From a bacterium (lineage in GTDB: Bacteria > Pseudomonadota > Alphaproteobacteria > Rhizobiales > JAKIUO01), in NCBI GenBank assembly GCA_024228495.1, contig JAAETJ010001012.1, positions 1,434 to 65,433 of the forward strand: 64,000 nucleotides of DNA, in the 5' to 3' direction. Shown piece by piece: positions 1-64,000 of the stretch. The position numbers and the translations under genes were made by a program. Each line of letters opens with the position of its first letter. Positions within the stretch are counted from its first letter, which is position 1. A model generated the notes under the pieces. The model did not search any database and was not told the origin of the DNA. It saw only the letters and a list, made by a program, of their open reading frames with translations.

Positions 1-5
1 ATGGT

Positions 6-1619
6 TCATAGCTTGCCGTCATAAGCTTTGCGACCAATAGGGGTTGCGATAATTGTGAAACGATCCCCGTCTAATGCTTGCTGCAGTTCTATTTCCAGAT
101 CAGTTTCGCTGGCCGCGATTACCCCATTGCCGCCCATGGCAATGGCGACCTTTGCGAAATCTGTCTTGCCAAAATCGACGCCGAGGTTTTGCCGCCTGGT
201 GCCTCTTTGTTTCAGTTCAATCAACGCAAGAGAGGCGTCTACAAAAACGATAACCACCAAAGGGATTTTGAGATCGCGCATGGTGGCCAGTTCGCCCAGC
301 ACCATTTCAAGACCTGCATCACCGGTGAAGACGATCATCGGTGCGTCAGGTTTGACGAGCTTATAGCCCAAGGCGAGCGGCAAGGCACATCCCATCGTGC
401 AAAGACCGGTGGATTGCAGCAAGGAGCGTGGCTTATGACATTGCCAAATTTGCGATAGCAAAATCCGGTGGGCACCGGTATCTGCCGTGGCGATGGTGTC
501 GAGGGGCGCAATCCGGCGCACTGTTTCAATGACCGTTGCTGGTCCCCAGCTTTCGTCAAAACGAAAACGCTCGCTCAATTGTTGTTGCGCTTGCGCCATT
601 TTACCGCCGGGCCAGCTTGTCTCCTTGGGTTCCAGACCATAGCTTAACGCCTTTAGCCCTTCTTTTATGGAGCAGATAAACGAAAGATCAGCGTGATGGA
701 CATAGTGAGTATTTTCGATCAAACAGATCTCAATCGCCTTGGCCGGGTCCCACGGATTGATCCAGCCATCACGCATTTCGATGGGATCATAGCCAACGGC
801 CAGCACCATGTCAGCGCTCTCTAATAATGGCAGCACCACTTTATCAGAGCGCTGCGACAGGCCATGTCCGCCAAGCGCCAATGGATGGTTTTCTGGTAAT
901 ATACCTTTGGCCTTGTAGGTAGTGACAAGGGGGATCTGGAACCGCTCAACGAACTGCTTGAGCTCATCAGTCGCGCCGTCATCATACAGCACATCAAGCC
1001 CAGCGACCATAATCGGCTTTTTGCTGGCGGCAAGTTTGGCGCGCGCCTCTTGCAACTGGGTGGATGGCGCAGGAGTGATTGCGGCGAGGGGTTTGCGCAA
1101 GTGTTTGTTAGCAGTTGCATGGAAAGCGGTTGCTACGCGGATCGGAATATCGATATAGACCGGCCCCGCTCGTCCATCTGTTGCGATCGTAATGGCCTTG
1201 TCGATCATCAGATCACTAGCGCCCTCAACGGCAGTGAAGGTCGCCTTGGTGATGGGTGCCATAACGGCTTTATGATTAAAAACCTGATGGGTGAAGGAGA
1301 GCTGGGTGTCCTCATCAATACAACCGGACAACACGATCAATGGCACGCGGTCCTGCTGGGCATTTGCAATGACATTGAACGCATTGGCAATGCCGGGACC
1401 GACCGTTGCCAGCAAAATACCCGGTGCGCCGTTGGCATGATGAGTGCCCTCGGCCATGAAGCCAGCGGCGTTCTCGTGTTTGGTCAGGGTAAAGCGAATG
1501 CCCGCACGAGCCAGTGCTTCCATCATGGCCAGCACCTCTCCGCCGGGAATGCCAAAGGCATGGCGGCATCCTGCCTCAAAAAGCCTCTGGGCAATGATAT
1601 CAACTGTCGTAAGGGTCAT
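6..1619 (-). CDS. Thiamine pyrophosphate-dependent enzyme (acetolactate synthase-like superfamily), function unassigned
   Basis: N-terminal FGIPGGE and KHENAAGFMAEG motifs, TVGPGIAN, QSTGLCTMGCALP; atypical ThDP motif GDAG...VFVD. Start taken at ATG 1619 (MTLTT) behind GAGGCAGGA; ORF track starts at 1658. Confidence 0.8.
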   Translation of the reverse strand: MTLTTVDIIAQRLFEAGCRHAFGIPGGEVLAMMEALARAGIRFTLTKHENAAGFMAEGTHHANGAPGILLATVGPGIANAFNVIANAQQDRVPLIVLSGCIDEDTQLSFTHQVFNHKAVMAPITKATFTAVEGASDLMIDKAITIATDGRAGPVYIDIPIRVATAFHATANKHLRKPLAAITPAPSTQLQEARAKLAASKKPIMVAGLDVLYDDGATDELKQFVERFQIPLVTTYKAKGILPENHPLALGGHGLSQRSDKVVLPLLESADMVLAVGYDPIEMRDGWINPWDPAKAIEICLIENTHYVHHADLSFICSIKEGLKALSYGLEPKETSWPGGKMAQAQQQLSERFRFDESWGPATVIETVRRIAPLDTIATADTGAHRILLSQIWQCHKPRSLLQSTGLCTMGCALPLALGYKLVKPDAPMIVFTGDAGLEMVLGELATMRDLKIPLVVIVFVDASLALIELKQRGTRRQNLGVDFGKTDFAKVAIAMGGNGVIAASETDLEIELQQALDGDRFTIIATPIGRKAYDGKL

Positions 1620-1660
1620 TCCTGCCTCTTTATACCTTCGTCTAAACCCTCGGAACACAG

Positions 1661-2863
1661 CTATTTTTCCAGATAGCCATCGCGGGTTTGGGGAAATTTT
1701 CGTCCAAATAATTGTGTTGCCAGTACGGTTTTTAGTATTTGCGCGGTGCCGCCGCCAATAGTGAACATGCGCGCGTCCCGCACCATGCGCTCCAAGGGTC
1801 GGTTGCGCGAATAGCCGGCAGCGCCAAATATTTGTAAGGCGTCATTGCTGACTTTAATCGCGGTCTCAGAGGCCAGTAATTTGGCCTGTGCGGCCATGGC
1901 AATATCAGGAAATCCGCTTTCTCCTGCTGATGCCGCCGCGCGCCAGATCATCAGCCGTGCCGCATCAAGAGCGGATGCCATATCGCTTATCATCCATTGC
2001 AAGCCCTGAAATTCGCAAATTGGTCGGTCGAACTGCTCGCGCGTTTTGGCATAGCCCAGGGCCAGCTCATATGCCCCAGTAGCAATGCCAAGCGCCACTG
2101 TTCCGGCACCAACACGCTGGCCATTATAGGCATTCATTAGTCCGGCAAAGCCGCGCTCCACACCCTTTGGTGGGGCCACTAGCATATCGTTATCAATCAC
2201 AAGATCGTTGAAATGGATCTCCGTTTCGGGGATGCCGCGCATTCCCATGGCTGGTTCCCTTGTACCGATGGTCAGCCCTTGCGGTGTGCCGCAGTCCGGG
2301 TCATGCACCGCGATAAAACCACAGATTCCCAGTTCAATACCGCTCTCATCAAAGGCGCGGGCAAAAATGAAATACAATTTCGAGACACCGCCACCAGTGA
2401 TCCAGTGCTTGGTGCCGTTTAAAATCCATTTATCACCCTTTTTGTCGGCCCGCGTTGTCATGTGTGTGGCGGCCGACCCGGCATTTGGCTCCGTGATGCA
2501 GATCGCTGGCTTGTCTCCCGACAGCACGAGTGCAGCCGTCAACTGCTTTTGCTTTTCGCTGCCATATTTCATGATCGCCCCGACGGCACCCATATTGCCT
2601 TCGACGACAATCCTTGCCGTGACACCGCAGGTCTTGGCGATCTCTTCGACGACCAGCACAGCTTCGAGATAGGAAAACCCTTGCCCACCATATTGCCTGG
2701 GAATGATCATGCCCATATAGCTGTGTTTAACCAGCGCCTTGACATTGTCCCATGGATATTCTTCCGTTTTGTCGATCTGCGCCGCTCTTGGTGCGAACTC
2801 GGTCTGCGCCAGTTTTTGCGCCGCTTGCTTGATCCTTAATTGCTGCTCGTTCAATGCGAACAT
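1661..2863 (-). CDS. acdA: 3-sulfinopropanoyl-CoA desulfinase (acyl-CoA dehydrogenase fold)
   Basis: Matches recalled AcdA motifs: EEYPWDNV, GDKPAICITEPNAGSAA, HWITGGGVSKL, AYNGQRVGAG, RDARMFTIGGGTAQI (no catalytic Glu of true ACADs), C-terminal PQTRDGY. Start overlaps upstream stop (TAATG). Confidence 0.85.
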   Translation of the reverse strand: MFALNEQQLRIKQAAQKLAQTEFAPRAAQIDKTEEYPWDNVKALVKHSYMGMIIPRQYGGQGFSYLEAVLVVEEIAKTCGVTARIVVEGNMGAVGAIMKYGSEKQKQLTAALVLSGDKPAICITEPNAGSAATHMTTRADKKGDKWILNGTKHWITGGGVSKLYFIFARAFDESGIELGICGFIAVHDPDCGTPQGLTIGTREPAMGMRGIPETEIHFNDLVIDNDMLVAPPKGVERGFAGLMNAYNGQRVGAGTVALGIATGAYELALGYAKTREQFDRPICEFQGLQWMISDMASALDAARLMIWRAAASAGESGFPDIAMAAQAKLLASETAIKVSNDALQIFGAAGYSRNRPLERMVRDARMFTIGGGTAQILKTVLATQLFGRKFPQTRDGYLEK

Positions 2864-4116
2864 TATATATGCTCCTTGTTAACTTGGGCGACTTCAATCA
2901 TATTTAGCTTGTTGAGCTGATCTATTGCCCGATCATCCAGTCCCAGCTGCTCTTTGAGAATTTCTCTTGTATGCTCGCCGCGCCTTGGCGGAAAAGTGCG
3001 ATAGCTGACCGGGGTTTTTTCAAATTTTAGGGGATTGGCAATGAGCGCCACCTCTTCGTCGATCATCTCATGGCTCATATTGATCACCATATCGCGGGCT
3101 TTGGTATGTTCATGGCCAAGGCTTTGATCGATAGTTTGTACCGGCCCGCAGGGGACGCCATTTCGCTCCAGCTCATGGAGCCAGAACTCACTGGTTTGCT
3201 GACGGGTTAACTCCTCGATAAGCGCCACGAGTTCATCGCGATGGATGATGCGCGCCGGGTTGGTGGCAAATTTTTCGTCTTGCGCCAGTTGCGGGGCGTC
3301 AGCACAAGCGCAAAATTTCTCAAACTGCGTGTCATTGCCGACCGCCAGCATGAAATAGCCGTCACTGCTGGCAAACACCTGATAAGGCACAATATTGGGG
3401 TGAGCGGTGCCACGGCGCATGGGTACCTCGTTTGAGACCAGATAATTCGTGCCCTCATTGATCAGCCAAGCCAGCTGGGTGTCATAAAGGCTGACATCAA
3501 TAAATTGACCTTCTCCGGTTTGATTGCGGTAGTGCAAGGCGGCCAACACGGCCTGGCTCGCATACATGCCGCACATGACATCGGCAATGCCAACGCCGAC
3601 CTTCACAGGGGGCCCATCTGGTGCGCCCGTAATGCTCATAATGCCCCCCATGGCCTGGATCATCGCATCATAACCTGGCCGGTGAGCGAGGGGACCGGTT
3701 TGACCAAAACCGGTAATGGAACAATAGATCAAATGCGGATTGACCGATGCCAGCGAAGCGTAATCTAGATGATATTTTTGCAATCCACCGACCTTGTAAT
3801 TTTCCACCAGAATGTCGGTTTTGGTGGCGAGTTTCGTGACGAGTTCTTGCCCTTTTTTTTGCGAGAGATCAATTGCCACTGAACGTTTGTTGCGATTGGC
3901 GCACAAATAATAACTTGACCACCCTTCAAGGGATGGATCGTTCGCCTCAATATTGGGAGGTCCCCATTTGCGAGTGTCATCGCCATTACCGGGACGCTCA
4001 ACCTTGATCACATCAGCGCCCATATCTCCCAGATTCTGGGTGAGCGAGGGGCCCGCAAGGATACGGCTCAGATCAAGAACCTTGATGCCGCTTAAGGGGC
4101 CGTTATGAGGAGGCAT
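2863..4116 (-). CDS. Family III (CaiB/BaiF) CoA-transferase, candidate 3-sulfinopropionate CoA-transferase
   Basis: GPLSGIKVLDLSRILAGP, ADVIKVERPGNGDDTRKWGPP, NRNKRS, ITGFGQTGP, GYDAMIQ, catalytic Asp in IADVMCG. Likely start ATG 4116 (MPPHNG); translationally coupled to acdA. Confidence 0.88.
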   Translation of the reverse strand: MPPHNGPLSGIKVLDLSRILAGPSLTQNLGDMGADVIKVERPGNGDDTRKWGPPNIEANDPSLEGWSSYYLCANRNKRSVAIDLSQKKGQELVTKLATKTDILVENYKVGGLQKYHLDYASLASVNPHLIYCSITGFGQTGPLAHRPGYDAMIQAMGGIMSITGAPDGPPVKVGVGIADVMCGMYASQAVLAALHYRNQTGEGQFIDVSLYDTQLAWLINEGTNYLVSNEVPMRRGTAHPNIVPYQVFASSDGYFMLAVGNDTQFEKFCACADAPQLAQDEKFATNPARIIHRDELVALIEELTRQQTSEFWLHELERNGVPCGPVQTIDQSLGHEHTKARDMVINMSHEMIDEEVALIANPLKFEKTPVSYRTFPPRRGEHTREILKEQLGLDDRAIDQLNKLNMIEVAQVNKEHI

Positions 4117-4300
4117 GAAAACATACTTTTTAAACGTTGCCGGTCTGTTGGGATCAGCATACGAGGATATCACATAAAATAAAAGCAAGTTTATATGGAA
4201 TTAATTATTGACATCTAACCAAAGAATTTGGTGGTTCGGACAATAACAAATTCAACCAGATAACCATTAATCAGGCAGTCAATTGCCTTTGACTGCTGGT

Positions 4301-5578
4301 CTAAATATAATCCTTGCCTCGCAGCGAATTGAAGAACCGCTTCAATATCCCCCCGCGATTGCCCCCATAAGTGTGATGCTGCGAGATGCTATCACCATTC
4401 AATATTGTGGCTGCTGGTATGGCCGCTGCCATTTCCGGCTGCGTTTCAACGTGCTCGCTAGCTTCTGGAACGCTTGGAAATGACTGTTTTTCATGTGCCT
4501 CACCGATCTCGTCCGAGGGCTGTTCCACCAGCTTAACCTCTTGCGGAGCGGTTTCCTCATCCTGCATGACAATGCCCGCCGTACCGATTGCAGCAGCCGC
4601 TGCTCCAGCGGCAACTACGGCTTGCGTATCCACATCAACGTCAGAGAGCAGATCGGCGATCTGTGCACTTTCATCTGGAGCAGGTATATCGGGAATGGCG
4701 GCTATTTCGACTTCCGGTATCACGGTTTCCTCTGGAACGACTTCGATCACTGCCTCGGGGATCTCTTCAACCACAAGTTCAACCGGTTCTGGCGCAACCT
4801 CGGGAATAGCCGCGATTTCAACAGCCTCCGACACCTCAGCAATCTCCACCACAGGCTCAATTTCCGGCACAGCGATTGTCTCGATATCCGGCTCTTCGAT
4901 TTTGGGTGCAGCTTCGAGAACCACCTCGGACATCTCAACTTCTGCCACGTCAGATAAATCTATCTCCGGCTCAATGGCCTCAATATTGATCGCTGGCAGT
5001 GCCGCATCGACCGGTTCAATTTCAACTTCCGGGATTTCAATCAATTCAATTTCTTCGGCAATTTCGCCGGTCTCAGCGGTTTCAGACGAAAGCTGATCCG
5101 CGACCATCGCAGCAGCGACACCCGTTACCGCCGCACCTGTCGCCACGCTTGTCAGATCCAGTCCACTTTCTTCGACATTTTCTACAACACTTTCTGGGGC
5201 GCTTTCTGAAACGGTCTCTATTTCAGATTCGATAGCTGGCTGTACGGCCTCAAGCTCACCTTCCACGCAACCGACCTCTCTATCCTTCCACCAGTTCGGA
5301 AGGACCTGCTGGGCGTTCGGATTGATATTTTGAGTATCCAAAGCTTGCGCAACCGGCTCTTTTGTAGCAGCAACGGGCGCTTCACCACCATCACCACGTA
5401 GCACTTCGCTCACAGCACTCAGTTCTGCGCTCGACATGTCTCGCTCTTGAACCGCTTCGGCAATTTCATCAAGCTTTTGAATTGCCATATAGTGTCGATT
5501 ACCTATCAGTTTCTCATCAGCTTCTTTTCTTAACTCGCGGATTGTATCCAGGAAATTATCTTTTTCCGGCGTATCCAT
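4301..5578 (-). CDS. Hypothetical highly acidic, Glu/Pro/Ala-rich protein with helical N-terminus and amphipathic C-terminal helix
   Basis: Long ORF; GGAGA upstream of ATG 5578; central E/P/V/I repeats; ends GGILKRFFNSLRGKDYI. Confidence 0.7.
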   Translation of the reverse strand: MDTPEKDNFLDTIRELRKEADEKLIGNRHYMAIQKLDEIAEAVQERDMSSAELSAVSEVLRGDGGEAPVAATKEPVAQALDTQNINPNAQQVLPNWWKDREVGCVEGELEAVQPAIESEIETVSESAPESVVENVEESGLDLTSVATGAAVTGVAAAMVADQLSSETAETGEIAEEIELIEIPEVEIEPVDAALPAINIEAIEPEIDLSDVAEVEMSEVVLEAAPKIEEPDIETIAVPEIEPVVEIAEVSEAVEIAAIPEVAPEPVELVVEEIPEAVIEVVPEETVIPEVEIAAIPDIPAPDESAQIADLLSDVDVDTQAVVAAGAAAAAIGTAGIVMQDEETAPQEVKLVEQPSDEIGEAHEKQSFPSVPEASEHVETQPEMAAAIPAATILNGDSISQHHTYGGNRGGILKRFFNSLRGKDYI

Positions 5579-5790
5579 ATTATCATCTCCCAATCGTTCC
5601 CAGTTCGGCCTGTGGGTTCATTGCTGATCCACGGCTCCTCTTCGCAATTATTAGCTAAGCCACGGATTCCTCTTTTTTGTCATCCGTGTGTTTATTTCAA
5701 TCCCTATCCTTTTTAGCGGGTTAAACGGGATTTGTATATGGAAGAAGAGGAAAGCTCAACATCAGCATTTCGCAAGGATCGACAACACAA

Positions 5791-5823
5791 AACAAGAGGC
5801 GCATTGTTCAGACGCCTCTTGTT
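5791..5823 (-). terminator. Rho-independent terminator after the DUF1223 gene
   Basis: Inverted repeat AACAAGAGGCG...CGCCTCTTGTT followed by a T-run on the minus strand. Confidence 0.65.
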
Positions 5824-5867
5824 CGGTTTTTTAGACCCGTTTCCAGTGAGAGAGGAAAAAAACGAGA

Positions 5868-6689
5868 CTACCAGTCATTCATTTCAACGGCCGCGACTAT
5901 CGGGCCGCCATCTCCATCTTGCAAAAGAATAACACAACCATCTATGTTACCCTGCGAAATATGTTTTTTCGGCAATTTGACAGTCATTTTTTCGCCGTTC
6001 CAATGACCGATAGGCGTCAGGTTGCGGACCACATTATGATAGGTCAACAGCTTGCCGCGATTTTCGCCGCGGCGGATTTCGACACTTTCCTTCTTTGAAA
6101 CAAGCGCCATCCAAAGGGTAGCCTTTTTTTGCGGGCGTTTATTTTGCATATCGCCAACGGTGATAATAAGCGTGCCATCCTTGCTCCCAACACCAAGATC
6201 CACGGGAGGGTTTTTGGCCCGTGCCGCACGGCGTTTTTCAATCATTTCTTGAATGGCGCTCTCGTCGGCCCCATTATGATGCGAGAGACCATCGACAACC
6301 ACTTGTGGCGTATAAACATGACCGACGCGAAATTGTCTGGCATAGGAATGCTGGCGCTTGGTGAATTTTGCATGGCCAAACGTATCACGCCAGCCAAGAT
6401 AGTCCCAATAGTCAACGGACATGGAAAGAGCAATAATGTCTTCTTGAGCAATGAAAGTGGGAAGTAGAGCATCGGCGCTGGGGCATGAGGAACAACCCTG
6501 CGAGGTATATAGCTCAAGCAATATCTTGGAGGTACCATGGCGGAATTTCAGCATTGGGTCACCAGGAGCACTCATAGCTGGTAGCGTCATGAACAGTGAT
6601 ACCAACAATGCTAGGCCGTAAGCGCCTAACCTTGATAGAAAACATTGCGAATACTGGCTTATCTTCACGATTTGGCGTAATTTAAGCAT
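5868..6689 (-). CDS. DUF1223 thioredoxin-like secreted protein
   Basis: LLELYTSQGCSSCPSAD, VDYWDYLGWRDTF, VYTPQVVVDG, RGENRGK..YHNVVR; N-terminal signal-like segment. Confidence 0.88.
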   Translation of the reverse strand: MLKLRQIVKISQYSQCFLSRLGAYGLALLVSLFMTLPAMSAPGDPMLKFRHGTSKILLELYTSQGCSSCPSADALLPTFIAQEDIIALSMSVDYWDYLGWRDTFGHAKFTKRQHSYARQFRVGHVYTPQVVVDGLSHHNGADESAIQEMIEKRRAARAKNPPVDLGVGSKDGTLIITVGDMQNKRPQKKATLWMALVSKKESVEIRRGENRGKLLTYHNVVRNLTPIGHWNGEKMTVKLPKKHISQGNIDGCVILLQDGDGGPIVAAVEMNDW

Positions 6690-6907
6690 CGTCTCCTCAA
6701 AGCTCCCTATATATTTCTCAAGCCCTCAATTCTATTCGTGCAGGTTCGTTCACATCAATGTCAGAAATCTTTGGCAAAGCTCCCAGCAGAAGAACAGTAT
6801 CCTAAAACCGAGGATCAATTGCCAGTAACAAGTGGGTGAAGAGCCTTGTTTCAAGGGGATATCTGCCAAAAAGTGCCCCGCAGGTCGCTATTATTAGGGG
6901 GGTTGCA

Positions 6908-6936
6908 TTGCCCATTTGGAAGCACCATACTATAAT
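6908..6936 (+). promoter_or_regulatory. Sigma70-type promoter upstream of the Bax inhibitor gene
   Basis: TTGCCC-N17-TATAAT, about 90 nt before ATG 7023. Confidence 0.55.
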
Positions 6937-7022
6937 CGAGTTAATGCGTTAGCATTTTTGAGAACCCCGCAATCACCTATATTGACGGGTTTAACACACA
7001 AATAAAGAGGTTTTTAGTCACC

Positions 7023-7799
7023 ATGGCGGAATTTGACAATCAGGGATATGCGCAATCAGAAGCTGGTTCGCGCACTTCGTACGATGCGGGCCTGCGCGCC
7101 TATATGTTCAGTGTCTATAATTATATGGCCATTGGCATCGCCCTCACCGGCGTTATTGCCTATGCGTTTTTCAGCATGGCAACTACCCAGGACCCTTCAT
7201 TGGCAGTGGCATCGTTGGGCAATGGCACCATGCTTACTGAACTTGGTCGCACAATTTATATCTCTCCCCTGAAATGGGTCTTGATGTTTGCACCACTTGG
7301 AATGGTCATGCTGTTCGCTGCCACCGCCCATAAAATGAGCCCTTCTATGGCTCAGATGGTCTTTTGGGGCTTTGCAGTGCTGATGGGAATGTCACTATCC
7401 TCCATCTTTATTCGCTATACTGGCACCTCAATCTCACGCGTGTTCTTTGTCACTGCGGCTTCTTTTGGGGCGCTTAGTCTTTATGGCTATACCACCAAGA
7501 AAAACCTGTCTGGCTGGGGCACCTTCTTGTTTATGGGCGTGATCGGCGTGATTATCGCTTCCATTGTTAACATCTGGCTGCAGAGCTCGGCTCTGCAATT
7601 TGCCGTTTCGACGATCGGTGTTCTGGTGTTTGCTGGCCTCACCGCCTACGACACACAGCGTATCCGCGAAACATACCAATATGTTGCTCATGATGCAGCT
7701 GCCGTCAAAAGCGCCGCCATCAACGGGGCTCTGTCGCTCTATCTGGACTTCATCAACATGTTCTTGATGATGCTGTCATTATTCGGCGGCGACGAATAG
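7023..7799 (+). CDS. Bax inhibitor-1/YccA family membrane protein
   Basis: YDAGLRAYM..VYNYM, YGYTTKKNLS, GLTAYDTQRI, GALSLYLDFINMF; about 7 TM segments; GAGG upstream. Confidence 0.92.
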   Translation: MAEFDNQGYAQSEAGSRTSYDAGLRAYMFSVYNYMAIGIALTGVIAYAFFSMATTQDPSLAVASLGNGTMLTELGRTIYISPLKWVLMFAPLGMVMLFAATAHKMSPSMAQMVFWGFAVLMGMSLSSIFIRYTGTSISRVFFVTAASFGALSLYGYTTKKNLSGWGTFLFMGVIGVIIASIVNIWLQSSALQFAVSTIGVLVFAGLTAYDTQRIRETYQYVAHDAAAVKSAAINGALSLYLDFINMFLMMLSLFGGDE

Positions 7800-7819
7800 C
7801 ACAAGTCACAAGTGATATA

Positions 7820-7857
7820 AAAAGAGCCCCGGTCAGTCATCTGGCCGGGGCTCTTTT
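7820..7857. terminator. Bidirectional rho-independent terminator
   Basis: AAAAGAGCCCCGGTCAG...CTGGCCGGGGCTCTTTT between convergent genes. Confidence 0.85.
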
Positions 7858-7910
7858 GTTTGGGTGTTAGCTGTTAGGCGTGTCAAGCAACCGCCTATAT
7901 CGCAAATCGG

Positions 7911-8285
7911 CTAGACCATTGCCAGGCGGGGTTTTGGTTCGAGGATCCGTAGCACCATCTCCAGATCGCGGCCACGCTTCAATATTTGGCCTCCCGGAGC
8001 GATCACACTATAAACGCCTTGACGTCGCGCCAATTTAGGATTTTTTTCGACCCGATAAAGCGGCACTTCGCTGGCATGGCGAAAGATCGAGAACACCGCC
8101 CGTTCCTTCAGCATATCGATCGCGTAGTCGCGCCATTCACCCGCCCCTACCTGCAGCCCATAGAGCCCCAGGATCAAGTCAAGCTCGGTCCGATTAAAGG
8201 AAACCACCTGCTCCTCATGTGAGCACCTGGTGCCGCTCACATGGCCGGTGCTCAGCTTTATTATTATTGGGTCACCTTCGCTCAC
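7911..8285 (-). CDS. DUF2794 domain protein
   Basis: FNRTELDLILGLYG..V.AGEWRDYAID, AVFSIFRHASEVPLYRVEK, QILKRG; GTG start with GGAGG. Confidence 0.9.
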   Translation of the reverse strand: MSEGDPIIIKLSTGHVSGTRCSHEEQVVSFNRTELDLILGLYGLQVGAGEWRDYAIDMLKERAVFSIFRHASEVPLYRVEKNPKLARRQGVYSVIAPGGQILKRGRDLEMVLRILEPKPRLAMV

Positions 8286-8476
8286 AACGCCTCCTGCTGA
8301 ATTGCAATACTCTACCTGTAAGAGTGCGCCCCAATGATCCGCGGGTCAAGCGCACAAGCTCTAAGGGCCGCTTCTCAATTGGGTAAATATTAACAAGGCC
8401 GTAAAACCTACGCGAAATCATCACGAAACTGCCCTATTAAAGTCTTTAGGGAGCCGCAATGTAATGATCTCTTGAT

Positions 8477-8654
8477 GATGTTGCAGATGTTCGGCTTCCG
8501 GGACTAAAGACGATTTTGGAAAATAGCCCCCAAGCCCCTTTCCAAGGCCTGACCTGGAAGTCGAACCGCAACAGATCTTTTAAAGAGCGCTCCACTCCCT
8601 TTTTGTGATCCCGATGTAGAGTTACTCAAGCTGGCGTCCCCAACGCCAGCTTTT
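8477..8654 (+). ncRNA. Putative structured sRNA, copy 1 (C-rich loop)
   Basis: 14-bp stem 8489-8502/8553-8566 (two G-U), outer stem TGTTGC/GCAACA, inner stem TTGGAAA/TTTCCAA with loop ATAGCCCCCAAGCCCC; orphan terminator 8628-8654 between divergent genes. Ends approximate. Confidence 0.65.
8628..8654 (+). terminator. Orphan rho-independent terminator (end of putative sRNA copy 1)
   Basis: AAGCTGGCGT-CCCCA-ACGCCAGCTTTT; no plus-strand CDS upstream. Confidence 0.75.
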
Positions 8655-8769
8655 GTGTTATTAGGGCAACGGTCTGGTAAATCGCGCCCAATATTACAAA
8701 CTGGTAAGTATTACCACAGTCTCGCCCTATTTTTTCCGCCGTTCCGCCCCATTCCATTGCCAAAAAACA

Positions 8770-8872
8770 GATGTTGCCTGGCTCGGTTTATCCTACAGGT
8801 TTCGGATTTAAAGCCCCCCAGCCCCTCCGAACCATCAAGATGAACCGGGCCTTCAACGCTCCCCCCCTTTTT
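8770..8872 (+). ncRNA. Putative structured sRNA, copy 2 (paralog of copy 1)
   Basis: Starts GATGTTGC like copy 1; 13-bp stem 8780-8792/8839-8851; inner stem TTCGGA/TCCGAA with loop TTTAAAGCCCCCCAGCCCC; ends GCTCCCCCCCTTTTT. Confidence 0.55.
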
Positions 8873-8942
8873 CATTGTGATTTGCTCTCAACTCACCTAA
8901 AACCTTGTGAAATATTTTATTGAACAAGGGAATTGAACGGCC

Positions 8943-10925
8943 ATGACATCATCAGACGAACAGAGCGAAACAAACAACGAAACAATCAATGAAACATCTT
9001 ATGAGTTTCAAGCCGAAGTCGCGCGACTACTGGAGCTGATGGTGCATTCGGTCTATTCCGAACGCGAGGTGTTTTTGCGCGAGTTGATCAGCAATAGTGC
9101 CGATGCCCTCGATAAATTGCGCTATAAAGCGCTCACCGATGAAACCATGATGCCCGATGATCTTAAACTGGCCATCACACTTGTTGCCGACAAGGAGACC
9201 AAGACGCTCACCATCATCGATAATGGCATCGGTATGAGCAAGTCTGAACTGGTGGAAAATCTTGGCACCATCGCGCGCTCTGGTACCAAGGCCTTCATTG
9301 ATCAAATCAAGCAAGGTGATGACAGCAATAAGGCAAGCCCTGACCTCATCGGTCAGTTTGGCGTTGGCTTCTATGCCGCTTTCATGGTGGCTGACCGCGT
9401 TGATGTTATTTCCAGGAGAGCTGGATCAGATGAAAGCTTTCAGTGGACCTCGGATGGGAAAGGGATGTTTGACATCACCGCCCTTGAACAAGAACAAGCT
9501 TTTGGCACCAGCATCACCCTACATTTGAAGGACGATGCTGTGGAATTTCTTGAAGAAAGCGAAATCCAGCGCATCGTGCATACCTATTCTGATCACATTT
9601 CCTTCCCTATCTTCCTCAAAGGCGAGGAAAAGGCACCGACGGATAATGATGAGAAGAGCGAGACGGAGGATGCACAGCAACAGCTCAACGCCGCCAATGC
9701 TCTTTGGACCCGCTCCAAAAACGACATTACCCCTGAGCAGTACAAAGAATTTTATCACCATACGGCCAGCGCCTTTGATGATCCGGCCTTGACCATTCAC
9801 TACACCGCCGAGGGGCGCCAGCTTTATACCAGCTTGTTATTCGTGCCCTCCATGCCGCCTTTTGATCTTTATGACGCCCAGCGCAGCGCCCATATCAAAC
9901 TGTTTGTAAAACGCATTTTCATTACCGATGATGCCGAAATCCTACCCCCTTATCTGCGCTTTGTGCGCGGCATCGTCGATAGCGAAGACATCCCCCTCAA
10001 CTTGTCGCGCGAAATGCTGCAAAATAATCCGCTGCTCGCATCCATCCGCAAAGCAGTGACTAACAAAGTATTGTCTGAGCTGACCAAGCTGGCCGACAAT
10101 GAAGCGGAAAAATATTTGCAGGTCTGGGAGCATTTTGGGGCCGTCATGAAAGAAGGCCTCTATGAGGACGTCGAGCGCCGCGACACGCTTTACAAACTGA
10201 CGCGCTTCAAATCGACCCTTAACGAACTCGACACCAGGGTTGAGAGCGACAAGTCCGATGACACTGGTTGGCGCTCCCTTGACGACTATATCAAAGACAT
10301 GCCCGAAGGCCAGACCGCCATCTATTATCTGGCGGGCGACAATATGGATCAGTTGAAAGCCAGCCCGCAGCTTGAAGGATATATGGCCCGCGGCCTTGAG
10401 GTATTATTGCTTGCCGATCCGGTCGACAGCTTCTGGGTGTCAACCGCGGCCGGGTTTGAGGGCAAACCCTTCACCTCGATTACACAAGGGTCTGCAGCTC
10501 TTGATGACTTGCCCGTACAAGAGGGTGACGAAACTGAAAAATCTGATGATAGTGATAGCGACGCTCTGCTAGATCGCATGAAAACGGCGCTCGTAGAAGA
10601 TGTCGCCGATGTGCAAAAATCATCCCGCCTTGTCGCCAGCCCCGCCTGCCTGATCGCCTCGGCGCAAGCTCCCGACCGGCAGCTGGAAAAAATGCTGGCC
10701 CAGCAAAAAGGCGGTTCCATACCAAGCGTCAAACCAATCCTTGAGATCAATGCCTCGCACGCGATGGTCAAAGCGCTCAACAGCGCCATTATTGATAATA
10801 AGGAAAAGCGTTTTAGCGACCTTGCCTTTTTGCTGCTTGATGAGGCTCGTATTCTGGAAGGCAATGCACCAAAAGATCCTGCGAAATTTACGGAGCGTTT
10901 GAACAGGCTGTTGCTGGAGGGGTAG
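8943..10925 (+). CDS. htpG: Molecular chaperone HtpG (Hsp90)
   Basis: FQAEV..LL.LMVHSVYS.REVFLRELISN, DNGIGM, NLGTIARSGT, IGQFGVGFY, DIPLNLSREMLQ. Confidence 0.97.
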   Translation: MTSSDEQSETNNETINETSYEFQAEVARLLELMVHSVYSEREVFLRELISNSADALDKLRYKALTDETMMPDDLKLAITLVADKETKTLTIIDNGIGMSKSELVENLGTIARSGTKAFIDQIKQGDDSNKASPDLIGQFGVGFYAAFMVADRVDVISRRAGSDESFQWTSDGKGMFDITALEQEQAFGTSITLHLKDDAVEFLEESEIQRIVHTYSDHISFPIFLKGEEKAPTDNDEKSETEDAQQQLNAANALWTRSKNDITPEQYKEFYHHTASAFDDPALTIHYTAEGRQLYTSLLFVPSMPPFDLYDAQRSAHIKLFVKRIFITDDAEILPPYLRFVRGIVDSEDIPLNLSREMLQNNPLLASIRKAVTNKVLSELTKLADNEAEKYLQVWEHFGAVMKEGLYEDVERRDTLYKLTRFKSTLNELDTRVESDKSDDTGWRSLDDYIKDMPEGQTAIYYLAGDNMDQLKASPQLEGYMARGLEVLLLADPVDSFWVSTAAGFEGKPFTSITQGSAALDDLPVQEGDETEKSDDSDSDALLDRMKTALVEDVADVQKSSRLVASPACLIASAQAPDRQLEKMLAQQKGGSIPSVKPILEINASHAMVKALNSAIIDNKEKRFSDLAFLLLDEARILEGNAPKDPAKFTERLNRLLLEG

Positions 10926-10952
10926 ACAAAATCTCCTGCGCGGTGAGCAGAA

Positions 10953-11010
10953 AAGGGCTAACCCCTTTCAACCCCGTTTTAAGTGATGGGGATTGGGGAC
11001 AAGTCCCCAA
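10953..11010. repeat. Degenerate REP-like palindromic element
   Basis: AAGGGCTAACCCCTT...CCCC..GGGG and TTGGGGACAAGTCCCCAA hairpins in an intergenic region. Confidence 0.35.
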
Positions 11011-11040
11011 CACTATCCGTGAGGATTTTTCCTAATCGCA

Positions 11041-11922
11041 ATGAGTGCAAGGTTGCGATTAAGTGTTAGGAATTCTGGTATGAGGTTTTTGATAAAGGGG
11101 TTTTTTCTAACCGCTGTGCTTGTCATGGGCGCAACTATTGCGCTGCCATTGCTACCCGGTGGTCAGCATTTTCTTGATCGTGTTGAGCGCAAGGCCCGCA
11201 TGGGATTGCATCAGGTGTTTTATCGTTGGAACAGACCCCTGCCTACAACCCCTCGCTTGAAAAAACTAAAAGCACGATTGAACTATCAGGGGCTCGAACT
11301 TGGCGCACCGATCTTCATGCGCATTTTCAAAAAAGAAGCCAGGCTGGAAATCTGGATCAAGGATAAAAAAAGCTTCAAGCGGTTTGCCAGCTATCCGATC
11401 TGCTATTATTCGGGGCGCCTTGGTCCCAAACAAAAACAAGGCGACCGGCAAGCGCCCGAAGGCTTTTATAGCGTCTCCAAGCACCAGCTCAATCCCAATT
11501 CGCGCTGGCATCGCTCCTTCAATCTTGGCTATCCCAATCTGTTTGATCGCTCGCACAAACGCACCGGCAATTATTTGATGGTGCATGGTGGCTGCTCGTC
11601 AATTGGATGCTATGCCATGACCAATGATGTCATTGACGAAATCTGGACCATCATCACGCAAGCCCTCAGGCACAGCCAGCCGCGCTTTGCAGTGCATGTC
11701 TATCCGTTCAAAATGAGCCAGCACAATATGAAGCGTTATCGCAAAAACAAATGGCATTCGTTCTGGAAAGACTTGCAAAAAGGCTATGATCTGTTCGAGC
11801 AGACCAAAGTGCCTCCCAAAGTCAGCGTCTGCAAGGGCCGCTATCAAACAAGCCCGGGGCGCAAGGGATCAACTGGCAACGCCGCCCTTCGCAAACAATG
11901 TGTGCGAGAAGTAAGGCTATAA
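11041..11922 (+). CDS. YafK/DpaA-type L,D-transpeptidase family protein
   Basis: IFMRIFKKE..LEIW, YPIC..SGRLGPK...GDRQAPEGFY, FNLGYPN, MVHGGCSSIGCYAMT; N-terminal membrane anchor; alternative start ATG 11080. Confidence 0.9.
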   Translation: MSARLRLSVRNSGMRFLIKGFFLTAVLVMGATIALPLLPGGQHFLDRVERKARMGLHQVFYRWNRPLPTTPRLKKLKARLNYQGLELGAPIFMRIFKKEARLEIWIKDKKSFKRFASYPICYYSGRLGPKQKQGDRQAPEGFYSVSKHQLNPNSRWHRSFNLGYPNLFDRSHKRTGNYLMVHGGCSSIGCYAMTNDVIDEIWTIITQALRHSQPRFAVHVYPFKMSQHNMKRYRKNKWHSFWKDLQKGYDLFEQTKVPPKVSVCKGRYQTSPGRKGSTGNAALRKQCVREVRL

Positions 11923-12125
11923 AGACATACCACTGAATATTGAAAACGATTTCAAAGTTAAATATACGATAGCACCGGCTCCTTGAAACATTGATGATAT
12001 CAATCCATAACAGACCCACTTCGGATACAATTTCACTGGCATTATTTGGACGAATTGTCCTACATATCTTCAGCATCTTACGTTCAATACGTCTGGCAGC
12101 TGAACGCCCTGCGTCAAAAGCCTCC

Positions 12126-12854
12126 CTACCCCACAGCAAGACCTTGCAGATCCGTCAACTCCTTGACGCCCTTTTTGGCGAGCACCATCAACTTACCGAA
12201 ATCATCTTCGGAAAACGGTTCAGCTTCGGCGGTACCTTGAATTTCGACGATGCCGCCTTTGCCGGTCATGACGAAATTTGTGTCGGCTTCCGCGTTACTG
12301 TCTTCGGGGTAATCGAGATCAAGCACGGCTTCGCCCTTGTAGATGCCGCATGAAACGGCAGCTACACTGTCGCGCAACACGTCGGACACCTGTTTATCGC
12401 CAAACATGTCGCGAGCGGCCATCCAGTGCAGAGCATCATTGAGCGCTACCCAGGCGCCGGTGATGGATGCACATCTGGTGCCGCCATCAGCCTGCAAGAC
12501 ATCGCAATCCACCATGATCATGCGTTCGCCAAGGACTTTCATATCGACCACGGCGCGCAAGGAGCGGCCAACGAGACGGGTGATTTCCTGGGTACGACCT
12601 CCGACCTTGCCCATTGTGCTTTCGCGGCGCATGCGCTCAGATGTGGAGCGTGGCAGCATGGAATATTCAGCCGATACCCAGCCCTTGCCGCGACCCTTCA
12701 GCCACGGCGGCACGCGCTCTTCAACGCTGGCCATACACAAAACATGGGTATTGCCGCATTTTGTCAGGCACGAACCCTCGGCATGCATGGAGACACCGCG
12801 CTCGAAACTAACGGGGCGCATTTCATCATTTTGGCGTTTGCTTGGTCTATTCAA
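12126..12854 (-). CDS. rph: Ribonuclease PH
   Basis: [68 protein letters not shown]; likely TTG start at 12854 behind GAGGGA. Confidence 0.96.
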
Positions 12855-12978
12855 CTTTAAATTTCCCTCTATAAGGTTTATGTATGCATTGGTCGGCACC
12901 ATAATCGCGGCTGTCGTGAAAAGTCCATTCATTTGACGCTTTTTCATGCAATCTGATAGGAATGCTCAAAAATAAACA

Positions 12979-14046
12979 ATGAGGCCCCCCATCAAGAGAC
13001 TTGAAGATATTGACGAACGATCACGGGAGATTTTCCGACAGGTTGTGGAGGCCTATCTGGAAACCGGCGAACCCGTGGGTTCGCGACTGATTTCTCGGGC
13101 GCTGCCCATGCAGCTGTCTCCGGCATCTGTACGCAATGTCATGACGGATCTGGAAGAGATCGGCTTGATCTTTGCCCCGCACACCTCAGCCGGACGCATG
13201 CCGACCCAAACAGGCCTGCGCATGTTTGTGGATGGTCTGTTAGAAGTCGGCAATATCTCGCAGACTGAACGCAATCAAATCAAGAAGCAGATCGGACCGG
13301 GGGAAGGGGAAAGCGAGCGGTTGATGGAAGATGTTTTATCTGAAGCATCCGAGCTGCTGTCCGGCCTTTCGCAATGTGCTGGATTGGTGCTGGCCGACAA
13401 AAAAATGGCCCAAATCCGCCATATTGAATTTGTGCCGCTGGAGCCGACCAAAGCGCTGGTGGTACTGGTTGGAGAAGATGGTGAAGTGGAAAATCGGGTC
13501 ATTGATTTGCCTAATGGGTTGCCACCCGCCAGCCTCATCAAGGCCAGTAATTTTCTCAATGCCCATATAAAAGGGCGCTCAATCATGGAGTCACGCGCCG
13601 ATTTACAAGTCGAGCTTAAAGCGGCTGGAGCAGAATTGGATTTACTGACGGCGCGCGTTGTGGAATCCGGGATCGCCGTATGGTCGGGAGGCAATGCGGA
13701 TGCAAAAAGCCTTATTGTACGCGGCCGCTCGCACCTCATCCGCGACCTCAATGCCGATAAGGATCTCACCCGTATTCAGCAATTATTTGATGATATGGAG
13801 AGTAAAAAAGACCTTATTGAAATCCTCCAATCTGCGGAAGATGGGTCGGGTGTGCGGATTTTTATCGGTTCGGAAAATAAAAGATTTTCTTTATCGGGAT
13901 CTTCGATTATTGTATCGCCCTTCAAGGATAAACAAAAAAAGGTCATTGGCGTGCTCGGCGTAATCGGTCCAACCAGATTGAATTATGCGCGTATTATTCC
14001 TGTCGTCGATTATACAGCCCGCCTGATGGGCCGATTGCTGACTTGA
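12979..14046 (+). CDS. hrcA: Heat-inducible transcription repressor HrcA
   Basis: YLETGEPVGSR, SPASVRNVM.DLE, PHTSAGRMPT, VRIFIGSEN, GVIGPTRLNY. Confidence 0.97.
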   Translation: MRPPIKRLEDIDERSREIFRQVVEAYLETGEPVGSRLISRALPMQLSPASVRNVMTDLEEIGLIFAPHTSAGRMPTQTGLRMFVDGLLEVGNISQTERNQIKKQIGPGEGESERLMEDVLSEASELLSGLSQCAGLVLADKKMAQIRHIEFVPLEPTKALVVLVGEDGEVENRVIDLPNGLPPASLIKASNFLNAHIKGRSIMESRADLQVELKAAGAELDLLTARVVESGIAVWSGGNADAKSLIVRGRSHLIRDLNADKDLTRIQQLFDDMESKKDLIEILQSAEDGSGVRIFIGSENKRFSLSGSSIIVSPFKDKQKKVIGVLGVIGPTRLNYARIIPVVDYTARLMGRLLT

Positions 14047-14118
14047 TTTCACCAGACCTTTTTCGTATCCGGCAGAACAATTAGTGTAAAATTCATCATC
14101 ACGGAGCCATCAAGCTTA

Positions 14119-14814
14119 ATGACAAACGACAAAAAACAAGACGCCCCGAAATCGGCTGATGTGCCAGCGCAAAACGATGAAGTCGAAATTCTCATCGATG
14201 AGGATGGTGAGCTTTTGCCCGGGCCCATGGAACTGCTGGAAATCGAGATCGCCGATCTTAAAGATCGCTATTTGCGCCAGGCCGCGGACATGGAAAACCT
14301 GCGTAAACGCACAGAACGCGAGCGTACTGATATCAAAAAATATGCAGTGAGCGAATTTGCTCGCGATATTTTACCACTTTCCGACAATTTCCAGCGCGCT
14401 ATTGATGCGGTGCCAGCAGGTGCTGCCGCACAGGACGAGGCGCTCAAAAGCTTTCTTGATGGCGTTAAAATGAACGAACGCGAACTGCAAAAAGTGCTGG
14501 AGCGCCACGGGGTCACACAATTGGATCCCAAGGGTGAAAAATTCGACCCCAATCAGCATCAAGCGGTGCAGCAGATCGAGAATACCGAGCTGCCCAACAA
14601 TACCGTCGTTGAGGTATTTCAAGTCGGCTATGTGATCGCCGAACGGGTTTTGCGCCCGGCTGTTGTTTCCGTCGCCAAGGGTGGTACCAAAGCGGTCAGC
14701 ACTCACAAGGAACCACCATTTAGCATGCCAGGTACTGACGCAGAACCTGATACACAAAAAACCGACAGCGAAGATGGCGACGAACTTGGATCAAACGTCG
14801 ATAAAAGCGCTTGA
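14119..14814 (+). CDS. grpE: Nucleotide exchange factor GrpE
   Basis: ADMENLRKR, DNFQRA, GEKFDPNQHQA, GY....RVLRPAVV.V. Confidence 0.96.
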   Translation: MTNDKKQDAPKSADVPAQNDEVEILIDEDGELLPGPMELLEIEIADLKDRYLRQAADMENLRKRTERERTDIKKYAVSEFARDILPLSDNFQRAIDAVPAGAAAQDEALKSFLDGVKMNERELQKVLERHGVTQLDPKGEKFDPNQHQAVQQIENTELPNNTVVEVFQVGYVIAERVLRPAVVSVAKGGTKAVSTHKEPPFSMPGTDAEPDTQKTDSEDGDELGSNVDKSA

Positions 14815-14870
14815 TCAAGCGGCATTTACGCCAACAAGTGATACAAAGTTTGAAGAAAGAACGGTTGAAT

Positions 14871-15251
14871 ATGAGTGGAAATGAAAAAGAGTATATCGTC
14901 GCATTTGACGATAGCAGTGCTTATTGTACACGCCCGGACGCCAGCACCGAGCACGTCAACTGGAACGATATAGTCAAGGTGACGATCGAGGCCACCGGTG
15001 GCGAAAACGAGGAAGCGCCCGCCCATGTCTGGATTATATGGGGCCGCGAAAACGCATCGGGCTGCGTTTATCCAGGCGGTGCCACCGGTGCGGAACTGAT
15101 GCTTTTGGAGCTTAGAAACCGCTTGGACAAATTCGATGTGGGCGCCGTTGGTGAAGCCATGAAATCAGACAAAAACCAAACCTGGCTGTTATGGCAAGAA
15201 CCTGACACTGGCACCAACATACCAGAAGATGAAGACCGCGTCGTCAACTAG
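14871..15251 (+). CDS. Hypothetical protein
   Basis: ORF directly downstream of grpE, ATG 14871; globular-looking sequence (EHVNWNDIVKVTIE...FD...V.EAM.S). Confidence 0.7.
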   Translation: MSGNEKEYIVAFDDSSAYCTRPDASTEHVNWNDIVKVTIEATGGENEEAPAHVWIIWGRENASGCVYPGGATGAELMLLELRNRLDKFDVGAVGEAMKSDKNQTWLLWQEPDTGTNIPEDEDRVVN

Positions 15252-15269
15252 GCGGCATATACAGCCAAA

Positions 15270-16823
15270 TTGAAAGAACCGGTCATGGAAGTTGTCGTCG
15301 CGGCGGGACATGAAAGCACGGCCAAGGCCTGCGCCGATATGTTACACGCTGGCGGCAATGCTTTTGATGCCGCAATGGCGGGCATGGCTGCGTCCTGCAT
15401 CCCTGAAACCATCCTTTCATCGCTAGGTGGTGGCGGGTTCATGATGGCCTATCGGGCTGACAGGGATGAAACCGTCTTGTATGATTTCTTTGCCCAGACG
15501 CCTCGACGAAAACGCCCCACCAGCGAACTTGATTTTCAGGCCATTCACGCCGATTTTGGTCCCGCTACCCAGGAATTCCATATTGGTGCCGGTGCGAGCG
15601 CCACACCGGGGGCCATTCCGGGCCTGTTTGCCATTCACCGTGATCTGTGTACCCTGCCGCTTGCGCAAATTCTTGAACCAGCTATCGATCTGGCCCGCAA
15701 TGGCGTCAAGGTCAACGATTTTCATGCCTATCTGTTTGAGGTCATAGAGCCGATCTTGACCGGCGATGCTGCCGTTAAAGCGCTGTTTGCACCCGGCAAC
15801 TCCCTGCTCAAAAAAAACGATCTGTTCCGCAACGAGGCTCTTGCCCACACCCTTGAAGCGTTGATCGCACAAGGGGAGCCATTCTTTCGGACAGGCGATC
15901 TGGCGAAGGCCATTATTGCGCAATCAGCTCAACAGGGCGGACATCTATGTGCTGCAGACCTTACATCATACAAGGTCGAGCGACGCCAGCCGCTTACCCA
16001 AACATATCGCGATCAGCAGTTTTTTCTGAACCCAGCCCCTTGTGCAGGTGGCCCGATGATCGGCTTTGCCCTTGGTATGCTGGCACACCTTTGTCCAGAT
16101 CGTGTCCCCGACCTTTGCGACCTTGTACAAACCATGTCGCTGACCAATCATGCCCGAAGCGCCAAAACCGCTCCCCTTGAACATTTTGCAAATGACAAGC
16201 ATATCGCGCAACATCTAGCAGAAGCGCAAGACCATCACCCCTCGCACAAAGGCACCACCCATATCAGCATAATCGACTCAACTGGCAATGCGGCAGCGCT
16301 GACCATCAGCAATGGAGAAGGCAATGGGCTGATGCTGGGAGACACCGGCATTATGCTCAATAATATGCTGGGAGAAGAGGATTTGCATGATGAGGGATTT
16401 CATCGCTGGCAAGAGGACCAGCGCCTCTCCAGCATGATGGCTCCGACCATCATCAAGTCGCCCGATAACAGTCTGACAGCTCTTGGTTCAGGGGGCTCAA
16501 ACCGCATTCGTAGCGCCATATTACAGGTCGCCAGCGGTCTTATTGATCATGGCTATTCCCTTGAGAATGCCATAGATGCCCCCAGACTGCATTGCGAACA
16601 AGGCGGTCTGGTCAGTTTTGAAAATACTCCCGAAACCGCGTCATTTACCCCTATTGCCAAGCAAGAACTACTGGCAGCTTACCCCGATGCACATGGCTGG
16701 CCGGGTCAGAACATGTTTTTTGGAGGCGTGCACGGCGTGCGCAAAATGCCCAGCGGCGAATGCGAGGGGAAAGGAGACCTGCGCCGTGCCGGTATTGCCA
16801 TCAAAATCGACTCCAGCTTATGA
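15270..16823 (+). CDS. Gamma-glutamyltransferase family protein
   Basis: GGNAFDAA, SSLGGGGFM, catalytic Thr in GTTHISIID, LNNMLGE, SSMMAPT, GSGGSNRI, APRLH. Confidence 0.9.
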   Translation: MKEPVMEVVVAAGHESTAKACADMLHAGGNAFDAAMAGMAASCIPETILSSLGGGGFMMAYRADRDETVLYDFFAQTPRRKRPTSELDFQAIHADFGPATQEFHIGAGASATPGAIPGLFAIHRDLCTLPLAQILEPAIDLARNGVKVNDFHAYLFEVIEPILTGDAAVKALFAPGNSLLKKNDLFRNEALAHTLEALIAQGEPFFRTGDLAKAIIAQSAQQGGHLCAADLTSYKVERRQPLTQTYRDQQFFLNPAPCAGGPMIGFALGMLAHLCPDRVPDLCDLVQTMSLTNHARSAKTAPLEHFANDKHIAQHLAEAQDHHPSHKGTTHISIIDSTGNAAALTISNGEGNGLMLGDTGIMLNNMLGEEDLHDEGFHRWQEDQRLSSMMAPTIIKSPDNSLTALGSGGSNRIRSAILQVASGLIDHGYSLENAIDAPRLHCEQGGLVSFENTPETASFTPIAKQELLAAYPDAHGWPGQNMFFGGVHGVRKMPSGECEGKGDLRRAGIAIKIDSSL

Positions 16824-17056
16824 CTATGCAACAAACCCTCCTCATTATAGGACTTGTTCAGATCTATAACTCCTCAATTCCTAGGGACTGGACACCTAAG
16901 GAACTGATCAATTGTAGAAAAAGGGAGCATAGACATCTCAATCTACGCCCCCTCTCGCGCGGAGTAAAAGTTGCTTTTAAAGGCAATTTTCGTTGGCTGC
17001 ACAATCTAATAACAGATCAACCGCAACAATCCCGTTTTCTTGAAAACCAACAGTAA

Positions 17057-17548
17057 TTAGTTGGCTTTTGGTGCCGGAGCAGGTGCCGGAGCAGGTGCTG
17101 CAGCTGCAGGAGGAGCGACTGGTGCAGGTGCGCCATAGCCGTAAGGAGCATAACCATAAGGTGCGCCATAGCCATAAGGTGCGCCATAGCCATTGTAGCC
17201 ATTGTAGCCATTGTAGCCATTGTAGCCATTGTAGCCATTGTAACCGTTATAGCCAGAGCCAGAGCCATAACCACGATAGCCATTGTAGCCGTTGCCTGCA
17301 CCGCGTGCATTACCATTGCCCGAGAAGCCAAAGCTGAAGCCTCCATTTGCATTTCCTGAACCGTTGCCAGTACCCCAACCAGAACCATCGCCAGCACCAT
17401 AGCCACGACCGTTGCCCCAGCCATTGTTGTAACCATTGTTGTAACCATTGTTACCCCAACCCCAAGCACTTGCGCCACTAGTTACAAGAACAGTGCTACC
17501 AAGTGCGAGTACACTGGCAACCAGTGCAGATTTCATAATATTTTTCAT
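17057..17548 (-). CDS. Sulfur globule envelope protein (SgpA/SgpB-like)
   Basis: Sec signal MKNIMKS...GASA, then W/G/N/Y-rich mature part: WGWGNNGY, GFSFGFSGNGNARG, (GYN)n, YGAPYGY and a Pro/Ala tail; GAGGAGA SD. Confidence 0.8.
   Translation of the reverse strand: MKNIMKSALVASVLALGSTVLVTSGASAWGWGNNGYNNGYNNGWGNGRGYGAGDGSGWGTGNGSGNANGGFSFGFSGNGNARGAGNGYNGYRGYGSGSGYNGYNGYNGYNGYNGYNGYNGYGAPYGYGAPYGYAPYGYGAPAPVAPPAAAAPAPAPAPAPKAN
17189..17242. repeat. Intragenic 9-bp tandem repeat (GCCATTGTA)x6 encoding YNG repeats
   Basis: Six perfect copies read directly, followed by one degenerate copy. Confidence 0.95.
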
Positions 17549-17837
17549 TGTCTTTGATCTCCTCATACTATTGTTCCATAGATGCATGGGACATCTTTTC
17601 ACGGAACGATTACTACTGAGATAAATTCTATACTTATATAGCAGAATATTCAAACGTTATGTTATACTGCGACAATAAGTGACATTATAACGGCTTTTTC
17701 TCATGTACATGTTTTTCGAATATAAGAATTAAGGCATCCCGTAAAAAACGTTTTACAAATCACAGAAATTACGGAAAAAACAGTGACAGTAACCGAATTA
17801 ATCGCAATTTGTCAAGCATGGGTATAGTCTCATGTTT

Positions 17838-17900
17838 ATGGCCAGACTTGCTCGCATTGTTGTTCCTGAGCTTCCGCATCATGTCACGCCGCGGGGTATA
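17838..17900 (+). pseudogene. N-terminal remnant of a REP-associated tyrosine (Y1/IS200-like) transposase
   Basis: Translates MARLARIVVPELPHHVTPRG, the typical RAYT N-terminus (MARL.R....G.PHHVTQRG). Confidence 0.7.
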
Positions 17901-18623
17901 ACACAGTAGCTGCACACTGTCTCAAGCACTGCCATGACATATTATCTGACCACCGAATAGCGCGGCGACATCCCTGTCTTTTTGCAAGAGAGCAAGGGCG
18001 GCGTGATAGTTCATGATCATTTCAGGCCCTATTATAAATAGTTCGAGGAAATGTTGCACGCTTTGTGTAACGCCCATCATCTGCGCGAACTCAAGGCCTT
18101 GATAAAACATGATAAAGAAACCTAGGCGAGCGAGATATATCAGTTGCTGATATCGGCAAATATGTTCATAAGACAGGCCAAAGAGAAGGGTTTGCATGCG
18201 CTTTATCCGCCAATTTCGCGGTGTATTTTTGAGCTTTACGATAATATCATGCAGACCGGCCTTGTTTTTCATCGGTCATTGCCGCCGCTTGAGAAAAGCA
18301 AAAGGGGCGGAAGAGAAAAGCGCCGCCCCGGTCATAATTTGCTGCGCCGTTTGCGCGATTTCAATATGGACGTGCTGCGCTTTGCCGAGGATTTTGCCGT
18401 GCCATTTACCAATAATCTGGCTGAGCAGGATATTCGCATGATGAAGGTGCGGATGAAAATATCCGGCAGCTTTCGATCCGCAAAAGAGGCGCAGATTTTC
18501 GCCACCGTGCGTTCGATAATCTCCACCACCATAAAACAGGCCTGGAATATCCTTGCAACCCTGTCAGCAAAACCGGATGGTCTCATTCAGGAACTGAGAA
18601 CTGCGGGCTAGCTTGGGAGTTGC
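17901..18623 (+). mobile_element. Truncated IS66-family (ISBst12-like) transposase pseudogene with degenerate right end
   Basis: *LHT.S, VHDHFRPY, HALCNAHHLRELK, RRPGHNLLRRL, VPFTNNLAEQDIRMMKV..KISGSFRS; four in-frame TAG stops; CTTGGGAGTTGC resembles an IS66 terminal IR. Confidence 0.85.
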
Positions 18624-18709
18624 GAAAAAATAGCCAACCTTTATGGCAAACTGCGTAGCGTCTTTGAAATCTACGCCCTGCGCGGAGATCTTGTCGGGCG
18701 CTTGTTGCG

Positions 18710-20350
18710 TTAATCCACATCCAGCTGCCAGCCACGGTCTTTGGCGAGCAAGATCATGGCGCGTTCAGCCAGAGCCGTGACGGTCATCAAGGGGTTGGCT
18801 CCCAGCGAACTTGGCACAACGGACCCATCGCAAATATACAGCCCCTCATGCACCCCTTTGCTGTCGCCATCAAACACCTCACATTTGTGATTGACGACGC
18901 CGCTTGATTTATCATCGCCCATGACACATCCGCCTAAAGGATGAGCGGTAGCGTGGGTGTTACCCATCATGCTTTCGGCCAGTGGATTCTTGATATATTT
19001 GCCGCCAATCGAGCCAGCGACCTTGGTCAACATTTCATCGACGCGCTTGTAAACTGGTTCGTCATTGACATTGGGCCAGTCGATAACAACCTTTTCTTTT
19101 TCAAGGCGTATCTTGCCCTCACCGCTATCATGAGATACGGCAAAATAAGTCTGGGTGCGGGCCAGAGGCCCCGCATAAACGCCGCGCAACAAGGCTTTGA
19201 GCGCGCCAGCCAGTCGCCCACCGGGGATGAACATCACCGGCATCAAGGGACCCAATGCCGAAGGCATGACGCCTTCTTCCACCATCAGCTGATTTTCGAG
19301 TACCTCGTCATCTTCATAGGTGATATGGCCAGAAACAGACGCGCCCACAGGCTCAACTTCCACCTTGGCGGGATAACCAACACCAATCGCGTTTATCGAA
19401 ATATCAGCATCATAATTAAAGGCAATGATATCGCCATTGGCGGTGAAATTTTCGCCCAATCGCTCTGATACAGACAGGCCCTTTTCCCTTGAGCGCAATA
19501 AAATAGCAGTGGTGCCAAGCGTTCCAGCTGATAGCACGACATTTTTGGCCGCAACTTTTTGAACATCATCGAGCGGTCTGCCCTTTACGTCGAAGCTGTG
19601 ATAATAAACCAGCCAATCACCGCCGATCTTTTCGATATGAGTGACTTTGGTTTGCGTAAAGATCTGCGCGCCAAAGCGGACCGCATCTGGCAGATAGGTC
19701 AAATCAACGGTGTTTTTAGCGCCCACATTACAACCAGAACAACAATCGCCACACTGGGTACAAGCGGCCTGGTCAACACCTGCTGGATTGGTCTGATCTT
19801 TAAAGCTGATGACCACGGGGGAGTGCTGCATCTTGCCACCGGTCACCTCGGCACCCTTTTTGAGCGCTTGATATTTGATATAACTACTGGCGTTTTCATC
19901 TGTTGCGGGGCGTAGCATGTTATCGGCGCGTTTAAAGCCCTCATCGAGTTCTTCGCCCTCACGTACTTCATCTGGCCATTGGCTCTTTTCGAACACCCGC
20001 TGGTCGGGGCGTAGAGCAACAGCTGCATTAATCAAAGATCCCCCGCCTAGACCCGTGCCGGTCAGCACATGCATATGCTTGCCATGACAAAAATCAAACA
20101 AGGACGTTTCAGAGCCAGCCGCATGCTTTTTGCCATGAATATAGAGCTCGTTTTTCATATCGGGAAAACGGGCGGGAAAGTCGCCAATCAAGAATTCACG
20201 CCCGCGCTCGAGTACACAAACGCTTTGCCCGGCTCGGGCCATGCGTGAAGCGGCAACGCCGCCACCATATCCAGACCCGATAATAACGGTATCATAGCAG
20301 GTTTTCATTTCTTCGAGCGGAAGAGCCAATGGGGCGTTCGGGCGGGTCAT
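18710..20350 (-). CDS. GMC oxidoreductase, cholesterol oxidase-like
   Basis: IIGSGYGGGVAA, LERGRE, GTGLGGGSLINA, CTQCGDCCSGCNVGAKNT, TAHPLGGC, GANPLMTVTALAER. Confidence 0.88.
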   Translation of the reverse strand: MTRPNAPLALPLEEMKTCYDTVIIGSGYGGGVAASRMARAGQSVCVLERGREFLIGDFPARFPDMKNELYIHGKKHAAGSETSLFDFCHGKHMHVLTGTGLGGGSLINAAVALRPDQRVFEKSQWPDEVREGEELDEGFKRADNMLRPATDENASSYIKYQALKKGAEVTGGKMQHSPVVISFKDQTNPAGVDQAACTQCGDCCSGCNVGAKNTVDLTYLPDAVRFGAQIFTQTKVTHIEKIGGDWLVYYHSFDVKGRPLDDVQKVAAKNVVLSAGTLGTTAILLRSREKGLSVSERLGENFTANGDIIAFNYDADISINAIGVGYPAKVEVEPVGASVSGHITYEDDEVLENQLMVEEGVMPSALGPLMPVMFIPGGRLAGALKALLRGVYAGPLARTQTYFAVSHDSGEGKIRLEKEKVVIDWPNVNDEPVYKRVDEMLTKVAGSIGGKYIKNPLAESMMGNTHATAHPLGGCVMGDDKSSGVVNHKCEVFDGDSKGVHEGLYICDGSVVPSSLGANPLMTVTALAERAMILLAKDRGWQLDVD

Positions 20351-20459
20351 GACTAAATACTTTCTGCTTACTTTGAACTATTTGCGTATACCAGCCCCTC
20401 TTTACCGGCAAGCCGTTGGTGGATCAAATCATTCTCGCCAAAAGCACTAATATGCCGCG

Positions 20460-21527
20460 CTATTGGAACGTGCGCATCTTTTTCCGCGATCCCAGGGCAA
20501 ACGGATCTATGACCGCAATGATCTCGCTCTTTGCATCCGACAAGACGAGACGTCTTTGCATTTTGGGCGTCATATAGAGCCCGCCGTTCTTGTCAACGAG
20601 CAAGATTTGCGCAAGTCCCATATTGCGGGCAGTCTCGACCCATGCGGTTGGCCCGGCAACACTGAGCGCCGTCGCGCCAGCATCAGCCAATGCGCTATTT
20701 TTATGGATCACAGTCGCCGAGATGATGTGATCAACCGGCCAGCCGGTGCGCGGGTCGAGGATATGAGAGTAGCGCTTGCCTTCATGTTCCTTGAAGCGAA
20801 AATAGTTACCGGACGTATAAAGCGCCTCTCCTGGCTGCAGATCGACCGTGGCGATCACGCCCCAATGCCTGGGATGGCGAATGCCTGCGCGCCACAAGCG
20901 CGACCCGTAACGGCCAATGATATTGAGATCCCCTCCAGCGTTCAGAACAGCGTTTTTTATACCATGGCGCTGCAATAGCTGCGCCGCCCAATCAAGGGCC
21001 ACGCCCTTGGCAAAACCACCAAAATCAAGTTGCACGGCTTTATTCCGCGAGCTAACTACGCCGCTCTTGATAGTGAGATCTTGCATGGACGGACGGGCTT
21101 TGATCAGCTCTCTAATCAGCTGCTTGTCTGGCGGAGGACCCTCTGGCTTGTCGCTTGAATGAAATCCCCACAGCGCAATCAGCTTGCTAATCGCCGGGTT
21201 AAACAATCCGTGGCTCATACGCTCAAAATCTCGTGCCTGATCCAGCAGTGCCGCCATGTCATTGTCGATTTTGTGGGGAACACCATTAGCAATTGCCGTA
21301 TTGAGTGTTCCCAGCTTGCCGGCCTTCCAGGCATGCCAGTCCTTATGGCGTTGTTGAAAGCCATGTGAGATCAGTGCAACCGACTTATCGCTCATTTCTT
21401 TGCTCACGCCATAGAGCGTCAACTCCACCAGCGTGCCAAAAACATAAAGCGTATATTTATGCTCGGCTGGCCGGGCGCATGAGGAAACAAGGGTGGCAAG
21501 CAACAACAAGGCAACGAGCACTCTCAT
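20460..21527 (-). CDS. apbE: FAD:protein FMN transferase, ApbE/RnfF family lipoprotein
   Basis: Lipobox VSSC, FGT, GLFNPAI, LDFGGFAKG, NAGGD, TSGNYFR, YSHILDPRTG, ADAGATAL. Confidence 0.92.
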   Translation of the reverse strand: MRVLVALLLLATLVSSCARPAEHKYTLYVFGTLVELTLYGVSKEMSDKSVALISHGFQQRHKDWHAWKAGKLGTLNTAIANGVPHKIDNDMAALLDQARDFERMSHGLFNPAISKLIALWGFHSSDKPEGPPPDKQLIRELIKARPSMQDLTIKSGVVSSRNKAVQLDFGGFAKGVALDWAAQLLQRHGIKNAVLNAGGDLNIIGRYGSRLWRAGIRHPRHWGVIATVDLQPGEALYTSGNYFRFKEHEGKRYSHILDPRTGWPVDHIISATVIHKNSALADAGATALSVAGPTAWVETARNMGLAQILLVDKNGGLYMTPKMQRRLVLSDAKSEIIAVIDPFALGSRKKMRTFQ

Positions 21528-21997
21528 GTACCGCAGGCCTTTGACGCAAATTCAAATGGGGTGCGACGCAAATAAACGGGCACAAAGCGTTGCCCGGCAT
21601 TTCTGGTGAGGTGCCCGGCAAAAACCAGTCCCCCGGCAAGCCCGACCATCGCGCCAAGCCCTGCAACACCATCACCAAAACCAAGGGCCAAAGCGATCAG
21701 TGACAAACCAATCATGGCTAGAAGCGGCAGCATATAAACAGCCAACGAGGCCAGCACCAGATCGCTTTCTGGCATACCGATAATCACCTGTTCGCCGGTC
21801 ACCGCATTAAAATCATTTTTGATATGCAACAGATTGCGCTTGCGGCCAAGAAAAATGACCAGCACCGAGATGCCACAGCCTTTTGCCGCGCCGCAATCAT
21901 TGCAGGCACTGGTGCGTTTTGCTTCCAGCACAGCCATATCCCCTTCAAGGGCGACAACCGTAGCCGTAGCCTCGATCAATTCATGTTCACTACTCAT
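21524..21997 (-). CDS. RseC/MucC family membrane protein
   Basis: R.SAC.DCGAAKGCG motif, G..V.IG.PE, SL.VYMLPLL and two TM helices; overlaps the apbE start. Confidence 0.85.
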   Translation of the reverse strand: MSSEHELIEATATVVALEGDMAVLEAKRTSACNDCGAAKGCGISVLVIFLGRKRNLLHIKNDFNAVTGEQVIIGMPESDLVLASLAVYMLPLLAMIGLSLIALALGFGDGVAGLGAMVGLAGGLVFAGHLTRNAGQRFVPVYLRRTPFEFASKACGT

Positions 21998-22006
21998 GGG
22001 CTCAGT

Positions 22007-22882
22007 TTAGAGTATCAAGGGTGGCAGTTGCAAACAAAGTTCCGCAGCGCTGATCCCCATCGCCCGAATGGTCTTGAGGCTGGTCTCACCATCGCTCTTT
22101 GACAGCTTGCGACCCGTCATATCGACCAGCAGGGGATGGTGGAAATAAAGCGGCTCGGGAAGGTCCAACAAGATTTGCAGCAGTCGCTGCATACTGGTGG
22201 CATAATAGAGATCTTCGCCGCGCGTTACATGCGTCACCCCTTGCAACGCATCATCCACCACTACCGCGAGATTATAACTTGTGGGCATTTCACGGCGTGC
22301 CAGAATCATGTCTCCCCAGTCCAGAGGCGATACGTCGATCACTTGATAGCTGCCATCTTTCTGGCGCTCACGAAAGCTGATCACATCGGTTTTTTGCAAG
22401 GCTAAATCCACCGCTTTTTTCATATTGAGGCGCAAAGTATGAGGCTCCCCGGCCGCAATGCGCGCAACCGCTTCTTTTGATGAAATGTCACGATAAATGC
22501 CGGGATAGATGGGGAAGCCATCTGGCGTATCCGGCATGGTTGGGGTGAGTTCGTGCTCGGCAATTTCTCGGCGGCTGGCAAAACAGGGGAACAAAAGACC
22601 AAGCTGCTCAAGCTTTTCGAGTGCCTTGGCGTAATTCTCCATATGCTGCGATTGTTTCCAGACCGGCGTCTCCCAGTCAAGACCAAGCCATGTGAGATCG
22701 TCATAAATCTGATCGATAAACTCGTCGCGCGCCCTGCCCCCGTCCACGTCTTCAATACGCAGCAAAAGCCGCCCCCGCTCCTGTTTGACCAAATGGTCTG
22801 TGACCAGCGCCGAATAGGCATGCCCCAGATGCAGCTCGCCATTTGGACTTGGTGCGAAACGAAAAACCGGTGATTTACTCAT
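22007..22882 (-). CDS. gluQ: tRNA glutamyl-Q(34) synthetase GluQRS
   Basis: RFAPSPNGELHLGH, LRIEDVD, SYNLAVVVDDALQGVTHVTRGEDL, KLSKS; short, no anticodon-binding domain. Confidence 0.9.
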   Translation of the reverse strand: MSKSPVFRFAPSPNGELHLGHAYSALVTDHLVKQERGRLLLRIEDVDGGRARDEFIDQIYDDLTWLGLDWETPVWKQSQHMENYAKALEKLEQLGLLFPCFASRREIAEHELTPTMPDTPDGFPIYPGIYRDISSKEAVARIAAGEPHTLRLNMKKAVDLALQKTDVISFRERQKDGSYQVIDVSPLDWGDMILARREMPTSYNLAVVVDDALQGVTHVTRGEDLYYATSMQRLLQILLDLPEPLYFHHPLLVDMTGRKLSKSDGETSLKTIRAMGISAAELCLQLPPLIL

Positions 22883-22917
22883 TGTGCTTTTAAAGTGCTC
22901 CTCTTAAGAATTGATCC

Positions 22918-23568
22918 ATGTCCTATCACATTATCAAAACCAACGAAGATATTGCGCGAGCTGTGCAAAATTTGACCGCCTCGTGCCCGTTAATGAGCGA
23001 GGCTCATAAAATCGCCGGTCTGCCACCTTTGCGGCACCATCAAAACAGCTACTCATCTGTTGCACGTATCGTCACCGGGCAATTATTGTCAGTTGCCAGT
23101 GCGCGCGCCATCTGGATGCGAGTGGAAGCGCTGGCACAGCCGTTTGATCCCCAAAACGTTCTTGCACTTGATCATCAGCTGCTCAAAAAAGCGGGACTTT
23201 CGAACGCCAAAATTCGCACGCTCAAGGCGCTGGCAAGCGCCATACAACAAGGCGCTGTTGATTTCGCGCACTTGGCGACACAAGAGAATGGCCTAGTCCG
23301 AGAACAGATGATGGCGGTGCATGGCATCGGCCCCTGGACAACCGATATCTACATCATGTTCTGTCTGGGGCGAGCTGATGGTTTTGCGCCAGGAGATATC
23401 GCCTTGGCAAATGCTGTTGGCCTGTTGAAAAAAAGCAATAAACGGCCTACACCAGCTCAGTTGCAAAAGATGGCAAAAAAATGGAGCCCGTGGCGCGGCG
23501 TAGCAGCCAGATTGCTCTGGCACTATTATGGTGCGATCAAAAACACCAAAACTGAAACCAGCGAATAA
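22918..23568 (+). CDS. DNA-3-methyladenine glycosylase II (AlkA family)
   Basis: GQLLSVASA, GLSNAK, HhH motif GIGPWT.D, PGDIAL, WSPWRGVAA.LLW. Confidence 0.9.
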   Translation: MSYHIIKTNEDIARAVQNLTASCPLMSEAHKIAGLPPLRHHQNSYSSVARIVTGQLLSVASARAIWMRVEALAQPFDPQNVLALDHQLLKKAGLSNAKIRTLKALASAIQQGAVDFAHLATQENGLVREQMMAVHGIGPWTTDIYIMFCLGRADGFAPGDIALANAVGLLKKSNKRPTPAQLQKMAKKWSPWRGVAARLLWHYYGAIKNTKTETSE

Positions 23569-23586
23569 AAAGGTTGATCAACTCGA

Positions 23587-24255
23587 ATGGACATACAACG
23601 CCTTGACGGCCCGCACATCAGCTCCTTATCCGGGACGACCAAACAATTAGTCATTATTCTCCATGGATATGGGGCCGACGGGAACGATTTAATCCCACTT
23701 GGCCGACAATGGCAGCAAATGTTGCCCAATGCGGAGTTCGTGGCGCCCAATGCCCCACAATTTTGTCAAAACCCGCCCATGGGCTATCAGTGGTTTCCTT
23801 TGAACGTCACCATACAGGGGGTAGTCTCGACACCCCAGGAGCGCTGGGACGGGGCACTGGCTGCCACGCCATCGCTTGATGCCTTTATCGATGCGGAACT
23901 GGCGCGTACAAAGCTTGACCCGTCAAATCTGGCTCTGGTTGGTTTCTCGCAAGGGGCCATGATGGCGCTACATGTTGGTTTGCGCCGCACCCCCTCACCG
24001 GCAGCTATTGTCAGCTATTCAGGTATGCTGCTGGGGCCGGATCATCTGGACACCATCACCGCTAAATCGCCCGTTTTTCTGGCCCACGGATCTGTGGATG
24101 AAATCGTCCCTTTTGAGGCCATGTCGTTGAGCAAGCAGGCCCTCACAAGCATCGATATAGACGTCACGTCCTATGTCGAAGAGGGCATGGGGCATGGCAT
24201 TGATGGCGAAGCGACCTGGCTAGCAGGCGAGTTTCTGGTCAAAAGTTTTATCTGA
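23587..24255 (+). CDS. Phospholipase/carboxylesterase (alpha/beta hydrolase)
   Basis: LHGYGADGNDL, GFSQG nucleophile, HGSVDEIVP, GHGI. Confidence 0.9.
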   Translation: MDIQRLDGPHISSLSGTTKQLVIILHGYGADGNDLIPLGRQWQQMLPNAEFVAPNAPQFCQNPPMGYQWFPLNVTIQGVVSTPQERWDGALAATPSLDAFIDAELARTKLDPSNLALVGFSQGAMMALHVGLRRTPSPAAIVSYSGMLLGPDHLDTITAKSPVFLAHGSVDEIVPFEAMSLSKQALTSIDIDVTSYVEEGMGHGIDGEATWLAGEFLVKSFI

Positions 24256-24760
24256 TCACGCGATTGCCGCAATAGTTTTCGTGAGCTTGGCGGGCTGCCA
24301 GAACCAGCGGTTTATAAGCCAGTCCCAAACGGCTCACGCCCCGGCAAACACTATTGTCGAGGCTGGCCATGAAGCAGCTATGGCTCGTTTTGTCGATTAC
24401 ATCGTCTAAATGATAATCGGTCATCTGGTAGATGCCTTTGAGCCTATTTTTTTTCATGGTTTTCGATAAATTTCCCGTAAATTCCAGATAGATGGCAGGT
24501 TCTTCCTGTCGTAGAGCTTTGGCGTATTTTTTGTGCGCCGATCCCATTCGTTGTTCGATTTCGGTGCAATCAGGAGAAGACGAGCTGCTCGATCGACCAA
24601 AACCAAATGAAGGAAATGAGTACGTCGACAGGCTGGTACAGCCAGAAAGGCCAATGGCAAGAACCATCAAGGGTGCGAACAAGGAACGCCGATCACGCGC
24701 CAAGCACAAAAATGTTTTTTGGCATCTAATTAAATAATAATAAAACAAAAACAAATACAT
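24248..24760 (-). CDS. Hypothetical lipoprotein
   Basis: Lipobox LSGC, Ser-rich linker, four further Cys; true start may be the TTG of LARDRR rather than ATG 24760. Confidence 0.6.
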   Translation of the reverse strand: MYLFLFYYYLIRCQKTFLCLARDRRSLFAPLMVLAIGLSGCTSLSTYSFPSFGFGRSSSSSSPDCTEIEQRMGSAHKKYAKALRQEEPAIYLEFTGNLSKTMKKNRLKGIYQMTDYHLDDVIDKTSHSCFMASLDNSVCRGVSRLGLAYKPLVLAARQAHENYCGNRVIR

Positions 24761-24879
24761 GAAAGCCCCCCAGCCCTTACATTATCTGTACCCTGCTTTA
24801 TAGGACCAATGCAAGTCTATGTACCCGGCGGCACCACGGTGATCGCCAACTATACTTTGCTGATCTGACGAGATGTGCT

Positions 24880-25473
24880 ATGACCTCGCTAAATAAGGAG
24901 CTTGATGTGAAAATGATCGCCAAGGGCACTCCGCCGGAAAATTGGCCGGCTTTGGTACTGAACGCCGACTATCGGCCGCTTAGCTACTATCCCTTGTCCT
25001 TGTGGAACTGGCAGGCAACCGTAAAAGCGGTATTTCTCGATCGTGTCAACATTGTCGACAGCTATGATCGTAAAATCCACAGCCCGAGCTTTGAAATCCA
25101 GCTGCCAAGCGTCGTGGCGCTTAAAACCTATGTGCGCCCTGCCCTGTATCCAGCCTTTACCCGCTTCAATGTATTTTTGCGCGATCGTTTTTCCTGCCAA
25201 TATTGTGGCGATCTTGACGATCTGACCTTTGATCACCTGATCCCGCGCTCAAAGGGTGGCCGCACCCGCTGGGATAATGTGGTCACCGCCTGCTCGCCAT
25301 GCAATCTAAAAAAAGGCGCACGCGATGCGAGAACCATAGGCATGTTGCCCATGCAAACGCCTTATCGCCCCACAGTCTATGAATTGCACCGCAATGGCCG
25401 CTCATTTCCTCCCAATTTCCTGCACCAAAGCTGGATCGATTATCTTTATTGGGATACTGAACTGGATGAGTAG
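24880..25473 (+). CDS. HNH endonuclease (conserved alphaproteobacterial McrA-like)
   Basis: PALVLNADYRPLSYYPLS, FTRFNVFLRD, CQYCG, LTFDHLIPRSKGG, W.NVVTACSPCN. Confidence 0.92.
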   Translation: MTSLNKELDVKMIAKGTPPENWPALVLNADYRPLSYYPLSLWNWQATVKAVFLDRVNIVDSYDRKIHSPSFEIQLPSVVALKTYVRPALYPAFTRFNVFLRDRFSCQYCGDLDDLTFDHLIPRSKGGRTRWDNVVTACSPCNLKKGARDARTIGMLPMQTPYRPTVYELHRNGRSFPPNFLHQSWIDYLYWDTELDE

Positions 25474-25602
25474 GATTGGCGCGGATATCACAATCTATCC
25501 ACATGATGTGATGCTGCCTTGTGTAAACATTTTTGCTCTCATTGACCTTACTGAATGAACCACGCATAGATGGCCTCTCATTAGGTTCCAAAGGTCGAAC
25601 AT

Positions 25603-26940
25603 ATGGTAAGCGACAAGCAAATCAGCCCAAACAGCAAGCGACAGGAACGCCAGTTGCAGGTGGCTCGGAAACTGTTTGCAGAGATTGGCGAACAACTCGA
25701 TGTCGATCTTTGTGTGAAGCTGTGGGATGGCTCGATTGTACCGCTTGGCGAGGATGTGACCAGCGATTTGATGATCATCATCAAACATCCCGGCGTCATC
25801 ACTTCGCTTATGCGCCGTCCCAGACTAGATGTCATTATTCGACATTTTATCAAAGGCATGATCGATTTTGAGGGTGGCACTTTGCTGGATGTCGGCGTGC
25901 GTCTGGCCTTTAAACATACCAGAGGCCGCCTAAAAAAAATTCCCCGGCGTGACATCTTTAATTTCGCCAAGGCCTTCATGTTTGCGCCAACCCTCAAACC
26001 CGGTGAAAGCCGCAGTTTTGGCGGCGATCAAACGGGCAAACCACAAACGCGTACCAAGCAGAGCGACAAGGCATTTATTGAGTTTCACTATGATCTTTCC
26101 AACGAATTTTATGAGCTGTTTCTGGGCGAGCACATGGTCTATACCTGCGCCTATTTTACCGATTGGGAAAACACCTTGGACAAGGCCCAGCTTGACAAGC
26201 TGGACATGATTTGCCGCAAGCTGCGCCTCGTCCAAGGCGAGCGGTTTTTGGATATTGGCTGCGGCTGGGGTGGCCTCATTTGTCATGCCGCCAAGCATTA
26301 TGGAGTCAAGGCCCACGGGGTCACCCTGTCAAGCGAACAATATGATTACGCGGTCAAAAAAATAACCAATATGGGACTGCAAGACCTTGTCACCATTGAG
26401 CTCAAAGACTATCGAGCACTGGACGAGAAATTCGACAAGATCGCCTCGATTGGCATGGCCGAAGCAATTGGCGTTGCCAACACAGATGAATATTTTGCCA
26501 CCGTCAATAGATTGCTTGTCGACAAGGGCCTGTTTCTCAATCATGCCATCGCCCGCAAGGCCAAAAAGAAAAATAACACATTTTCAAGCCGTCCGGAGCA
26601 ACGCGCACTGCAAAAATATATCTTTCCTGGCGGTGAACTCGATGATCTGGGCCATACAATTGCGGCTCTTGAACAGCACAAATTCGAAATTATGGATGTG
26701 GAAGGCTGGCGCGAACATTATCAATTGACCACCCAACTATGGTGTGATCGCCTAACCCAGAACAAGGAGCAGGCCGTCGCGCTGGTTGGAGAGGAAACCT
26801 ATCGCATATGGGTCGCCTATCTTGGCGGCGCGTCCCTGGCGTTTTTGCGCGGCTCCGCGCGGCTTTATCAAACCCTGGTGAGCAAAAACCCGAAGGGGCC
26901 AACCAAACTGCCTCCCAGCCGCCACGATTTGTATAAATAG
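25603..26940 (+). CDS. cfa: Cyclopropane-fatty-acyl-phospholipid synthase family methyltransferase
   Basis: FHYDLSNEFY, MVYTCAYF, LDIGCGWGG, GVTLS.EQ, YIFPGGEL. Confidence 0.9.
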   Translation: MVSDKQISPNSKRQERQLQVARKLFAEIGEQLDVDLCVKLWDGSIVPLGEDVTSDLMIIIKHPGVITSLMRRPRLDVIIRHFIKGMIDFEGGTLLDVGVRLAFKHTRGRLKKIPRRDIFNFAKAFMFAPTLKPGESRSFGGDQTGKPQTRTKQSDKAFIEFHYDLSNEFYELFLGEHMVYTCAYFTDWENTLDKAQLDKLDMICRKLRLVQGERFLDIGCGWGGLICHAAKHYGVKAHGVTLSSEQYDYAVKKITNMGLQDLVTIELKDYRALDEKFDKIASIGMAEAIGVANTDEYFATVNRLLVDKGLFLNHAIARKAKKKNNTFSSRPEQRALQKYIFPGGELDDLGHTIAALEQHKFEIMDVEGWREHYQLTTQLWCDRLTQNKEQAVALVGEETYRIWVAYLGGASLAFLRGSARLYQTLVSKNPKGPTKLPPSRHDLYK

Positions 26941-27053
26941 CCGCCATGGTCACGACTCTCCTTACACCCCCTACATTGACGCTAACGCGCGCATACACGT
27001 TAGCACTTTAATTATTTTTTAGGGTTATACTGGGGACAGAGAGGACTTTGATC

Positions 27054-27560
27054 ATGTTACCCTGCAAACCACTCACCTTTTTTGCCCTGTTCTGGGTATT
27101 TTTAATTCCCGGCGCAATCCCCGCGATGAGCGCAAAGGTGACGACTGTAAATGATTGTGAGAAATCACCCTTCAGCGGCTCATGGGTCTCAACTGATAAA
27201 ACTGTGCCATTTTTGTCTAAACTAGAGATTACGGACCTTTGCAAACACATCACAACCAAGCCCGTGGCGACCAATACTCCATGGGCGGGCGTCCTTGGAC
27301 AGGAGCGAAACTATTTCTATCGCGAATACAGACTTCGCCCCTCCAGCACCTGTTATCCTCTTGATTGCGTGTGGGGTCGCTCCAAGGGCCAGGTCGATAG
27401 CAATGGGGCGCTGGTCGCAAACTTTCACCTGTTCTTTTCTCGAAGATATTTGAAGTTAACGTGGAAAAAACAGGCACTCCATATCAATTGGCGAATTCAG
27501 TATCTCAGTGGCAAGAAGCCAGACCAGATCGGTGAAACGCTACTGGTACGTACCAACTAG
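27054..27560 (+). CDS. Hypothetical secreted protein
   Basis: Signal peptide-like N-terminus, F.GSW and CYPLDCVWG motifs; GAGG upstream. Confidence 0.6.
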   Translation: MLPCKPLTFFALFWVFLIPGAIPAMSAKVTTVNDCEKSPFSGSWVSTDKTVPFLSKLEITDLCKHITTKPVATNTPWAGVLGQERNYFYREYRLRPSSTCYPLDCVWGRSKGQVDSNGALVANFHLFFSRRYLKLTWKKQALHINWRIQYLSGKKPDQIGETLLVRTN

Positions 27561-27754
27561 TCCTCTGGCACATTAATTCAGGTCATTAAAACGAGCCAGG
27601 ATCGCTACATACTCGAACGCATGAATATGTAAAAAACCCATGAAACAATCGTTTATTTTAACGATCTGGCTAACTTAATACCGTTATTTCCTTGTTATTT
27701 CAAACCCTTTTCACTATTCTCATCTCTCTTATTAAATGTGAGGACTGATCCCGC

Positions 27755-29593
27755 ATGGACCTGATCAGAAAGCGGCAAGCCAATAATATTCGGGCGCGGT
27801 ATAACTGTGCCGGACTTCTCACTGCTTATTGTCTGTTTGCCCTGTTCACCTCGCTTCCCTCACAATCTGCCAACCGCGCACAAAATGCCCTGTCCCAGCA
27901 GACCGCAAACTTGCCGGCGCTGGACCAATCACCAAAAATTCAGACAAAAAATACCGGCAAGTGGTGGCAACAGCATCAAGAATTAGCTTTTTTGCATGAA
28001 AAGTGGTGGCGGCGCCATTATCCGGTCAAAATGAACGAGACTGCAAAAGCGCCCGCTCAAAAGGACAAGGCCCAGTTCAAACTGGCCGCTGCCTCAAAGA
28101 TTGAGCCAACACCCAAACCAGCGAACAAACCTGCAAGCGCCGAAAAACAAACAGCACCACGCACCAAAGCACCGATAAACACAAAGGTCAAAGCGCCCAT
28201 CAAGGCCAAGGCCAAACCAGCCGCCCCCGTAAAACTTGCCGCAAACAAACCAAAGCGTGACGTCATCGCGTCCCCGGCTCTATTGCCAAGCACTGACACG
28301 GCCTTGCCCTCGCAAAAACCCCTCATATTGGCAAAAGTGCGACCGCCTGCCAAAATCGCGTTAGCCAACCTCTCTCCCCTACCCGCTTCCCTCCTTGGCA
28401 ATATCGCAGTTAATATCGCCAAACAACCGAACAGCGATTACGAATCTTTGCTGCCTGCCTTCATCAAAAAAGCCATCAACTCTCATGATAAGCGTGCCGC
28501 CATTAAACCCGAAGCAGCTCATTGCGTCGCTGACAATATTGCAGGCTGGTCCGGTATAAAGCTGTTGCCGCATCACGTGGAATTACTCAAAAAAACCAGC
28601 TCCACACCCTCGCAGGTTTCGCTCGCGCTCTCAGCTCGTTTGAACATGGGTGGATTTACGGCCGGCTCAGAGATTTTCATGCGGATCTTCAAGGACCGTT
28701 CAGAACTTGAAGTCTGGTTAAAAAAGGGCGAGCGCTATGCGCTTTACCACACCTATAAAATTTGCCGCTGGTCAGGATCGTTTGGACCCAAGCTCTACGA
28801 AGGAGACAAGCAGAGTCCCGAAGGTTTCTATATCGTCAACCGGCAATTGTTCAAGCGCCCCAGCTGGAAATGGAAAGGCAGTTTTTCTCTGGGCTATCCC
28901 AATGCCTATGACAAGCTGCACGGTCGTACCGGTTCGCTGATCCTCGTGCATGGCGGCTGCACCTCTTCTGGATGTTTCGCCATGACCGACCCAGTGATCA
29001 ATGAGGTTTACGAGCTGGCACAACTGGCCCGTGACAATGGCCAAAAGAAATTCAGCGTCCATGTTTATCCGTTCAAGCTCACCACTGCCAATCTTGCCAA
29101 ACACAAACACAGCCCATGGAAGCCATTCTGGAACAATCTCAAAGAAGGCTATGATCTATTTGAAAAAACGGGCTTGCCGCCAAGAGTGCGTGTTTGCGAC
29201 AAGCGCTATGTCTTCGCGCCAAATGGAGTTGATCGGGTCGGTGCTGGCTGGTCAGGCAAAGGATGTTATGGGTTGGCGGCCTATATTCAGGGCTGGAAAC
29301 CCGCCAGCCGTTACGCAAGCAAAAACATGGGCAAACGAGCCAGGCGTGCCGCCCGCAAAACCCGCAGAGCCGGAGTCCGGTCTCGCTGCAATCTCAATCG
29401 GGCCAGTTGCCGTAAATTTGTCGCTCTTAAACGCAATAAATCAAGAAAACGCCGCGCCAAATCGAGCAAGAGAAAGCGCCTCAGCAAAAAACTGCGCCTG
29501 GCTGCCAAGCGTCGCGCTACCATGCAACGCGCCAGAACCATCGGTCGCATGCAAAAAAAACGAGCGTTCAAATCGAATGGCGGCAATTCTTAA
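27755..29593 (+). CDS. YafK/DpaA-type L,D-transpeptidase with long N-terminal linker and Arg/Lys-rich tail
   Basis: IFMRIFKD.SELEVW, ICRWSGSFGPK..EGDKQSPEGFY, LGYPNAYD, VHGGCTSSGCFAMT; GAGGA SD. Confidence 0.85.
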   Translation: MDLIRKRQANNIRARYNCAGLLTAYCLFALFTSLPSQSANRAQNALSQQTANLPALDQSPKIQTKNTGKWWQQHQELAFLHEKWWRRHYPVKMNETAKAPAQKDKAQFKLAAASKIEPTPKPANKPASAEKQTAPRTKAPINTKVKAPIKAKAKPAAPVKLAANKPKRDVIASPALLPSTDTALPSQKPLILAKVRPPAKIALANLSPLPASLLGNIAVNIAKQPNSDYESLLPAFIKKAINSHDKRAAIKPEAAHCVADNIAGWSGIKLLPHHVELLKKTSSTPSQVSLALSARLNMGGFTAGSEIFMRIFKDRSELEVWLKKGERYALYHTYKICRWSGSFGPKLYEGDKQSPEGFYIVNRQLFKRPSWKWKGSFSLGYPNAYDKLHGRTGSLILVHGGCTSSGCFAMTDPVINEVYELAQLARDNGQKKFSVHVYPFKLTTANLAKHKHSPWKPFWNNLKEGYDLFEKTGLPPRVRVCDKRYVFAPNGVDRVGAGWSGKGCYGLAAYIQGWKPASRYASKNMGKRARRAARKTRRAGVRSRCNLNRASCRKFVALKRNKSRKRRAKSSKRKRLSKKLRLAAKRRATMQRARTIGRMQKKRAFKSNGGNS

Positions 29594-29602
29594 TTGGGAT
29601 GC

Positions 29603-30613
29603 TTATTTCGTTTTAATTGGGCGATCAGGTTGAAAGGCGTGGAACGCAAAAGCGAATGTCACTTCATAAGCGACATCTGTTAGTTTGCCATCTATCTTGC
29701 GTTGCGCGACGACATTGCCCACATCCCGACCTTTCTTAATGACAGAATTCTCCAGCGCCGAATTTTGCCCGGCCTGCCAGCCAAGGCTGACATCACCGAT
29801 TTTTAGTGATCCTTGCTTACGCAACAGCTCCAATGCCACAGCGTGTTTTTTACCATCGCTTTTTATAATCACCACGCGCGCCATAGGCGAAATGCCTTTT
29901 GGCATATCCCCTTTATACAAAAACGGCGTCGCGGCCCGGTCATAATTGGCGTAGGGGTTGCGGCCATAGTCACGCCTTGCTGCGGGGTCACCGCGCAGCA
30001 CTTTACTGTTTGGAAAACGCTTTTTGAAATTTTCAAATGATTCAAGACGCGAGGGCACAGTCACAAGTTTAGTGCCCAGCAGTTTGCCGACAATGGCTTC
30101 ACCTGAAAACTGTTGCCACCAGCTTTCACTCTGACGGTCATACATAACGAGGTCGGAATAGCGCAGTTTGCCAGTCGTACCAAAATCATATAGCTTGTCG
30201 CCAATTTTACGCTCAAAAACGATGGAGGTATTGCACAAGGGGCAATAGGTGACGGTCACTGGCACACCGCCGATCACATCATTGACGATCTCGTGCCATA
30301 TGAGGATACGCAGAGGGTAAGCACGCGCCTCACCATTGATCGACAGGCCGATCACCGGTTCTTGTGGACCCAGTTTGGTCTCTTTGTCGATCGCATGAAA
30401 CAAAGGCCTGTCAATGGAGGGGATGCCATCTTTTGGTGGTCCCCCGGACATGATATCAGCAAAATCAATGGAGCTTTTGGAAAAATCAGTTTGCTTCCAT
30501 TCCTTTTGCCACCATTCCACATTAGATTGTGCACCACTTTGCGCAGCACCAGCAAGTATCCCGATTGGCACCAGGGCAACCTGCAACAAAATTTTTGAAA
30601 ATACTGACATCAT
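29603..30613 (-). CDS. DUF3179 domain secreted protein
   Basis: SGGPPKDGIPSID, ARAYP..IL.WHEIVND, TYCPLCNT, SDLVMYDRQSESWWQQ, FAFAFHAF. Confidence 0.9.
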   Translation of the reverse strand: MMSVFSKILLQVALVPIGILAGAAQSGAQSNVEWWQKEWKQTDFSKSSIDFADIMSGGPPKDGIPSIDRPLFHAIDKETKLGPQEPVIGLSINGEARAYPLRILIWHEIVNDVIGGVPVTVTYCPLCNTSIVFERKIGDKLYDFGTTGKLRYSDLVMYDRQSESWWQQFSGEAIVGKLLGTKLVTVPSRLESFENFKKRFPNSKVLRGDPAARRDYGRNPYANYDRAATPFLYKGDMPKGISPMARVVIIKSDGKKHAVALELLRKQGSLKIGDVSLGWQAGQNSALENSVIKKGRDVGNVVAQRKIDGKLTDVAYEVTFAFAFHAFQPDRPIKTK

Positions 30614-30702
30614 TTAATGACTATAAAGATTTGCACTGATATTTACCAATCACAAGACATAATTTACTTGTGATGTTGACATTGGGAACTTTAATCCTGA
30701 CG

Positions 30703-32217
30703 ATGCAACCCATGTATGACATTGCGATCATCGGTGGGGGCATAAACGGTTGCGGAATTGCCCGCGATGCTACTGGTCGTGGTCTGAAAACCTTGCTTGT
30801 GGAAATGAACGACCTGGCCAGCGGCACCTCTTCTCGTTCCACCAAGCTCATTCATGGCGGCCTGCGCTATCTCGAACATTATGAATTCGCGCTGGTACGC
30901 AAATCACTGATTGAGCGAGAAGTGCTCTGTAAAATAGCCCCGCATATTATCGAACCCTTGCGCTTCATATTTCCGCACCACCAGCAAATGCGGCCCATCT
31001 GGCTAATGCGCCTTGGCCTGTTCTTGTATGATCATATTGGTGGCCGCAAAGTTCTCCCCTCCAGTAAAGCGCTTGACCTGACCCGCAACGAGGCGGGAGA
31101 AGCTCTGCAAAATTCGTTCACAACAGGTTTTGAATATTCGGACTGCCGGGTAGATGATGCAAGATTAGTCATTCTCAATGCGATGGATGCGTTTGAGAGA
31201 GGAGCCGACATTCTTGTTGGCACAAAGCTTATGAGCGCCCAGCGCGATGATCGCCATTGGAGCCTTCAACTGCGCGATAAGGAAAACGGAGAACAACATG
31301 TGCTTAAAGCCCGCACGCTGATCAATGCGGCGGGCCCCTGGGTCGATGAAGTCGTTGCCAATCGTCTTCAAATCCGATCCAACAGCGTGGTGCGACAGGT
31401 CAAGGGCAGCCATATTCTCGTGCCCCGACTATTTTCCCACAATCGGGCTTATATCTTCCAGAACCCCGATCAGCGTATAATTTTTGCCATTCCCTATGAG
31501 GGCGAGTTCACGCTGATCGGCACCACCGATGTTGATTTCACTGGTGACCCCGGTGATGTTGAGATTTCGAGCGATGAAACCAGCTACCTGTGCGAGGCTG
31601 CCAGTGAATATTTTAAAGAAATTGTTGCTCCGGCTAATGTCGTTTGGAGCTTTGCGGGCGTGCGGCCCCTGTTTGGCAATGAGAAAACGTCCGCCAGCAA
31701 ACTGACCCGGGATTATGTGCTAGATCGTCACGGCGAACAAGGAGAACCAGCGCTGCTTAGCATCTTTGGCGGCAAGATCACGACCTATCGCAAGCTCGCC
31801 GAAAAGGTACTGGCCAAGCTTGAAGATCAGCTTCCAGCAAATGTTGGCAAACCGTGGACCAGCAATTACCCCCTGCCCGGCGGCGATTTTGAGATCTGTG
31901 AGTTCGATAGGCTGGTTGAAAAACTAATGCTTTTGTGCCCGCACATCACGCTGCCACAAGCCAACCGCCTGATGCGCGCCTATGGCACCCGCGCCTTTAG
32001 GATTTTTGCGCCGCACAAAAAATATCTGGCCGTTGGCGAAGATTTTGGCGGCGGGCTGACACAGATCGAAGTGGAGCATCTCATTGAACATGAATGGGCA
32101 ACAAACGCCGAAGATATTTTGTGGCGGCGCAGCAAGCTTGGACTGACCCTGTCGCGCCAGCAGCAAAAACATCTGGATCAATGGCTGCAAGAATATCAAA
32201 AGGTGCGTGAGATATGA
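30703..32217 (+). CDS. glpD: Aerobic glycerol-3-phosphate dehydrogenase
   Basis: [62 protein letters not shown]. Confidence 0.95.
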
Positions 32218-33701
32218 GAAATTATGTGTTGGCCATCGATCAGGGAACCACTTCCAGCCGGGCCATTTTATTCGATCAAAATTTGCAGATCGCTGCCACT
32301 GCGCAGCAAGAGTTCAAACAGATATTCCCACGTTCCGGCTGGGTTGAACATGATCCAGAAGAAATCTGGGATAGCGTATTATCAACTTGCCGCGAGGTCA
32401 TGAAAAGCCAAAATGTGCAAGCCAAACAGATCAACTCAATCGGTATCACCAACCAGCGTGAAACGGTTGTTTTATGGGACAAACAAAGCGGCAAATGCCT
32501 GCATAACGCGCTGGTCTGGCAGGACCGGCGCACTGGCGATCTGTGCGCCAAACTAAAAGCGCAGGGTCATGAAAAGCTGGTCTCCAGAAAAACCGGATTA
32601 TTGCTCGATCCCTATTTCTCGGCTACCAAGATCGCATGGTTGCTGGATCATGTTACGGGAGCTCGCCAGGCCGCTGAAGAGGGGCGTGTCGCCTTTGGCA
32701 CCATTGACAGCTTCTTGCTGTGGCGCTTGAGCGGCGGAAGGGAGCATGCAACAGACGCAACCAATGCCAGCCGCACCCTGCTCTATGATATCTGCAAAGG
32801 TGGCTGGAGCGATGAATTGTGCGAGCTGTTCAACACCCCCGCGTCCCTACTGCCGCAGGTCAAAGATTGCGCCGCTGACTTTGGTGTTTGCGAGCCTGAG
32901 CTGTTTGGCGCTGAAATCCCCATCAACGGCATCGCCGGGGATCAACAAGCAGCCACAATTGGACAGGCCTGCTTTGCCCCCGGCATGGTCAAATCAACCT
33001 ATGGCACCGGCTGTTTTGCCATGCTCAACACGGGCGGCACACCGGTGCATTCCAACAACCGATTGCTCACCACCATTGCCTATCAATTGGGCGGCACTCC
33101 CACCTATGCACTTGAAGGCTCGATCTTTATCGCCGGTGCCGCCGTGCAATGGCTGCGCGATGGCTTGGGCGTGATCGAAAAAGCCGATGAAACCGGTGAG
33201 TTGGCCGCGAAGGCTGATCCTCATCAGTCAGTTTATCTGGTACCAGCCTTTGTAGGCCTTGGCGCCCCGCATTGGGATGCAGATGCACGTGGCGCCATTT
33301 ACGGCTTGACGCGCAACACAGGACCTGCAGAGTTGGCTCGTGCAGCGCTTGAAAGCGTTTGCTATCAAACAAAGGATCTGCTGGACGCCATGCAAGCTGA
33401 CTGGCCGGATATGGATCAAACAATCCTGCGTGTCGATGGCGGCATGGCTGCTTCCTACTGGACCATGCAGACGCTTGCCGATATTCTCGATATGCCGGTT
33501 GATCGAGCGAGCATTACGGAAACAACGGCTCTGGGGGTCGCTTATCTGGCTGGTATGTACACAGGGTTTTATCCCCCGATTGATGAGTTCAAGCAAAGCT
33601 GGTCGTTCGATCGGCGTTTCGAACCCTCGATTGAAGCGGGCGAACGCATCCAAAAAATCAGCGGCTGGAATAATGCTATAAAAAGAACACTAACGAATTA
33701 A
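32214..33701 (+). CDS. glpK: Glycerol kinase
   Basis: [57 protein letters not shown]. Confidence 0.97.
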
Positions 33702-33758
33702 AAGGAACGGCTGGTTTTTGGTGAACCTGACGATCCTCAACCCATTTTACATCCACCG

Positions 33759-33807
33759 CTCTCACCTTAGCCCTCTGCACTTGGGAGAGGGTCGGTGTAA
33801 GGGGGGG
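33759..33807. repeat. Degenerate REP-like palindrome (CCCTCTCCC...GGGAGAGGG type)
   Basis: CTCTCACCTTAGCCCTCT...GGGAGAGGGTCGGTGTAAGGG between convergent genes. Confidence 0.5.
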
Positions 33808-33848
33808 TGGAACCTGCAATTCCGGGAAAACTAGCAGCGCTCAAACTC

Positions 33849-36398
33849 TTACGCCTCTCGTAAATACATTGTGCTTTTTTGGCCCAAGATGCGCCAGATG
33901 CCAAGCAGGCCCAGCGGCAGGATCAGCACCAGAACGAGGCCGAGAATTTCCACTAACACCCACCAGGAAAAGATGAAGGGCAGCTCCATCGCATATGTGA
34001 CGATGAGATAAGCGGCCAGGCCTCCAAACAAGAAGGCAATCAAGGCGCTCAATAAAGCAATCACCAGATATTCCATGAAATGGACGCTCAAGATACGTTG
34101 TCTCGTCGCCCCCAATACCTTGAAAATTACCGTCTCGCGCAGTCTCGTATTATGGGTCGCAGCCATAGCTCCAGCCAGCGCCACAACGCCCACCAACAGC
34201 AAAACGAAATTGGCGGCTTTCACTGCCACCAAAAGGCCCTGCAACACCCGATCAATGCTGGCCAGCACCTCACGCACGGCAATAGGTGTTATATCCGGCA
34301 AAGCGGTGATGAGATTGTGGATCAAGCGCCCCTCTAGCTCCACATCATCCTTGTTTGGCAAAGAAAGGGTTGCTAATATTTTATAGGGAGCGCTTTGCAA
34401 CGTATTGGGGGAAAAAATCATCACAAAATTTAACGACAGGTTATTCCAGTCGACACGGCGCAGATTAGCGATTTTTGCTTTGATATCCCGGCCCAGCACA
34501 TTGACGATAACATCATCGCCAAGTTTTAGACCAAGACCTTTTGCAGTGCCTTCTTCGAACGACACGAGCGGTGGTCCTTCATAGGTTTTTGACCACCATT
34601 TACCCTTGGTAATGACAGAACCTTTGGGTATCTCATGCGCAAATGTCAGACCACGATCACCGCGCAAAACCCATCCTGTTCCAGGCGCTGGTTTGATCTT
34701 TTCCGCCGGAATGCCTGCAAGTGTGGCGAGGCGGCCGCGCAGCATCGGGGCGTCATTGACCCTTATCCCTGGGGCGCTCGCACTGGCAATCTTTTTGAAC
34801 CGGGCCAGGTCCGCTTTATCAATATCCAGCACAAAGAAATTTGGCGCATCCCGAGGCAAACCGTTTTGTAACTCCGTCACCATGGAGTTTTGCACAAGCG
34901 ATACGGTGGACAACAAGCTAAGACCAATGCCAAGCGATAACATGGTCGTTGTCAGCAATGGCGTGGGGCCCGCAAGGCTGGCGCGCACCATGGCAAGGTG
35001 CGGATTTTTGGGGCGCGGCATAGCGCCAAAGTTTCGTTTCAACAAAGCAGCGATGGCCTTAAATAGAAAATAGATAACGACAAATCCCCCGCACACAAAC
35101 AGCGAGACAAGTTTCATATCCGAAAAGACAATCACCAACGTACCAAGCCCTAGAAGCAATGATAAAATCAAAGCGATCACGACCCAGCCGGGACCCTTTT
35201 TAGAGGAAGTGATTTGCGAGCGATAAAGCTCGGCAGCACGGATTTTACGCGCCTCGCCAAGTGGCCACAACATAAAGATCAACGCTACCAAAAACCCGTA
35301 AAGGGTCGATAATATCAAGGCCTCCATCGGCAAGCCAAAATACAGTTTGACCGGCAGCATGGAAGCAATAAACATGTTGAGTATTGGTGGTAGCGCAATG
35401 CCCAGCAACAGACCAAGCCCGATGCCAAGCCCGGCCAGCATCAAAATCTGCAACAGATAAATCAAGAAAATAACTTCCCCCGACGCGCCAAGGGATTTGA
35501 ACGTGGCGATGACGTCTCGCTTGCGAGCGATGTGAGAGGTCACCGCATTGGCTACCCCCACCCCGCCGATAAACAAAGCGGCAAGAGAAATGAGCTCAAG
35601 AAATTTCGTGAACCTGTTGATAGCGCGCGAAATGCCAGGCGTTGGATTGGCGCGATCGAGAACAATGAACCCGGCTTGTGGGAATTTTTCGATCACTTGA
35701 TCCTTTATTTCATGCACCTGCTTGATCGAACTCGCCCTGTCATGCAGAGCAAGACGCACCGAATAACGAATGAGGCTTCCTGGTTGCACCAGCCCTGTGC
35801 GCAACAAGGTTTTTTGAGAGATCAACACGCGGGGGCCAAAGTTCAGACGCCCCGACAAGGCATCAGGCTCCAAAACTATCGTACCAGCAACTGTGATTTT
35901 AGCGTCTCCAAGCATAAAGGAACCACCACGTTTAATCGACAATCGCTCAAGCAAGAGCTTGTCTACAAACGCTGTATTCCCCTGCAGAAGGCTTTGGTCA
36001 AATTTGCCATTATTAACAGTAAAACTGCCGGTCATGGGATAGGCTTCGTCCACCGCTTTGATATCTACAAGCACCACGCGATCCGGCGTATTGGAGCACG
36101 CCTTCTTGCGGGCCATGGACCGCAAAGTGGCGATCAGGCTCGTATCTCCAAAACTGGCGATAAAATCACGTTGACGGGCCGTTGGTTCCTTATGCACCAA
36201 GGCAAAAGACAGATCGCCACCAAGCAAGACCCGCCCCTGCTCACCAAGCCCGCTCCGCATAGCGCTTGACAGCACGCCCACCGTGGTGATGGCTGTGACC
36301 CCCAGCATGATGCAAACTACCAGTACATAAAAACCAGAGAGCCCGCCGCGCAATTCACGAACCGCCAGTTTGCCCGCAAGAGATAGATTGCTGATCAT
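33849..36398 (-). CDS. FtsX-like ABC transporter permease (YbbP-type)
   Basis: RELRGG, LLGGD, KAVD..YP..G, GGVGVANAV, P..APNFF..DI, LRGDRGLT; two permease halves. Confidence 0.9.
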   Translation of the reverse strand: MISNLSLAGKLAVRELRGGLSGFYVLVVCIMLGVTAITTVGVLSSAMRSGLGEQGRVLLGGDLSFALVHKEPTARQRDFIASFGDTSLIATLRSMARKKACSNTPDRVVLVDIKAVDEAYPMTGSFTVNNGKFDQSLLQGNTAFVDKLLLERLSIKRGGSFMLGDAKITVAGTIVLEPDALSGRLNFGPRVLISQKTLLRTGLVQPGSLIRYSVRLALHDRASSIKQVHEIKDQVIEKFPQAGFIVLDRANPTPGISRAINRFTKFLELISLAALFIGGVGVANAVTSHIARKRDVIATFKSLGASGEVIFLIYLLQILMLAGLGIGLGLLLGIALPPILNMFIASMLPVKLYFGLPMEALILSTLYGFLVALIFMLWPLGEARKIRAAELYRSQITSSKKGPGWVVIALILSLLLGLGTLVIVFSDMKLVSLFVCGGFVVIYFLFKAIAALLKRNFGAMPRPKNPHLAMVRASLAGPTPLLTTTMLSLGIGLSLLSTVSLVQNSMVTELQNGLPRDAPNFFVLDIDKADLARFKKIASASAPGIRVNDAPMLRGRLATLAGIPAEKIKPAPGTGWVLRGDRGLTFAHEIPKGSVITKGKWWSKTYEGPPLVSFEEGTAKGLGLKLGDDVIVNVLGRDIKAKIANLRRVDWNNLSLNFVMIFSPNTLQSAPYKILATLSLPNKDDVELEGRLIHNLITALPDITPIAVREVLASIDRVLQGLLVAVKAANFVLLLVGVVALAGAMAATHNTRLRETVIFKVLGATRQRILSVHFMEYLVIALLSALIAFLFGGLAAYLIVTYAMELPFIFSWWVLVEILGLVLVLILPLGLLGIWRILGQKSTMYLREA

Positions 36399-37108
36399 CC
36401 GACCTCCGCGATGGTTGGGTTATACGTAGATTTTACGCACCCGTCTTCAATTTTGATTTGCCGTTGGCAGCGGCCCGCCAGAGTTTCATCATGGGTCACA
36501 AGCACCAGCGTCGTGTTATGCGTCTTATGCAGATCAAAAATGAGATCAATAACCTCGCCGCCGGTCTGGCCATCAAGATTGCCAGTTGGCTCATCGGCCA
36601 GCAGCAGGCTTGGCTTTGACGCCAGTGCCCGTGCCAGCGCTACCCGTTGTCGTTCTCCTCCCGATAACTGCGCTGGAAAATGATCATTACGGTGCTCAAG
36701 GCCGACATCCTCAAGCAAGGCACGCGCCCGCTCAAATGGTTCCGTAGCCCCCGCAAACTCTAGCGGCAAAGCAGTGTTTTCCAGCGCCGTCATGGTGGGC
36801 ACCAGATTGAAGGACTGAAACACAATGCCGATATGTTCGCCGCGGATCAGTGCCAGCTGGTCCTCGTCAAGCGCCGACATCTCATGATCGGCAAACATCA
36901 CACGACCGCTCGTAACCTGTTCAAGCCCCGCCATCACCATCAATAAGGACGTTTTACCCGATCCCGATGGCCCGACAATGCCCACCGTTTCTCCAGTATG
37001 GATGGCAAGATTGATATCTCGCAAAATATCAACCGCCCCCGCCCGACTTGAAAGGGTCAAATTGGTATCCGATATGTCGATCAGCACTGATTCTCTTGTG
37101 GAAGTCAT
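36395..37108 (-). CDS. ABC transporter ATP-binding protein (YbbA-type)
   Basis: GPSGSGKT, LSGGERQRVALAR, ADEPTGNLD, VTHD. Confidence 0.93.
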   Translation of the reverse strand: MTSTRESVLIDISDTNLTLSSRAGAVDILRDINLAIHTGETVGIVGPSGSGKTSLLMVMAGLEQVTSGRVMFADHEMSALDEDQLALIRGEHIGIVFQSFNLVPTMTALENTALPLEFAGATEPFERARALLEDVGLEHRNDHFPAQLSGGERQRVALARALASKPSLLLADEPTGNLDGQTGGEVIDLIFDLHKTHNTTLVLVTHDETLAGRCQRQIKIEDGCVKSTYNPTIAEVG

Positions 37109-37189
37109 AAAACCTGTCTCTTGTTTTTGACGCTGTGATAAGGTTCACTGGTTTGTCACTTAGCCCATCGCCCCTATATAGGTCATAGC

Positions 37190-37858
37190 ATGTCTATTTT
37201 AAGCCTCTATATTCGAAGCACACAAATATTCGCCCTCGCCTTGTTCGGTTCGCTGTTACAATCGATTGGCTCACCAAGCTTTGCTGGCGCGGTCAAGCTC
37301 GTGGTGCTCGGCGATAGTCTGTCGGCTGGCTATCATTTACCGCAAGGGTCAGGCTTTCCAAAACAATTACAATGGCGGCTCAACAAAGATGGCTATCAGG
37401 TCAAGATCACCAATGCCGGGATCTCTGGAGACACAACGGCTGGAGGATTGGCACGTCTTTCATGGTCTGTTCCCAAAGGTACCCATGCGGTGATCGTGGA
37501 ATTGGGGGCAAATGATGCCCTGCGCGGGGTCAATCCGAAACAAACCTATAAAAATCTCGATAAATTGATCGGCAAACTGCGCAAACGCGGCATTAAAGTG
37601 CTGTTGGCAGGGATGGAAGCGCCGCGCAATCTTGGCGCTCCTTATGTCAAGACGTTTGGCGCTATCTACCCAGCTCTTGCCAAAAAATACCACATCAGCC
37701 TTTACCCGTTTTTTCTAAAAGGCGTCGCCCTCCAAAAACGTCTCTTGCTTTCAGATGGTTTGCATCCCAATGAAAAGGGAGTTGCTATGATAGTTAAAAA
37801 CATCAAACCGTATGTGGAACGCCTCATCAGACAGGCCGAGCGATCCGCCACCCGTTAA
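37190..37858 (+). CDS. tesA: Arylesterase/acyl-CoA thioesterase I (SGNH)
   Basis: GDSLSAGY, NAGISGDTT, ELGANDALRG, DGLHPN; divergent from ybbA-type gene as commonly seen. Confidence 0.9.
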   Translation: MSILSLYIRSTQIFALALFGSLLQSIGSPSFAGAVKLVVLGDSLSAGYHLPQGSGFPKQLQWRLNKDGYQVKITNAGISGDTTAGGLARLSWSVPKGTHAVIVELGANDALRGVNPKQTYKNLDKLIGKLRKRGIKVLLAGMEAPRNLGAPYVKTFGAIYPALAKKYHISLYPFFLKGVALQKRLLLSDGLHPNEKGVAMIVKNIKPYVERLIRQAERSATR

Positions 37859-37993
37859 ACGCTCCCGCGTGATCTACTGTCCCTTTCTTCCTACCCACTT
37901 TTTGGTATCAAACATACGCTTTTTTTTGCATGACGATGCACTCTGGATTTGTTAGTTTACCAGCAAATAACGTTACCTCACGGGAGCTGATAG

Positions 37994-40372
37994 ATGATCA
38001 GGCACATAATCTGGTTCGACAAGCTGGGCATGGGCGATGTCCCGCTGGTGGGAGGCAAAAACGCCTCGCTTGGCGAAATGGTCAGCGGCCTGAAAAGCAA
38101 GGGAGTGCGCGTGCCGTTTGGCTTCGCTACCACGGCAGACGCCTATCGCGAATTTATTGCCCATAATGATCTCGCCGCCAAGATCGATCGTGAACTTGAC
38201 GAGCTTGACGTTGATGACATAAAAGCCCTGCAAAAAGCCGGGACGGCGATCCGCGCAATGATCCTTGCCGCAACCTTTCCGCAAGAGTTTGAATCAGAGC
38301 TGGCCAGCGCCTATGAACGGCTGCATGAGCTCGGCGGTTCGCAAAGCTCGGTCGCCGTTCGCTCCTCGGCAACCGCAGAAGATTTACCCAACGCCTCGTT
38401 CGCCGGGCAACAAGAAAGCTATCTCAATGTAGTCGGCCTCAATGATGTACGCCTTGCCGTGCATGAAGTCTTTGCCTCACTCTATAATGACCGGGCCATC
38501 GCCTACCGCGTCCATCAAGGCTTTGATCACAAGCTCGTCGCCCTGTCGGCGGGTGTGCAGCATATGGTACGCAGTGATCTGGGTAGCTCGGGAGTGATGT
38601 TTACGCTTGATACAGAATCAGGATTTCGAAAGGCAGTGTTTATAACGGCGGCTTACGGGCTGGGCGAAACCGTTGTGCAAGGAGCCGTCAACCCGGATGA
38701 GTTTTATGTTTTCAAGCCCAATCTGCAAGCCAATCGCCCCGCCATCCTCAAACGGGTACTGGGCAAAAAAGCCATTAAAATGATCTATGCCGACAAGGAT
38801 AGCGCGGACAAGGTGCTGACCATTGACGTGCCAATGGATGAACGTCAGCGTTTTTCCTTAAGCGATGAGCATGTTGAAGAGCTGGCTCGCTACGCGGTAC
38901 TGATCGAGCAACATTATGGCCGCCCCATGGATATAGAATGGGTGCTGGATGGCACGGATCAAAAGCTTTATATCGTGCAGGCGCGTCCCGAAACCGTGGA
39001 GAGCCGCACCGATAGTGCGGTCAGTGTCACCTATAAACTGAGAGGCAGCAGCGATGTGCTCGCAACCGGCCGTGCCATTGGACAGCGGATAGGGGCTGGT
39101 ACCGTGCGCGTGCTCAGTAATCTTGAAGAGATGGACAAGGTCAAGCCAGGGGATATTCTGGTGACCGACATGACCGACCCTGATTGGGAACCCATCATGA
39201 AACGGGCGAGCGGCATTGTCACCAATCGCGGCGGACGCACCTGTCACGCTGCGATCATCGCCAGAGAACTTGGCGTCCCCGCTATTGTCGGCTGCGATAA
39301 CGCCACAAGCACCATTTCTGATGGCATTGAGGCAACCGTTTCATGTGCGCAAGGCGAAGAGGGCCGCGTCTACGCCGATAAACTCGACTTTGAAATCTTG
39401 CGTGCCGATGCTGGCGAGATGCCCAAACTGCCCGTCAAAATCATGATGAATGTTGGCAATCCAAGCCGCGCTTTCACCTTTTCCCAAATGCCCAATGAGG
39501 GTATTGGTCTGGCCCGTCTTGAATTTATGGTGAGCAATACGATTGGCGTGCATCCGCGTGCCTTGATCGAATATGATCAACAGGACGAAGACTTAAAGCG
39601 CCAGATCGACGCAAAGATCTCAGGGTATGATGGGCCTGTTTCCTTTTACGTTGAGAAACTCGTCGAAGGCATCTCGACCCTCGCCGCCGCCTTTGCTGGT
39701 AAACCGGTGATCGTGCGCCTGTCGGATTTCAAATCCAACGAATATGCCAACCTGCTGGGTGGCAAAGGTTTTGAACCCGATGAAGAAAATCCCATGATCG
39801 GTTTTCGTGGCGCCTCGCGCTATATAGCCTCAAGCTTTCGCCCCTGTTTCGAGTTGGAATGTCGGGCCGTCAAACAGGTGCGAAACGAGATGGGGCTGAC
39901 CAATCTGGAAATTATGATCCCGTTTGTACGTACACTTGATGAGGCCAGACAAGTAGTTGATCTGCTCGCGGAAAATGGTTTGAAGCGCGGAGAAAATGAC
40001 TTACGCCTTATCATGATGTGCGAGATCCCCTCAAACGCTTTACTGGCCAATGAATTCCTCGATTATTTCGATGGGTTTTCCATCGGCTCCAATGATTTGA
40101 CCCAGTTAACGCTGGGGCTGGATCGCGACAGTGCACTGGTGGCCGATAGCTTTGATGAACGCAATGGAGCCGTCAAGGCACTGATGGTCATGGCCATAGA
40201 GGCTTGCCAGAAACAGGGTAAATATATCGGCATCTGCGGGCAAGGCCCCTCGGACTATCCAGACCTCGCCGAATGGCTAGCTAATCTTAACATTAGTAGT
40301 TTGTCGCTGAACCCTGATACCGTCACCGACACCTGGCTGCATCTGGCAAAGCACCTGAAAATCGAAGCCTGA
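37994..40372 (+). CDS. ppsA: Phosphoenolpyruvate synthase
   Basis: [73 protein letters not shown]. Confidence 0.97.
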
Positions 40373-40445
40373 GGTTTTTGCTTGATCGCTTGGGGTAAAT
40401 CTCAATATTATTCCTAAACTCTCTCACTTGCCCGAACCGGTATCC

Positions 40446-41108
40446 CTACCCCACCACAATCACGTGCAGGTGGCACGGGCCATGGGCACCGGTGATGAGG
40501 GTTTGCTCGATATCGGCGGTACGCGAGGGACCAGAGATAAAATTGACGGTGCGGGGCATTTGCGGGCCGCGCGTGCCCCAGGGTAATTTCAGCCAGGCAT
40601 CTTCATAAGAACCGACAATATCGCGCACACGGATCAGCACAATATTGGTCTCTGGAAGAAAACTAAGGGTCACAGGATTTTCGGGACCAGAGGCGACAAA
40701 CAGGGTGCCAGTTTCAGACACACCGGCAAACGCGTGTGTCAAGGAGAGGACATCTTCTCCAGTTGCCGGTCCCGACATTATTACGAGATCAGATTGCTCG
40801 CTCCAGTCAATTTCGCCAATCAGTTTATCCGCGCCGCATTTAAGCTGATGGGCCAAATCGTTGACAATCATATATCGAGCTACTTCGCTGGCAACGTCCG
40901 CCAATTCTGACAGGTGAGCCACTGTCGCCTCGACGCTTTCAAGCATTTTGATAAAGTTATCAACCAGCTCTGGATGAGAGCGCAATGCTCTTTCGGGGAT
41001 CAGATTGCGCGCATGGTCATCAAGATGTTTGCGCACCACTTCAAGGCGTTCGGGATCACTTGCCGTAACACCAAGAGCGCGGCGAATATTTTTAACAAAA
41101 CCGTTCAC
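40446..41108 (-). CDS. lutC: Lactate utilization protein C (LutC/LldG, LUD domain)
   Basis: ETGTL, LSFLP, ISGPSRTADIEQTL..GAHGP. Confidence 0.9.
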   Translation of the reverse strand: MNGFVKNIRRALGVTASDPERLEVVRKHLDDHARNLIPERALRSHPELVDNFIKMLESVEATVAHLSELADVASEVARYMIVNDLAHQLKCGADKLIGEIDWSEQSDLVIMSGPATGEDVLSLTHAFAGVSETGTLFVASGPENPVTLSFLPETNIVLIRVRDIVGSYEDAWLKLPWGTRGPQMPRTVNFISGPSRTADIEQTLITGAHGPCHLHVIVVG

Positions 41109-42532
41109 AAGCGCCCCTCCCTTTGATGTTTTTTCAGCAAGGACATGAAGGTTTTACCACTGGGGGCTGGCAGGTCTCGGCTATTCGTCCAGCCAGTGGC
41201 CAATGGTAACCAGCGAAAGTTTCGCTTGCACCCTGCAAGTTTTGCAAGCAACGGCATCACTATGCCGGTCATAAATTGATAGAGTCTTGGTCGTTTGGCG
41301 ACAATGACCCAAGCGGTTAGAGAGCTTCGCACCAAAACGGGTAGTCCCCCCCCTTGATGATGTTTTTCGCGCCATTTGCGCATCAGATCCGGCAGCTTGA
41401 TCCCCATGGGACATACCTGTTCACAGCGCCCACATAAACTCGAAGCGTTCGGCAAATCAGCAGCTTCATCAAGACCCAGAAACGAGGGGGTCAAAACAGC
41501 ACCAATGGGGCCTGGATAAACCCAGCCATAGGCATGCCCACCGATTGATTGATAGACCGGGCAGTGGTTCATGCAGGCCCCGCAACGAATACAGCGCAGC
41601 GCCTCAGAAAACTCACCAGCCAGCTGTTCTGTCCGGCCATTATCCAGTAAGACCACATGATATTCTTGTGGCCCATCCAGATCTTGCGAGCGTCTCGGCC
41701 CTGTCGAAAAGGTCGTGTAAGTGGTGATGGATTGCCCCGTTGCGGAGCGTGCCAGCACGCGTACCAACGTGCTCGTATCGTTTAAGGTTGGCACCAGCTT
41801 GTCGATGCTGGTGATGACGATATGAACGGGGGCCAGCGATTGCGTCAGGTCGCCATTGCCCTCATTGGTAACAATCACCGATGAGCCAGTTTGAGCGATA
41901 AGGAAATTGGCACCGGTGATGCCAATGTCAGCATTGATAAATTCACTGCGCAACATGTTACGCGCTTCAAACACAAGCGCGGCCGGGTCGCTAAGATCGC
42001 GCCCCGCAGGCAGCTCCTTGTGCACCCGGCGAAAATCCGCTTCGACCTGATCGGCACCCACATGCACAGCAGGGGCAACGATATGACTGGGGGGTTCGTT
42101 GCGCAACTGGATAATATATTCTCCAAGATCGGTTTCAAGAACCCGCAATCCCGCTTCTTCGAGATGGTCATTGAGACCGATTTCCTCGGCCACCATGCTC
42201 TTGCCCTTGGTAATCAGTCGGGCATTTTTATCGCGGCAAATCTGTAATATCTGCTCGCAGGCATCCGCTGCCGTATGCGCCAAATGCAAATGCCCACCGC
42301 TGGCGACAAGCTGTTTTTCATAGACCTCCAAATAAAGATCCAGATGCTTCAGCGTATGCGTTTTTATGGCTTGGCCCTGCTGACAAAGCTCATCAAATTC
42401 CGGCAATGCAGCTCGCGCTTTTGCTCGTTTTTCGACGAAGCCACGGCCCAATACTTTCAGAGATTTTTGCAAGCGCTGGTTTTTGAGGGCATCTTGAGCA
42501 TTTTCTTTAAAGGAGCCAGCGGTAGATTTCAT
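41105..42532 (-). CDS. lutB: Lactate utilization protein B (LutB/LldF, Fe-S)
   Basis: KGKSMVAEEI, ETDLGEYIIQL, PSHIVAPA, CIRCGACMNHCPVY, SSLCGRC.QVCP. Confidence 0.93.
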   Translation of the reverse strand: MKSTAGSFKENAQDALKNQRLQKSLKVLGRGFVEKRAKARAALPEFDELCQQGQAIKTHTLKHLDLYLEVYEKQLVASGGHLHLAHTAADACEQILQICRDKNARLITKGKSMVAEEIGLNDHLEEAGLRVLETDLGEYIIQLRNEPPSHIVAPAVHVGADQVEADFRRVHKELPAGRDLSDPAALVFEARNMLRSEFINADIGITGANFLIAQTGSSVIVTNEGNGDLTQSLAPVHIVITSIDKLVPTLNDTSTLVRVLARSATGQSITTYTTFSTGPRRSQDLDGPQEYHVVLLDNGRTEQLAGEFSEALRCIRCGACMNHCPVYQSIGGHAYGWVYPGPIGAVLTPSFLGLDEAADLPNASSLCGRCEQVCPMGIKLPDLMRKWREKHHQGGGLPVLVRSSLTAWVIVAKRPRLYQFMTGIVMPLLAKLAGCKRNFRWLPLATGWTNSRDLPAPSGKTFMSLLKKHQREGRL

Positions 42533-43344
42533 TTCTGCTTCCCCTGCTTTGGCCCCTTCATCCCGGCAATTGGCGGCTCATCACTCATACCTGCCAATAT
42601 TTCTGCCACATGACGCACCTCGATAGAGCTGCCATCGCGGGATAGTTTTCCCGCCATATTCATCAAACAACCCATATCGCCGCCTAGTAGCATCTGCGTA
42701 TTCGCAGCTTCTATATTAGCACATTTCTTACTGACCATCGCATCCGAAATTTCGGGATATTTAACGCAGAACATACCGCCAAACCCGCAACAGGCCTCCC
42801 CGTCTGACAACTCCGATAACTCAAGGCCGCGCAAGGAGTTGAGCAATGCCCGCGGCTGCTGTTTGACGTTGAGCTCGCGTAATCCAGCACACGCATCGTG
42901 ATAGGTGATGCGCCCGGCAAAACCCCGGTCAACGCTTTGCAAGCCGCATTTATCGACCAAAAAACTTGTGAGCTCGAAAACCTTGTCTGCAAATGAGATT
43001 GCCCGCTCATACTGGTCGGTGTCTTTTAGCAATTCTGGATAATGGGTTTTCAGCATACCGGCGCAGGACCCGGACGGGGCGACAACATAATCAAAACTCT
43101 CAAAATTCTTGATGACCTCAATGGCAAGCTCTTGGGCGGCCTGGCGATCACCAGAATTATAGGCGGGCTGACCGCAACAGGTCTGGGTCAGTGGCACCGA
43201 CACTTCACAACCCGCTTCTTGCAGCAGTTTCATGGCCGCAAACCCAACCACCGGGCGAAATAGATCCACAAGGCAAGTGACATACAAGGCAACTCTTGGC
43301 AAACCAACTTGCGGGACGTGGAGGGAGTTGATATTTTCGGCCAA
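42529..43344 (-). CDS. lutA: Lactate utilization protein A (LutA/LldE, CCG domains)
   Basis: TCLVD, QTCCGQP.YNSG, PSGSC, YHDAC, CCGFGG; TTG start behind AGGAG. Confidence 0.92.
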   Translation of the reverse strand: MAENINSLHVPQVGLPRVALYVTCLVDLFRPVVGFAAMKLLQEAGCEVSVPLTQTCCGQPAYNSGDRQAAQELAIEVIKNFESFDYVVAPSGSCAGMLKTHYPELLKDTDQYERAISFADKVFELTSFLVDKCGLQSVDRGFAGRITYHDACAGLRELNVKQQPRALLNSLRGLELSELSDGEACCGFGGMFCVKYPEISDAMVSKKCANIEAANTQMLLGGDMGCLMNMAGKLSRDGSSIEVRHVAEILAGMSDEPPIAGMKGPKQGKQK

Positions 43345-43455
43345 GACGTAAAGCTCCTTTTGTAACCTTCCCCTCGCACGATAGTTGAGCTACATCTTAC
43401 AAACAATCGATTTATAAGCAAAATTCAAAGTCCCTGTCAGTTTTCAGAAAATTTT

Positions 43456-43647
43456 ATGTTTGAAGGACCCTATGTGCGGGGCGAGCACAATAGGATTTGC
43501 GACCATTACCTATTCACTTTTACGCAATGGTTGGAGGCCGATAGCGTCGATCCCGACTTGCTGCTAAAAATCAGAGATCACCGGCAAATGATGTTGCAAA
43601 GACAAAGCGTTCAAACAGCATTGGAAGTGCAACTGCAATCCCATTAG
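43456..43647 (+). pseudogene. C-terminal fragment of a glutathione S-transferase
   Basis: GPYV.GE...ICD.YLFT..QWLEAD.VD resembles GST C-terminal helices; no N-terminal domain. Confidence 0.6.
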
Positions 43648-43745
43648 TGATTTGTTAAGGTCGTTAGCAATCTTTACCTCCAATTGTCGCTCCATTAGTT
43701 TTTAGACGCTATAGTTTCAAGCAAGAAAAACGTGGTGGTAATTCA

Positions 43746-45179
43746 ATGAGTTCTAAAAATAAACAATCTATACATCCCTATATTTTGTCAGGGGGTTCAG
43801 GCACACGCCTTTGGCCGCTGTCACGAAAATCCTATCCCAAGCAGTTTTTGAAACTTGTTGGTGAAGACAGTCTGCTGCAACAAACAGCCAAACGCCTGCG
43901 CGGCCCGAATTTTCGCGATCCATCGGTGCTGGCGAACAATGATCACCGCTTTATCATTGCCGAGCAAATGCAGCTGGTGGGTGTCAAACCCAAAGACATT
44001 ATTCTTGAGCCGGTTGGTCGCAACACTGCCCCTGCCGCCCTGGTCGCCGCCCTTCGCAGCGCGCAGCCCGATGAGGATGCCCTTATCTTGCTGCTACCAT
44101 CCGATCACATCATCAAGGACGTAGAAAAATTTCAGGAAACCATATTGTCCGGCATCGCTGATGCCAACAAGGGGCATCTCGTGACCTTTGGCATCAAGCC
44201 AACGGCTCCCGAAACCGGCTATGGTTATATCGAAACAAGCGGCGATCCCCAAATGGCGCTCGACGTGGAACGCTTTGTCGAAAAACCAGTGCGCGCCAAG
44301 GCGAAAGGATATCTGGCGGCTGGTAATTTCTTCTGGAACGCCGGTATCTTCATGTATCGCGCCGGATCAATGATCGAGGCTTTTGCCAATCATGCCCCGC
44401 AGATCCTCAGGCATTGCCGAGCGGCCCTTGAAAAAGCACAAAGTGATCTTGATTTTTTGCGCCTTGATAAACCATCCTATGCGCAATGCGAAAGCATATC
44501 CCTTGACTATGCCATCATGGAAAAAGCCAATGGTATCAAATGCATTCCCCTTGAAACTGACTGGAGTGATCTTGGTGCCTGGTCGGCCATCTGGGATGCC
44601 ATGGACAAAGATAAAAATGGCAATGTCATCAAGGGTGACGTGGTTATTCATAATACAAAAAACAGTTTTATCCAAAGTGCCCACGGCACCTGCCTGTCTC
44701 TGGTTGGACTGGACAATGTGCTGGCCATCGCCACCAAGGATGCGATCTTGCTGGCCAACAAAGATAATGCCCAGGATGTTAAAGCTATCGTTGATAAGCT
44801 GCAGGCGTCAGGACGCACAGAAGCGGTGGAACACCGGCGCGTCTATCGACCGTGGGGCTGGTATGAGCAATTGAGTGCGGGCAACCGCTTTCAGGTCAAA
44901 GTACTGATGGTCAATCCAGGAGCACAACTTTCCTTGCAAAGTCATTACCATCGCGCCGAACATTGGGTCGTGGTCTCTGGTACAGCAGAAGTGCGGGTCG
45001 GCGACAAGATCTCCTTATTATCCGAAAATGAAAGCACCTATATCCCCATCGGCACCCTTCATCGCCTCGGCAATCCGGGTAAACTACCGGCTATGTTGAT
45101 CGAAGTACAATCAGGCTCATATCTTGGCGAAGATGATATCGAGCGCTATGAAGATGATTTTGGCCGCGGCGACAGCTAG
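43746..45179 (+). CDS. manC: Mannose-1-phosphate guanylyltransferase/mannose-6-phosphate isomerase
   Basis: LSGGSGTRLWPLSR..YPKQF, EPVGRNTAPA, FVEKP, WNAGIF, RPWGWY, LSLQSH.HRAEHW, EVQSGSYLGEDDI. Confidence 0.95.
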   Translation: MSSKNKQSIHPYILSGGSGTRLWPLSRKSYPKQFLKLVGEDSLLQQTAKRLRGPNFRDPSVLANNDHRFIIAEQMQLVGVKPKDIILEPVGRNTAPAALVAALRSAQPDEDALILLLPSDHIIKDVEKFQETILSGIADANKGHLVTFGIKPTAPETGYGYIETSGDPQMALDVERFVEKPVRAKAKGYLAAGNFFWNAGIFMYRAGSMIEAFANHAPQILRHCRAALEKAQSDLDFLRLDKPSYAQCESISLDYAIMEKANGIKCIPLETDWSDLGAWSAIWDAMDKDKNGNVIKGDVVIHNTKNSFIQSAHGTCLSLVGLDNVLAIATKDAILLANKDNAQDVKAIVDKLQASGRTEAVEHRRVYRPWGWYEQLSAGNRFQVKVLMVNPGAQLSLQSHYHRAEHWVVVSGTAEVRVGDKISLLSENESTYIPIGTLHRLGNPGKLPAMLIEVQSGSYLGEDDIERYEDDFGRGDS

Positions 45180-45311
45180 CTGCAATTGTGACTGACAAAC
45201 CGGCCATCTTCTAGGGGAACAATCACCCTCATGAAATTCTCTGTCATGCCCGCTTTCAGCACTGATCTATCACCATTCAACTAGTAGCTTGTATAACAAC
45301 CCGGCGCATCA

Positions 45312-45494
45312 TTAGCCGTATAAAATAAGGTGATTTACGTCCTCGCTGGTCATTTCGTGCATCTGTTCATAGATTTGTCGGTTCGCCAAAAAGTCTTGTT
45401 TGAATTTATTGAGATCAACAGAAGCACTACAATCAGATAACGCTAAAAACAAAACAATCAAAACGAGGATTTTTATCTACCTGCTCTCGCGCAT
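45312..45494 (-). pseudogene. Possible eroded lipoprotein gene remnant
   Basis: Manual translation MRESR*IKILVLIVLFLALSDCSASVDL...; signal-like hydrophobic stretch, broken lipobox, internal TAG. Confidence 0.3.
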
Positions 45495-45710
45495 ATTTAT
45501 AGGTGAGCAATATCATCCATTATGAGGTACCTAGCTGTCACGCTGGCGAACAACACGCCGAACCGTTTGCACCAGATTACCACCGAGGGATAATCGCCAG
45601 CTATAATCGTTTATGAAAGAACATAATTCTGGTCGCCAATAGTACTCCAAAGAGGGCCGAGCAATACGAATTTGCTATTTGTCACATTGCTTGATTGTTT
45701 GACGTCACCG

Positions 45711-47348
45711 TTACATATTGACATAGTTTGGCCCCTCACCACCATTTGGTGTCACCCAATTAATATTTTGCCCGGGGTCCTTGATGTCACAGCACTTGCA
45801 ATGAATACAGTTCTGCGCATGGATCAGTAGTTTTTTCTGACCGCGTTGATCGGCCTCAACATATTCATATACGCCAGCCGGGCAATAGCGCACTTCAGGG
45901 CCGTCATAGCGAGCCAGATTGACAGTGAGTGGTGCCTGTTCATCTTTAAGCTGCAAATGGCAGGGCTGATCCTCTTCATGGCTGACTGCCGCAAAGGACA
46001 AATTGGTCGCCTTGTCAAAACTGATGACACCATCAGCTTTGAGATAGAAAATTTCTCGCATGGCAGCAGCTGATTTCAAAGTTTCATGGTCACCATGATG
46101 GTGCAGCGTCCATGGTGCACTGCCCAAAAACATATAAGTATCGAGCGCCGCATGGGCAAGACCGCCCCACAGGCCTCCTTTTGCAAAACCGGGGCGAATA
46201 TTACGCGCTTTAGTCAGTTCGCGCCAGATCCATGAGCTTTCGACCCTTTGTTGCAGATCCAGTTCGAGCGGTGGCTGGTCGCAAGCGATTGCAACAAAAG
46301 CCGCCTCTGCTGCCAACATGCCCGATTTCATGGCCGTATGCGTGCCTTTGATCTTTGCCACATTGAGAAATCCGGCTTCACAACCGATCAGGCAACCACC
46401 AGGAAAGCTCATCTTGGGAATGGACTGTAATCCACCTTCGTTCAAGGCACGCGCGCCATAAGTGATGCGCCGCCCCCCTTCGAGGATTGGTTTGATCGAG
46501 GGATGGAACTTAAAGCGTTGCAGCTCTTCATAGGGCGATAAATGTGGATTAGGGTAGTCAAGGCCAACGATCAAGCCCAGCGACAGCACGTTGTTTTCCT
46601 GATGATAAAGAAAGGAGCCCCCATACGTATCTGATTTCAAGGGCCAGCCAATCGTATGCAGAACCTCTCCAAGCCGGTGGTTTTCCGGTTTGATTTCCCA
46701 CAGTTCTTTAATACCGATGCCATAGATTTGCGGATCGCAATTGGCGCGCAGGTCAAACTTTTCCATCAATTGCTTGCCAAGATGGCCGCGACAGCCCTCC
46801 GCGAAAAAGGTGTAGCTGGCGCGCAGCTCCATACCCCGTTGAAAACTGGGGCCTTTGCTTCCGTCGCGCAAGAGACCCATATCACCGGTGGCGACGCCTT
46901 TGACCGCGCCACCATCATGATAGATAATCGAAGCGGCCGCAAAACCCGGGTAGATCTCAACTCCCAGCGCTTCTGCCTCGATGGCTAGCCAGCGACAAAA
47001 TTCCCCAAGGCTGATAATATAATTGCCTGCATTTCTCATTGATGCTGCAACCGGCAAGGGGAGCGCTTGAGTTTTGGACAGCATCAGAAACTGGTCTTTA
47101 GTGACCTGTGTCTTGAGCGGCGCGTTTCGTTGCTGCCAGTCAGGCATTAGTTCATCAAGCGCCCGTGTTTCAAGGATGGCGCCAGACAAAATATGTGCGC
47201 CTACCTGCGCTCCCTTCTCGACCACACAAACAGAAATCTCGCGCCCATGTTGCAAAGCCAATTGCTTCAATTGGATGGCGGCGGACAGTCCCGCCGGGCC
47301 AGCGCCAACGATCACAATATCAAATTGCATACTCTCGCGACCTGTCAT
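45711..47348 (-). CDS. Electron transfer flavoprotein-ubiquinone oxidoreductase
   Basis: VGAGPAGL, GAHILSGA, AEGCRGHL, GIGIKELW, HTIGWP, YGARALNEGG, KIKGTHTAMKSG, YCPAGVYE, QNCIHCK.CDIKDP. Confidence 0.95.
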   Translation of the reverse strand: MTGRESMQFDIVIVGAGPAGLSAAIQLKQLALQHGREISVCVVEKGAQVGAHILSGAILETRALDELMPDWQQRNAPLKTQVTKDQFLMLSKTQALPLPVAASMRNAGNYIISLGEFCRWLAIEAEALGVEIYPGFAAASIIYHDGGAVKGVATGDMGLLRDGSKGPSFQRGMELRASYTFFAEGCRGHLGKQLMEKFDLRANCDPQIYGIGIKELWEIKPENHRLGEVLHTIGWPLKSDTYGGSFLYHQENNVLSLGLIVGLDYPNPHLSPYEELQRFKFHPSIKPILEGGRRITYGARALNEGGLQSIPKMSFPGGCLIGCEAGFLNVAKIKGTHTAMKSGMLAAEAAFVAIACDQPPLELDLQQRVESSWIWRELTKARNIRPGFAKGGLWGGLAHAALDTYMFLGSAPWTLHHHGDHETLKSAAAMREIFYLKADGVISFDKATNLSFAAVSHEEDQPCHLQLKDEQAPLTVNLARYDGPEVRYCPAGVYEYVEADQRGQKKLLIHAQNCIHCKCCDIKDPGQNINWVTPNGGEGPNYVNM

Positions 47349-47601
47349 TGTCCAAACGATCCTTCGTCAAATGATGACTAACCGAAATACCCGCAGCTCA
47401 CTCATCTTCTTATACAAAAATCTGGAGGATTTCAGATCTTAAATAGAGACCATTATGGATTCAAGCATGATAACCGTTAGACGGTGATAAAATAGCTATC
47501 GATGACCCTTCAAGCTCGAAATATCTAGATGAGTTATAGGAATGTCGCTACAAGATCCCTTCGCATGATTTTGCGTAGCGAGACAATAGAGTGGAACAGA
47601 T

Positions 47602-48006
47602 ATGGATAATTGTATTTTTTGTAAAATAATCAAGGGCGAGGTGTCTGATTTAATCATCAACGAGACCGACGATATTATCACCATCTTGTCGCTGGAAGGG
47701 CACCCGTTGATTATCCCCAAACAACATATTGAGAATATTTACGGCTTAGAGCCAGACATTGCCTCGCAAATCATGCGTGAAGCCGTGACCATGGCCAAAG
47801 CGGTCCGCGAGACCACCGGGTGCACCGGTCTCAACCTCATTCAATCAAATGGACATGATGCGGGACAGGAAGTTTTTCACTTTCATCTGCATGTCAGACC
47901 GCGCTGGAAAAATGACGGTATCGAAGCGACCTGGAATACCGCGGAACTAGACCGGAAAAAAAGACAGGTGTTATCAGATAAGCTTCTTGAATATTTTGAA
48001 AGCTGA
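47602..48006 (+). CDS. HIT family protein
   Basis: CIFCKII, GH.LIIPK.H, AGQEVFHFHLHV.PR. Confidence 0.92.
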   Translation: MDNCIFCKIIKGEVSDLIINETDDIITILSLEGHPLIIPKQHIENIYGLEPDIASQIMREAVTMAKAVRETTGCTGLNLIQSNGHDAGQEVFHFHLHVRPRWKNDGIEATWNTAELDRKKRQVLSDKLLEYFES

Positions 48007-48069
48007 TGGAGGGGGCAGGCTAACATAACTCCAATGCCATTGATTTGGACAATCTGCGGTTCGGTCACA

Positions 48070-48243
48070 CATTCATCACAGGCAACAAGGCGTATGACGT
48101 GCTGGTCGGCGAGCGCGATGTCAAGCTATCGGGTGGTCAACGCCAGCGCATCGCCATTGATTGTCCGCATATTCCTCAAAGACGCGCCCATCTTGTTGCT
48201 GAATGAAGCAACACCGTCGCTCGACAGCGAGGTCGAGAGATGA
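48070..48243 (+). pseudogene. Frameshifted fragment of an MsbA-like ABC exporter ATPase domain
   Basis: YDVLVGERDVKLSGGQRQRIAI in one frame, then RIFLKDAPILLLNEATPSLDSEVE in another. Confidence 0.8.
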
Positions 48244-48364
48244 GCGGACAAAACGAAAATGACCCCACAAGGGGGGCAGAACCAATTAAGAAATTTTGAA
48301 TGGAAGCTGATGAATCTTCAATTTTGACGCCAGCATGTTTCGGCAGTATTATGCGTGCCGTGCC

Positions 48365-48874
48365 TTAAACAGGAACCTTGCGAGCACCTTTGATATCTGG
48401 CGGTGCAATGATCGCCCCACCGGCTTCGAATTCTTCATCGGTTGGCTCACGCACTGTCAATATCTCCAGTGTAAAAATGGCTTCTCTGCCGCAAAGCGGG
48501 TTATTGCCATCAACAGTCAGTGACTTGTCATTCATCCTTGTCACGATAAAATTCTTGGACTCACCCTTTTCATTTTGCGTAACAATAGTAGCGCCGATCT
48601 CATGGAATTCCTTTGGAACATTGTCAATGTGATCGGTGAACACCAGCGACTCATCCCTAGGGCCATAGATTTTACTGCAATCAATTGGTACGTCAATGAT
48701 ATCGCCAGCAGATTTGCCTACGAGCTCGGTAAGGATAGCTGGCAACAAGACGTCATTGTGGCCATGCACATAACTCAGCGGAAATTCAACCTCACTGAGT
48801 ATTTGGCCTGTTTTTTGATCGACCACCTTGAAGGCAAGTTCGACAAATTTGTTGTCTTGTATCGTTTCGCTCAT
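48365..48874 (-). CDS. FKBP-type peptidyl-prolyl isomerase (SlyD-like)
   Basis: PLSYVHG, L.GK..GD, YGPRDESLV, VDGNNPLCGR...F.LEI..VR; likely start ATG 48874 (MSETI). Confidence 0.85.
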   Translation of the reverse strand: MSETIQDNKFVELAFKVVDQKTGQILSEVEFPLSYVHGHNDVLLPAILTELVGKSAGDIIDVPIDCSKIYGPRDESLVFTDHIDNVPKEFHEIGATIVTQNEKGESKNFIVTRMNDKSLTVDGNNPLCGREAIFTLEILTVREPTDEEFEAGGAIIAPPDIKGARKVPV

Positions 48875-48970
48875 ATCAAATTCGCAACTAGGTCCATCTG
48901 GATGATGTCGACGGGGATTTTGCGGCCACGCGAACAAAAAGATCGCGTGGCCGTATCATATCAAGCTTAC

Positions 48971-49129
48971 TTATGGTTTTTTTGGTGTTTGGTATTTTTG
49001 TTCTTTCTGGAAGGGTTCCCAGATAAGATCGTACCCAACATAACCCTTTTCATTTGGCTTCATCTGACGGGTTGTCAGGAAGCGAGACTTGCCATCAGGA
49101 ACTTTTGCTTTGGGGTCTACGTTACCCAT
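48971..49129 (-). CDS. Small hypothetical protein (52 aa), absent from the ORF track
   Basis: Manual translation MGNVDPKAKVPDGKSRFLTTRQMKPNEKGYVGYDLIWEPFQKEQKYQTPKKP; strong SD AGAGGTGA; co-oriented within the apr cluster. Confidence 0.7.
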   Translation of the reverse strand: MGNVDPKAKVPDGKSRFLTTRQMKPNEKGYVGYDLIWEPFQKEQKYQTPKKP

Positions 49130-49245
49130 ATATCACCTCTTTCATTTTAGCCGGGACAGCCGCTGCAAGATACATGCAGCTGAAAACAAACCCGACATCT
49201 TAAATTCATTGTCTTTCGAAGTCGAAATACTTGGTTCAGGGGCAG

Positions 49246-49596
49246 TTAGAAAATGGATGCACCGAAAATCTTGATGTCGTCTTCTTCATAGCCAAGAACC
49301 AACCTGCCAAGCCATTCGCCTTCTTTTTTGGTGCTGCGCTGTCTATACAAAACAGTGACATGCTCACCGCGACGAATAAGGCCGATATAGTCCATCTCTT
49401 CTGACAGGCTCCTCGTAAGCTCACTTTTTGCGAACTGCTTGCCTACCTCAACCTGATCAAGGCCATGCGCAAGCCCACGGGAAAAGTTCTTAACGAAATC
49501 ACCGTATTTGCCCGCATTAGACTGCTTGACAAGATCATTCCATAAGGGATGAGCGATCTCAAGTATCTCATCATCGGTTTTTTCAAGAATGTTCAT
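49246..49596 (-). CDS. Hypothetical protein downstream of aprA
   Basis: 116-aa ORF co-oriented with aprA; alpha+beta pattern, possibly NTF2/DUF3887-like (unverified). Confidence 0.75.
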   Translation of the reverse strand: MNILEKTDDEILEIAHPLWNDLVKQSNAGKYGDFVKNFSRGLAHGLDQVEVGKQFAKSELTRSLSEEMDYIGLIRRGEHVTVLYRQRSTKKEGEWLGRLVLGYEEDDIKIFGASIF

Positions 49597-49681
49597 CTAA
49601 GACTCTTTACTGCAGTTACACCAAGGAGCTTCAATACTGGTGCTCTCTGGTGCAAAAGACTTTATCTGTCACGTTACCAAA

Positions 49682-49748
49682 AAGATCAACATTTAACATG
49701 TTGATCTTCTTGATTGTTCAAACAGACGCTTACATAAGCGTCTGTTTG
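49682..49748 (-). terminator. Two hairpins directly after aprA (terminator or mRNA-stability element)
   Basis: CAAACAGACGCTTA/TAAGCGTCTGTTTG (49719-49748) and AAGATCAACAT/ATGTTGATCTT (49682-49708). Confidence 0.65.
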
Positions 49749-49755
49749 TGATTTT

Positions 49756-51675
49756 TTACTTTTTGGCTTCTTTGGCCTTGATGTCTTTGAGGCCTTTATC
49801 TTCCATTTCGTCTTTTTCACCGACGAGATGATACAAAGGTGCTTTTTCCATCGTGTATTCACCTGTTTTGGGATCTCGGCGAGAAACGGTCAGCACATGC
49901 CAATCTTCATCGTCCAACTTCATGTGGTCTCCACGATAATAGTAGCCAGGCCAACGAGTTTCCTTGCGGAACAGCGTATGCTGGAAGACAGATTCGGATG
50001 TCAAGAAGCGATGCTTCAATTCCCAAACACGCAACAACTCATGAATATCCTTGGCAGCCAGATTTTCAAAATCTTCTTCCATGATCTTCATTTTTTTGAG
50101 GCCAATGTTCAGCAGCTTCTCGTTGGTCATGTAGTTAACAGTCACGCCAGCACAATACTCATCCATACACTTCTGCAAACGGTCAAGACCCTGCCTTGGA
50201 TTAATGTAGTGTGGATTGACATCACCAGCGACAATTTCATTACGATAGATTTTATAATGTTCCATCGGCTTGAAGATCTCTTCACCTCGATTTCTGATCT
50301 GATCATCGGAGACTACGATACCGTCTCCTTTACCATCATCGATATACCTGCAAGCAGCTTTGGCAGCAAGACGGCCTTCTGTAAATGATCCAGATGAAAA
50401 CGCATGAGGCGTTCCACCGACAGCATCACCAGCACCAAACAGACCTTCAACCGTCATCATGCGGTTATAACCCCAGAAATATTCTGGTGGTGAAAGATCT
50501 TCTGGTCCACTGGCCCAGCCGCCACAACCTGTTGCATGGGAGCCCATGACATAAGGTTCTGATGTTGTCAGTTCAGGGTTTTCATATTTGGGGTCCACGT
50601 CTGTAGCAGCCCACAATACGGCCTGACCAACAGTCATGCCAAGGAAATTTTCCCAACCGACTTCCTCCAAATGCGGATCCTGGAACGAATGCATGGTGAT
50701 CATGTGAATAGGACCGCGACCAGCCGCTACTTCGTTGATAAAGGCATGGTTACGCAAGCAGGTTGGAATTGGCTTATGCGATACATGCTGCCCTTCCGTA
50801 TCCAGATAGGCCTTGCCGACCATTTTGGAGAGTTCAGGGAACCATTTGGATTCATACTCTTCACCATTACAGTTTTGAGTATAAGTTTTAAGATGCAGGA
50901 AGTAAGCTCCAACAGGGCCGTAACCGTCTTTAAAACGTGCAAGCACGATACGGTTTTCCATCTGAGTCATCTTGGCGCCAGCGCCAATCATAAGCCCGTA
51001 AGCTGAGCCTGACGACCAGGGAGCATACCAGACGCGACCAGCGCCCTCACCAACAGAACGTGGCTTAAAGATATTGGAAGCACCACCAGCACCACAAATA
51101 ACGGTTTTGGATTTAAAAACGTGATAGTCACCGGTACGGACATTGAAGCCCACAGCACCCGCGACGCGGTTTTCTTTGGCATCATCCATTAGAAGATGAG
51201 TGACACAGATACGGTTGAAAACTTTGTCGGCTGATTTTTTTGCAGCTTCGGCAACAATCGGCTTGTATGACTCACCATGAATCATGATCTGCCAACGCCC
51301 TTCACGCATGTAGTTACCCGTGTCAGGGTCTTTCATGATGGGTAAGCCCCACTCTTCGAACTGATGCACGGCACTATCAACGTGACGGGCCATATCAAAG
51401 GCCAGATCTTCACGAACCATGCCCATGAGATCCATACGAGCATAGCGTACATGGTCTTCCGGGTTGTTCTCACCCCAGCGTGTACCCATATAGCAGTTGA
51501 TCGCGTAAAGCCCCTGAGCAACCGCACCAGAGCGATCCATATTCGCTTTTTCAGCAATGACGATTTTCTTGTCTTTACCCCAGAACCTGGCTTCCCAGGC
51601 GGCACCTGTACCACCAAGACCGGCACCAGCGACCAGAATATCAATATCGTCTTCAATAATCGTTTTATAAGCCAT
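49756..51675 (-). CDS. aprA: Adenylylsulfate (APS) reductase subunit alpha
   Basis: EKAN.DRSGAVAQGL.AINCY, YARMDLMGMVREDL, GRWQIMIHGESYK, RFKDGYGPVGA, PTCLRNH, HAFSSGSFTEGR, ETRWPGYY. Confidence 0.97.
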   Translation of the reverse strand: MAYKTIIEDDIDILVAGAGLGGTGAAWEARFWGKDKKIVIAEKANMDRSGAVAQGLYAINCYMGTRWGENNPEDHVRYARMDLMGMVREDLAFDMARHVDSAVHQFEEWGLPIMKDPDTGNYMREGRWQIMIHGESYKPIVAEAAKKSADKVFNRICVTHLLMDDAKENRVAGAVGFNVRTGDYHVFKSKTVICGAGGASNIFKPRSVGEGAGRVWYAPWSSGSAYGLMIGAGAKMTQMENRIVLARFKDGYGPVGAYFLHLKTYTQNCNGEEYESKWFPELSKMVGKAYLDTEGQHVSHKPIPTCLRNHAFINEVAAGRGPIHMITMHSFQDPHLEEVGWENFLGMTVGQAVLWAATDVDPKYENPELTTSEPYVMGSHATGCGGWASGPEDLSPPEYFWGYNRMMTVEGLFGAGDAVGGTPHAFSSGSFTEGRLAAKAACRYIDDGKGDGIVVSDDQIRNRGEEIFKPMEHYKIYRNEIVAGDVNPHYINPRQGLDRLQKCMDEYCAGVTVNYMTNEKLLNIGLKKMKIMEEDFENLAAKDIHELLRVWELKHRFLTSESVFQHTLFRKETRWPGYYYRGDHMKLDDEDWHVLTVSRRDPKTGEYTMEKAPLYHLVGEKDEMEDKGLKDIKAKEAKK

Positions 51676-52154
51676 TAGTAATACACGCCTTCCTTCAATG
51701 TCAGTCCATTTGACTCCAAAGTATGTAGTCCACCTTCATCCAGGCGAATATATTTGGGTTCATTAAAAAGCAACTCGCCATCTCGCATATCCTTACTTGG
51801 TGAAGTAGCATCAGCAAGTTGGGGAATATATTTCCCCCATGGCTTTGTTGTAATCGGTGAAAGGAAGTTCTTTTCAGTACCATTTCTGAATTTGATTTTC
51901 CAGGCGATCGTACCTTTTTCTTCATCGCGAATTACGCGGACACTGCTGCCAAGCGGAGCAAAGTCAGCATACCCACGCACATTAATGGCGTTATGCGGGC
52001 AGGCCTTCACGCAGGAATAGCACTCCCAGCACATATTAGGTTCAATATTATATGCACGACGATAGGTCTTGTCGATATGCATAATATCCGAGGGGCAGAT
52101 GTCGACGCAATGACCGCATCCGTCACATCTTGTCATATAAACGAAAGTAGGCAT
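51675..52154 (-). CDS. aprB: APS reductase subunit beta (two 4Fe-4S)
   Basis: MPTFVYMTRCDGCGHCVDICPSDIMH, CWECYSCVKACP, VRGYADFAP; TAATG overlap with aprA. Confidence 0.97.
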   Translation of the reverse strand: MPTFVYMTRCDGCGHCVDICPSDIMHIDKTYRRAYNIEPNMCWECYSCVKACPHNAINVRGYADFAPLGSSVRVIRDEEKGTIAWKIKFRNGTEKNFLSPITTKPWGKYIPQLADATSPSKDMRDGELLFNEPKYIRLDEGGLHTLESNGLTLKEGVYY

Positions 52155-52216
52155 ATTCGTTTCCTTAAAATGTTTGATCGAAACTAACTGGTTTCCAGAA
52201 GTTTTCGGGTTGATTT

Positions 52217-53059
52217 CTAGTAGTGGTTTGGCCGTTCGCGCTTTATACCAAGTCCCATATTCATTGGGGCATCTTTCAACAGCTCCATAGAATGGCGCTC
52301 TCGTTGCTTGGGATCATCACGGGTAATCGTAGGCAGATCTTCCGCAGATCCGTCAGCTTTGGTAATGCGTTTTTGATAGGCCGCGGCGGGTTTGAAAAAC
52401 ATATGAGCGAATTTCGACCACAGGACACCACCGAACAAAATCGTTGAAGAAAGGATAAACAAGGCAAGGACCAAGAGTTCCCATCCAGCTACGTTCGCCG
52501 ATTGCATATAAGACCAGATCAGCCCGAAGGTTACCGTCGCCAAAAGGGAGAGGATAAACATGTCAGCTTTAACCAGATGATACCATGTGCGACCCTCAGC
52601 CGCGACATCTACCCTGATAAAGAACCAGAACCAATAGCCACCAAATGCGAGCATGAGCGCTCCAAGGTGCCAAAGTATTGGCCAGATCGTTGGAGTTGAA
52701 GCTTTGGCGCCGGGATAGAGGAATACCATGATAGCGGTTGTGGCTACAAAAAGCACAAAACCGTACATGCTAAACAGATGAGAAAGTCTGCGCCGCTTGC
52801 TCGAGAACTCGGAGGAAGTCAGAACTTCACTCATGCCTGTCTGCGCGGCAATAACCAGTTTTTCGGAACTCTCGACTTTCCGGGTAGCGTTTTTCTGCGC
52901 GTCCTTGGCATTTTGAAAGAACCATTTGGCACTTTTCTTGTGAAGCGTATCAATCACTGTACCGCCGATAACAAGAATCGCCATAGCGATGACGTAGCCC
53001 TGCTGGATATAGGCAGGTATTAACTCCGAAAGCTCGGAGAAGGGGTTGATCGTAAACAT
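52217..53059 (-). CDS. aprM: APS reductase membrane anchor AprM
   Basis: Multi-TM protein directly upstream of aprB: NPF, HKKSAKWFF, RR.SHL..MYGF, GGYWFWFFIRVDV, WSKFAHMFFKPAAA. Confidence 0.88.
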   Translation of the reverse strand: MFTINPFSELSELIPAYIQQGYVIAMAILVIGGTVIDTLHKKSAKWFFQNAKDAQKNATRKVESSEKLVIAAQTGMSEVLTSSEFSSKRRRLSHLFSMYGFVLFVATTAIMVFLYPGAKASTPTIWPILWHLGALMLAFGGYWFWFFIRVDVAAEGRTWYHLVKADMFILSLLATVTFGLIWSYMQSANVAGWELLVLALFILSSTILFGGVLWSKFAHMFFKPAAAYQKRITKADGSAEDLPTITRDDPKQRERHSMELLKDAPMNMGLGIKRERPNHY

Positions 53060-53307
53060 GAACTCAAGGTTCCTTCTTCTGTGGTTATTTCAATGGCTAC
53101 GCCAGTTGGCGATAGTTCAAGTGCCATGAAAAAAACTTTTTTGCAAGTCCACGATTTGGACATACAAGATTCCATTAATTCAGCTTTGTTTGTCCGATTT
53201 GTCAGCAATTCCAGGTTAGCATCTCAGCAGATTTCTAATGTCTCCAGAAAAATGCAAACACCACCCTCCCTGGCAAGCCAGATACAAATACAAATGCAAA
53301 TGCGCAT

Positions 53308-53327
53308 ATATTCTGAAATTCGAATGC
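53308..53327. promoter_or_regulatory. Candidate SqrR/BigR-type (ArsR family) operator upstream of aprM
   Basis: ATATTC-TGAAATTC-GAATGC contains a perfect ATTC-N8-GAAT in the AT-rich region about 250 nt upstream of aprM. Confidence 0.5.
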
Positions 53328-53626
53328 ACAAAGCAAAAGTACACCTAGCAAACAAACAAGCATATTACAAACCTGAAAATGATCAATATTGCAATTTATA
53401 TTGTCTACTCAATAAATATGGTTTCTAACAAAATATTTTTCTACGTATTATTCAATGGTATATGTGAGTAGAGGCATTATCTTTACTTTACCAAACGCCA
53501 ATAACGCTATCTTAAAACTATAATAACGAAGCAATCTCACGCACGCATATATTCGCTCGTTGCGACAGTATGTCATATACAATGAAGTTATGAGCGGGCA
53601 CAAAGCAATGCGCAAATGTTCCCCAG

Positions 53627-53848
53627 TCAGGAGAAGTCAACGCTCGAACACTTATCTGACGACGATTTTTCAACCCTGGCTTTAGAACCCACGGGCGGAT
53701 AACGCCAGGCACTCTGGGAGACCTTGTGCGCATCTGCTTTTGACGCACGCCAAGTATCGGCGGCGCATGTACATGCTTTTGCGCGTGCTACGGGAGCCTG
53801 GCCAAAACCGATCCAATTAATGCTTGCTTGATTGATTACCCGCTTCAT
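53627..53848 (-). CDS. Possible small protein or leader-like peptide downstream of ruvB
   Basis: 73-aa ORF with GFGQAP and RYPP; weak SD. Confidence 0.3.
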   Translation of the reverse strand: MKRVINQASINWIGFGQAPVARAKACTCAADTWRASKADAHKVSQSAWRYPPVGSKARVEKSSSDKCSSVDFS

Positions 53849-53883
53849 CTCTATCTACCGGAAAAATGAGCTTAGCGCACGCC

Positions 53884-54924
53884 CTATTCCTCGAACAGAC
53901 CAAACTGGCCTTTGCCGCCAGATGGCGGGGTGAGTCCCATATGTTTGAAGGCGTGACCTGTGAGCACGCGGCCACGAGGGGTGCGGACGACGAAACCTTG
54001 CTGGATCAAATAGGGTTCGATGATTTCTTCGAGCGCATCGCGGGGTTCGGACAGTGCAGCCGCTATGGTCTCGATGCCTACCGGGCCGCCGCCATAATTT
54101 TTGGCGATGCAAGTCAAATAGCGATGATCAAGTGCATCCAGCCCGCGTGTATCAACTTCCAGTTTCGACAATGCACCATCCGCCACAGCTTTGTCGATCT
54201 TGCCAGCCTTTTCAACCAGTGCAAAATCTCGTACGCGGCGCAACAAGCGACCGGCGATGCGGGGGGTGCCACGAGCGCGGCGGGCAATTTCCAGTGCCCC
54301 ATCCTTACTCATATCGACGCCCAGAACGCGGGCACCGCGCGAGACGATAAATTCCAACTCATGCTCTTCATAAAAATTGAGCCGCACCGGAATACCAAAG
54401 CGATCCCGCAAGGGGGTCGTCAGCAAACCAGCTCTGGTGGTCGCGCCAACCAGCGTGAATTTGGCCAAATCTATACGAACTGAGCGCGCCGCTGGCCCCT
54501 CGCCAATAATCAAATCAAGTTCAAAATCTTCCATGGCCGGATAGAGGATTTCTTCAACTGCCGGGTTAAGCCGATGGATCTCGTCAATGAACAGGACATC
54601 GCGGTCTTCCAGATTGGTGAGCAAGGCGGCAAGGTCGCCAGCCTTTTGAATGACCGGCCCCGAAGTCGCCCGGAAATTCACGCCAAGTTCTCGCGACATA
54701 ATTTGCGCCAGCGTCGTCTTCCCAAGCCCTGGTGGGCCATGAAACAAGACATGGTCCAGCGCATCCTTGCGCTGTTTGGCACTTTCGATAAACACCCGCA
54801 AATTGGCCCGTGCCAGCTCCTGACCGACAAAATCATCGAGCACTTGCGGCCGCAATGATGCTTCGAGCTCATCCTCCAGCGAGCGCTCACCATCCAGCAA
54901 TTGTCTATCTGTTTCTTCCACCAA
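53884..54924 (-). CDS. ruvB: Holliday junction branch migration helicase RuvB
   Basis: [57 protein letters not shown]. Confidence 0.98.
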
Positions 54925-55192
54925 AACGAATCACCTTTTCACTCTTTGTTCTTTTTACACTATGGCAGCGACAAGTTAAAGGGATGTTGCATTTCATTCC
55001 GAGGTTCACTGTTCTTTATCCAGAAAAAAGCAATGAACTTTTTTAGAAATAGCAGCACAGAACTTCCGAAAATGCCCCGCCAATGCCCTAAAAGAGTAAT
55101 GACCAGAAAGCTGATGATGGCCTGCTTTGGATAGCGTCTGTTATACTCACTCTTATTTCTCGTCTAAAACCTTCCCGAAAGAAGAATATCTG

Positions 55193-55636
55193 CTACGCCA
55201 TAACGCATTTTGAGCGGTAAATATCGCGCAGCCGAGGTACCAGATAAAGCGAACAAACAAGCATGATGGCAACCAGTTCTGCTACATAAAACCACTGGTT
55301 ATGCGGAATGGTATTGAAAATTTCAAAAGACCAGATCGCGACCGGGACCACCAAAGCCAAGCCCAGAAAAATCGTAAATCCGCGCGAGGACAACGTCTTG
55401 TTGGAGCCCACAAAAAATATCGCCAGCACCCCGGCTGCCACCGCCACCATAAGCAAAGCAAGTGTCGATATGATGCCAACAAGGATGATCTGCTCGTTAA
55501 GCAACGCAAATCCCGCCACCACAAGCAATACAAAAAATAACAGGTTGACCGGGTTCGCCAAGCTCATGACGACCGCCCCTCCTGCTGACAGGGCTCCGAT
55601 GATGCGATTATTGGGTAAGTTAGATTTTCCAGACAT
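55193..55636 (-). CDS. Hypothetical membrane protein inserted between ruvA and ruvB
   Basis: 147-aa ORF with about four hydrophobic segments. Confidence 0.6.
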   Translation of the reverse strand: MSGKSNLPNNRIIGALSAGGAVVMSLANPVNLLFFVLLVVAGFALLNEQIILVGIISTLALLMVAVAAGVLAIFFVGSNKTLSSRGFTIFLGLALVVPVAIWSFEIFNTIPHNQWFYVAELVAIMLVCSLYLVPRLRDIYRSKCVMA

Positions 55637-55736
55637 GTCGACCCTTGCAAACTTTGAACGAGATTTTTAGTACAAGGTCAGGACCTTAGCATACTCTCCC
55701 GCAGCTTTCCAATTTCGCAGTTCTACCCTACGTTTT

Positions 55737-56345
55737 CTATCTCGCCAGCACCTTCAGGCCAAGGCGGATCAGCTCGCTTGCGGTGGCTTTGTCGCCAGCT
55801 TCACGGGCTGCCGTAGCAATGGCGTCTGACGCCTGTATGGGCGCATAACCCAGATTGGTGAGCGCAGAGACGGCGTCCGCTGCGGCCATGCCCTCCACTG
55901 GACCCGCGCCAACTTCTGATGGTCCCGATCCAATTGGTCCCAATGATGGCACCTTGTCTTTCAGTTCAATCAACAAGCGCTGTGCGACTTTGGGACCAAC
56001 GCCGGGTGTCTTGGTAATCGCCGCCTTGTCGCGCATGGCGATGGCGTTAGCGAGATCATGAGGGCTCATAGTGCCAAGTACGGCCAGCGCCACCTTGGCA
56101 CCAACGCCTTGCACGGTTTGCAGCAAGCGGAACCATTCCCTTTCCATCTTGCTGGTGAAGGCAAACAGCTTCATTTCCGTTTCGCGCACATGGGTTTCGA
56201 TATGAATTTCAACAGCCTCACCCTTGGCAGGCAGCGCAGCCAGCGTGCGCGGCGAACAATGCACCTCATAGCCAACGCCGTTCACATCGATAATAGCCCA
56301 GTCCATGCCGGTATCATCTACAAGACCTTTGAGTTTTCCGATCAT
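55737..56345 (-). CDS. ruvA: Holliday junction DNA-binding subunit RuvA
   Basis: [53 protein letters not shown]; start ATG 56345. Confidence 0.97.
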
Positions 56346-56360
56346 GATAAAGATATGCCT

Positions 56361-56499
56361 CCAGGTGTCATCCCCGCAAAGGCGGGGATCCATACTCCCT
56401 GCCCTCTCAATTTATAATAAAGAGCCAGCCGCAAATTCCCTTCTCAATTTTCAGGGCCTGTGGTTATGGATCCCCGCCTTCGCGGGGATGACAACCTGG
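56361..56499. repeat. Inverted pair of REP-type palindromes (REPIN/BIME-like)
   Basis: GTCATCCCCGCAAAGGCGGGGATCCATA (56367-56394) and TATGGATCCCCGCCTTCGCGGGGATGAC (56465-56492), with flanking CCAGGT/ACCTGG. Confidence 0.88.
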
Positions 56500-56584
56500 G
56501 AAGTACTCTCACCTGACAGAAACCGGTTTCCAAAGGCTCGCCTTTTGTGCCAGCTGCACAAGATGCTCGCACGGCGAGCGTATT

Positions 56585-57091
56585 CTATGCACACACCCGC
56601 ATTTTGAGGTCCTGTATTTTGCGGTGATGCGCATGCGTGATGGCGATGGCCAGCGCGTCGGCGGCGTCTTCGCTGTCGGGTTTGGCCTTGGGCAATAGAA
56701 ACGAGATCATAGCGCCGATCTGGTTCTTGTCACCCCGCCCCGTGCCAATCACCGTTTTCTTGACCTGCGTCGCCGAATATTCCGCAACTTTTAACCCGCA
56801 CCTAGCCGGCACCACCATGGCGACACCGCGTGCTTGTCCCAGTTTCAAGGTGCTTTGTCCGTTCTTGTTGACGAAAGTCTGCTCAACGGCGGCTTCCGAT
56901 GGTTTCCAGTCGGCAAGTGGAATGGCGAGCCCCTTATAGACGCACATCAAGCGGTCCGAGAGATCTTGCGAAGCATCAGAACGAATGGTACCACAGGCCA
57001 GATAGGTCAAGCGAATACCATCTGTTTCAATGATGCCCCAGCCGGTTTTTCGTAAACCGGGATCAATACCAATAATGCGCACAACTGCCAT
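56585..57091 (-). CDS. ruvC: Crossover junction endodeoxyribonuclease RuvC
   Basis: IIGIDPG...[24 protein letters not shown]....[14 protein letters not shown]. Confidence 0.97.
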
Positions 57092-57224
57092 CGTAAAAAG
57101 CTCCCGCCTTTTTAAAGTTAGATATTTAATGCTTAAGGTTGAATGCGAAGAAAGCGCGGCTCTCTTCTTCTCACTAAAAATTCAACATTAAACATACAAA
57201 ATTGGCAAGCGAAGCACCGCTAAA

Positions 57225-57971
57225 CTAGCCGCTCATTTTTTCAATCAGTGAATCTGACACTTCGAAATTGGCATAGACATTTTGCACGTCTTCGCTTTCT
57301 TCCAAAGCATCGAGTAGCAGCAAAAGCTTCTCACCCTTTTCGTCGTCCAGTTCAATATTGTTTTGTGGCCGCCAGATAATCTTGATTTCATCCGCCTCGC
57401 CAAATTTTTCTTCCAGCGCCTGAGCGGTTTCATGCAGATGGTCGACCTCGCAATAAAGCGCATGCCCTTCATCTGTTGATTCGCAGTCTTCGGCACCCGC
57501 TTCAATGGCTGCTTCAAACATATCGTCAGCCGATGCGGTATCCGCTGGATAGGTCACGCATCCAAGGCGATCAAAACCAAACGAGACGGCACCGGTTTCC
57601 CCCAGATTGCCACCTGCTTTGGCAAATGTGGCGCGCACATCAGAGGCGGTGCGATTGCGATTATCGGTCAGAGCTTCAACAATGACGCCAACGCCGCCAA
57701 TACCAAATCCCTCATAACGTACTTCTTCGAAATTATCGCCACCCGCTTCTTGAGATTTTTTTACCGCCCGCTCAATATTATCCTTTGGCATGGACTGGGA
57801 GCGTGCCGCCTTGATAGCGAGGCGCAAACGCGCATTAGCGTCAGGGTCAGGAACCCCCATCTTGGCAGCGGTGGTAATTTCACGCGCCAGTTTGGAAAAG
57901 AGTTTTGAACGCTTTTTATCCTGAGCGCCCTTGCGATGCATGATATTTTTGAATTTTGAATGGCCTGCCAT
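57225..57971 (-). CDS. yebC: YebC/PmpR family protein
   Basis: [45 protein letters not shown]. Confidence 0.96.
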
Positions 57972-58163
57972 GATAGATCTTCATCCCGTTCTTACTATTT
58001 GAACTCTACGTGTGAGAAGGCTCTGGCACCATTTCGTACGTTCTTTGTTCTTATTTAGACGCAGCCGGGTTACCAGAAGGTTAACTGTCTGTGCTTTATA
58101 GCAGAACGGAAGTCAATGTCTGCCGCAGCGCAAAATACACCTTATGTCATTTCGAGACGCCAA

Positions 58164-58179
58164 TTAACTTGTCCTTAAA
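58164..58179. promoter_or_regulatory. Candidate CtrA-binding box
   Basis: TTAA-CTTGTCC-TTAAA matches TTAA-N7-TTAA(C), about 80 nt upstream of the small ORF at 58254. Confidence 0.45.
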
Positions 58180-58253
58180 CTTGCAAGACTAGGTTGATTG
58201 AAATGCAAGCGAGCCCCGCTTTGTTAATGACAATGTAAATGGAGGTCCACTCA

Positions 58254-58493
58254 ATGGCTCACAATGATAATATGATGCCCGGCGAAAATGTCCGTATCAG
58301 CATGGAAGAACTTTCCGAGCTGCGCAAAAGCGCCGAAGCCCATCTCGACAAAGCCGAGACCGCTTTGTTTGATGACAGCATCACCGACGAAGATGCCCTG
58401 TCGCATCTTGATGCAGCTCTCGCCTGCCTCAACACAATGATTTCTGATCCAGAACATGGCATGGAAGCCGTGGCCTCAGTCAATATTGCATAA
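58254..58493 (+). CDS. Small acidic helical hypothetical protein
   Basis: ATG 58254 behind GGAGG; 79 aa. Confidence 0.65.
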   Translation: MAHNDNMMPGENVRISMEELSELRKSAEAHLDKAETALFDDSITDEDALSHLDAALACLNTMISDPEHGMEAVASVNIA

Positions 58494-58687
58494 ACATATA
58501 AGCAATAGCTAATCCCTCGTAGAGCGTAGTAAATCCCTCAAAACGAGTTGTAAGACGAGCGTAAAATACCTCTTTACAAAAGAGACCTGGAAAATGAAGA
58601 AGGTGGAACGACAAGCTCGTTTCACCTTTTTTATTTGTCGGACAGATGTTAGATTACGGAAAATCGTTTTGTAACAAGGTTGGAAAC

Positions 58688-59164
58688 ATGTCCGTTCGTC
58701 ACTTCTTACTGCTCGCGCCTCTTGTCGTCCTGCTTGCAACACCAATACACGCAGCCAACAGTCCACCAGACCTTGTTGCTCGGCAGGTGATCGCGCAATG
58801 CAAACAAAATAGCGGCGAGAACCGATTTCATCTTCATCGCTGCCTGTTGCAACAATATGAAATTCTGCTAAAACGAGCTGATATTCTCGTCGACAAACTA
58901 TTGGGCATGGTGGGTGGTCACAAAAGCTATAGCCGTTACAAAAAAATCCGCTGGAGTGAATCCATCGCCAAGAGCCATTCTTTGTGGCAAAAACTCATAC
59001 CCAAGGACTGCGAATGGGAGGCACACATCCTGCCCTCCTTGAAAGGCGCCTCCACAGCCATTGACCGTTGCGGCATCAAACGAGCCGCTGCACGCGTACA
59101 ACTACTTGAAAAACGCGTAAAAACACTCGATAATGTCCTGATCAACGATAAGTACAAGGGATAA
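58688..59164 (+). CDS. Secreted LprI/DUF1311-like protein
   Basis: Signal peptide, C...C pair, S...W.......C..E...G.......C pattern. Confidence 0.6.
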
Positions 59165-59169
59165 GTAAC

Positions 59170-60486
59170 TTGACGCAAGACATCCCCCAGGCACCACAAG
59201 TTGCCGCGCACAGCCAAACGAGCGAGGACGATATTGCCGCGCTCATGCTTGATGTAGGGCGCAAGGCGCGCGCGGCCGCCAATACGCTGGCCATTACCAC
59301 AACGCAAAAAAAAAATGACGCGTTGCTGGCCGCAGCTACCGCGATCCATGATCAGGCTGATATCATACTTGCGGCCAATACCAAGGATCTCGAAACGGCT
59401 GCCTCGAACAATATGTCTGATGCACTGAAAGATCGCTTGATGCTCGATCACGATCGCATCAACGCGATGGCCACCGGTCTTGAAGCCATCGCAGCATTGG
59501 CCGATCCGGTTGGCGAGCTGATCGCCGAATGGCGCCGCCCCAACGGACTTGAAATTTCGCGCGTACGCACCCCGCTCGGCGTCATCGGCATTATTTATGA
59601 AAGCCGTCCCAATGTCACCGCCGACGCCGGCGCTTTGTGCCTGAAAGCTGGCAATGCCAGTATCTTGCGTGGTGGCTCGGACAGTTTTCATTCCAGCAAT
59701 GCCATTCATCAATGTTTGCTTGCCGGTCTGCAACATGCCGCCCTGCCCAGCGTCGCCATCCAGATGGTGCCAACCATTGATCGGGCCGCCGTCGGCGCAA
59801 TGCTCACCGGCCTTGAAGGCAATATGGATGTCATCGTGCCCCGTGGCGGTAAAAGCCTCGTGAGCCGTGTCCAGCAAGACGCGCGTGTGCCCGTATTCGC
59901 TCATCTCGAGGGTCTGGTCCACACCTATATCGATGTCTCCGCAGATCCTGACATGGCCCTTGCTATCGTCCTCAATGCCAAGATGCGCCGCACGGGCGTC
60001 TGCGGTGCCACCGAAACGTTGCTGATAGACCGTAATGGTGCCAAGGAACGACTGCTGCCCATCGTGACAGCTTTGCTCGATGCAGGATGCGAAGTGCGCG
60101 GCGATGAAACCGTCGGGCTCATAGATCAGCGGATCATCCCGGTTAAATTAAATGATTGGTCAACCGAGTATCTCGATGCGATCATTTCCATCAAATGCGT
60201 CGATGGCGTTGCGGGGGCCATAGCCCATATCGAGCGCTATAGCTCGCATCACACCGAATGTATCATTGCCGAGAACCCTGTCGCGGTGGCCACCTTCCTC
60301 AATGAAGTCGACAGCGCCATCGTCATGCATAACGCCTCGACCCAGTTCGCCGATGGCGGAGAATTTGGCATGGGCGCCGAAATCGGCATCGCCACAGGAC
60401 GCATGCACGCACGAGGCCCCATCGGCGTCGAACAGCTGACCTCGTTTAAATATGTGGTGCATGGTTCTGGGCAGGTAAGGCCATAG
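59170..60486 (+). CDS. proA: Gamma-glutamyl phosphate reductase
   Basis: [61 protein letters not shown]. Confidence 0.97.
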
Positions 60487-60514
60487 CTTTAAGAACAACT
60501 GGAAGGCTACCAGA

Positions 60515-60946
60515 TTGGGCAAGCAAGATAATCTTGAAGGTGGCTGTTTGTGCGGCGCTGTGCGATATGAAGTTGCAGAGCCGTTTAGCAATGTCGAAGT
60601 TTGCCATTGCTCGCAATGCGCGCGCTGGACGGGGCATTTGCTTTCCTCTTTCACAGTACAAAAGAACAAATTGACACTCGATGGAGACGAAAATATCGGC
60701 TGGTATCAATCAAGCGAACTGGCCAGACGGGGGTTTTGTAAAACCTGCGGATCAAGCCTGTTTTGGGAGCGTAACAACGCAACCAAAACCGATATTCTGG
60801 TCGGCTCACTGGACCGATCCTCCGACCAACCCACCGGCCTTAAAACAACGCGCCATATCTACGTCGCTGACAAGGGAGACTATTACGATATCGGTGATGG
60901 TGTCGTTCAGTTCCCGCAATATGGCAAGGACCCGGAGGAGGGGTAG
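60515..60946 (+). CDS. GFA/CENP-V family Zn-binding protein
   Basis: GGCLCGAVRY, CHCSQC, RGFCKTCGSSLFW, HIYVADK. Confidence 0.9.
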   Translation: MGKQDNLEGGCLCGAVRYEVAEPFSNVEVCHCSQCARWTGHLLSSFTVQKNKLTLDGDENIGWYQSSELARRGFCKTCGSSLFWERNNATKTDILVGSLDRSSDQPTGLKTTRHIYVADKGDYYDIGDGVVQFPQYGKDPEEG

Positions 60947-61230
60947 TCAGGATGTACGCTCACGCAGCCATTGCGCAAATGTTTTCTCGTTCATTTCGTT
61001 GGCCCCAAGGGTGATCACCATGCTGGTCGCTTCGACTTCGCTTCGACTTCGCTTGCGGTCAGATTGAGTCCATTTATGCCCAGAAAAGAATAAGCGGCCA
61101 AAAACCCTGTTCTCTTGTTGCCATCAACAAACGGATGATTTCAGACAATAGCTATCGTATAGGCCGCCGCCAGTGCGCACAAATCTGGTGCGGGATCTTC
61201 ATAAGCAAATAATTGCTGCGGACGGTCATC
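60947..61230 (-). pseudogene. Death-on-curing (Doc/Fic) toxin pseudogene
   Basis: RPQQLFAY...LAAAY...[11 protein letters not shown]; TGA at 61141-61143, 11-bp tandem duplication at 61028-61049 shifts the frame, N-terminus missing. Confidence 0.85.
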
Positions 61231-61246
61231 AGCCACCACCAGCAAT

Positions 61247-61294
61247 CCCTCATCCCACCCCTCTCCCCCATTTTTATTTTGGAGGGGAACGGGA
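61247..61294. repeat. Degenerate REP-like palindrome (same type as 33759-33807)
   Basis: CCCTCATCCCACCCCTCTCCCCCA...TGGAGGGGAACGGGA. Confidence 0.45.
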
Positions 61295-61319
61295 ACAAAA
61301 TGTGCCTCGATTGAGGCCG

Positions 61320-63140
61320 TTATGCGCTTTCTTCCATCGCCTCAAGCTCGTCTATCAAGCCTTCGATCATGGCGAGGCCCTTGCCCCAAAAGGCGGGATT
61401 GGACGCATCCAGCCCGAAGGGGGCGAGCAGTTCTTTGTGATGTTTGGAGCCACCGGCGCGCAGCATGTCGAAATATTTTTCGGCGAAGCCGTCTTCAGCG
61501 TTTTGATAGACCGCATAAAGGGAGTTCACGAGGCAATCGCCAAACGCGTAGGCGTAGACGTAAAAGGGCGAGTGGATAAAATGCGGGATATAGGACCAGT
61601 AGTTTTCATAGCCCTCATGCAGGCGAATATTGGGACCAAGGCTTTCTTCTTGCACGCTCATCCAAAGTTCGCCAATGCGCTCTGAGGTCAGTTCGCCTGA
61701 CTTGCGCTCCGTGTGCAATTTCCGCTCGAACGTATAAAATGCGATCTGGCGCACTACCGTATTGATCATATCCTCCACCTTACCAGCGATCATCACCTTG
61801 CGCTCGGTCGGTGATTTGGCCTTGTCGAGCAGGGCACGGAAGGTCAGCATTTCGCCAAACACAGAAGCGGTTTCTGCCAGGGTCAACGGTGTTTGGGCCA
61901 TCAGCGGTCCCTGCCCGGCAGCCAGCACCTGATGGACGCCATGGCCAAGCTCATGGGCGAGGGTCATCACATCACGTGGCTTGCCAAGATAGTTCAGCAA
62001 GATATAGGGATGTGCGCTGGGCACCGTGGGGTGCGAGAATGCACCCGGGGTCTTGCCTTTGCGCACCGGTGCATCGATCCAACCCTTGTCGAAAAACGGT
62101 TCCGCAATCTGCGCCATTTCGGAAGCAAAACCGTCATATGCACCAAGCACCGTTTCGCGCGCCTCCACCCAACTATAGACGCGGTTGCTATCCATTGGCA
62201 GCGGCGCATTGCGATCCCAGAAATCCAGTTTTTCCTCACCAAACCATTTGGCTTTCAAGGCATAATAGCGATGGCTTAGTCGCGGATAAGCATCCACCAC
62301 AGCGCTTTCGAGGGCATCCACCACTTCTTTTTCGACGCGATTCCCCAGATGGCGGCTATCAGCAATATCCTTGAAACCGCGCCAACGATTGGAAATCTCT
62401 ACATCTTTAGACAGCGTATTGGTGATAAGCGAAAACAGGCGGATATTTTCGCCCAGCACCTTAGAAATAGCAGCGGCTCCCTTGCAGCGTTTGTCACCGT
62501 CCGGGTCAGATAAAAGATTCAAAGCCGCCTCAAGTGCCAGCTGTTTACCATCTACTTCAAAGCGAAGGCTGGTCATTGTTTCATTGAACAAACGATTCCA
62601 GGCACCGCGTCCCGTGATTGATTTTTCGTGAAACAATTTTTCCAGTTCGTCGGACAACTGATAGGGTTTTTCCTTGCGCAGCTCATCAATCCACGGGCGA
62701 TAATGAGCAAGCTCTTTACGTTCAAGAGCCTCATCCATAACCGCATCATCAATGCGGTTAAATTCAAGCTCGAAAAACAACAGGCTATTATAAATATTGG
62801 TGAGCTTTTCTTGTGTATCACCGTAGAATTTTGCTGTTTCAGGGTCTTCATTATTGCCCGCATAAAGCAATCCGGCATAGGAACCGATGCGTCCGATCAA
62901 GTCTCCCATGGCTTCGTAGATGGCAATGACTTGCGCAAGTTTTTCGCCACCCTCAAATCCTGCTGCAATCTCTTCGAGCTTGCCCTGCCAATCCTCTTGA
63001 AAACTGATGGCGTCACTCGCAGCCTTTTCAAGATCACCTGTTAATTCTGGTGATTTGGTTCCAGGATAAAGGTCACTCAAATCCCATTCCGGCATCTCTC
63101 CCAAATCGATTTTCTGGTCAATCTTGGCGGCGTCACTCAT
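61320..63140 (-). CDS. pepF: Oligoendopeptidase F (M3B family)
   Basis: PEWDLSDLY, WDRNAP, GK..GAFSHPT, TLAHELGHGVH, LAETASVFGE, IPHFIHSPFYVYAYAFG; start ATG 63140. Confidence 0.95.
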   Translation of the reverse strand: MSDAAKIDQKIDLGEMPEWDLSDLYPGTKSPELTGDLEKAASDAISFQEDWQGKLEEIAAGFEGGEKLAQVIAIYEAMGDLIGRIGSYAGLLYAGNNEDPETAKFYGDTQEKLTNIYNSLLFFELEFNRIDDAVMDEALERKELAHYRPWIDELRKEKPYQLSDELEKLFHEKSITGRGAWNRLFNETMTSLRFEVDGKQLALEAALNLLSDPDGDKRCKGAAAISKVLGENIRLFSLITNTLSKDVEISNRWRGFKDIADSRHLGNRVEKEVVDALESAVVDAYPRLSHRYYALKAKWFGEEKLDFWDRNAPLPMDSNRVYSWVEARETVLGAYDGFASEMAQIAEPFFDKGWIDAPVRKGKTPGAFSHPTVPSAHPYILLNYLGKPRDVMTLAHELGHGVHQVLAAGQGPLMAQTPLTLAETASVFGEMLTFRALLDKAKSPTERKVMIAGKVEDMINTVVRQIAFYTFERKLHTERKSGELTSERIGELWMSVQEESLGPNIRLHEGYENYWSYIPHFIHSPFYVYAYAFGDCLVNSLYAVYQNAEDGFAEKYFDMLRAGGSKHHKELLAPFGLDASNPAFWGKGLAMIEGLIDELEAMEESA

Positions 63141-63786
63141 CTCATCAAATCCCTTCAAACGAATCCTTTTTTTCCATCGAGCTAATGTGCGTTGTTCGGG
63201 AGCCCACATCAAGTGTGCGGTAATCAAAATCTTACCCAGCTGGCATTTTTCGGCAAAGATAAAGTATTTCTCCCCCTGAGGATGACGGAAAAGATCAATG
63301 ATCACGATGCTACGATCAATCGATATCAATTTATGATCGGCATATAATTCTTGGGGTATGATCTAATAACATCAGAACCTATCTTTTTTTTCAGTCTATC
63401 AATATATGTCGCTGCCAGTTCAGGATTGACTGCTTTCTACAAGACATATGTCTCTTGCTCTTTTTAAGCCGCCATCTTGTCGTTCTTGTTTGCTTTGCTG
63501 CTCGTTGGACATCATCATGCATACTGGCATTTCCTTAAATAATTCCAGAAATCGGACTGCCGGTTACCGGCTGTTAACCAAAACTGTTCATGATAGATCT
63601 CAAATGTGCAGCTAAGTGCGTTTTCCCGGGGGTCCTGCACAGCCCATATAAATCCGGGACGCTGTAAGCTTCTTGTGAGTTGTCGCACAATTTGTCGAAA
63701 AACCAGTTTTCCTTTTCGGCCAATATCCTCGTTTTGGATGTGCTCAATGTTTGTTGTGGTGTTTGTTACCAGTTGAGATTTATGTA

Positions 63787-64000
63787 ATGTCCCAGTGTGT
63801 TCTGATTTGTGATGATGATCCCGTCCAGCGCCGTCTTTTGACCGAAACCATCAAGCGGTTTGGCTACAAGACCAAAGCAGCAGCCAGTGGCGATGAGGCC
63901 CTTTCCATTTTGGAGAGCAGTGCCGGTGAAAATATTTCCATTCTTTTGCTCGATCTTGTCATGCCCGAAATGGACGGCATGGAAGTGCTTGAACGCATGC
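63787..64000 (+). CDS. Sigma54-dependent response regulator, TacA-like (partial, runs off the window)
   Basis: MSQCVLICDDDPVQRRLL...LLDLVMPEMDG receiver domain; divergent from pepF as I recall for rhizobial tacA. Confidence 0.75.
   Translation, partial: MSQCVLICDDDPVQRRLLTETIKRFGYKTKAAASGDEALSILESSAGENISILLLDLVMPEMDGMEVLERM

Follow-up and report, generated by a model that had tools for sequence, protein, structure and literature searches.

Between the gene for a DUF2794 protein, on the minus strand (7911-8285; Pfam E = 2.5e-37), and htpG, on the plus strand (8943-10925; Pfam HSP90 E = 2.4e-110), lie two diverged copies of one small regulatory RNA, as judged from sequence, fold and model search of the whole 64-kb stretch of DNA that was analysed (the window). 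The DUF2794 gene is the divergent neighbour that is conserved for this sRNA family, and a DUF1223 gene (5868-6689) is found beyond it and a Bax1-I gene as seen from the two units. The motifs by which the sequence-only reading had defined the pair all lie where it had placed them, by direct inspection of the DNA: GGTAAAT at 8382-8388 and 8676-8682; CAC-N6-GCCCTATT in both units, with GCCCTATT itself at 8431-8438 and 8724-8731; GATGTTGC at 8477-8484 and 8770-8777, in each unit at a spacing of 46 nt from GCCCTATT; the loop sequences AGCCCCCAAGCCCC (8525-8538, unit 1) and AGCCCCCCAGCCCC (8812-8825, unit 2); and the tail sequences GCTCCACTCCCTTTTT (8589-8604, unit 1) and GCTCCCCCCCTTTTT (8858-8872, unit 2). 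Model R1, which was built from unit 2 of the window and relatives, with neither Sinorhizobium nor BjrC174 included, finds no third copy in the 64-kb window, its matches being the two plus-strand units and one mirror-image match on the minus strand.

Both units pair, as had been proposed, and they fold into one common three-tier hairpin with a C-rich apical loop. The main hairpin of unit 1 (8474-8577, plus strand) consists of an outer stem (8479-8484 with 8568-8573), a middle stem of 14 bp (8489-8502 with 8553-8566) and an inner stem of 9 bp that starts at 8514, with a folding energy of -40.3 kcal/mol (z = -2.70; 1 of 200 shuffles equally good). The hairpin is retained, with changes that preserve the pairs, in L001 and L002, the loci of the two closest relatives, whose DNA is 86-93% identical to the window, and the apical loop (8523-8538, plus strand), which contains AGCCCCCAAGCCCC and was delimited from sequence and fold, is identical in both. 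Sequence and fold also place a single-stranded C-rich linker, GCTCCACTCCCTTTTT (8589-8604, plus strand), 3' of the hairpin, as is also the case in L063, L036 and S. meliloti. It is followed on the same strand by an intrinsic terminator (8628-8657) with a stem of 10 pairs (8628-8652), a UCCCC loop and a T run; this terminator, which had been claimed for copy 1, is genuine (fold z = -4.22), and in L001 and L002 it shows a compensatory change of a T-A to a C-G pair. Unit 1 (about 8474-8657) is a complete gene, standing alone with its own terminator.

The main hairpin of unit 2 (8770-8861, plus strand) is built in the same way, with a GUUG/CAAC outer stem, a middle stem of 13 bp (8780-8792 with 8839-8851) and an inner stem of 8 bp. 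Its fold (-34.9 kcal/mol, z = -4.28) was equalled by none of 200 shuffles, and the hairpin is also placed by alignment to the Rfam model of BjrC174 and by an R1 score of 87.4 bits, unit 2 being itself one of the training sequences of R1. The core of the apical loop (8807-8825, plus strand; sequence and fold), which contains AGCCCCCCAGCCCC, recurs in L004, L005, L063 and L036 and is shortened in S. meliloti and Shinella. Overall, unit 2 is 67% identical to unit 2 of L063, 60% to the unit of L004 and 52% to unit 1 of the window, and it corresponds to the htpG-proximal copy in Methyloligellaceae and in one Hyphomicrobiaceae genome. The 3' end is a different matter from that of unit 1. The C-rich tail GCTCCCCCCCTTTTT (8858-8872, plus strand) was delimited by sequence, fold and terminator scan, and the T run, which is interrupted in L002 (TTTAT), ends 70 nt upstream of htpG in the same orientation; the scan, which covered 8770-8942, found no terminator hairpin before it. 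In the alignment to RF02355, 4 of the 25 positions of the model's terminator (positions about 178-201) are filled by unit 2 and the stem is absent. Unit 2, which would begin at about 8767, has lost a recognisable terminator hairpin in the window's lineage, and its transcript may either stop at the weak U run or read through into htpG.

Selection on RNA structure, which the sequence-only reading had claimed, is borne out by covariation in alignments of homologues when these are set against shuffled controls. In a MAFFT alignment of eight sequences that was fitted to no structure (A4), 89.9% of the cells in 21 pairs are paired, against at most 59.6% in slid controls, and eight pairs are changed on both sides, a number reached by 2 of 500 shuffles; the unit 1 rows were excluded from this alignment because MAFFT, run on all 11 units, put the arms of unit 1 out of register. 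Two further alignments were fitted to the model and so lean to the structure by construction: in the first (A8, eight rows from six lineages), 90.1% of cells are paired and 14 of the 21 pairs are changed on both sides, none of 500 shuffles reaching any of five measures, while in the second (the A5 subset, 13 plus-strand rows with unit 1 included) 92% are paired and again 14 of 21 pairs are changed on both sides, which 6 of 500 shuffles reached. A8 includes S. meliloti and Shinella, neither of which was used in building R1; it omits L001 and L002, which are near-identical to the window and whose mirror-image matches would pass the cut-off, and it is without the unit 1 rows, which fall below the E-value cut-off. 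The A5 subset was obtained from 19 rows by removing five minus-strand rows, a 47-nt match in L044 among them, and L006, which is identical to L004.

When units 1 and 2 of the window are compared directly over the 21 pairs in a model-guided alignment, eight pairs are changed on both sides, four on one side and eight are identical, with one pair non-standard in both. The earlier statement that the stems differ almost entirely was in this respect too strong. The apical loop, CAGCCCC(CC)AGCCCC, is nearly invariant across the lineages of the family, the core of which is a long three-tier hairpin, followed by a C-rich single-stranded linker and, usually, an intrinsic terminator. The structure is that of the plus strand, with 30 G-U cells and 5 A-C cells, and plus-strand terminators lie 3' of unit 1 and of the units of L004, L005, L063 (both units), L036 and S. 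meliloti; covariation, terminators and the excess of G-U over A-C together uphold the proposal of two sibling plus-strand sRNA genes.

The suggestion that the RNAs belong to a catalogued alphaproteobacterial family was correct, but the family named, BjrC1505, was not the right one: it gives no match at E <= 10 in 8250-8960, where BjrC174 (RF02355) is the sole family listed, matching unit 2 below threshold with 27.1 bits (E = 0.007, model positions 1-201; gathering score 45). At the gathering score, Rfam yields no match in the window and tRNAs only in seven related loci. RF02355 is the top or sole Rfam match in each lineage examined (27.6 bits in L004, 21.3 and 14.1 in L063, 35.5 in Shinella, 33 in S. 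meliloti). Unit 1 is without an Rfam match at E <= 10 and scores 16.7 bits (E = 1.5) with R1, and its membership therefore rests on paralogy with unit 2. In S. meliloti, R1 finds a match of 28.4 bits (E = 8.4e-5) between SMc03844 and SMc03845, encoded on the other strand from DUF2794; it sits between the DUF1223 and DUF2794 genes, the very gap in which the sRNA GspR is located (PMC5928217). A 144-nt RNA from this gap folds at -66.0 kcal/mol into three stem-loops, the second of which is the R1 match, and the published GspR has 144 nt, three stem-loops and an energy of -66.30 kcal/mol (PMC5928217).

A DUF2794 gene adjoins the sRNA in B. japonicum, S. meliloti, Rhizobium, L001, L002, L004-L006 and L036. 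The full order of DUF1223, opposite-strand sRNA and DUF2794 is seen in S. meliloti and Rhizobium sp. NLR16a, while in the window only DUF2794 is adjacent; a position directly upstream of htpG is shared with L004, L005 and L063. The flanks examined of L063, L078 and L060 contain no DUF2794 gene though the RNA is present, and R1 has no match in the DUF2794-bearing loci of Methylobacterium, Ruegeria and Sphingomonas. With R1, L078 scores 21.4 bits (E = 0.13) and L060 18.6 bits (E = 0.55), and both may be compact family members whose hairpin doubles as the terminator. L027, in which the loop motif lies inside a coding region, was taken as a chance occurrence and rejected as a member. The window units are additional members of an already known sRNA family (BjrC174; GspR).

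BjrC174 is an abundant and discrete primary transcript of Bradyrhizobium japonicum, about 120 nt long, whose start-site peaks have heights of 4808 and 15810 (PMC4842269), and its start site at 504030 (+) lies between bll0464 (DUF2794, minus strand) and bll0465 (DUF1223) (PMC4842269 supplement). Like the window units it has a three-tier hairpin, with loop core CAGCCCCCAGCCCC and 7 + 11 + 9 pairs in the RF02355 model, and a C-rich linker 3' of the hairpin, and its gene is divergent from DUF2794; its start site, estimated from model position about 81, falls just 5' of the hairpin. It differs in being present in a single copy rather than two tandem copies and in being flanked by DUF2794 and DUF1223 rather than DUF2794 and htpG, while the closing terminator of its model is present for unit 1 and absent for unit 2. 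BjrC174 has been described as specific to the Bradyrhizobiaceae, whereas the host of the window is not of that family, its nearest HtpG relatives being from unclassified alphaproteobacterial metagenome genomes and then from Methyloligellaceae and Hyphomicrobiaceae.

GspR (SmelC775) of Sinorhizobium meliloti represses the ctrA and cspA5 mRNAs in trans, by base-pairing and independently of Hfq, and the seeds reported with experimental support are those of stem-loops 1 and 3, whereas the C-rich loop belongs to stem-loop 2 (PMC5928217). It is this stem-loop 2 that is the hairpin of the window units (28.4 bits with R1 and 33 bits with RF02355), although its loop, CAGCCCCAGCCCC, is shorter than theirs, and like them GspR is encoded on the strand opposite a DUF2794 gene. 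Its 5' stem-loop 1, with the ctrA seed (nt 13-22), is without equivalent in the window: of the 62-nt stretches that precede the two hairpins, that of unit 2 is unstructured (-0.9 kcal/mol, z = +1.61) and that of unit 1 folds no better than its shuffles (z = -1.09). From sub-threshold scores and synteny we infer that GspR and BjrC174 form one family, a link drawn in the present analysis, since GspR has been described as restricted to Sinorhizobium.

The evidence connects two experimentally studied sRNAs that have each been described as confined to one family or genus, and it brings in members from Methyloligellaceae, from a Hyphomicrobiaceae genome, from Shinella and from the window's uncultured lineage. 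If the link is true, conservation in the family lies in the C-rich hairpin and does not extend to the stem-loops with the known GspR seeds, and the constant DUF2794 neighbour would offer an entry point to an uncharacterised protein family. A rebuilt model would improve annotation, since Rfam thresholds miss all these members. Both RNAs are ordinary in kind, yet they stand at a useful junction of studied sRNAs.

AbcR1/AbcR2 and the CCUCCUCCC 'cuckoo' RNAs are tandem sibling alphaproteobacterial sRNAs with anti-Shine-Dalgarno motifs. Like the window units they are tandem paralogues with exposed pyrimidine-rich motifs that are thought to pair with ribosome-binding sites; neither AbcR1/AbcR2 nor the 'cuckoo' families give an Rfam match at E <= 10, and CCUCCUCCC, a loop motif mentioned in PMC3927594, is absent from 8380-8880. 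6C RNA (RF01066) of the Actinobacteria, an unrelated phylum, works in a comparable manner: it is reported to pair with several mRNAs by way of C-rich loops and to need no RNA chaperone (PMC6486639), just as GspR is reported to be independent of Hfq. 6C RNA has two short hairpins, however, in place of one long three-tier hairpin; its model finds nothing in 8250-8960 at E <= 10, and its match in L063 (17.6 bits, E = 9.8) is at the level of chance.

The regions upstream of unit 1 (8380-8473) and unit 2 (8676-8769), both read on the plus strand, had been thought to share a regulator site. The first holds GGTAAAT, GCCCTATT and a -10-like TGTAAT (8460-8465) that is TGAAAT in L001 and L002; the second holds GCCCCATT (8745-8752), about 28 nt 5' of GTTGC and common to unit 2 of L063 and to L036. 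The second region is unstructured, at -0.9 kcal/mol, and aligns to positions 1-80 of RF02355, upstream of the mapped start site of BjrC174. The supposed shared site finds no support in the two closest relatives, L001 and L002, in which GGTAAAT before unit 2 has become GTGTGAAT or TTATGAAT, and GCCCTATT has become GCCGTATT at unit 2 and GCCCCAAA or GCCCCAAT at unit 1. An exact 8-mer at equal offset in both units is unlikely to be due to chance, and to judge from the sequences it looks more like a remnant of the duplication than like a site under constraint. A promoter scan gave no match in front of either unit, and readings by eye of GGTAAAT/GCCCTATT and GCCCCATT as RpoH-, RpoN-, EcfG- or sigma-70-like elements were rejected, their spacing being inconsistent. 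The published passages on the known members are similar in this regard: the promoter of BjrC174 is given without an RpoD or RpoN motif match in the Bradyrhizobium study (PMC4842269), and that of GspR without a known promoter signature (PMC5928217).

The locus is best explained overall, and we consider this probable, as two paralogous plus-strand sRNA genes of the BjrC174/GspR family whose products would act in trans by base-pairing. In the window's organism translation would be blocked by pairing of the exposed C-rich loop and linker with mRNAs at their G-rich ribosome-binding regions. The best candidate target in the window is an unannotated, lipoprotein-like ORF (24248-24760), where the putative site GGGCUGGGGGGCUUU (24762-24776, minus strand) is a perfect 15-nt complement of the unit 2 loop (8810-8824), covers the ribosome-binding site and stops 1 nt short of the ATG at 24760, the start retained in most homologues of the ORF. 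This is the longest exact complement of either unit in the window, and 2 of 200 shuffled sRNAs reach 15 nt; the duplex energy of -34.9 kcal/mol compares with an average of -8.8 (sd 6.2) for 55 start regions and is reached by 1 of 300 shuffled loops. For this single case, from 64 kb and crude gene calls, the controls come to between about 1 in 100 and 1 in 300, a level short of overwhelming. A third sRNA copy at 24.7 kb was considered and rejected: the plus strand lacks structure at that place (z = +1.56) and has no model match, and the place is read as a target site instead. None of the relative loci examined contains a homologue of the ORF, and a search of each locus with its own loop complement gave nothing longer than 11 nt. 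The candidate site is a lead in support of pairing by the C-rich loop, against which counts the placing of the tested GspR seeds in other stem-loops.

Unit 2 could also be seen as mainly a cis-acting 5' leader of htpG, co-transcribed with it and tuning its expression, a reading that we regard as doubtful. The scan found no terminator-like site in 8770-8942 and no sigma-70-like promoter between unit 2 and htpG, and the T run lies 11 nt past the last stem, with the interruption in L002 already mentioned, all of which would fit a leader; a leader role is compatible with unit 2 being released as an sRNA as well. In three lineages a unit immediately precedes htpG and points the same way; in L004, L005 and L063, however, the htpG-proximal unit has a strong terminator, and the homologues of B. 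japonicum and S. meliloti are away from htpG altogether. Each of the known members is reported as a discrete RNA, BjrC174 of about 120 nt and GspR of 144 nt (PMC4842269, PMC5928217). In the window, L001 and L002 the Shine-Dalgarno sequence of htpG lies within a small hairpin (8903-8929), but in two of these three genomes this hairpin is no stabler than shuffles (z = -0.3 and -0.85).

The preferred reading of trans-acting siblings can be extended, in a form that we think unlikely, to a single ancient sRNA, comprising BjrC174 and GspR, common to the Hyphomicrobiales and coinherited with DUF2794, whose invariant loop would be the ancestral site (for a partner, or as a seed for G-rich ribosome-binding sites), with the 15-nt duplex at ORF 24248-24760 as part of the picture and the tandem copy having diverged towards a second set of targets. 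The conserved partner of such an ancestral loop might be the DUF2794 protein.

It is quite improbable that pairing with mRNAs is secondary and that the invariant loop chiefly binds a protein or another conserved partner, as a sponge or a ribonucleoprotein, that partner perhaps being the co-inherited DUF2794 protein. The loop has stayed nearly invariant while the stems have turned over, which exceeds what variable mRNA targets would need, and BjrC174 is very abundant; GspR, reported as Hfq-independent, nevertheless base-pairs in reporter assays (PMC5928217). DUF2794 synteny extends across at least four families, but divergent neighbours may share no more than a regulatory region, and L063, L078 and L060 carry the RNA with DUF2794 absent from the flanks examined. 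Nothing in the AlphaFold model of the DUF2794 protein (pLDDT 81.4; a helix, five strands and a helix) marks it as RNA-binding; a comparison with solved structures gave no match at E <= 0.001 and best TM-scores of about 0.3-0.4, and the idea of an RNA-binding DUF2794 was set aside as unsupported.

A functional minus-strand transcript, whether an RNA with a G-rich loop or a long DUF2794 5' UTR, or else a pair of non-functional dispersed repeats, is very improbable: the minus strand likewise gives good folds (-47.9 and -40.2 kcal/mol, z = -3.12 and -2.26) and an S. meliloti antisense RNA, SmelC776, overlaps gspR (PMC5928217), but the 30 G-U cells would become A-C mismatches on that strand, the T-run terminators are all on the plus strand and the start sites of BjrC174 and GspR are reported as mapped opposite DUF2794, while two copies in 64 kb, and one syntenic place in each genome, are unlike the distribution of REP or MITE elements.

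The 657-nt gap between the DUF2794 gene (7911-8285, minus strand) and htpG (8943-10925, plus strand) holds two tandem plus-strand units, unit 1 at about 8474-8657 and unit 2 from about 8767, which are new, divergent and duplicated members of a known sRNA family. The sequence-only reading, which proposed two sibling sRNAs with C-rich loops, had described a real feature and was right in kind, and on direct reading of the sequence every element that it listed lies where it had been placed. Modestly new are the proposal that the Bradyrhizobium sRNA BjrC174 and the Sinorhizobium meliloti sRNA GspR are one, a DUF2794 gene as the constant neighbour, an sRNA position just before htpG that recurs in three lineages, a terminator lost from unit 2, and a single candidate target of the conserved loop. 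On folding, both units give a long three-tier hairpin with AGCCCCC(A/C)AGCCCC in the apical loop. In unit 1 the short outer stem is GUUGC/GCAAC, the middle stem has 14 bp and the inner stem 9 bp; the corresponding stems of unit 2 are GUUG/CAAC, 13 bp and 8 bp. The fold has z = -2.70 for unit 1 (1 of 200 dinucleotide shuffles equally good) and z = -4.28 for unit 2 (0 of 200). Describing the stems as almost entirely different overstates the case: among 21 aligned pairs, 8 are identical in the two units, 8 differ on both sides, 4 on one side, and 1 is non-standard in both. Unit 1 has the longer hairpin of the two, perhaps because the 5' end of the unit (8477-8494) holds a tandem near-repeat of 9 nt, GATGTTGCA followed by GATGTTCGG.

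Rfam gives no match in the window at gathering scores; by E-value, the sole match in 8250-8960 is RF02355 (BjrC174), which covers the whole model at 8693-8872 (27.1 bits vs. a gathering score of 45, E = 0.007), and the family guessed earlier, BjrC1505, is absent from the matches so reported. RF02355 is also the top Rfam match at two related loci, L004 (27.6 bits) and L063 (21.3 and 14.1 bits). BjrC174 is described in PMC4842269 as an abundant sRNA with a very active promoter matching none of that study's mapped motifs, and entries in its supplement give 504030 (+) as the start site (peak heights, 4808 and 15810) and 504109-504150 as the terminator, so that the RNA is about 120 nt long; the flanking genes there are bll0464 (a DUF2794 protein, minus strand) and bll0465 (a DUF1223 protein). 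By these entries, positions 1 to about 80 of the 201 in the Rfam model are upstream DNA, and by comparison the RNAs of the window likely start a few bases before GTTGC, near the starts proposed earlier. A GCCCCATT block about 28 nt before GTTGC, common to unit 2, the second unit of L063 and the related locus L036, aligns with a conserved stretch of the RF02355 model. The upstream site supposedly shared by the two units did not hold up, the GGTAAAT before unit 2 and both copies of GCCCTATT being altered in the close relatives L001 and L002, and none of the sigma-factor readings upstream of the two units fits consistently.

Covariation among homologues is seen in alignments both unfitted and fitted to a structure. 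In a structure-unfitted MAFFT alignment of 8 sequences, with an RNAalifold consensus of 21 pairs, 89.9% of cells pair, and pairing falls to only 51-60% when partners are slid by one column; both-sided change occurs in 8 pairs, a figure reached by 2 of 500 shuffles. A covariance model (R1) built from this alignment was searched against the window and all 79 loci related through HtpG, giving 56-91 bits for the unit-2-type copies, which are the training sequences, and 15-18 bits (E about 1-3) for the unit 1 copies. Alignments fitted to R1 are biased towards the model structure, and the unfitted one agrees with them: the first, using 13 plus-strand rows after 6 of 19 were dropped (five minus-strand rows and L006, identical to L004), has 92% of cells paired and both-sided change in 14 of 21 pairs (6 of 500 shuffles reach the latter), while the second, 8 rows that include S. 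meliloti and Shinella, neither used to build R1, has 90.1% paired and again both-sided change in 14 of 21, with 0 of 500 shuffles attaining any of five measures. The functional strand is the plus strand, because G-U cells outnumber A-C cells in the structure (30 vs. 5), all terminators are on that strand, and the mapped start sites of known homologues lie opposite the DUF2794 strand. R1 also matches weakly at L078 (1586-1665, 21.4 bits) and L060 (1656-1735, 18.6 bits), upstream of an ABC-transporter ATPase gene, where a T run directly follows a compact hairpin whose loop is CAGCCCCCCAACCCCG; this may be a distant family member whose hairpin doubles as a terminator.

The genome scan with HtpG as query matched 599 stretches; confirmation left 563, from which 79 distinct loci were retained. 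Close relatives among them number only three (HtpG identity 84-87%), all unclassified alphaproteobacterial genomes from metagenomes; the next-best matches were Methyloligellaceae (57-58%) and a Hyphomicrobiaceae genome (56%). Both units are present in L001 and L002 (DNA identity 86-93%), the third close relative, L003, being without upstream DNA. In the Methyloligellaceae loci L004 and L005 the DUF2794 gene and htpG flank a single unit, after which come a second hairpin and a strong terminator; in the Hyphomicrobiaceae locus L063 a pyrD-like gene and htpG flank two units in tandem, each with its own terminator. At L036 a lone unit is found, 1.4 kb away from a DUF2794 gene; immediately upstream of it, at about 1874-1925, the 18-nt unit TACAAATTGGCCCTTCAT is tandemly repeated. 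The entire DUF2794-sRNA-htpG locus occurs twice on one Methyloligellaceae chromosome assembly (L004 and L006, identical over the 611 upstream bases compared), whether through large-scale duplication or as an artefact of assembly.

Searching a plasmid collection with the DUF2794 protein yielded several large replicons, from which six loci were fetched. R1 matches three of these, in the gap just upstream of DUF2794 and on the opposite strand: Shinella (34 bits, E = 4.3e-6), S. meliloti (28.4 bits, E = 8.4e-5) and, weakly, Rhizobium sp. NLR16a (14.3 bits, E = 0.13); it has no match in the Methylobacterium, Ruegeria and Sphingomonas loci. At the R1 sites RF02355 scores 35.5 bits in Shinella and 33 bits in S. 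meliloti, RF02497 (Atu_C10) scores 28 bits in Shinella, and the S. meliloti and Rhizobium flanks are DUF1223 and DUF2794, the same as in B. japonicum. According to PMC5928217, the SMc03844-SMc03845 gap encodes GspR (SmelC775), a 144-nt, Hfq-independent RNA with three stem-loops (predicted energy -66.30 kcal/mol) and a promoter of no known signature, which accumulates in stationary phase and represses ctrA via stem-loop 1 and cspA5 via stem-loop 3. Our folding of the 144-nt RNA from that gap likewise gave three stem-loops (-66.0 kcal/mol), the second of which is the R1 match; GspR stem-loop 1 has no equivalent in unit 1 or unit 2. From their common architecture, loop sequence and synteny, and from model scores that fall below threshold in both directions, we infer that GspR, BjrC174 and the window units form one family; the link is our own, since the excerpts of PMC5928217 and PMC3927594 describe GspR as confined to Sinorhizobium and do not mention Bradyrhizobium. 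In Methylobacterium bullatum, which has no BjrC174-type hairpin at this position, suhB/MmgR (RF00519) matches the strand opposite the DUF2794 gene, upstream of it (L082, 1555-1629, minus strand), at 26.2 bits, below its gathering score of 41; in Rhizobium sp. NLR16a (L084, 4208-4277) a ybhL leader (78.9 bits) precedes a YccA/Bax1-I gene, and none matches at gathering score at the window's Bax1-I gene (7023-7799).

The neighbouring DUF2794 family is widespread (7998 of 8000 scored candidates at E <= 1e-5). The AlphaFold model of the window's protein, from a 31-sequence alignment, has a confident core (pLDDT 81.4) folded as helix, five strands, helix, with no match to solved structures at E <= 0.001; nothing in the family search, model or structure comparison ties the protein to RNA.

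The clear terminator at 8628-8652, earlier called an orphan, is unit 1's own, so that hairpin, C-rich linker and terminator follow in order as a complete gene; its stem carries a compensatory change in L001 and L002. Unit 2 lacks a terminator hairpin; its T run, interrupted in L002, lies 11 nt past the final stem, and transcription may continue into htpG. Unit 2 is nearer to the htpG-proximal unit of L063 (67% identity) and the L004 unit (60%) than to unit 1 (52%), which makes unit 2 the conserved copy and unit 1 a fast-diverging paralogue. In the htpG leader itself, a small hairpin (CCTTGT/ACAAGG, 8903-8929) lies over the Shine-Dalgarno sequence and is kept in L001 and L002, an A-to-G change in L002 still pairing as G-U. 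The leader fold has z = -0.3, -0.85 and -2.2 in the three genomes, in two of them no stabler than shuffles; the hairpin might be a thermosensor.

Judging from the known homologues, the RNAs most likely act by base-pairing in trans. In a crude test of the earlier proposal that the C-rich loop binds G-rich 5' UTRs, the four C-rich single-stranded segments were folded with the start regions of 55 window ORFs taken from rough gene calls, and one site stood out at 24762-24776, where 15 nt of a minus-strand mRNA are perfectly complementary to the unit 2 loop. The mRNA of this ORF (24248-24760, minus) reads GGGCUGGGGGGCUUU there, covering the Shine-Dalgarno region and ending 1 nt before the ATG. The duplex has an energy of -34.9 kcal/mol (55-region mean -8.8, sd 6.2; next best -21.9), equalled by 1 of 300 shuffled loops, and no exact match of either unit in the whole window is longer than this complement, 15 nt being reached by 2 of 200 shuffled sRNAs. 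A third sRNA copy at 24762-24776 was considered and rejected, the plus strand there being unstructured and without an R1 match. The ORF has a lipobox-like LSGC and no Pfam family. Including the predicted protein of the window itself, 22 homologues occur in the protein collection, and most of those aligned start at the same M-Y-L. Two with the frame open upstream of the ATG read WGPF-M and GGPF-M, implying G-rich DNA just 5' of the ATG in those two as well. This single site makes the ORF a candidate target of the unit 2 loop, and a lead. Elsewhere in the window, a three-gene operon resembling lutABC (LUD and CCG domains; 40446-43344, minus) has unusually G-rich ribosome-binding sites, and these ranked second against the C-rich tails and loops, with energies as low as -24.2 kcal/mol.
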